Under the pieces are notes generated by a model. That model worked only from the letters and a program-made list of their open reading frames with translations, was not told the origin of the DNA and ran no database searches. Positions 1 to 64,000 of a stretch of 64,000 nucleotides of DNA are shown here, in pieces. Numbering within the stretch: the first letter of the stretch is position 1; every line of letters starts with the position of its first letter. This DNA comes from Pocillopora damicornis (taxonomy: Eukaryota), in NCBI RefSeq assembly GCF_003704095.1, contig NW_020846904.1:62001-126000 (forward strand), in the 5' to 3' direction. The position numbers were made by a program, and so were the translations under genes.

Positions 1-12600: not shown

Positions 12601-15600
12601 ACTGTTTCTGTTGTTGCTGTGCTTCTCGCAGTCGCTGCTGTATCCTTTCCGGAAGAGAGTGAATGTCACCCTCAACAGAATGAAAGTTAGACAACTGCTC
12701 CTCTTGAGTGACAGCTGCTAACTGCTGAAAGATCTGTGCACATTGAAATTGATAAAGGAGCTGGTTGTAGTGTTCTGCTAGAATATGCTGTTGTTCTGCA
12801 GTGAGTGGCATCTGCTGGATGAGCTCTTGTTGCTGTACCATCAGTTGAAGTTGATAACAGTGCATCTGATACTGTTGTAGCAGACTTTGGTAGTGCTGAT
12901 GCCGCAACTTGGTGAGATACTCCTGCTGCTCTTGTGCTGGCATTTGCTGCTGCTGTTGGCATTGCAATGCATATAGCTGATTGGGTGAGATGTTAAGTCC
13001 CATGGTATGTGGGTAGAGAGGATGAGGACCTTGTGATCTTGAATGTGCTGCATGACCTGGAGAACACATGCCCATGTGGGATATTCCAGCCATAGGACTT
13101 GCCATGCTTGCCACAGATGATAAATCAGGAGAAGAACAGAATGGATGGGCTCTAAAGGGACTACCCATAGCACTCATGCTAGCATTGGAGGCAGGTGAAG
13201 AATTATAAGATAACACTGATGGCGGTGATGTTTTTGGTGACATTTGTTGTTTTAGAGGTGATTTCTTTGGAAAACTTGATGGAGGTGATCCAACAGAACT
13301 TGAGGAACTAGAGTTCTTTGCAGGAGAAATAGTTGCATCTGGGGGTGAAGTCTTGTTGCTGAGTTGGTTATGTGAGTGAGGTGCTGTTAGATGGTTTGAC
13401 ATCAGGGGAGTGGCCACTGAAGATGTGAAAGATGACTGAGGTGTTTGTGATGCTGGTTTAAGAGTATCGTTGGATGGAACTGGGCTGTTTGAGTTTGACC
13501 TTGTAATTTTGCAAGCAGAAGGTGTCCTATTTCTTAGAGAGAGGGAGAAAAAGACAAAAATGAAAATGTGTACTGTTTTTTCAATTTTTACTGCAAATAT
13601 ATTGAACTACTGTTAGCAAAAGCAAAATAAGTGAATTGTACACATTCCATATTTGGTAAATCACGTCAATTTGTATATTGATAATATGAAAAATGTGAAG
13701 CTCGTTGAATTGAGGATGTTTCTGAAATTACAACCAAAAACAAAGAGAATTGATGTGTGGCAGACAGGGAGAATAGTTGAAAAAATTAAGATCAAAAAAA
13801 TGTCTGAAAAGAGAGAAGGATGGGGTAGCCCTATTTTCTCCTGAGGATTGGAAGGAACAACAATGATTACGGTGATAAAAAATTACATGTCAGGTACAGT
13901 CATGTGTGCAGCAATAGAACTTTACATAAATACCACTTCAGCACTGAAACTTTATATAAATACCACTGCGACAATAGAACTATATATAAATACTACTGCG
14001 GCAATAGAGCTGTATATAAATAGTGCACCTTGTTTCAGTGGACTTTCTCCTCTCTTTGCCATGCCTTATCCCATGTGAGTTAGAGGATGAACATGCAGTG
14101 TTCAATCTAGCACTTGTGGAAGCTAAAGCTGATTGGTAAACTGGTGTCGTGATATTTGCCAGGTTGTTTGTGTTATTGTCTTGTGATAATCCAGAATACA
14201 ACTGCCATGTCTACACACCAAGGGAAGCAAGAAAAATGAGGGTAAGCATTTCATGAAAAAAAAAAAAAACATGTATTTGGGTATGTTCACTGGCGAGGAA
14301 TGAACCAGTCACATGTTTTGTTAGAAATCCAGAAAATTTCCTACCGATGGTGATGAAGAAAGAGAACCAGATGTTGAGTGTGTTGTCAAAGGAGCAGTGA
14401 TAACAACTTGTGAGTGGCGGTGTTGTCTCATTGGCAAAACTCGCACTACGTTTAGCTCCCCTCGCAACAAACTATCTAGTTCTGCCTCTGCAAATAAGAA
14501 CCAAAAGCACATATGTCATACACAATTATAGATCAAAGCCAATACTCCATGACCAACTTGATATGTAAAGTTCTCAAATCTCACACAGAAAGATGTCATT
14601 CAGTGTTCTCCTAAGGTTTTTTTGTAGCCAGTCATTTTTTTTAGTGCTTTTTTCGTTTGAGACTCCCAATACAAGGACTTAACAAGATATGAATAAGCAA
14701 ATTAAAAGAGGAAAAAATTGGTAGTACCTTCACTAGCAGTGACCTTTGCCATGCACAATTAACTTACATGTACTTACCATTTGCCAGAAGAATAACTTGG
14801 ACAAGTGTTGGATCAACTCTGTGAGTCTGCAATACTGTGTCATCCATTACACTTAACTCCTGAAAAGTATAGTTAAAAAGTTGGTGGTAATTTCTGATAA
14901 TTTTATAATATGGTTACTCTAAAGTTGAGCTTATTCTCCTTAAATCCTTTAAACCCTAAGAGTGACTAGCATCAAATTTCTCCCTACTATATCACCCCTG
15001 AATCACATGTTAGGGTCATGAGAATGAAGGAAACGATCACCAACAAAAGAAGCTTTTGATTGGTATACAAATTGTCCTTGTCAGCACCTTAGGAAATGTA
15101 TTAAGAGCAGTATGGAGAATGTACATACTGATTTTAGCTGTAAATGGTTAATATCTCCCCCATCTATAGGCTTATTGTGACCACATTTAACACAAAACAA
15201 TCCTTAAAATGTGAATGAACTGTGAAATTAAAAAAATAACATTAAAGTAGTAATAAAAATTTGAAATGTGTCATCCACTCTCTCCCTGTCTTGTAAAGGT
15301 TTGAATCTTTTCTAGAAGAGTTTGTTTCCAGAGCAATTATATTTTCCATAATTCTATGAATTTCTCCTGAAAAAAGATTAACTAAGATATTGCGTGCAGG
15401 CCTGTTTGGAAATTTGTGATAAACTGCAATATAATAACATTACAATGGGTGATTTGAGAAACATATGGCATTATATGAAACAATTCCTAGCATGTGTACT
15501 ATAGTGCAATTGCACAAATTTCATTTACATATCACCTACCCTGGAAACAATGTCATGTGCTGTTATTACAGCTGAAAACCACTGCCGGCAGCTTTGCCTA

Positions 15601-18600
15601 CATTACAAAAATAATAATGTAATCATAATTCAAACATCTTCCTAGATCTTTAAAATCTGACAGAGGCTGCTGCCATTTTGAAACAACTCAGTAACCTGGC
15701 CACACATACAAAAGTGTCAAATCAAATCCTACACTTTTTAATGCTGTAGATAAAATTGAACGATTTCAGGAGTTAACTTTCTTTTTATTGGTATAATGTA
15801 ATGGCAGAGTTCTGATAGTCTGTTAGTCTTACACTTCATTGTCAGTTTAGGTGGATGTCTCTTCTGGAATATGGTTATGAGACATGAAATGATCCTTAAC
15901 AAAGGCCTCAATGAGTAAAAACAATGGATCTATGTGTCCAGACAACTATGAGGAAACTCACCTGTAAACTTTGACTCTAAAACCAGTTAAGGTGAAGGGA
16001 CCTTAAAACAAAAAATTTTATTAATGTTGAAGTTAAATTTTAATCCCAAGCAAAACATTTTCTACCAACATTTTTTGTACATTCTCCAGCCAAACCTTTT
16101 TGGTTGTGCAAGGTAAGATATTTCATTATAACAAAAGAAGAAAACAAAAAGTTTTTGACTTAATAAAACATTGATCCACAACATCACTAGAGAGTTAATC
16201 TCAGGCATATTTTAAGGGGGTGAAACACTTATGTAAGGTACATTTATTGCTAACTTTCCCTCAAAAGTACTATAAAAGTTACATGTACCAAACTTCAATG
16301 CAGAGGAAAATGAAAACATAGAAAACAAATGTGTAAAATGTGAAGCCATAGCAAAAAGGAAAGAGGGTTCTATAAATAACAAAATGCTGCAGTGTTTGCA
16401 TTGTAAAAGAACTACCTTTCATAAGAATTGACTGAGACTTCTGCAAGAGCTGCCATCCTTGCAGTTCACGTACTACAGCCACATTATTTCTTAGGACTGG
16501 ATGGAGGGCATCATCATCCTACAAGAGGTCAACATAAACAAACTAAATTTTGTATGCATGCTATTTTATAATGGAAAACAACCATTGCTCTTTTCTTTTC
16601 CACTATATTGGTCTTAATGCCTTATTCACATCGAAAATTGCTTAGAATTTTCAACAAAGGGGGCTGATCAAAGTCCATAAAAGTACTGACAAAATTGTCA
16701 CCCTTATGGAAAAGGTTGACAAAGTTTACCCATGACAAAGAAATTTCTTGGAACTACATGCTATTTTAAAAATGAGTACTGATATGGTTGTGCTATAAGC
16801 AATCGTAATAACTGCTATTGAGCAATGGGGCTAAAAAACTTTATCAATCCAGAAAACATTACATATTTCACAACAAAGATTTGTTACACTTTAAGGCACT
16901 TTCTAACATTCAGTAATACCTGACCATATGGACGGAACTCATCACTCCGCAAGAATGCTCTACAAGAGAGAAGCAAAATTAAGGATTAGCTCAAATGCAA
17001 ACACACAATGTAAAGCCAGTGACTTGCTTGATGATTTAATTTGCCAATTGCTATAATTTGATCCCCGGCGTAAAATGCCTCTTTCTGACATGTCAGATGT
17101 CAGTGATTTTATACATGTATGCCTTTGGTAGAGATGGACAAAAATTGCATTCGTTGCCTGGGCACACTTGATTACTTTCCCTGATCATGGCAAACAGGGT
17201 ATAAAATCACCAAGTGTGTTGCTCGCTTAACAGAAAACTCACCTCAAAAATATTGATTAACATACTACTTGTCTATGAATGTTTAAATTTCTTGAATATC
17301 TTGCAGCCATATCCTACACATAGCCTGTCTCTACTTAACACTATTTTCTAAGGGACACTTCATCCAGACCTTTGAAATTTAGTGAACAACTCTCTTAAAT
17401 AAATATCCCTTCCTCTAAAAAAAAAAAAAAAATTCCATCCTTTTCCAAAAATGATATAGACATAGATAACAGCTGGAAGTTGGAAGAATACCAGATGTTC
17501 AACATAATTTTTTCATGCTGATGAACAATTCAAAATTATTTTAAATTCTTGCTTTACATTTCAAATTCCCTGTTGTGTGCCACCTTATATATATACACAT
17601 CTCTCCCTTGTAAAGTCTCTCATAGTCACATCTGCATAGAGGCATTTGGCAAAAAAAAATAATAAAATAATGAAAGTAGATTTATCATGATGCACCTTTC
17701 ATGGTCCCCCACAAACTCCACTGGAACAGGCCGTTCTTCATCACTCAAACCATGTTTATCAACAAGGGGGACAAATGTCTGTAAAGAGAGAGTTGACATT
17801 AAAGCTTTAAGGCACAGAGTAATTAAAAAAATATTTACATAACTAACCCCCATTAAAGTGGTACATGTAGGTAAGACTAAAAACAATTGATTTAGTCTGG
17901 TGTAGGTGTTAAATATGATCTCAAAGTTTTAAGACTTCTTTGACAACGGAAATGAAACTCATAGCACAACAGCCTTCTGAGTCTCCATGGTATAAAACAA
18001 GTTCATGCTATGGTTCAGTTTAGTCTACATTAAATGTTCATTTGCTGTTTCTTTAATATCATATAATGAAACATAAAAATAGTAGAATTAAGTATCCTTA
18101 TCAGCTTTATTACCTGAACTCCTGCAGAGGAACAGAGAAGGAGTGAATTTGACAGAACAGGCCAGTGAAAAGGGCAAGCCAATTTCCTCCACAACATGAC
18201 AATAAATGGTATTTTGAATGCTTTCTTTTTTTAATAACAAAATATCCTTGTTGTCATTGTTTGGAATAAAAAATGATTTTTGAATAAGCACCACCTTTAA
18301 ATACAGTTGAACCTGTCTTAAGCAGTACCATCTTAAGCTCCCAAAATCAATGTTAGTTGTATTTTTGAGCAAGTTTTGGTGCATTAAATGGTCAATCAGA
18401 GCATAAATTGGGAGTCATCATTTTTTTCAAATATCCCTATTCTGTGGAACCTGTGTTAAGTGGTCACTCCACCATTCCCCATGGGCAACTGCTTAATACA
18501 GGTTCAACAATATGTACCACCTTTACCAAAATAAGCCCTATGCTTGGGTCACACAAGTTTATTAAATGCTACTGCACATGGTCCCACATTTTAAGCTACA

Positions 18601-20811
18601 AATGATCTGTATGTTACAATGATGGACTACTGAGATACCCCATCCAGTACAGTGATGAACATGGAGCTACAAGGCTTTATAAATTCATCACAATGCTATG
18701 CATACACAGCAGAAGTTTGTTGATTATCTGCCCTAGGTATAAATTTTTAAAATCAACTGCTAAGGTTCAATCAAAATAACAAAATTCTCCTACCAAAGCT
18801 GGCCAAAGGAGAGGTCTCTTTGGATTGGAGGGGTCTGGTCTCTGACTCCATACCATGCTCTTTTCCACCAAAAATAACCTCCAGCTTCCATCATGAATTT
18901 TAAGCCATTCCCTAGTTGTCCATTCTTCATCGTCATACTCAACTAAGACCTTCAATAGAGAAGTAAAACAAAACATTTAAATTGGTTTTCAGACTAACAT
19001 ATGTAAGGCATATACTATAATCATGCTTGTAAATGATCCCATCTGGTCAATCAATTGAATTAACTTTCCATTAGTTTGCCACCTCAGTAATCCAACTGGG
19101 ACTCTGGAAGATACTCTAAAAAGTTTGTAATCACATGCTGATGGTTATTGACTAATAAACTTTTCAAGTCTTCTCCCAAAATCCTAACCAATGACAGCAT
19201 GCATTATATACAAATTTTTACTATAATCTAAATTAGTTGTGGGTTTAGCAGAACTTATGCAGATGGGCTCTGTACCAATCAAAACACGTGGAAAATCTCA
19301 GTCTTTTAGATATCTAGCACAGCTATTTTTTGAAAATCATAGAGCCCCAATGTCTTGGTGAGAAATTCTTACAGTGCTTATTTAACTAAGTAATTTTTTA
19401 TTAGATCAGTCCAGTTGGAAAAGGAACTCTCTTTCAAAGTATTTTGTTTAAATAAACAAACATTGTAACTGGTCTCAAAACACACTGTGAATAAAGCTGA
19501 TGAAGCACCCTTGAAGAAATTTTAAGTCTTCCTGAATAAATCATTAATAGTTTGGTGAGTTGAAAACAGTTACCTTCATTGTGCAGAGACAGACCTCTAA
19601 AGCAGCACAATAGCCAAAATACAATGAGTCAAAAAAATGTGTTCAGCGCTGAATAGAACTAGGAGAATTTAATTTCTTGTTGGTATAATTACATCCTTCA
19701 TTAATTCCCCATTACCTAATCTCAATGTAATATAGGAGAGAAATCAAAATATTTTCCAAGTATTCATGTTTAATACCTGTCTTTTGTTGTTGATCTTATT
19801 ACAAGCTGATGTTGGTGAAGGTTACAATAATGTCCCTTTCACTGCTTGAAATTTCTTCCAGTTTCCGACCCTTTACTTAATTTAAGTGGTGTATGGGTAA
19901 CAATTAAACGAGGTCAACAGATCTGTGCACAACTATTGATACGATCGGTTGAACTTATATCTAAAGCCAACGAGTAAGGCATATAAATAGTTATTCGTTT
20001 ACGGGCACAATACAAGAACAGTTGATGCTGAAGACACGCGATCAAAGACATCATTAGACGAATAGAACTACGAAGGAATTAAAATAAAATCCACATATTC
20101 CAATAAAATACACCAATTTCCTAATGTTAGTGGATTTAATGTACATTTCAACCCGCGATCACGCACGTTTAAGATAAGTCGTCACTTCACATTCAAGAAC
20201 TGGTATTCATTTGGACACAAGATTTAATACATTTAAAAGAATTAAGTTATTTAACGTGATCTAGTCAGCAGAGAAATGTTACTCAACTCTTCACTGCAGG
20301 ATAGATTCAGCGTTAAGAAATTTCATGCTCCGGTGGTTTTGACAAAGCCTGCATTTTCACGAAGTTTTTATATTCAGTTCATTGGAGAGTACTAACGAGT
20401 GAACAATTCAACACCAGTTGCATTTTAGCCGGTGTACCGTTTATTCAAAGTCTTAAATATGTACCTTTTGTCTACTAGCGGAAAATCAGCTAAGAATAGA
20501 CCGTTTTGTTCTGGGAGATCGACTCTCATTTTCAAACAAATGCTTAGTATGTTCAATGAACAGTCGCAAGCAATGCCAACCAGCTACAACGTTGTCCACA
20601 TCGACAGTGAAAACTGAAAAAAAAATTCCCTAACCTTTAGCTCTGGATGATTGAAATCCTTTTCGCTGCAAACCCTGATTACTCCAACTTTCCACTGATA
20701 GTCCAAAGGGTTTGCCACACGCCTTGATCGAGAGTTTGGGCGAAGAGTATTTTTCTCCCGGACACACAAAAAGCGCTTACCAACCAACTCTGCCTGACGG
20801 AAAGCGTACAT
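637..20811 (-). CDS. KDM3: KDM3/JMJD1-family H3K9 demethylase (JMJD1C/KDM3B-like), 3'-partial (rest of the JmjC domain lies before base 1)
   Basis: N-terminus [17 protein letters not shown]...WKVGVIR...VEYDD..W..REW...WPAL matches the JMJD1C/KDM3 N-terminus. Zinc-finger motifs KCRDCR...CRFNSFRRL and [37 protein letters not shown] are present, then [12 protein letters not shown] and LKLKDWPP..DF....[21 protein letters not shown]. Phase-consistent GT-AG exons: 20635-20811, 18794-18949, 17696-17778, 16920-16959, 16416-16518, 15962-16001, 15540-15597, 14778-14859, 14345-14487, 14029-14210, 12383-13532, 11422-11847, 9205-10999, 7349-7501, 6824-6864, 6203-6309, 5805-5905, 5340-5459, 5000-5158, 4581-4685, 3580-4293, 2752-2954, 2284-2359, 1614-1709, 1390-1436, 855-898, 637-711. 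Confidence 0.95.
1050..1253. mobile_element. piggyBac-type MITE copy (TTAA-CCCTTT...AAAGGG-TTAA family)
   Basis: Termini (a)TAACCCTTTA and AAAGGGTTAA; internal similarity to the other copies in the window. Confidence 0.8.
3294..3489. mobile_element. Short TIR element (MITE)
   Basis: Terminal inverted repeats GGGCCCGTT / AACGGGCCC with further imperfect pairing. Confidence 0.65.
4801..4910 (-). repeat. Degenerate Penelope-associated hammerhead repeat
   Basis: Reverse-complement similarity to 7562-7610 (GACGAAGGGCTAACG....AAACGT.AGC), plus a second partial CTGACGAAAGGCTA on the plus strand. Confidence 0.6.
6062..6160 (+). mobile_element. tRNA-derived SINE fragment
   Basis: Pol III B-box GGTTCGATTCC followed by TTTTTTCTTTGTCC. 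A reverse-strand partial copy lies at ~51870-51915. Confidence 0.55.
7562..7595 (+). ncRNA. Minimal type I hammerhead ribozyme motif, core-mutated
   Basis: GCT-CTGATCA-AGGACTAACGCTC-GAAA-CGTC-AGC: helix I GCT/AGC, ACGT palindromic helix III, but G8 is replaced by C. Confidence 0.6.
7611..7912. mobile_element. Interspersed repeat inserted in the hammerhead-bearing repeat
   Basis: Interrupts the repeat seen intact at 4801-4890 (reverse strand). CpG-rich, ends ATATCCAACGTGCGCTCGTGG...TTGTT. Confidence 0.5.
7979..8190. mobile_element. piggyBac-type MITE copy (reverse orientation)
   Basis: TTAACTCTTT...AAAGGGCTAA; reverse complement of the 1050-1253 type. Confidence 0.8.
8574..8653 (-). other. 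Candidate KDM3 cassette exon, 80 nt, out of frame by 1 nt
   Basis: Good acceptor (tttgtttacctag) and donor (G|gtaaga). With one more A in the A7 run it would be an 81-nt phase-1/1 exon encoding [27 protein letters not shown]. Confidence 0.55.
11040..11243. mobile_element. piggyBac-type MITE, second subfamily
   Basis: TCAACCCTTT...AAACGGTTAA; internal sequence shared with 24810-24994 and 41208-41395. Confidence 0.75.
12011..12222. mobile_element. piggyBac-type MITE copy
   Basis: TTAACCCTTC...AAAGGGTTAA with the family internal sequence. Confidence 0.85.
13911..14030. repeat. Minisatellite, 4 x 30 bp
   Basis: Unit approximately GCAATAGAACTTTATATAAATACCACTGCG. Confidence 0.9.
14940..15151. 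mobile_element. piggyBac-type MITE copy (reverse orientation)
   Basis: TTAAATCCTTT...AAATGGTTAA; closely similar to 7979-8190. Confidence 0.8.
18428..18512. mobile_element. Short Tc1/mariner-type MITE remnant
   Basis: Imperfect TIR TGGAACCTGTGTTAAG / CTTAATACAGGTTCAA with TA flanks. A related half copy lies at ~18301-18325. Confidence 0.5.
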
Positions 20812-21649
20812 AGTGTTTCGCGCTCTCCATCAAACACGCAACTCTCTCGAGGACCACAATAAACCCATCAATAGAAACAGAATCGATTGAAAACTTTATG
20901 GATTCTTGCTGAAGAAGAAGGCGTTTACACAAAACAAACCCCTTTCAAACACGCTAAGGGAGAAGTGTCTGAACGTTCAAACTGGCCATCACAAATGCAT
21001 GACTCTGAGAGAGCTGCTCATTGGCGCGTGTGCGCTGGACTTGTATCTGCGGGCTCAGATTTGCGAAAGCTGAGGACAACTGGTCGCGAGCAAGGCCGTT
21101 GGTGATTCACTGAATGCTCTTACAAATGACAACATCGGAAGTAAAGGTTCTTTGAAAGGGGTGGTTATCATCCCCTGCATCCAGCTACCCCGATGAAAAA
21201 AAGAAATAGATTTTGATGGTAGGAAGAAGAGTCAAGGTATCGTTTGCGAGTGGTGACCCACGACAAAAAAAAAACCTGACTGTTAAATTCGTTAAATGCC
21301 AAGGAAAACGATGTCTACCAGAAAAGCTGCCACCCGACTTAAACGCTTTATAATTCAAGGCATGAAAATCTTACACCCCGTGTGCAGGTGTGGATAAAAA
21401 GGAGGATCCAACATGGGTTCGGCGGGATGCGGGATGAGACTTGAAATCGAGGCGGGCTGTGGAATGAGATGAGAGAAATTTTAAATGCAAGATGCGGGAT
21501 GAAAATTGGAAGCGAGACCAGGATATGCTCCGTTTCGAAGGCAGGAAAGGAGAGAGGACGAGTATAAGCGGGATCATAGTAAAGCTAAAGTTACGCGTCA
21601 CCCTACCTCACCGAGACATTAGAAAGAATCATCTGCTTTACTGAAATGG

Positions 21650-22690
21650 GCTTAATTGATGCCTCCATGTAAATTGGGGTTGACAGGCTTCCTCTCTATT
21701 ACGGTAGTTACAGGTGTTTACACGATCCATAGTATGTCCGGTTTTCTCGCCTTCGTTATAATTTTTCTCTCACAAGTATGTCTGAGTAAACGCCCTTTTC
21801 TATATGATATTATCGGCAGTTCTTTGAAGATTTCTCCAAACAATGGTTGTTGCTCATAAGGATTTCCTTAAAGGTTTGGAACTGTTGGTTAGTATTGTGT
21901 TCTTACAAAGGGCAAGATTCAACTATTTGTTTTTCCCTGTTGGAGGAGGGCTCGTGTACGTTCTTAAAATTTCACTTCTGAGAATGGGTTGTCGGTAAAG
22001 TTTTTCGGGTAGTTTCTCTCTGCCAGGAATGTTTTCTTCAAATTTTTCTTTTGAAAAAGTTGTCTCGGGAACTCGTAACGATTCGCCTTTAAGTAATTCT
22101 TTGTTCTCGTTAGGTGATACGTTGTGTTTAATGTGTGTCTCTGCTGGTTTGAAGTGGGTTCTCATGTCGAAACTGACTCCCTGTTGAATCTTTCACCCTT
22201 AAAGATAGTGGTGTCTAAGAAAATAGCTTCTGAAACAGATATTTCAGCTGTAAATTTGATTTTTGAGTTGTGTTTATTTGCTTGTTAAATGAACTGGTTG
22301 ACGACTTATCTGTTGGTGTACATGAGAGAAATTATGCCGTGGATGTAGCGTTTCCAAACGAGCGCCCTTATCTAGCATTTGCATATCAATTTTAGCCATG
22401 AAGATATTTGCAAAAGCTGATGGCGGCTCCTTACGTTTGCAAGTAGTTTTGTTCGTTGAATTGGGATGAGTTTTGCTGCAAAATCAGTCTAAGTGCTTTC
22501 TCTAGTAAGCGTTTTGGCATGGTGGGGGGGGGGGGGGGNNNNNNNNNNNNNNNNNNNNNNNNNNNNNNNNNNNNNNNNNNNNNNTTTCTTTCGGAAGCTT
22601 TGTATTTTCTATAAAGTAGATGAACTTTGCTGTATCTTTGAGATATGACTTATGTTTTTGGGCGATCGGCTGAAGAATTCTATCCACTAT
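21650..22690 (-). pseudogene. Decayed Penelope-like retroelement reverse transcriptase
   Basis: Segments DRILQPIAQKHKSYLKDT..FI, AFANIFMA, WKRYIHGI (YxDD decayed), IKFTAEIS...FLDTTIFKG and THFKP.ET...KGESLR, with frameshifts and stops. Contains an assembly gap. Confidence 0.8.
22539..22584. other. Assembly gap (N run) after a poly-G tract
   Basis: Run of n characters. Confidence 0.99.
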
Positions 22691-24257
22691 TGTAACAGTA
22701 CAGCTTTTCTTTTAGTCCTTCTGTAGGTTGAGTTTTTCTGTCTCGCTTAAAAGAGACCCAGCCTGAAAGAGACCATAAACACACCGAGGAAACACACCGA
22801 GGAACAACCGCTTTTTAAGCCGGCTAAATATACGTTAAGCAAGTCTTCGCCTTTCTCCATAACGAGAGTACATTATCAATATTGTTAAGGTTTTAATTTG
22901 TCCATCAGTTGGCGGTGAACTAGAGAAACGGCGCGATCGGGATGAAAACGTTTCTTACGACGGAATGGCGGGATGAAATGAAAAAATAGCGGCGTGATGC
23001 GGGATTGAAGAAGTCTATTTTAGACCCTCAAAAAGAAACTGAAAATGGATATTACGAATTGACCTTAAAGTCAAACTGAACACCCTTAAGCGCTCGGCCA
23101 TACATCATTCTACGTGGTCTCTGGGTGGCCATGAAGATCTGCGCCTGACGGTAAAGTTAACACGTGCATGACCTTAAAGTAGGATCGACGTGATGATGGC
23201 ACGTTTCCTTTCAGTACGGGTGAACTTGAGAACCTCTTTGGAAAACAGGTTCCAAGTGGTAAAAGACCAAGTCTGTGTATCGCAATCGTTACGTCAGTTT
23301 TGAACTTCAACATTGCATTGAAAAGCGTTTTTATTAACTTTTAATTCCTTATTTCATTAAGTCGAATCCCAGGAAAGTAATAAGATATCCGTAAGAACAA
23401 CCGACTTAATAATTAAAGACGATTTTTGCAAAAATCGAAGTATTAAATATTTAAGAAATTACTAGAGGTACGTACAAGCGCCCTTGAAGACTCTACGTCC
23501 GTAAATCCTGGTTTTGATGTGAATGCTGGGATCATTGCAATCGCAGTGATTCTGTGATCCAATGAAAACCTAGTCTCCTTCGTAGCCTACGGGGTTAGAC
23601 CAAACAACGGCTTTCAAGACGTCTTATGTCAGAGTCTGGTTTCTTCTATTGTCAGGAAATTAGTAAAAAACTTAACTGACACTTCTATTTTACAAGTGTG
23701 CATTCTAACAACTACCAGGTTTCCGGACTTCTTATGGAACTGACTTTAAGTTACATGTCAGACAAGGTTTAATTCGAGATCTTCACTCGGAATATCACAC
23801 GGCGTCCAAACCGGTGAAGGTCCCTTCATGTTCGATGTCAAATGAGTACATCCCCTTTTGTGACATTGGCAGTAATCTTATAACTCTTTTTTACTTTTTT
23901 ACTATCATTGTATCGTGACCGGGAAATGAAGTTGAAGATCACTACCAGTCGTTGGCTTCCTTTTCAGACAAAGGCTAATGCAAAGTCATGTAAAGCACGG
24001 TCTCCTTCGCAACTGTTTTTTACCATGTCACGCAACACTTAGGGAGAAGTTACGTGACATCTCAAAGAACGAATGAGCGTGAGACTAGTGCAAGGCGCAA
24101 GAAGTACGGAGAATCCCAGGGTTCACGTAACTACGATGTAATCAAGAAAAAAAAATTTTTTTTTTTCAAAACCAAACTTCCTTCCATGGCAAAAATACCA
24201 ACAGGACGCTGAGGTGGATGGATCCTGTAAAGGGAAATGCTACCTAAAGCTCTGCAG

Positions 24258-36957: not shown

Positions 36958-39274
36958 ATCTCTACCAAGCATCTCATTTCCCCCTTTCTTATTACTTTTT
37001 ATTACTTTGAACAGCATGCCAGCTCAAGAGGTCAGCCTAGACGAAGCCAGAGGATTAGAAAGCCACGTACTCTTCCTGTTGTTCCAAATGCATCGTATGA
37101 GTGTTAGTTTAGGACAAGGATATGTTGTCCTGTGTAAAAAACCTCTTGCATGTCATGTTGGTGTATATATTTTAATTAAATGCTTTTTGGGGCTTTGGCA
37201 AAAATTATCCATTTTGTTGGCTTTTTCTTTTGTTCCTTCATTTGAAATTTGCTTCTGAGTAAAGTCAAGATGAAGCAAAGTTGTTATTAATTGTATTTCC
37301 CAAATATTTCAAAATTGCTTTTCTAAGCAATGGAAAGTAGATTGTGTTTTCAGTAGTATAATTTTGCTGTATTCTCAAATACCAATATTGGTTCATAATT
37401 TTCCTGAGGACATTTTAACATATGAACTAGTATATGTATACCTGATTACCAATTTGATTACTATCCATAGATTTTTATCATATTTAGTCTCATTTCTTAG
37501 CTTACTGAAACAATGTTTAAGACATTCTGTCAAGTCTGTATCAACCCACCCCCTTCTTTGTCATGAGCTACCTTCTTTGTGAAGAAAATTCACTTACCCT
37601 GTCTTTCTTATAAACTTCTCTCTTCCTCCACTTGTTTTCTAACCAGGAAAGGGGCTATTTAAGGGGGTTTTTGTATTATAATAAAGATTGGTAAAATATT
37701 TGTAATTGGATAGGAGATCTTAGAGTATTGTAGTCTGATTGGTCAAGGATGTTGTCATTTCTGGCCATAACCACCCAGTGTGAGCTGATTGTAATACCAA
37801 AGCAATTATCTATATAAGGAGAAAAAAAGGGGAAATGCAATTGCACTAATTATCACTTGTCAATGAGTACTTATACTGAATGAACAATTTATTCTCCCCA
37901 GAACCCTGTTCATTTTGTCTGAGGGATTATTGGACAGTATTCACTTTGCATTCAGCAATTGATATTGTTTAATGCCTGATTGTTGCTTCCTTCAGTGCAG
38001 GACTTCTTTCCTGTCTTTACAAACCATTCCTGTCACCCCTCTGTGACCAAGATTCCTAAATCCTAGTCCTTATATTACTTCTGAAATCTTTTAGTAGTGT
38101 ACTTATTTATGTGGTTTTGATTTTTGTCCTGATAACAATGTTCTTATTTATATTTAAATGTGTTAACAATGCAAAAGATAACTGGCTAAAAAGTAAAACT
38201 TTATGTCATGGAATGTAAAAATAGTCACTTTTTTTTTTCAACATTGCTTCTAGGTAATTACAATTCACAATAACAGATTAAACCACTATGTTAATGTTGG
38301 GCTGTACATTTATCTGTCTATTCTTCCTGTTAGGTCATTTATAACCTTTATCATACCCCACCTGTTCGTCCTCTTAGTAGTAGATGTCTTGTATGTATTT
38401 ATGAATCAAGGTTCAAATTTTGAACTTTCCTGAGGCATGTGGGCAGGCTCGTGCACAAACCCCATACTAACCAAGTTTGAAGTCTGTGCTGTAAGTTACA
38501 GTCACATTCTTTTCTGCTTGGATTTAGAGCCCAAGCACTGAAGCCCAGGCCACAATTCCAAATTAAAGAAAACAAAAAGGGTCTGTAACTAGTATGAAAC
38601 AAGGTTTGAAAGGTATTTTATTACATCACTGGGTCCAAATAAAGGGAAAATATTTCAATTAAAACAAACTTTTGAATTAAGCAGCTGTGCAGCATAGTGC
38701 AGCTTGCCTAATTGACCAATTGTAGTGCACATACTAATTGAGAGAGAGATTGGGTAGAATCCTATTTCTGAAGGGTTCTATAACAAAGGTCTTGAAACTA
38801 AAACATTCATTGTTTTGTCTCCCACTGTGACAAATAGACAGTAATCTTATTTTATTGACAAAAGAAATATCAAACCAAATCTAGAAGACAACAATATATC
38901 CAGTTTTACAGCATTTCTGAAAAGTCTCTATAATAACACTATAATTTTACAGATACCATTACATACACTTGAACAGTCATCTACATGAGACAAAATCCAC
39001 CATTTCAGCAACAATTCTTTCAACAAAAGTAGACACCAAAATTGTTTGTATTGCAACAAGGGAGAACAAGTTGCCCTTTTTACTACTAATGGTATTATAC
39101 AGAACTTTTAAGATTTACCATTGTACATGTTTAGATCATTAAACCGTGACATTTAAAAAACCAACAACTGCTATTAGACTTATTAACTATGAACAACAGG
39201 TTCCTAAAGTGCTATGAAGAAATGCAAGTTAAACTAATGTGAAATGTTGACACAGCACATGCAAAGTGAGTGAA

Positions 39275-42200
39275 TCATTTGAGGAACACATCATCAGCAT
39301 CATTGCTTGAAACATTTTCTTTTCCATTGCTGTCATTGTCCTCTGAATCTATCACAGACTTGACCATTTTATTAACATTTGTCTTGCTTTTTCTACACAA
39401 GAAAGAAAGTGAGACATCAGAACAAAACAACTTGAACATATATTTCACATTTTACCACCCATTACTATTATGTTTTACAAACGTCTAAATTACAAAGTAA
39501 ATGTTTCTCAAGTGAATTTCTTTGGGTAAAAAAACATTCTATGCCATACCTGCTTGATCTTGTTTGCCGAGCTGGTGTTTCCTCACCCAAAGCAACAGGG
39601 CTGTTTTTAAAATGGGTAACAAAATGTTTAGGAAATTGAGAAGTCTAATTGGTTTATAATGGACTGGTCTGTCTCTAATGAAGGAGTTAAAAAATCTTCC
39701 AATTTAAGAAGTAGCAGAAACATTGGCACTGAAAAAAGCAAATGCATTTGAAATTACAAAATTTGTTAGCTCAGAAAAAAACTATAAAATAATTTAATTT
39801 ATGAAAAATGCCTGTTTTACACATTCAGTTTGATTATTTACCTTATTAACCAAGCTGTGAAAGAGTGAAAATTAAAGTTGAATTGTTGTAAAAGCGACCC
39901 ATTTATTAAGAGTGTTTTCACCCAGTGCTAGGGACCCATCATATCACTGCTTTTCATACCTAAGCTCTTTATCCCTGGCAACTGACTTTGACCCTACTTG
40001 CTTCTTACTCTTTCTTCTTGATTTAATTTCTTTTGGTTTGTTGTCAGCTTGGTTTTCATTCAGGACTTCAGAGTTTTTGTCTGCAAATATAAGAAATTGG
40101 TGTGATATGGATGAGAGGATTGATAGAAAGAACTTCAAACTGATTTGGGAAAGATATGACAAGAACTGGGACACAGTGCTTGCAAGATTAAAGATTCCAA
40201 GCCCTTGTTCAAAATAATTCTAACCAAGCTTGGCAAAGGAAAAATGAACAAAAACAGTTTTTCAGATTATGTCAAAACCTACCACCCATGGTGTCTGTAT
40301 CCTCTGTGTTGCATTTTGCTTGTTCCTGAAGTACACAGGTATTTTCCTCTAATCTTTGCCAAGTGTCTATGTCATCAACAGTAGCTTTCTCATTAATAGT
40401 ACCTTCATTGGGTTCCTCTGTTTTCTCTGCATTTTCCTGATTGCCATTGTCTAATTCAGTCTCTGAGACACTATCTATAACCAGATGATTTCCATTTTTA
40501 AGCTAGCAGGACCCCCATTAAGTCTTTAAATGCTAAATATGTGACTATCAGTTCCTTTTGGCAAATGCCATGCACTTCCTTGTAAATCAGAGAGGAAAAT
40601 TATTTTGGTGTCATGTAAGATATATTACCAGCTAGTTTTTGTTCTCATCTTGTCTATGCACATCACCTACTTGTCAATTTACCAATACGCATGGAAATTA
40701 GCATTATTAGATAATCTTCTTTTGCTCTTTTTGTCTATCGACAATTAAATCTATGGACAAATCTTGTATTAATAATAAGCAATAATAATTCAATGTGTTT
40801 AGAGTCATTTACATGTAGATGCCAAAGAAAATTCATGGGATTCAGAAACAAAACTTATTCATCCATGCAGCCATCCAAACTATAGATAGCTCCTGTTTTA
40901 AGTCCAGGTTTATTCTAACCAATCTCCTTATCTGTGAGAGTTTCCAGCATTTTATTTAACTTGCTCAATGATTTCAGGGACATATTCTCTTCAATTTCCT
41001 GGAAAATAGATAAAAATAATGAGTAGCATTTAAAATATTGGGAAAAGGAATCTAAATGTTCTGAATTAACACATGCATACAAACAGGTATCAAGGCTTGA
41101 GATGTATAGTCTGTCGTGTCAGGAAAACTGTGAGACACTACAATAAATACACAACTAAAATTTACATTACTGACACTAAAATTGTGAAAGTATTGAGATG
41201 AGACTTCTTAAACCCATTACCTCCCAGAAGAGATTGACATTTTACTTCTCCTTATAATATCCATACAGCAAACAGGCCATGAGAATACTCAAACTTTTTT
41301 AGACATTGTTATCTTGATCTAACACCAAATTCTCCTAACTAATTTACATGGAAATGTAAATCATCTAGAGGGAAGAATTAACAATCAGATCTTGAACTTG
41401 TCCCTCTCTAATGTTGAAAAAAAAAACTGATCGCCAGATCACCAATAGTCCCTTAAAAGGAAACTGAAACCACTTTTCTCCTTAAGTAGCCCAACTTATT
41501 CTGTAAAGCCATGGCTACATGAAGAGTGCATTTTAAAATCTTAACATGACAGCTTGTATTGTAATTGAGACAATCTGCTAGCTGAGAATACCAGGGTGTT
41601 ACATCAGTAGAGTTAAGTTTTTGTGACACCAGTAAAAAAATTGTGGGCTGAACATGATTGCACATTCACAAATACAAAGATACACACATCATGTTTACCT
41701 CCATCAGCCTTCCTGTAAGGACTTTAATTTCCTTGACTGTGGACTGTGTACAGCCAGTCAAGTCCATCATAGTCAGTACCTTGCACAGAACTCGCACACC
41801 GGGAGCATCAGGACAAGACAAAATCTCATTAGCAATTGCAATGCTGAGAGAAGCATGAATGCTGTATGCCTACATCAAGAAAAAGAAAATATCATATACA
41901 TGAAGGCAACAGTACTATTCCTTGATGAAGTTTCTTACCAATTTCCTACTCCATCTATTGATCTACTGTCATTGAGAATATATTGGTCAATAGTAGATCT
42001 GTTTCTCGGTCAATGATGGCTTTTTATATGGGTAGATTATCTGTCACTAACTGACCAACTACTGGCCAAATGTAAGAGGAGTGTTGCCCGGCCATAAATT
42101 GATTGTCACTTCACTGTTGTGCAACTATGGCTCACAGATCAGCTTGAGCTATACCTGTGACTTGCAAATTATACACATGCAAGGTTACAAAAGAGTCAGT

Positions 42201-45200
42201 ACACCTTTTAAATTTCAGATTGGACAGAAAGAAATTTGCTTCAAGTGAGCTTTCCTGTTAACCTATGCTCCTGTGGGTACTTTCCTACAACAGAATGTTA
42301 ACAACTACATCGCTTAGTTGAGGTTGGGTGCCTGAAACATCCAGGAGCTTCCATTATTGGCAGCCAGATACTAGATGGAGACTTCTCCCATGGTTGACGA
42401 GAGCTAAAAGTGTATGTTATGATCAACAAAAAACCATACAAACTCTAAAAATTTAAAGATACGTATTCAATTAGCTCACCAGCTAAATGCTTCAGTGGCA
42501 GGACATGTCTCAAGTAAATCATTTATATTTCTGTCAGTGAGCATTGATTAAATCTAGCCTCATTAGAAGGATCTAGTATTGATTATTTCCATAAAGTTTA
42601 GGACAGGAAAGGGAAACATGCCACCGTCACACTGAATAAACAGTGGAAAGAGGAAGAGAAGGGATGGAGAACATTGCCTGGACGATGAACTGCCACTCCT
42701 CACAACGCTGCAAGTTCACACTCAAAGCACATGCAAGAATGCATGCACTGCTGACTTCTAGAAAATACTGATGCTCTTTGTTGTTAACTCCATTAAGCCT
42801 TTTGCCTTATTCCAATGGGTCTTGTTTCATCTACATTGAGTCTAGTCTCATTAAAGCTGGTCACAAAGCTTAGATGCTAGCATAACTCTCAGTCCAAAAT
42901 GTTTGTTGTCATACAATCTCTAGCTCTGCTGGGGCTCAAATAGTGAGGAAGAAACTACTTATAGGCAGTGAATAAAAAAAACAATTTTTTTTTTACCTCA
43001 TTGGCATCAACATGTGATTTTTCTTTCTTTTCCAAGTATTTTCCATTTGTTAAATCCACCAGCAACTCTGCCACATTATTGATGTTAACTGATGCCAGAG
43101 GAGATGACATAGGGGCACTAAATAATGTCTTCAGTGTGGGAAAGAATGCCTCTTCAATCAGCTCCTGATTCATGCTGAAAAAAAAAAAAAGTCAGACTAT
43201 ATGAGTAATGAAGTCAACCAAACCCTCTATTTTTGATATTTGAGTTATTAACTGGTCACATACAGTTTATGAGTGGATGTGCCTATGCAGTGTTCTCCCT
43301 TATTTACGTACAATACAAAAAAATTAAAACTGGCAGAGTAGTCCTTTTACCTGTTGAATTTTCAAGAATTCCAAGCGCTTTTAGGCAGTAATAAGAGGTA
43401 CTTCAGGCAGCAAATTTTACTGGTTACTGCCCAGAAAGGAAAACACTGCCTAAGTGTTATGAAGGTTAGCCTGGATAAGGCATAGTTAGTATTATCTGTA
43501 ATTATTATTGTAAGCTCTGAGGCCTTTATACTTTGCAACAATTGAAATTGGCAGAAAAATTTGCTTTTTTCTTTAGTTTGCATTGTGAAGCCTATTGGCT
43601 AACAAAGCCAGCAGCAAGCAGCAAGCTACAAGCTTGTTCAAAATATCCTACCACTCTAAAAATGAGATGCAAATTTCTTTAGAAAATTGAGCACCTTGAC
43701 TTACCGTGAAGCAAAGGCAAAAACTGGGAAAAAGACACCCAAGCAGTGCCGCAGGTTTACATCATCCTCAGTGGTAGGGTTGTACCACAGCAACAGAAGT
43801 CGTGAAAAAAGTTTGGCACTCAGAACACGACCTGAGAGCAACAACTTGGCCAATCCTTCAGCAGCCACATTCCTAAGGTCATTGCTCTAAAATTATAACA
43901 TTTTTTGGAATGGATAAATCAATTTAAGAAATACAATATACATGTAGATCAAATATGTGATTGTGCTTGCTGGGGAAAGAGACAACCAGAGATGAGAGAA
44001 CTGAAAACCCATAGACAAGTAAGTGAAGATTAAAACTGGATCTCTTTAAACAAAAAACTACAGTGTAAAGAATGGGAAAATTAACCTCGCTCTCTAGAAT
44101 TCCAGTAAGTATTGTAAGCACACTTGCAGCAGTGTCCGTATCTCGAGCCTCGGTCTCTTCCACATCTTCATCCTCTTTCTTTTCTGTGACATCTTCACCT
44201 CCTTCATTTTCATCATTTTCATTGTCTGATTTGTCCTGTTCTGAGTCAGAGGAAGGGGGGTCATCCCCCTCATCATGGACTGAAGTATTGACTTTGAAAG
44301 CCTCAAGACCAAACTTTAGAAGAAGATCAAAAACAACCTGAAGGGCAGTTGTGCGAACAAGCTCTTGGTCTAGTTGGGCCACCTGATATAAAATCAATGA
44401 TGTTCAGCAGTCATGTTATTATTTTGGTAAGTGAACTGCAGGAATGATATCTTGTAAAGAAATTGTTACCTGAAGAAAAAGTACAAGATGTGTGCGGGCA
44501 AATTCACAAGAAAGGAGGGCACACAAACCCAAGCATTTGATAGCCATGTTACGCACTAAGGGATCTTCATTCTGAACACCAGGCAGAATCTGTAGGAAAC
44601 GAAAGGACTGAGTCAGTTCTACATAATTTTTTTAGGAACAGCCCCTTAAAAATATATGGAAATTTTGTTGCACGACCTGGAAAAGGTTCTATAGTCCAGG
44701 ACTAGTCAGGACAAGGGGTCCCTTTGTTTTGGTATACCATTGCAAAAAAATAAAGCTTAAGAGAACTCACTCACTCTTAAGCGACACATCAAAGACATCA
44801 AATTACCAAACAACCACCTGTCAACCATCAATTGCTGGAAGGTTAGGGTAGCAATTACTTTGTATTTCAAATTCCTCAACTGGTAGAACTGACCTTACTG
44901 TATTTCATATGCCTTAGTGTGGCACTAGATTTACCCTATATGAAACTGGCTGTTGAATAAGTTGAGACTAAGAGCACTTAGAAACAATTCAGTTAATGAA
45001 AGGTGTGCAAATTACCAGAGTTTGAACCAAAGTGGTTAGTGTTGGATTCAGTCCACTTGTTGCCACACCCTGCAGCATCTCAGATGCAATGGTTAAACAC
45101 TTCAATAACGTATCAGGATCATCCTTGCAGATGAAAAGAAAATTGCAATTGTATAACATTCACTGCTGAGCAGCTGTACATTTATATAAACTAAAGTTGC

Positions 45201-48200
45201 AATCTTCTTTGTTGTTGGAAATCACTGTAATGCAAGTCAACAATTTTGTCAATAATTTTGTGTTGCATCTATTGAGTTTGAATAGGGTCTGCAGTGCTTA
45301 AAATAATTTCCTGTTTGGTAACAGTCAAGTTGTGCAATCACACCTCTTTTTTACTTGGACACAACCCAATGTCCTTTAAGTCATATCTAAATAGATTCCA
45401 CCCCACCCTCCCTTATAAAATTAGTGTATTTACCACTCTTTTGTTGTACATGCAGCCTCAAACTCAATGCATGAAAAGTGATACAGCCACACTTAGACTC
45501 TGACCTTCCCTTGGAATAAAATTCTTATTTACATCAGTAAGCAACTGGACAAAGTGTCTGGCCAACAAAGGGTTTACCAGACAAAACCTATATTTGACCT
45601 GACATTGTCCATTGACCAGCCATTGTTCTGAGCCCTAGTCTATGAGCCTGAAGGGCAGCAGTTTAAGAGGTGGGGTTCAGAAGGCTGAGACCTCCAGGGA
45701 TGACAAGTTCAGTAACAGGAGAGTCAGAAGCAAAAATGGTCTGCCTGGTGACTGTCCTCCTGCTAAAGCTGTGTTGAAATCATATTTTGTAGTGCTGTAA
45801 TTTCCGGCCATTTACCTGTGGGTAATCTATTGATTTTGCATTAAATGCACGCCACTGCAGGTAGTAGGGAGGTGTGGGTTATGAGACAATTTTAAAATCT
45901 ACTGGAAATCGATATACACCCACCCCACCCCACCACTCCCTCACGCATCCATTCTAAACAATACATGTACATCTATCAAGATATCTTCACATTAAGATTA
46001 CCTTTTCTTCCCTAATAGTCTGGGAAAAGGAGTTCTCTTGTGAATCAAGTATTTCTTTCTGTTCTTCCAGATCTGTAATTTGCTGTTTGAGTTCAGCTGC
46101 CTTAGCAAAATCCTGGTTTGTCACACACTGTTCCATTTCATCACGGTACTGATTAAGTTTAACACTGATTCCAGCAACCTAAAAGTATGGTTACAATCCA
46201 GTGAAGCATTAGCAAACTGTCATTATCTTAAAACTCCAAGGCACACCATGTCTGATCACCACCATACCTCCCCTTCCCTTTAATTTTTCAGTCTGCCAAA
46301 AACTTCTACACCTTGGCACAGAGGGAAAACAAAGGGAAAGCCTACAACTGAACACTGAGATCTTGATTCGATACAGCCATGTTTGTATTTCAAGGATCCT
46401 GTAAACAGATGTTTAAGAGTATCCTATATGTACTACCCCAGCAGTCCTGTTGGATGTACCATTACCTTAAGTTCCCATACTCGTTTTTCTTCCTTGTTTT
46501 GAGGAGTCTCAATCATCACAATAGGTTGTCGAACATCAGCAATAATCTCAACAAGCTCCTGGATTCTACTGCTTTCTTCTGGTTGAACACCTACATATCT
46601 GTCATGTAGGACATCCACCAATGACTCCTGGATCTCCATGTGTACCAACAAGTCATGGATCATCTGGCAAAGATTCTTTCTGCAAAAATATGTACAAAAC
46701 TTTTTAATAACAACCAAAGCAAGGACAAGAGCTGCTACATGCAAGAATCCACAGATGTAAAAAACAAGGTGCATTCATTTGATCAGGAAATATCTAAAAA
46801 CCTTCTGGGAAATGTGATTTGGCTCTGACAACAGTAGTTGGTGCTGACCAGGAATTAAATCCAGAATTTATCTTTTATGTTGATGAAGACAAATAGATAT
46901 CATAATGGAACTAAAAAAGCCTACTTAAGGGCATGATTGGGAAATCGATCTCTTACAAAGAGATAGGGAACAAGGACATTTACTTCTTCATCAATGACAT
47001 TATTTGTTTAACCCTTTACAACCTAACACAAATAATCACATTCTCCGCACTCTAATATCACCACATTTTCTATGGTAATGAAAATAAGCCAGAGAATTTT
47101 TTTGGCAAGAGGGAACTTCATAAATTGGTGATTATTTCTATTATTCTTGTGACCTTTATAGTTTATTCAAGGGTGATGCTGTATGGAGAAATTAGAACAC
47201 AGTCACTCCTACTAGTTCAAGGGTTAAAGCAAACAGCTACAGGAGACAAAACAGCTGTTCCCTTCTTGTTAAAAACTGAATTAATTTTTAGGCTTCTTCT
47301 CTGCAATTGCTAAAATTGCAGCTTATCTGCATGGATCATAGCTTTATTTGATATTTTTACTTTACTATATATATACCTTCCAACTTCATCAGAGAGGTCC
47401 ATTACTCCCACAAGAATCAAAAGTTGCCTGGTGATAAAGTTCTGTTGACTTCCTGAATGATAAGACTCTTCTGAAGATATTCTGGACAAACAGTTGTCAA
47501 CATACCTGTCAATACAGAATGATACTTCAGTGTTTAGTCTTAAAGGTGTGTCCGCAAGCATGTTCTGGTTTCTTTATACCATATAGCCACTAAGAACATT
47601 GCCAATGTCCTTGAATGGGATGCAAGACTTATTTAGAGCATATTTCCTTGACAATTTCTGATACCCATTTATTCCCTCCTTTGTGGGGAAAGACACCGAG
47701 AGGGTTTTCTTTCAACAACACAGGAAAGTGACCAGGCCCAAGATCAAACCTAAAAATATAGGTCTTGCCCGAGAGTCCAATATACTTACATGTATTGCTG
47801 AACCATTGTGTTTCCAAAAAGCCCACAAATTAAACAACAATAACACTAAAAAAAGTAGAAAGATTTCTGTGCAACTTGAGAAAACAATATTGCACATCAT
47901 AATACATTAATTTTATTTTCCAAGATCAAGATATTCATACCCTTGAATGTATTTGCAAAATACTGATACTTCAGGTAGAAGTTCATCCAAAAGTGCTTCA
48001 CCATTCACCCCCATGAACTTCAAATGTTCTCCAAGACATCTCCAATAAAATGCTGTCTCAGCATCTAGATTTTCATAGCTAATTTTTGCAGGGCCTTCTT
48101 CTTGTTGTCCTTTCTTTAAAGAATCAATGTAACCTTGAAGGTCTTCCTTTGGTAATCCTACAATAAGTAAAATATAATAATTTCAAATTCTACATCTGTG

Positions 48201-50065
48201 TACCTATCTCAGTGGTAGGGTACAAATGAAACCCAAATAAAATCAAAGTATATGTATATGTATATATACATACCATTCAGCAATGTCTTTAAAGCCAGTT
48301 CTGCAACCTCTGTGCATCCATCAACATCTAAGCATTTCAGAAGTTTGACCACATCCCCATCAAAATTGTTCAACCACTGTCCAAGAAGCTCCTTTGCACA
48401 AACTTCCTTAATGGCCTCTGATCTGTCATGCAAGCCATTGGAAAGCAGTTGCACACGCTGGGCAATTGTAAATGATTTTATGTTCACCTTCTCTGCTAGG
48501 ATACGATAAGCTAACTTTCGTACTGATTCTGTCAAATCTTGGGTTCTTCCTGCAGAAAAGATGGCAAGGCACTGGTAGATAATGCTTATTTTAATTCAAA
48601 ATGCCAAATACAAAATATTTTTTGACACACCATTAACATCCTAGTCAAGCTGACCATTAAAAAATACTTTTCAGGCATAATAACTAGAAATAGCAAAGCT
48701 CCTGGAATTTCAAAGATTTATGCAATTATACTAACATAAGGGTAATTGCTATCATCTGAGTCATACAAGTGACCCATGCTCTTGCCTTAGAGGCTTGTGA
48801 AAAAAACATTTTGCAGTTATTTCATTCAGGAAGTGGAAAATAACATTTTTTCTTGGATTTCATGACTATAAAGATTTACCTATTATTCCCTCCAATGTCT
48901 GAGAAGTAAGAGCAACATTCAGGAGCACAGCTCTGCGCACTTCAACACTGGAGTCATTTGACATGAGTTTTAAGTATGTGGATATTACAATGCACTCAGG
49001 ATCTGAGGGGTCCTGGAGCCTGGAAATAGCTGCAACAGCTTGCACTCTCACAGCAGGAAACTTGTCGTGGAGCCGTATCAACATGCTCTCAAATATCCTC
49101 TCTGCCAGATCGTCATCAATAACAGCATCATCACCCATGTTATTCAAGAGCTTGTTGATTAGCTGACAGACACGGAATCTTACAGCTTTGTCTTTAGCAT
49201 CATGCGAGTCCAGCAAGAAAGTGAAGACGGAGTCAAGGAAAACATTGCTGTAATCATCTTCCTCCCCATCACTTCTATTGCCATCCTATTTGTTTAGACA
49301 AGAAACTTTATCAGAGAGAAACCCCAGGTGTCATTTCAGGAGACTCCAAATACATTGCAAAGATTTGGGGTCAAGATCGACCTCAACTCCACTGTATTAA
49401 TAGGAAACTGAATTAACTCCTGCCCACCTGTTCCATTCTCTATTCATCATCATCACCAAAGGTTACAATTATGAACATGTCATGGTGTTCATTAATTAAA
49501 AAGAAAAGAACTAAATTAAATATAATCCGAGAAACAGCAACCTCTCGTGCCAGCTTCAAGGGATCATAACGAATTACTTTGTCTTCACTTGGTGTTCATG
49601 GCATAAGTCTGCGTTCAAATCAAAACATTTTGACTCGAGTAGTACTTTAAAACTAATAGAGGAAGTGGCATAATACAAATATTTTAGATACATAATATAT
49701 ACACAAGCAAATGTATTTATAAAATCTTGCAATCCCCATGCTTCCTCGTGTCCTCTCAGGATTCACTCAGATGTATTTCCCTTTCCAAATTTTTTGACAC
49801 ATATATGTTATACCTGTTCAGTTTGAGAGGTACGATGATCTTTTAGCGTTGCGTACTTGGCCACGAACTCGATGACTCTTTCAACAGCAGGTTCTCTATT
49901 AAAAACAACCATCGCATGTTTCAAATGTAACAAGAAACTTTCCAGAAATTCATCAGGAGAGGACTTGTCGTGGAGCTTTTTCAAATCCGCTAACAGCTTG
50001 TGCTGTTGAAAACTACGCTGAGCTTGTTCAAAAACACTTCTCACGCTATCATACCGTGAAGGCAT
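39275..50065 (-). CDS. NCAPG: Condensin I subunit CAP-G (HEAT repeats), ~1095 aa, 18 exons
   Basis: Motifs REPAVERVIEF, AKDKAVRFRVCQLINKLL, DKFPAVRVQAVAAISRLQDP, DSSVEVRRAVL, VRKLAYRILA and AAEGLAKLLL...LLWYNP. Exons 49814-50065, 48880-49285, 48274-48549, 47941-48157, 47377-47505, 46466-46679, 46002-46178, 45016-45123, 44470-44589, 44086-44382, 43705-43886, 42997-43174, 41699-41869, 40920-40998, 40283-40474, 39960-40080, 39550-39600, 39275-39392 are phase-consistent. Confidence 0.95.
41208..41395. mobile_element. piggyBac-type MITE, second subfamily
   Basis: Collinear with 11040-11243 (CCCAGAAG.GATT..CAT...CAGCAAACAGG...CACCAAATTCTC...CTAATTTACA.GGAAATG). Confidence 0.7.
47008..47227. mobile_element. 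piggyBac-type MITE copy
   Basis: TTAACCCTTT...AAGGGTTAA. Confidence 0.8.
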
Positions 50066-50228
50066 GATGGAAATGTACAAGGGAAGACCTGAAGTGATTG
50101 AAATTAACAACGTGAAAACAAACGTTCGTTCAAAAAATGGCGCCCAAATCTAAACCCAGATTTCTCTCGGACTTTCACGGATCAACTGGACACTAGTAGA
50201 ACCCAGGCTACGACATCACAAAACAAAG
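50066..50228. promoter_or_regulatory. Bidirectional promoter NCAPG/POMK
   Basis: Only 163 bp separate the divergent start codons. The region is CpG-rich and has a CHR-like TTTGAA plus GGCGC on the minus strand, and YY1-like AAAATGGCG and AAGATGGCGG motifs. Confidence 0.75.
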
Positions 50229-51792
50229 ATGGCGGTCAATTGGAAAATCTACTTCATTCCACTTCCTCTTCTGTTATTAACCTATTATTTATTATTTTCT
50301 GGACGAAAAGCAACCAAAAGAAACGATCATCACAAAGGAAGGCAAAGCGGTGCTGAAAGAAATAACGGAAAACCAGAGTGCCCGTCTAATTTTCAGGTAG
50401 TTGACGAAACTTGCGTTCGTTGCCCGCGCGGCCATTTTAGTTTTCGAGGTTGGATTGCGTGTTTACAATGGTTAGATTGTACCAGTATCGCTCTTGACGT
50501 GAGGACTAGACGCAGAATTGGTATTCCAGGTCATTTGAATGCGGTCAAAGAAGTCTATTTGGCGGATTGGCAGGGGTATGATGTGGTGTATAGTAAATGC
50601 GCGAGTGACCTTTATTACGAAGATTGCCTACATGGAATGTATATGGTGGAAGGCCTTCAAAGGAGTGAATTTGTAGTACAGCTCATTGGCATTTGCTATA
50701 ATGACAGTCTAGAGGTGAATTTTGTCAATTTTGTCTTTTAACTCCCGGGTTAGGAGACTTTCTTAACTTTATCTTTGAGGTGACGTAATCACATGGCTAT
50801 GATATGCCTTGACTGTTTACAACGATGTGTTTGAAAAAAATTCCTTTATTTACTCTTCTATCAGTGGAAAAGTGATAAAATTGTTAAATTCCGTCATAAT
50901 TAGAGGTAAAACCTCGGAAAAAATAGACCAAATCATTTTAAATATTTGGAAACAATTTGTGAAGAATTGAACGATTTCCGTTCAGCCTGTTGTATTCTAA
51001 AATGAAGTATTAGTTCCGTAGGTATACTCTTAATTTGGCTTTTTTTATTTTCTATAACTGTATACATAATGAAGTTGGGGTTACATGCAATTTTGTCCTT
51101 TCACCTGTATAACCAGGTATGACCTTTCTCCACGTAATCGGTGACATTATCAATGTTGCATTTTATGGAACTTCTTTTAATCATAAATAATTTTTTTATC
51201 TCTTAAATAGCACCACCCCTCCCCACCCCTCCCCACCCCTCCCCACCCTTCTTTTTAAATCTGGAATGCAACAGAAAACACACTCACACAATTTAGTTTT
51301 GTACAACATATTCTCAGGGTGGAGGAAGAGTTGTGGAGAGATACAGTACCATGATCAAAATGATGCTAGGAACCATAAAATTCTCTAGGAAAGAATATTC
51401 ATGTGACTATCGTGAATATACTAGGAAAATTTACATAATGCGCGGTAAACTTAATAACTTTAAAGTTCAGCTGTTAAAGTTCACTGACCCAACCTCTCAT
51501 CACTAAATAAGCATAACGAACTCGTATCTTCATCCCGACACAGAAACAAAGCGTTGCTACGCAACAGCTGAACTTTAAAGTTTTTAAGTTTACCGCGCAT
51601 TATGTAAATTTTCCTAGTATATACACAATAGTCACATGAATATTCTTTCATTAAATCCCTGAAGAGTGAAGCGATTCACGAAACAGGCTTGTCGGGAAAC
51701 GTAGTTGCGTCCTTTTTTCCTCTCACAATATTTATTCTGCTCTGCTTCAATGTATTGAGCACTGTTCCACGCGAAAATTGACTTGCAGACTT

Positions 51793-51831
<39 letters not shown>

Positions 51832-52613
51832 AGATGGGAAATTGTTTCAGCTCTGTTTGTGTTAGTTTTTCGAGAGGGTGAGACAAAGAAAAAATCTGAG
51901 TCCTCCACAAGGATTGGAAAATGAATATTATTACTTTTTGTTCATTTATGTTCATGTAACCAGTGTTTGGATGTTGATGCAGTGATATCTGAAACCCTTG
52001 TGTTTATTATTATCAGATGGTAACAGGATATTACAAGCATGGCTCAGCAGACACACTTGATGAACTCCTGGAGAGACCAGAACTTGGTCACTTCAACACT
52101 CTAGAAACAAGATTTCAACTAGGCATAGACTATGTTAAAATCCTCCAATTTCTTCATAACAGTCCTCTTGGTGTGCGGGTCATGTGTGATTCAAATGACA
52201 TAACCAAGACATTGTCACAGTACCTGATAACAAATGATTTTCATCTTGTCGTCAATGATCTTGATGCTTTACCAGAAGTAAAAGCAGATGAAGGTGAACT
52301 GATCAAGTGTGGTCACAGAGAACTGTATGGTGATTTTGTAGCCCCTGAACAGTTGTGGCCTTACTCACGCCCTTTTGATGATGAAGAAATGCCTCCCTAT
52401 GATGAAAAGATTGACATCTGGAGAATACCCAATGTTGTTGACAAACTGCTAGGCCGAGTTCATAATAGTAACTATGTCAGACGCCTTCTGATAGGGATTC
52501 ATGAGTCTTGTAAACAAGAAGATCCAGAAGAGAGGCCATCAGCTACTGAGGTTCTTGAAGTATTTTTGAATGTACAGAAAATTATTTCGGCAGGAACGAG
52601 GCAGGACCTCTAA
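50229..52613 (+). CDS. POMK: Protein O-mannose kinase (SGK196), type II membrane kinase, ~360 aa, 2 exons
   Basis: N-terminal TM segment, CPRGHF...C..WL.C, and the POMK-specific RVMCDSND..KTLSQYL, NDLDALP, KCGHREL.GDFVAPEQLWPY, YDEKIDIW. Exons 50229-50714 and 52017-52613 join in phase 0. Confidence 0.96.
51389..51649. mobile_element. Foldback/MITE with ~87-bp TIRs in the POMK intron
   Basis: 51389-51475 is nearly perfectly reverse-complementary to 51563-51649. Confidence 0.9.
51795..51828. repeat. (TA)n microsatellite
   Basis: Direct reading. Confidence 0.95.
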
Positions 52614-53557
52614 CCGGTATTTTCAGATTTTTAAATGAAATTTTAAGTTTTTTCAACTGTAACTGCTCAATAAAATTTGAACCACCTAATCACTCGATGT
52701 TATCGTCAACGCAGCCCATTTTCCTACGTCGTTTCAAGGCCCTTCGTATTTGTTCTGCTGGGAACAAGTTTTAATTAGTTTGGACTCTCCTGTGATTAAA
52801 TATTTGACCACAGTGAATGCTGTTTTACAGAGGGTTAGGTCGGTTGCACACAACATGCACAAAACGTCTCAATCCCCATTCGATATCAATACGGTTAGCT
52901 CAGGAAGTAAGTCCCTCAGCATTTGCATTGTTTCTGATTGGACACTGGAAACAAGAAAAACCTTGAAAACGTATGGAGCAAGATACGTACTAGTTTGTCT
53001 CATTTAAAAGGGGTATTCGCAAGCTGAACCCTTACGGAGTGGGAGTCATATCAGAGTGCACCAACTTGAATAAACGCTTGAAAAAACAGTTTCTCTACCA
53101 AGAAAAGGACAAAGCAAACATTTGTTTAGTGCAGTGAGCCAGCTTTCTAAACATTACTCAGCACAGCTTGCTTTTCTTTCTACATACTGATATAAAATGA
53201 AAGAAATGATGACCATTAAATTACAAGTTTGGCATTAAACGCCGTTTATTTAAATTTATTTTCAAATTTTACAGATCTCGCATTGGCTGGTGCTGAAGTA
53301 ATCATAAACGGTACTTTGTCGGGTAAAGTGTTTCAGGGGTAGGAATTCTTGGTCAATTTAAGTATTTATCTGGAACAAAGGTCACACCAAACTCAACTTA
53401 ATTCATGTGCGAAGGAATTTAGTTCAAACGATATGGGTCACTTACGACGATTCCGACGACTAGCTATTCCATGTCTGCGGTATTACATCGTGCGTCAGAT
53501 ATTATTTGTCAACCGTGATATTATTTTTCAACGGATATTAGTCGTCAACCGTGAAAC

Positions 53558-53986
53558 TCACGAATGTTTGATACCGTTATATAAACAAGGACAACATAAA
53601 CGAAGCCATGAACAGCAAGGACAAAGTACACATTCATCGTCCTCTTCCTGATCTTTATCGGCAGGACTTATCAGTAGTTCTTTCTCGCTTTTTGGCATCA
53701 ATATTCCAGTATGTGTCTCAACTGGTTCGTGTGCTCGCCTTTTTTTGATTCCGTATTTTCCTCTCATGTCAGATCGTAGTTTTTCTCTTATTGCTTCCAT
53801 TTTATGGTGTTTCTTTTTCCTTGCCTTCGCCTCTTTATTCAGTTCTTTTTCAGCTCTTTCTATGTCCTTTTTATTCAAATTCTCCATACTGAGTGTTTTT
53901 CCGATATCTCCGCCTAATTCCCCAACTCTGCCAGTAACGCCACTTGTTGCACTCGATACAAGATATTTGGCCGCAAAAGTCGCCAT
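53558..53986 (-). CDS. CPLX: Complexin (synaphin)-family protein, 142 aa, single coding exon, Cys-rich C-terminus
   Basis: N-terminus MATFAAKYLV and central helix ARKKKHHKMEAIREKLRSDMRGKYGIKK align to the complexin SNARE-binding helix ([28 protein letters not shown] in mammalian CPLX1, recalled). Confidence 0.88.
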   Translation of the reverse strand: MATFAAKYLVSSATSGVTGRVGELGGDIGKTLSMENLNKKDIERAEKELNKEAKARKKKHHKMEAIREKLRSDMRGKYGIKKRRAHEPVETHTGILMPKSEKELLISPADKDQEEDDECVLCPCCSWLRLCCPCLYNGIKHS

Positions 53987-53996
53987 TTGGGAAGGC

Positions 53997-55413
53997 CTAT
54001 CGTAAAATCACAGACAAAAATATACAAAACGAACGATATCCTCGTGGCATGGTTGCCACTTTACATTATCACTATTTTTTTCAGGTTCTGCTAGAATGTG
54101 CGCAAAAGGAATTTTGACTTCAGACGAAATAATTACTAAGTGGAAGAAGTTTTTGTTGAAGATGCATGACCCTCCCAATTAGATAAATAAAAATTACTTG
54201 CGCCGTTTCGCTTTTCCAAGCTTCGCCATTTGACTTGATTACTGCAGTAAACTGATCCATTACAAAACTCTTCATTTGTATGATCCGGTGCACCCCCCTG
54301 TCAGAGTTTTTCGTGTTCAGAGAGCCATTGACACAAAAATTGCATGACTAATCTTCTTAAAATTACATGAAATATTTTCTGAGCTTAATTTTATGATAAA
54401 ATCTGTCAGGGGCTCCTCAGGAATGGGCAAGAGAAAAACTTTCTTGGGAGAAAGCTAAGGAAATAAGTGGTACCTAATTTTGCGTCGGTACACATGTAGA
54501 AAGAAGAAGAAAATGCCCGCATAATAGTGCTGCCTTTCTATAAGAGGGAAAAAAATTACTCGTGTGTCTATAGGAAGCAAGACTCCCCCATGCGCTCTAT
54601 GAATGCTATTTTTCACTTTACGCCAAAGAAATTCACAGTTTGCCAAATGCAACGTACAAGCAAACAAACTTTGAAAGTTTCTTTATGTAAAAAGTTGTCA
54701 AGTGCTGTTTTTCAATGGGTATCTTTGGTCAACCGTTGAAATTAGCCCAGCGGGGAAATAACGTTCCGATGAAGTGACCGTTAGTTTTATAACAGTCAAT
54801 ACTGGACAACAATTTTTGAAAATCTTTAGACGTTGTAAACGCATATTCGCATAACTTAATAGCTGAAAATTGCGAATTATTTTCCGCATGTTGTTATTTC
54901 TGACATGATCTACGTGTCGGATATTGTTTGATTTTGCGTAATTTAAACAGCCCACAAGGGAAAAAGGTACGTCAACGCGTGAGTCAACTTTGTAGTCTAC
55001 TGCATATTAATTTCCTCCGTGTTTCTTGAGGGAATTCTAGTAATCCCTTGGAAAACTATCGACGAAGTCGGAGAGGAATGAAAAGGAGAATGATGTTTGC
55101 GGAACTCAGATTTGAAACACGGTGATAATGTCCTGTTCACAGTAGCTTTGGTGATCCGGCATGGAATTTGTATTATTCAATAAACAATAACATTAACTGA
55201 TAGATTAAGATTTGTCGACTATTGTCAGTTTAAAAACTGAACCCCGTCGCCTCAAATTAACTAGAAAGTAAAAGCGTTCATCGAAAGTGAATTCCGGATC
55301 GAACTTTAATCAGTCTCAACTTAAACTTTCTTGACTTGCTCAGACGGTGTACAAAATTAAACTATAACAACACAGTACAAGCATCGAGGTGTTTTCAATT
55401 AAAAGCCACTTAC
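53997..55413 (-). other. Probable 5'UTR intron of the complexin gene
   Basis: Pyrimidine-rich acceptor (tttttgtctgtgattttacgatag) 10 nt upstream of the ATG, and a strong donor GCG|gtaagt at 55414/55413. Confidence 0.5.
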
Positions 55414-56347
55414 CGCTAAACCGAGGATGATCGTGTTCTCCACGTAGCAACAAAATCTAAACGGAAGGCCTTCTCCCGCATTTTCAAGGTGGTAAGCTTC
55501 ACCGACGGGCCACGCTGCTAAGACAACCGTTAAGCGCTAGCTACTGTAATTTATGTTACTAAATATCTCTCACTACGTCACCGAAATTTACGTCTCTCCC
55601 GTTGACAAAAAAAACTTTGTATGGAAATTAATTATGCGCATTCACGTGTAACTAAGTACATCGCGACCGTTGTTTGCTAGGAACATATTAAAGATGAATT
55701 AGGAAAACATTTGGGTGATTCCAATTTTATCCTATTTGAAAGCAAGGTTTTGGAAAGAATATTATGGATGCGAACTCTTGCTAAAGAAAAATTATGCTAT
55801 GGAACAATTTGTCGAGCAAAAGAAAATAATGGTTAGTAGAGCTTATTATGGAAGGTCAGTAACTTCAAGGTCATGCTGGGAAATTGTCACTCATCCATTG
55901 AATCAAATGTCTAAACAGGGTAACAACGTCACGAAAACGTTTTTGCTCTTTCTGCTTCTCTCCCTTCCCTTTAAATTATTTTAGTGACTGTTACAAAGCA
56001 ACTTCATCAACACTTGGTAAAAGAGACACCTGTTACTAAATAGCCAGGTGCGAGAGGCTCTAATTAGCGCTGCAACGGGGGTCCGTGTTTGCTCTCCCAG
56101 AACCCCTTTACAGTCCTCACCCGCTAGCTTTTTTTATTCGCTGGTTTGAATCTCACGCGCTTCGCCGCTCTTTCCGAAGAGCTACTGAGTATGAAAGCCT
56201 GCCCGTAGGCGACCTAACAGATGAAGAGGACCAGGAAAAATAGACTTTGGACAACATTTACTGAATGAGTTGGTGCTACTACATGAAGGAAAATGACATG
56301 AGCTCCGCAAATTTTATTCTCGGCGACGTGATTGACTTGGGATGTTT

Positions 56348-56415
56348 ACTCTGCGAGAAGAGTCTTCTTTCACCCCCTCTTTGGAGGAGGTGAAAGAAGA
56401 CTCTGCGGGCAGGGT
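56348..56415. repeat. 68-nt hairpin element
   Basis: AGAGTCTTCTTTCACC / GGTGAAAGAAGACTCT perfect 16-bp stem, extended by imperfect flanks. Confidence 0.85.
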
Positions 56416-57087
56416 GAGGGTGTTTTTACACTGTTAAATATTCTTACTTCAAGCATAAAACGTGCATGCCGTGCAACTTGTTTAAGGCCGTTGAAAGGCG
56501 CTTAGCATAACGGTTTAAGTATTGTGGATATTGTAGGCTTGAATGAAAGTATCAGTATCACATGGCATTTATTACATCGAATTTCCGTTGGAATTTTAAA
56601 ATTGACGTTTTGCCACGTGAAACTCCACTCGAAACAGTTATAACGTCTGTTCCCTCAGGCTCTAAACCAGCAGCCGCACCTCCTTTTATCATTATGATCT
56701 ATATGCAAATTGTGACCTCATTGAATGATTCCAGCTGGTTCTTTCTCGCAGAACTCGTCGACCTTTACACCCTGATGTACAATCTATGTCAGTCCTCTCG
56801 ACCCATTATCATCCTCCTTCCCCTTTTAAATTATTATTCCCAATTTTCGTTTTCCTATCTTACAAACCATATATTTTGAGGTTTTCTTCACAGTGGAGGT
56901 AATTTTTCACGTCGTTAAGAACAGGTTCAACCATCATGGCTCAACTCCGCAGGAGTTTGACTTGATGTTTTTCCCAGTGTTGAAGTTGTGGATTAGAAAG
57001 ATTCAGAATTATGACAGAATTAGGTTGAAGCTGGCATAAGAAATTTATTCAAGTTCTTTTACAAGAATTTTGAAGTTACTGTTGCAG

Positions 57088-59232
57088 TTAAAGTTTAAAC
57101 TGATTTATGCTCTCAATCACATCAAAAAGGGCATCTCCATTGTTGTAAGCGTCGCAGAGCGTTATCCCACTCTCGGCGTTGAATTGAATCACTTTCCACT
57201 CCTTAAAGATGCGCACGGCATTGCGGAAAGGTTCCAGTGAACAACTCTCGGCTGGAAAAAAACAAAAAGCAAGATAACTATTTAGTATTGAGCGATGATT
57301 ACAGAGCTAGTTGCGATCGAGTGAGTAAAAATTCACAATTACACTTTTTAGAATAGGACTTCCCATATAACCCAACGAAAGACCATTACTGAATTTCATT
57401 CTCGCGCAGCTAACTCGTTAAGATCAATTCTTTACTGGTTGATTTTAATCATCAGCATACATATTCTCCATACCGTTCTTTACACATTTCCTATGGCACT
57501 GACAAGGAGAATTAAGATAAAAATCAAGACTGCTTTTCACGTTTACGTTTCTCATGAGCCTCATGTTTGATTCAAAAGTGATACCAAGGTGAGAAGTTAG
57601 ATGTTAGTCACTCACAGGGGTTAAAGGGTTAATGTCATCTTTACTATTTTTGGCGTGAAGTTGTATGTAACATCTATTACAGGATAGATGGGAGTAAAAG
57701 TGAGTGATGCAAGAACTTTTAGAAAAGCGTTGTCAGTTGTGATCTTTCAAACAAAAAAAAATACTATCAGAAACCACCAATCAAGACCTCCATCGCAATT
57801 AAAGAATCTCACTCATTTAACAAACTAAATGCAAGAATGTTGAACACTTACGAAACATTGCTACTCCCTTATGGACCCGTTCTTTCGCACAGGAATGAAG
57901 AGCAGTCAGAAACTCTGTATCTTGAGGGCAAATAATTTAAAATAAAGATAAAAACAACACATAAAGCCAAACCAGACCACATAAAAATTCTGCAATCTCC
58001 AAACAGCTAAAATGGTTAAACAACACCATACAGGCAAATACAGTAAACTACGTACATATGTTCAAGTCGCTGACACAAGCAAGAATTGGCTGTATTTTGA
58101 TACAACTCTTTGATCCATGAGGTACTGAGTTGCAAGAAAAAATTCTGTAAAATTATTACCTGAGAACCTCTGGTTTCTGAGCCAAAGTAAACCACAAGCT
58201 GCTACCCAGTAAGATTCTATCAGGGGAGCAACCACTGACTTTAGAAACTGAAGCTTGTTTAGCAGCTCTTCTGCATTGGTTAACTGAAGTGAAGGAATTG
58301 ACAAAAAGTGTTATAAACAGATAAGCTTCACTACAGAAATTTAGTTGTTTACTGGCAGATAAAAACCCCAGTATGGGATTGCCTGAAAAGTGTAAGGAAC
58401 AGGTGGGAACTTTTTAATGAACTAAACACGTTCTCAACAACTTTAGAGGCAAATCCGTTTTCATTTCTCTCAGATTGTATAACGTGTACAATATGTTTGG
58501 TCATTCTAACGATATAAGGATTAATAAAGCCAACAAGCGCCTTTCACCACGCGAACTCTTTCCGGTACTGTGAGAAAAATTATCCTGTTACATGAATTTA
58601 GAAACAAGCGAAAAAAGGGGGACCGTTCTGTAACTTTTGTGGTGGAGGGGTTTATATAAATAACCTAGACTCTAGGCTGACAAACACATTTCTGACCCTC
58701 CTGGTATGCGGGGCACTTGTTACATACAGACCTTGTATTTCATTAGAGCGATGCTCACCACTAAGTTCCCTGTTGGTCAGTAATAGCGCACTTAAGGAAG
58801 CTCTGGGATTAAATTCCTCGGGCGGGACTCAGATTAAAAACATGCCATGTTTCTTTCACTGTTTGAATCGATATCGCTGAAAGAAAAAAGAATAAAACTT
58901 ACCTTGTACTCGATCTCCGTGACGTCAAATTCTCCTGTGTACTCATCGTCGTCATCCCATCCCCATTGACTGCCTCGAGAACTAACGGGGTCGCTCTGTT
59001 GAGAAATTGAAGAGAGAATGACTCGGTATAATTACTGCTTAGATTGCTCAACACGGTTACCCAACCTGGTTTGTAAATACTGACCTCTGCTATGATCTGT
59101 AGGGTCTCACTAGACGTGAATTTGTCCAGTCCCTCTGTCAGAGCAGACTCTAGGTTCTCACATGGCTGAAAATACACACACCTTCAGGTACTTCCGATCA
59201 CGATTTTGTTGTTACTATGCACAGACTGATGA

Positions 59233-59267
<35 letters not shown>

Positions 59268-62200
59268 CATTATTATTATTAAGTAAATTCACACATTTTA
59301 GATACTGCCTTACTGTGGGTCATGAGTTGTGATTCTAGTTTTGAAGTTGACAGTGATGGAACATTGGTAGTTGAGGTGAGGTTATTGTGAGAGGGCCTTC
59401 AAGGAGAATGTTGGAGAAGTACGAGAAGAAGGAAAAGGAGGGGGCCAGGGGTGAGGGGTGAGGGGTGAGGGGTGAGGGGATGATATGGAATGGTAGGGGG
59501 AAGGAGGAGAGAAGTGCGTACAATGCACTAATTATATATAAGGAAAAAAATACTTCACGTCCTCTCAGTAATCAGTTCTCCTTAAATACATAGTTAAACT
59601 TACCGGAACTAAATTGAACTCTCTCTGAAGAACATCGCACAAATTTTTCGCCTTCTCGACTATCTAGACACGAAATTGACGTAAACTTAACAGCGTTAAA
59701 AGTAAACAGAATAGTCTAAAAATGCGGAGGACGGATAACACTGCAACTTAACGAGACAGATTAATCACCAACACACTTTTCCAGACCTGGGGGTCCAAAG
59801 TTTCTTCACAAACTCCACCCGACAAAAGCGATAATAAGTTCATCCCTTCTTTTTTTTAAAAGGAGAGCTTGCTTATCTCAATTCAATAGACACTGATGTC
59901 AAGAGTTGGAAAGTTTGTTAGTGTCTAAAAGGCTTTGCGACATGAGAGAGTAAAAGTGAATCCCTTCAACCGAGAAGTGACAGCAGAGAAAATGAGTGCT
60001 GTCATTTTGACTGCAAATACCTCGCCTAGCCAATCGAATACGTTCAAGATCGTGTCACGTTGAAGGAGAGCTTATTTACAAAGATTTAAATGAGAGACTA
60101 GATGATACATAGCAATGGAGATCGAAATTCACATACCGACGACTGAGTAATTATTTTCTGGCCTTCGATGTCGTCTGTATCAAAAGATTCACTATCCTCT
60201 GCAGCGGCGAAAATTGCACAAGCTAAATATTAAAGGAATACATTTTCAACATCTGTATAATTACAATGTACGAATGAGAAAACTCCAGTTTTCGAGCTAC
60301 GAAAGAACCGTGGCTTACCAAGGACAGCGTCTAGGGAAAATAATGAAACAACCTGAAACGAAAAGAAAAGTAACCAAGTGAGTGTTGAAAAGCCAAAACC
60401 AACGGGAATCACCAAGTCGCGCTTGTCTTTAGTTTTGCCTCTGATTGGTTGAGAGGATGGCGCAATTTTAGTAGACCAATCACAGCGCAAAGTAAGGTTA
60501 AACCAAAGCAATTCTTGACTACTTTCAACAACTTTCGACATTCAGTGGAAACTTGCTCTTAAGGTTAAGAGATGCTCGGGAAAAAGTTTGAAAGGTCAAA
60601 CAAAGAGGGCCAGGCTTCTTGTGACTAAATGCATTTATGTCCAGTTAGTTACCTGATTGCTGTAAAATGCCAGATTCAGAATGTGAGGTAAACCACCCTT
60701 GGGTTGAACTTGAACCCGCACTGTATCCTTCTGAGGACCTGTCCGCGATTCCGTTACTGTGACGTCATCTTCCAAAAGTCGCAATGCATGACGGACAACG
60801 GCTGCAGTCTTTCCCGAAAAGCCAACATCTCTTAAGAATAGAAGATGATAAATACCGGTATTTTATGGTACTTATGACACAACTGAACGCAACCTGCAAA
60901 CTTAACCACTCTATGGCTCTTCACCTTATCCAATCAACAAAGAGAAAGAAGGACAAGTAGAAGAGGGGAAGAGGAAAAAGCATTGATATCAGTCTACTTT
61001 CACTACACAATGTTCACAAATCTTTCCAATGTGTCTTCTAGGTCAGAAATACGTCTTACTTCAAAGCACCCCATGTAATTACAATGAAACAAATTTGTCT
61101 TTGATATTTGCAAACTCTCTCGTTCTTTTCAAAGTGACCGAAATGAAAAGTTGTTTACCTTCCTCGTGAGGTTATTTCCCTGTACAGCCTGTCAAAGGAC
61201 GCACACAGTTCTTGAAATGTAGCACCCTAAAGAGGTAGGACAATTAAATCAACGAACGGAATGGTTCAGTAAACGTTCCAATGTACAGAGGATTCAATAA
61301 TTTACAGTTTGCAACAACTTACCTTCCTATGATTGTTCATGAGAAGAAAGGCGACCATGTTGGTACTCATAACTGCACTACAATTCGCGGAATCTACAAG
61401 AAAGTAGACACGGTTTTTGAGTATGAAGGTCCTGGCAAGATATTGAGCCCCACCATACTGAGCCTCAGATACTTTTCCACGGAGCTGTATCAACAACAGT
61501 TACATCTTAGTTGAGATACCCTGTTCTAGTGAACTTCAGCTGGTCTTGAAACATAGTTTATTGAGATACCCTGTTCTAGTGAATTCCAGCTGGTCTTGAA
61601 ACATAGTTTATTCAGCATCGTTGTAAGTAAAGAGAAAATAAAGGAGGTCAAAGGCGAATAAATTCTTAGTCACTCGGTGTAAAGGTTTGGACAGTGAACC
61701 TGACTGGGCCCTCCCCTACCCCTCCACCCCTCCCCTACCCCTCCACCCCTCCCCTACCCCTCCACCCCTCCTCCATTCCTCACAAATGTCCTTATATGGT
61801 ATCAGGGAGGAAAAGCATTCACAGGCTACTTCTCAGACACTCCTTTAAATGATCCATGATTCTTTCCTAGTGGGTCAGAGGAAAAATGTAGCCGATATTT
61901 CATATAGTGAAAGGTTGTCGAGACATTTCGACTCCACATTTTGTGTCATAAATACCCAAAGATATAAATGTACTACACTCAGTCTATACAGTGAAAACCA
62001 GGATCAAAGTTCATAACCTACCATGAATGGAGTGATATCCAAGAGCCTTAGTGAGGGTGAAACACTTATCATCACCGATCTCACTTAACGAGACCTCAGA
62101 GTAGTTCCGCACAAGAGAAGACTTTGGCGACGAGATATCGGATGCTCTGAGTAACGATTTGGCTGCAAATTCCTGCATTGGCTGAGATTGGTCCATGGCT

Positions 62201-63179
62201 CGGGAAAATTCCTATTGATGGGGGCATTAGGAACAATCAGACCCACTACAAGCGTGCTTAACAACTGACGATATTTTCCACATAAAAAAAAACTAACCCA
62301 GAGAGATTAATCAAAACTGCTCATGGGAACCGATGAAGAGATACATAAGAGGTCACTGAAACAGCCTTACCCTTGTTTCCTGAGCAAATAAAGTTGACAT
62401 TACAAGTAATAATTTGTTTTCTCTTTCCTTTCTATTTTTTCCACTCGGTTTGTTTACCTTTCAAATTTTGGGTCAGACTTTCGAATCTCAAAAATTTCAG
62501 TATTTAGGAGTAAGGATGTATGCTCATTCAAGTTCATGAATGCGTAAAAAAACTAAAAATTTTAAACAAAGGTAACAAACCTGCAGAGAAAATGGCTGGC
62601 CAAAGTCGAGCCTGACGTTGCCATATCTTGTTCTGATGACGCGCCAGATGCTTTTCATTGTGCTCCAGAATGACTCTGGTCTCTTAACTTCACCCTGAAG
62701 ACACATGAACACATTCTGTTAAAGATAGTTCTTCATTTTCTAGTAATTAAGAACAATACAAAGCAAGCCTTATGCTGTATTTACGTGCTAAAGATCACAA
62801 CCTCAACAAAACATCAACGCAAAAAGTTAACCCACGGAGTGAAACATTTTTGGGTACAAATACAGTTTCCAGACAATTCCCTGGGAGAATCGTGCCCCTA
62901 ATCTCTGGAAGATAGAAGAAAAAGTTTTCTCCTCCTTTCCCCAAATGGTACCTTAATTGAGATCGCATTAGAAAGGACTAACGTAACTCAAAAAACATTA
63001 TACATTTATTCAAGAGAGACGGGGCATATCCTTCAAAGATTGAGGGCAAATAGGCCATTTTCAATATATTAGAATTCTAACATGGCTTCGAGGCTAGGGG
63101 GAAGCCTTGGAGCCAAGTTTGAATTTTAATATATAACGAAATGGCTTATGGTCATAGGATTGAGGAAGAGGAGGGATAT

Positions 63180-63210
<31 letters not shown>

Positions 63211-64000
63211 AGAAAAGAAACAGGTTAATTATTTGACATTCAAAACATACTCACTAGAAGTTCCCTTGTATAACCTGAATCCACAACCTAGATTGAAAAT
63301 AAGAGAAAGTGCAGTCAACTATTAATCCTTTACACCCTAACATCAGTATGCAAATTCTCCATACTGTTCCTTATGCATTTCCTAAGGCACTGTTAAGGAG
63401 AATTTGTTTAATAGTCAAGAACTTCTTTAGTTGCTGATCATGTCCTTTATTCTCATGACCTTAATGTTTGATTCGGGGGTGATATTGTGAGGAGATATTA
63501 AATGCTAGTCACTTTTAGGAGCCAAAAGGTTAAGGCAACACTCTGGATCAAAAAAAATAAAGACTAACCAGAGGATTACCAGACCACTGAAAGATACTTT
63601 ACATTATATGTGAAGTAATCATTCTCAATGATTTGAAAATAGTATATATGTGAAATTGTGCCACCTTGTCATAAGAGATGTTCACTGGAACAATGTTCAC
63701 ATCTGGCACTACACCTGATAGAGAAAAATATCAAGAGAGCTTATACAAGTTCAAAAATAAAGCCAGATGCTTATAACCTTGGTCATACATGTATACTTCT
63801 GATATAGTGCATAGCTTGTTACAATGATATAAATGGAACTAATTCATTCTTGACAGTTTACAGCATCTTAAGTATTAAAAATGCTTATGTTGCAGTTTGA
63901 TTCAGAGTAGTAAATTATAACGTGGATTTCAACTAGTCAAGGTAAATCAAATTGCCATACCTTCTGTGACTGAATTAACGACCAGAGAGAGAAGACCAGA
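57088..64000 (-). CDS. GPAM: Glycerol-3-phosphate acyltransferase, GPAM/GPAT1-type, 5'-partial
   Basis: Motifs SGLLSLVV...PDVNIVPVNISYDK, GEVKRPESFW...YGNVRLDFGQPFSLQE, AVMSTNMVAFLL, RDVGFSG, LAFYSNQ, FLKSVVAPLIESY and ESCSLEPFRNAVRIF. Exons: 63961->64000, 63665-63714, 63255-63287, 62581-62694, 62022-62211, 61323-61393, 61159-61226, 60653-60830, 60319-60352, 60137-60222, 59604-59663, 59085-59165, 58903-58995, 58160-58283, 57852-57920, 57088-57251. Confidence 0.9.
57424..57632. mobile_element. piggyBac-type MITE copy
   Basis: Family internal sequence, ends TTAAAGGGTTAA. Confidence 0.75.
59235..59281. repeat. (TAT)n microsatellite
   Basis: Direct reading. Confidence 0.95.
61511..61610. repeat. 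Tandem duplication, 2 x 50 bp
   Basis: TTGAGATACCCTGTTCTAGTGAA(C/T)T(T/C)CAGCTGGTCTTGAAACATAGTTTA occurs twice with 2 mismatches. Confidence 0.95.
61708..61772. repeat. C-rich minisatellite, ~3 x 19 bp (G4-prone on the minus strand)
   Basis: CCCTCCCCTACCCCTCCAC repeated. Confidence 0.85.
63050..63149. mobile_element. Short TIR element
   Basis: ATAGGCCATTTTCAATATATTAGAATTC / GAATTTTAATATATAACGAAATGGCTTAT imperfect inverted termini. Confidence 0.6.
63180..63209. repeat. Poly-G tract (~30 nt)
   Basis: Direct reading. Confidence 0.95.
63322..63533. mobile_element. piggyBac-type MITE copy
   Basis: TTAATCCTTTACACCCTAACATCAG...AAAAGGTTAA. Confidence 0.8.

What the first reader, a model, noticed from the sequence alone, without database searches (positions are those of the whole stretch)
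53558..53986. Complexin with a cysteine-string tail instead of a CAAX box
Seen: the SNARE-binding helix keeps the residues equivalent to CPLX1 R48, R59, R63, K69 and Y70, but the protein ends EEDDECVLCPCCSWLRLCCPCLYNGIKHS, with 7 Cys in 16 residues and no terminal CAAX. Established: complexins attach to membranes through a farnesylated CAAX (CPLX3/4 and many invertebrate forms) or an amphipathic helix (CPLX1/2), while Cys clusters in SNAP-25 and CSP are palmitoylated. Inference: this is a third anchoring mode, a reversibly palmitoylated complexin. It may have arisen by extension past an ancestral CAAX (internal CVLC) with a short duplication (TTGTCCTTG occurs twice). The CDS is also intronless. 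It could serve a specialised secretory cell type such as neurons, cnidocytes or gland cells.
Basis: partly seen in the sequence, partly recalled or inferred. Interest (0 to 1): 0.8.

Follow-up and report, generated by a model that had tools for sequence, protein, structure and literature searches.

The report
Coral complexin with cysteine-cluster tail
A stony-coral gene encodes complexin, a regulator of vesicle release, whose tail is a conserved cluster of cysteines instead of the usual lipid-attachment signal, probably giving it a different, reversible way of holding on to membranes.

Summary
Window 53558..53986 (-) is an intact 142-aa complexin (Pfam Synaphin, 64.6 bits against a cut-off of 27). 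It keeps the residues matching Cpx1 R48, R59, R63, K69 and Y70, and ends in 7 Cys within 16 residues with no CAAX.

The gene is real and expressed. RNA contigs from three studies show a spliced mRNA: a 5'UTR exon, a 1.4-kb GT-AG intron, then one exon holding the whole CDS, the 3'UTR and AATAAA. Nothing splices out of the tail.

The tail is conserved. 115 relatives carry 4-8 Cys in their last 32 residues, among them Pocillopora, Stylophora, Acropora, Porites, Desmophyllum and Oculina, plus deeper unnamed lineages. On a tree built without the tail columns they form one group (98/94).

The same genome has a second complexin ending in CLVM, a CAAX box. That family includes Exaiptasia.

No member has a transmembrane-like segment. 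In most, the last Cys lies 7-10 residues from the end, which rules out prenylation. Multiple S-acylation is the best reading, but it is inferred, not shown.

The proposed relic CAAX (CVLC) and recent 9-nt duplication are not supported. I found no paper describing such a complexin. I rate it a new variant of a known kind, of moderate interest.

The parts
55413..55569 (-). 5'UTR exon (minimum extent seen)
   Evidence: RNA contigs of X6 and X10 join 55413 onward to 53995; the X10 contig reaches 55569 (tables 5 and 8).
53997..55412 (-). Intron in the 5'UTR, about 1417 nt, GT..AG on the minus strand (boundary ambiguous by 1-2 nt)
   Evidence: A joint that skips 1417 nt, with ends CT..AC on the plus strand, is seen in X5, X6 and X10, which are three studies (table 5). 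X1 holds an unspliced contig covering 53221-55374.
53221..53996 (-). Last exon: about 10 nt of 5'UTR, the whole CDS and a 3'UTR of about 335 nt
   Evidence: Contigs from four runs end at 53221-53243. Depth is zero from 52669 to 53169 in all four runs.
53558..53986 (-). Complexin CDS, 142 aa plus stop
   Evidence: ORF list; Pfam Synaphin at 64.6 bits; PDB complexin-1 hits.
53753..53872 (-). Long helix, residues 39-78 (accessory plus central SNARE-binding helix). The central part, residues 56-78, aligns to Cpx1 48-70.
   Evidence: The AF2 model gives a helix at 39-78 with pLDDT 82-94.
53669..53740 (-). Family-specific conserved motif, residues 83-106 (R-x-H-E-P-V-E-T-H-T-G-I-L ... S-E-K-E-L-L)
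   Evidence: The columns H86, P88, V89, E90, H92, G94, I95, L96 and E101-L105 are invariant or nearly so. AF2 models a hairpin plus a short helix here, with pLDDT about 84-89. The CAAX paralog lacks it.
53633..53659 (-). Acidic patch, residues 110-118
   Evidence: The median net charge is -7 in the 12 residues before the first tail Cys, across 115 members.
53585..53632 (-). Cysteine cluster, residues 119-134, with 7 Cys in 16 residues; the proposed S-acylation site
   Evidence: Sequence. C119, C121, C124 and C131 are at least 90% conserved, along with W127 and P133. The family carries 4-8 Cys.
53561..53584 (-). Polar C-terminal end, residues 135-142, ending K-H-S; no CAAX
   Evidence: Sequence. 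K-H-S is the commonest ending, in 50 of 115 members.
53245..53260 (-). Two AATAAA polyadenylation signals
   Evidence: Read from the sequence. The RNA contigs end about 20-25 nt downstream.

Best explanation
This is one of two complexin genes of a pocilloporid stony coral. The protein has an ordinary complexin front end: an N-terminal domain, then an accessory and central helix with the SNARE-contact residues. It should therefore bind assembled SNARE complexes and regulate Ca2+-triggered exocytosis like other complexins. Its C-terminal membrane-binding element differs. Directly after the acidic patch that complexins generally carry sits a short hydrophobic cluster of 5-8 cysteines, followed by 7-10 polar residues. 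The most likely mechanism is that DHHC acyltransferases S-acylate (palmitoylate) several of these cysteines, tethering the protein to vesicle or plasma membranes as in SNAP-25 and cysteine-string protein. Because S-acylation is reversible, membrane residence could be regulated. The sister gene in the same genome keeps the classical farnesyl CAAX anchor. Shown here: the gene, its transcript, its family membership, conservation of the tail, the single grouping of Cys-tail complexins, and the absence of a CAAX box or transmembrane segment. Inferred: SNARE binding, acylation, and membrane anchoring.
For: It is a complexin by Pfam and by PDB hits, and the contact residues are kept. AF2 models a confident helix at residues 39-78 and a tail of low confidence with no fold. 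A spliced, polyadenylation-signal-bearing mRNA appears in RNA contigs of three studies, and no joint leaves the CDS. The Cys cluster is conserved in 115 retrieved proteins, with 73 distinct tails and 4-8 Cys each. Named members are Pocillopora meandrina, Stylophora pistillata, four Acropora species, two Porites species, Desmophyllum pertusum and Oculina patagonica. More divergent unnamed lineages have differently spelled clusters, including five consecutive Cys in P0093. With the tail columns removed, all 22 sampled Cys-tail proteins fall on one side of a branch with support 98/94, apart from the CAAX complexins. Positional orthology is supported by a conserved convergent neighbour gene in L007 and L010. 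What is conserved is composition more than exact positions. Stylophora differs from Pocillopora at 5-6 tail positions out of 10 differences in all, including one Cys to Tyr, yet stays Cys-rich. That pattern fits a lipidation cluster better than a metal site. The last Cys lies 7-10 residues from the end in most members, so CAAX and Rab-type prenylation are excluded. No member has a 19-residue Kyte-Doolittle window of 1.6 or more, so none is tail-anchored. The tail matches no Pfam domain. The genome encodes at least 14 DHHC loci. Established knowledge: internal Cys clusters in the cytosolic presynaptic proteins SNAP-25 and CSP are S-palmitoylated.
Against: There is no direct evidence of acylation, and no predictor or proteomic data could be consulted. 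Four Cys positions (119, 121, 124, 131), W127 and P133 are at least 90% conserved within the coral subset, and His86, His92 and His141 are conserved nearby. A small metal-binding or redox-sensitive element is therefore not excluded. The cluster follows a strongly acidic patch, whereas many palmitoylation clusters sit next to basic or hydrophobic membrane-affinity segments. The cell type and subcellular location are unknown. The taxa of the deep lineages are unknown, since they come only from metagenome and RNA-assembly records.
Confidence: 0.65

Rival explanations
1. The Cys cluster, perhaps together with the conserved histidines, is a small metal-binding (Zn) or redox/NO-sensing element. It would control complexin conformation or partner binding and would not be a lipid anchor.
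For: Four Cys positions plus W127 and P133 are at least 90% conserved among 21 coral-type sequences. H86 and H92 are nearly invariant, and H141 is common. The neighbouring motif at residues 83-106 is modelled with high confidence. S-nitrosylation of a complexin Cys is reported in Drosophila (title and abstract of PMC5890968).
Against: The number and spacing of Cys vary among lineages, from 4 to 8. Cys is exchanged for Tyr, Phe or Ser, and one member has five consecutive Cys and nothing else. AF2 gives the tail pLDDT below 50 and no fold. There is no Pfam match. Group D lacks the H-E-P-x-E-T-H motif.
Confidence: 0.15
2. The tail binds membranes or a protein partner through its hydrophobic, Cys-rich character alone, without covalent lipid. 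It would be a functional replacement for the amphipathic or hydrophobic C-terminal motif of Cpx1/2 and worm CPX-1.
For: Hydrophobic residues (W, L, V, F, Y) are interspersed in the cluster. It occupies the same place, after the acidic patch, as the amphipathic motif of Cpx1/2. The held literature says all complexin CTDs end in a lipid-binding motif or a CAAX box.
Against: With Cys scored as Ser the tail is not hydrophobic: the median best window is -0.26. The constraint is therefore on Cys itself. No helix is predicted.
Confidence: 0.15
3. The gene is an artefact, a pseudogene or a mis-called C-terminus, and the true protein ends in a CAAX exon reached by splicing.
For: Drosophila complexin has alternative C-terminal exons (review PMC4611016). 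Contigs drop rare isoforms (notes).
Against: RNA contigs of four runs run straight through the tail, the stop and the 3'UTR to the AATAAA signals. RNA depth is zero in the roughly 500 nt beyond, up to the convergent neighbour gene. The tail reading frame is conserved in 115 proteins from genomes and transcriptomes.
Confidence: 0.02

Closest known systems
CAAX-box (farnesylated) complexins: vertebrate Cpx3/4, many invertebrate complexins, and this genome's own second complexin (L002:1414-1761, ends CLVM)
   Same: Both belong to the Synaphin family and are small proteins with a central helix and an acidic C-terminal region. Both rely on a Cys-based C-terminal element thought to hold the protein on membranes. 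Both coral genes have an uninterrupted CDS.
   Different: There is no terminal CaaX; the last Cys is 8 residues from the end. There are 7 Cys instead of 1. The protein carries an extra conserved motif at residues 83-106. It is only 35% identical to the CAAX paralog over 84 residues and lies on a separate, well-supported branch. The expected lipid would be a thioester-linked acyl group, which is reversible, instead of a thioether-linked farnesyl, which is permanent.
Cpx1/2 and C. elegans CPX-1 type complexins (amphipathic helix plus hydrophobic C-terminal motif)
   Same: The central helix contact residues are the same, and an acidic stretch precedes the membrane-binding end.
   Different: No amphipathic helix is predicted in the tail; a Cys cluster takes its place.
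Palmitoylated Cys clusters of SNAP-25 (linker) and cysteine-string protein (DNAJC5)
   Same: All are short clusters of 4 or more Cys mixed with hydrophobic residues and Pro, in cytosolic proteins of the exocytic machinery that have no transmembrane segment. The comparison rests on established knowledge.
   Different: They are not homologous; the resemblance is one of composition and presumed function only. Here the cluster sits at the C-terminal end of a complexin and follows an acidic patch. Acylation was not tested.

Membership tests
Complexin / synaphin (Pfam PF05835) | Profile match above the curated threshold | tested here: met
   64.6 bits against a cut-off of 27, E 1.6e-17, residues 3-120.
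Complexin / synaphin (Pfam PF05835) | Central helix with the SNARE-contact residues (Cpx1 R48, R59, R63, K69, Y70) | tested here: met
   The alignment to PDB 5w5c_E gives R56, R67, R71, K77 and Y78. Y52 is His60, as in several invertebrate hits. AF2 models a helix at residues 39-78.
Complexin / synaphin (Pfam PF05835) | Binds the assembled SNARE complex | not testable with these tools
   A complex prediction would need five chains of coral SNAREs and was not attempted.
CAAX-prenylated complexins (Cpx3/4 type) | Cys at the fourth position from the C-terminus (CaaX) | tested here: not met
   The protein ends L-Y-N-G-I-K-H-S, with the last Cys 8 residues from the end. In 115 relatives the last Cys is mostly 7-10 residues from the end. 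Only P0079/P0164 end in a formal C-x-x-X (C-F-C-K).
Cpx1/2-type complexins | C-terminal amphipathic helix and hydrophobic end motif | tested here: inconclusive
   AF2 gives no confident helix after residue 106. No amphipathic-moment analysis was done.
S-acylated Cys-cluster membrane anchors (SNAP-25 / CSP-like; a functional class, not a homology family) | Cluster of several Cys in a cytosolic protein without a transmembrane segment | tested here: met
   7 Cys in 16 residues, and 4-8 across the family. No Kyte-Doolittle window reaches 1.6.
S-acylated Cys-cluster membrane anchors (SNAP-25 / CSP-like; a functional class, not a homology family) | Thioester-linked fatty acid on the Cys residues | not testable with these tools
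   This needs acyl-biotin exchange or click-labelling. DHHC enzymes are present, with at least 14 loci, which is expected of any animal.
CYSTM / tail-anchored Cys-rich transmembrane modules | C-terminal Cys-rich transmembrane helix; Pfam match | tested here: not met
   The last 40 residues give no Pfam hit at E up to 10. The best 19-residue hydropathy is 1.19 here and at most 1.40 in the family.

The most novel reading that the evidence does not exclude
Cnidarians possess an ancient second class of complexin. If the deep unnamed lineage is hydrozoan, as its Tara Pacific origin hints, this class predates the split between Anthozoa and Medusozoa. It would be anchored by multiple reversible S-acylation instead of farnesylation or an amphipathic helix. 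One animal would then run two complexins with a permanent and a switchable membrane tether, possibly in different secretory cell types. That would be a third, regulated mode of complexin membrane targeting.
Probability: 0.5. Interest if true: 0.65.

Novelty: new variant of a known kind. Interest (0 to 1): 0.55.

Why it matters
The complexin C-terminus decides where the protein sits and whether it clamps spontaneous fusion. The field currently recognises two solutions: a CAAX farnesyl group, or amphipathic/hydrophobic motifs (PMC5445133). A conserved, expressed Cys-cluster complexin alongside a CAAX paralog in the same animal offers a natural experiment on how the kind of anchor tunes complexin function, permanent against reversible. 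It also adds a data point on early diversification of the release machinery in non-bilaterians. The gene models are already in public databases as 'complexin-like', so what is new is the reading of the tail and its family-wide conservation, not the gene.

Tried and rejected
1. Relic CAAX (CVLC): rejected. Stylophora has CVLY, and other corals have C-T/E/I-C-S at the aligned positions.

2. Recent short duplication (TTGTCCTTG twice): the repeat is there, but both C-P-C motifs are shared across old lineages, and the 9-mer is simply TGT-CCT-TG codons. It is not evidence of a recent event.

3. Tail-anchor or CYSTM reading: rejected.

4. A third complexin locus in this genome: none found, with either the Pfam profile or the divergent P0079 as query.

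5. Taxonomy of the divergent Cys-tail lineages (groups around P0025/P0076/P0169/P0170, P0077/P0167/P0168 and P0079/P0171/P0093): cluster look-ups and contig records gave no organism names. A paper search for the run and sample accessions found nothing.

6. Yang et al. 2015 (EMBO Rep; Nematostella complexins) is not held, so I could not check whether it shows such tails.

7. Cell-type expression: the supplements held for the Stylophora cell atlas list Synaphin only as a neural gene family, with no per-gene data.

8. The SNAP-25 linker family search in the own genome returned nothing and is uninformative, because it is a short domain matched exon by exon.

9. The ESM Atlas gave only generic complexin clusters.

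10. P0023 and P0078, apparent truncated Cys-less variants, are C-to-T converted copies of this gene. They look bisulfite-like, and Gln113 CAG reads as a stop. They are not real isoforms.

Full report
**What is at the coordinates**

Window 53558..53986 on the minus strand is a 142-codon ORF starting at ATG and including its stop. It matches Pfam Synaphin (PF05835) at 64.6 bits against a gathering score of 27, E 1.6e-17, over residues 3-120. phmmer against PDB sequences finds complexin-1 chains, the best being 5w5c_E at E 1.8e-6.

Counting along that alignment, where chain numbering equals Cpx1 numbering, gives:
- R56 = R48
- R67 = R59
- R71 = R63
- R75 = R67
- K77 = K69
- Y78 = Y70

Y52 is His60 here. 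That His is nearly invariant in the family, and the aligned position is also His in at least one other complexin-type hit (P0132).

After an acidic patch (residues 110-118) come 7 Cys in 16 residues (119-134). Eight further residues follow, ending K-H-S. There is no terminal CaaX.

**The organism**

The assembly has 234.35 Mb in 4393 contigs. The protein is letter-for-letter P0028, whose accessions are withheld. It sits in one 90% cluster with Pocillopora meandrina CAH3122515.1 ('Complexin-1') and Stylophora pistillata XP_022790506.1 ('complexin-like'). The window therefore comes from a pocilloporid stony coral, most likely a Pocillopora. That species call is an inference.

**Gene structure and expression**

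Fourteen RNA runs hold the stretch. I laid contigs from four runs of four studies on 51500-56500.

- In three studies (X5, X6, X10) a contig joins about 53995/6 to 55413. It skips 1417 nt whose ends are CT..AC on the plus strand, which is GT..AG on the minus strand.
- The mRNA therefore has a 5'UTR exon (55413 to at least 55569), an intron ending about 10 nt before the ATG, and one terminal exon (about 53996 down to 53221-53243). That exon holds the complete CDS and a 3'UTR of about 335 nt.
- Two AATAAA signals lie at 53260-53255 and 53250-53245 on the minus strand, about 20-25 nt before the contig ends.
- No joint leaves the coding region.
- The roughly 500 nt beyond the 3' end have zero depth in all four runs. 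Then comes a convergent neighbour gene (52015-52653, plus strand).

The refuting scenario, in which transcripts splice to a CAAX-ending exon, is not seen. Contigs can hide rare isoforms, so this check is not exhaustive. 'Intronless' holds for the CDS only.

**Conservation of the tail**

The word-indexed protein search gave 27 relatives. Their alignment shows the Cys-rich tail in all full-length members.

Named members cover both major scleractinian clades:
- Pocillopora, Stylophora, Desmophyllum and Oculina
- Acropora digitifera, A. millepora, A. palmata and A. cervicornis
- Porites lobata and P. harrisoni

The exhaustive profile search of 1.84 billion representatives gave 92 complexin-type hits. 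Cys-rich tails appear only in the top-scoring relatives. The remainder end in CAAX or in the Cpx1/2-type L-P-G-P-L-Q-D-M-F-K-K motif.

A second word search, seeded with the divergent members, added P0167-P0171.

Altogether I collected 115 proteins with at least 4 Cys in the last 30 residues, giving 73 distinct tails:
- They carry 4-8 Cys in the last 32 residues (mean 5.97), against 0.13 Cys in the entire remainder of the protein.
- The last Cys is 7-10 residues from the end in most.
- K-H-S is the commonest ending.

**Phylogeny**

I built a maximum-likelihood tree of 53 complexins: 22 with Cys tails, 11 cnidarian CAAX-type and 20 others. With the tail columns excluded (alignment columns 1-174 only), all 22 Cys-tail proteins fall on one side of a branch with support 98/94. 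The first tree, with the tail columns included, gave 99/98.

Inside that group there is a deep split between P0079/P0171/P0093 and everything else. The root is not known, so 'clade' is conditional on rooting. One origin of the Cys tail is compatible with the tree and is the simplest reading.

Positional orthology is supported independently. In two unnamed genomic contigs the Cys-tail complexin is followed by the same convergent gene as in the window: L007 for P0167, and L010 for P0017. That neighbour is 66% and 77% identical to window 52017-52610.

The taxa of the divergent lineages could not be established. P0164 comes from a Tara Pacific metagenome scaffold. From my own knowledge, that expedition sampled Pocillopora, Porites and the hydrozoan Millepora, so a hydrozoan origin is a reasonable guess but no more.

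**The sister gene**

The genome has exactly two Synaphin loci. The second is L002:1414-1761 on the minus strand, on contig C649. It is an uninterrupted 115-codon ORF ending C-L-V-M, a classical CAAX box.

Its 37 relatives almost all end K-Q-C-x-V/I/L-M. They include Oculina patagonica and Exaiptasia diaphana 'complexin-2'.

The two paralogs are 35% identical over 84 residues. A farnesyl-type complexin and a Cys-cluster complexin therefore coexist, and the split is older than the stony corals.

**What the tail most likely does**

- CAAX-type and Rab-type prenylation need Cys at or within three residues of the C-terminus. That condition is not met here.
- No family member has a 19-residue Kyte-Doolittle window of 1.6 or more. 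The value is 1.19 for this protein, with a family median of 0.64 and a maximum of 1.40.
- With Cys scored as Ser the tail is hydrophilic. It is therefore not a tail anchor, and the constraint is on Cys itself.
- The tail has no Pfam match at E up to 10.
- AF2 gives it pLDDT below 50, while the helix at 39-78 scores 82-94.
- The number and placement of Cys drift between lineages. Cys is exchanged for Tyr in Stylophora and for Phe or Ser elsewhere, and P0093 has five Cys in a row. Cys-richness, the preceding acidic patch (median net charge -7) and interspersed W, L, F and P persist throughout.

Compositional conservation of this kind is what lipidation clusters such as those of SNAP-25 and CSP show (established knowledge). 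The genome encodes at least 14 DHHC loci.

I therefore rate multiple S-acylation as the most likely mechanism, at about 0.65.

The main rival is a small metal-binding or redox element. Four Cys, W127 and P133 are at least 90% conserved within the coral subset, and conserved histidines lie nearby. A non-lipidated hydrophobic membrane or partner motif is the third option.

The internal CVLC is not a relic CAAX. Stylophora reads CVLY, and other corals have C-T/E/I-C-S at the aligned positions.

The 9-mer TTGTCCTTG does occur twice in the tail. However, it is simply Cys-Pro-Cys spelled with the same codons, and both C-P-C motifs are shared by old lineages. It says nothing about a recent duplication.

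An uninterrupted CDS is also found in the CAAX paralog and in all relatives recovered as plain ORFs.

**Literature**

[quoted passage not shown] A 2015 review and a 2026 paper likewise mention only CAAX lipidation (PMC4611016; PMC13454271).

Searches combining complexin with palmitoylation, cysteine-rich or cnidarian terms found nothing relevant. Yang et al. 2015 is not held, so prior mention there cannot be excluded.

**Verdict**

This is a real, expressed and well-conserved complexin paralog with a Cys-cluster tail. The gene is already annotated in public databases. The tail's significance appears undescribed in the literature I could search. I rate it a new variant of a known kind, with interest 0.55.

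The search of earlier findings returned nothing for this place.

Noticed in passing
P0002, P0003 (205-206 aa) and P0024, P0026 (145-147 aa); contigs of 69,023 and 53,800 nt in ENA: Some coral relatives carry a Cys-tail complexin with an internal tandem duplication of the central helix plus the H-x-P-V-E-T-H motif, giving two SNARE-binding helices in one protein. Shorter, degenerate-looking copies lie on the same contigs.
   Followed up: partly
window 53669-53740 (-), residues 83-106: A conserved motif specific to the Cys-tail family lies between the central helix and the acidic patch: R-x-H-E-P-V-E-T-H-T-G-I-L ... S-E-K-E-L-L. AF2 models it as a hairpin plus a short helix at pLDDT about 84-89. 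It is absent from the CAAX paralog and only partly present in the deepest lineage. Its function is unknown.
   Followed up: partly
L002:1414-1761 (-) = G000:C649, about 76.1-76.5 kb: This is the second complexin gene of the genome. It is 115 aa in one uninterrupted ORF, has a Ser-rich linker and ends CLVM (a CAAX box). Its relatives end K-Q-C-x-V-M.
   Followed up: yes
window 50229-50741 and 52017-52613 (+): A convergent neighbour gene has two long ORF pieces with no Pfam hit. It is expressed (RNA contigs at 52015-52653). It is conserved next to the Cys-tail complexin in two other genomes, at 66% and 77% identity. From memory it resembles a kinase-like protein, but this was not tested.
   Followed up: partly
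window 43924-49216 (-): ORF pieces here match HEAT repeats and the condensin subunit Cnd3 C-terminal domain (PF12719, 28.7 bits). They are probably exons of a condensin complex subunit 3 gene.
   Followed up: no
P0023 (112 aa) and P0078 (79 aa), Logan assemblies: These apparent truncated, Cys-less variants equal the translation of this CDS with every C read as T. Ala becomes Val, Thr becomes Ile, His becomes Tyr, and Gln113 becomes a stop. They are most likely assemblies of bisulfite-converted reads, not isoforms.
   Followed up: yes
window 53221-55374 and 54014: Run X1 holds an unspliced contig across the 5'UTR intron, which is either pre-mRNA or DNA carry-over. One X5 contig has a 9-nt insertion (CAAAAATAT) after 54014, inside the intron.
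   Followed up: no
window 51500-51785: Short RNA contigs of very high word depth (up to about 870) lie here, with many differences and loose ends in all four runs. It may be a repeat or a highly expressed element shared with other loci.
   Followed up: no
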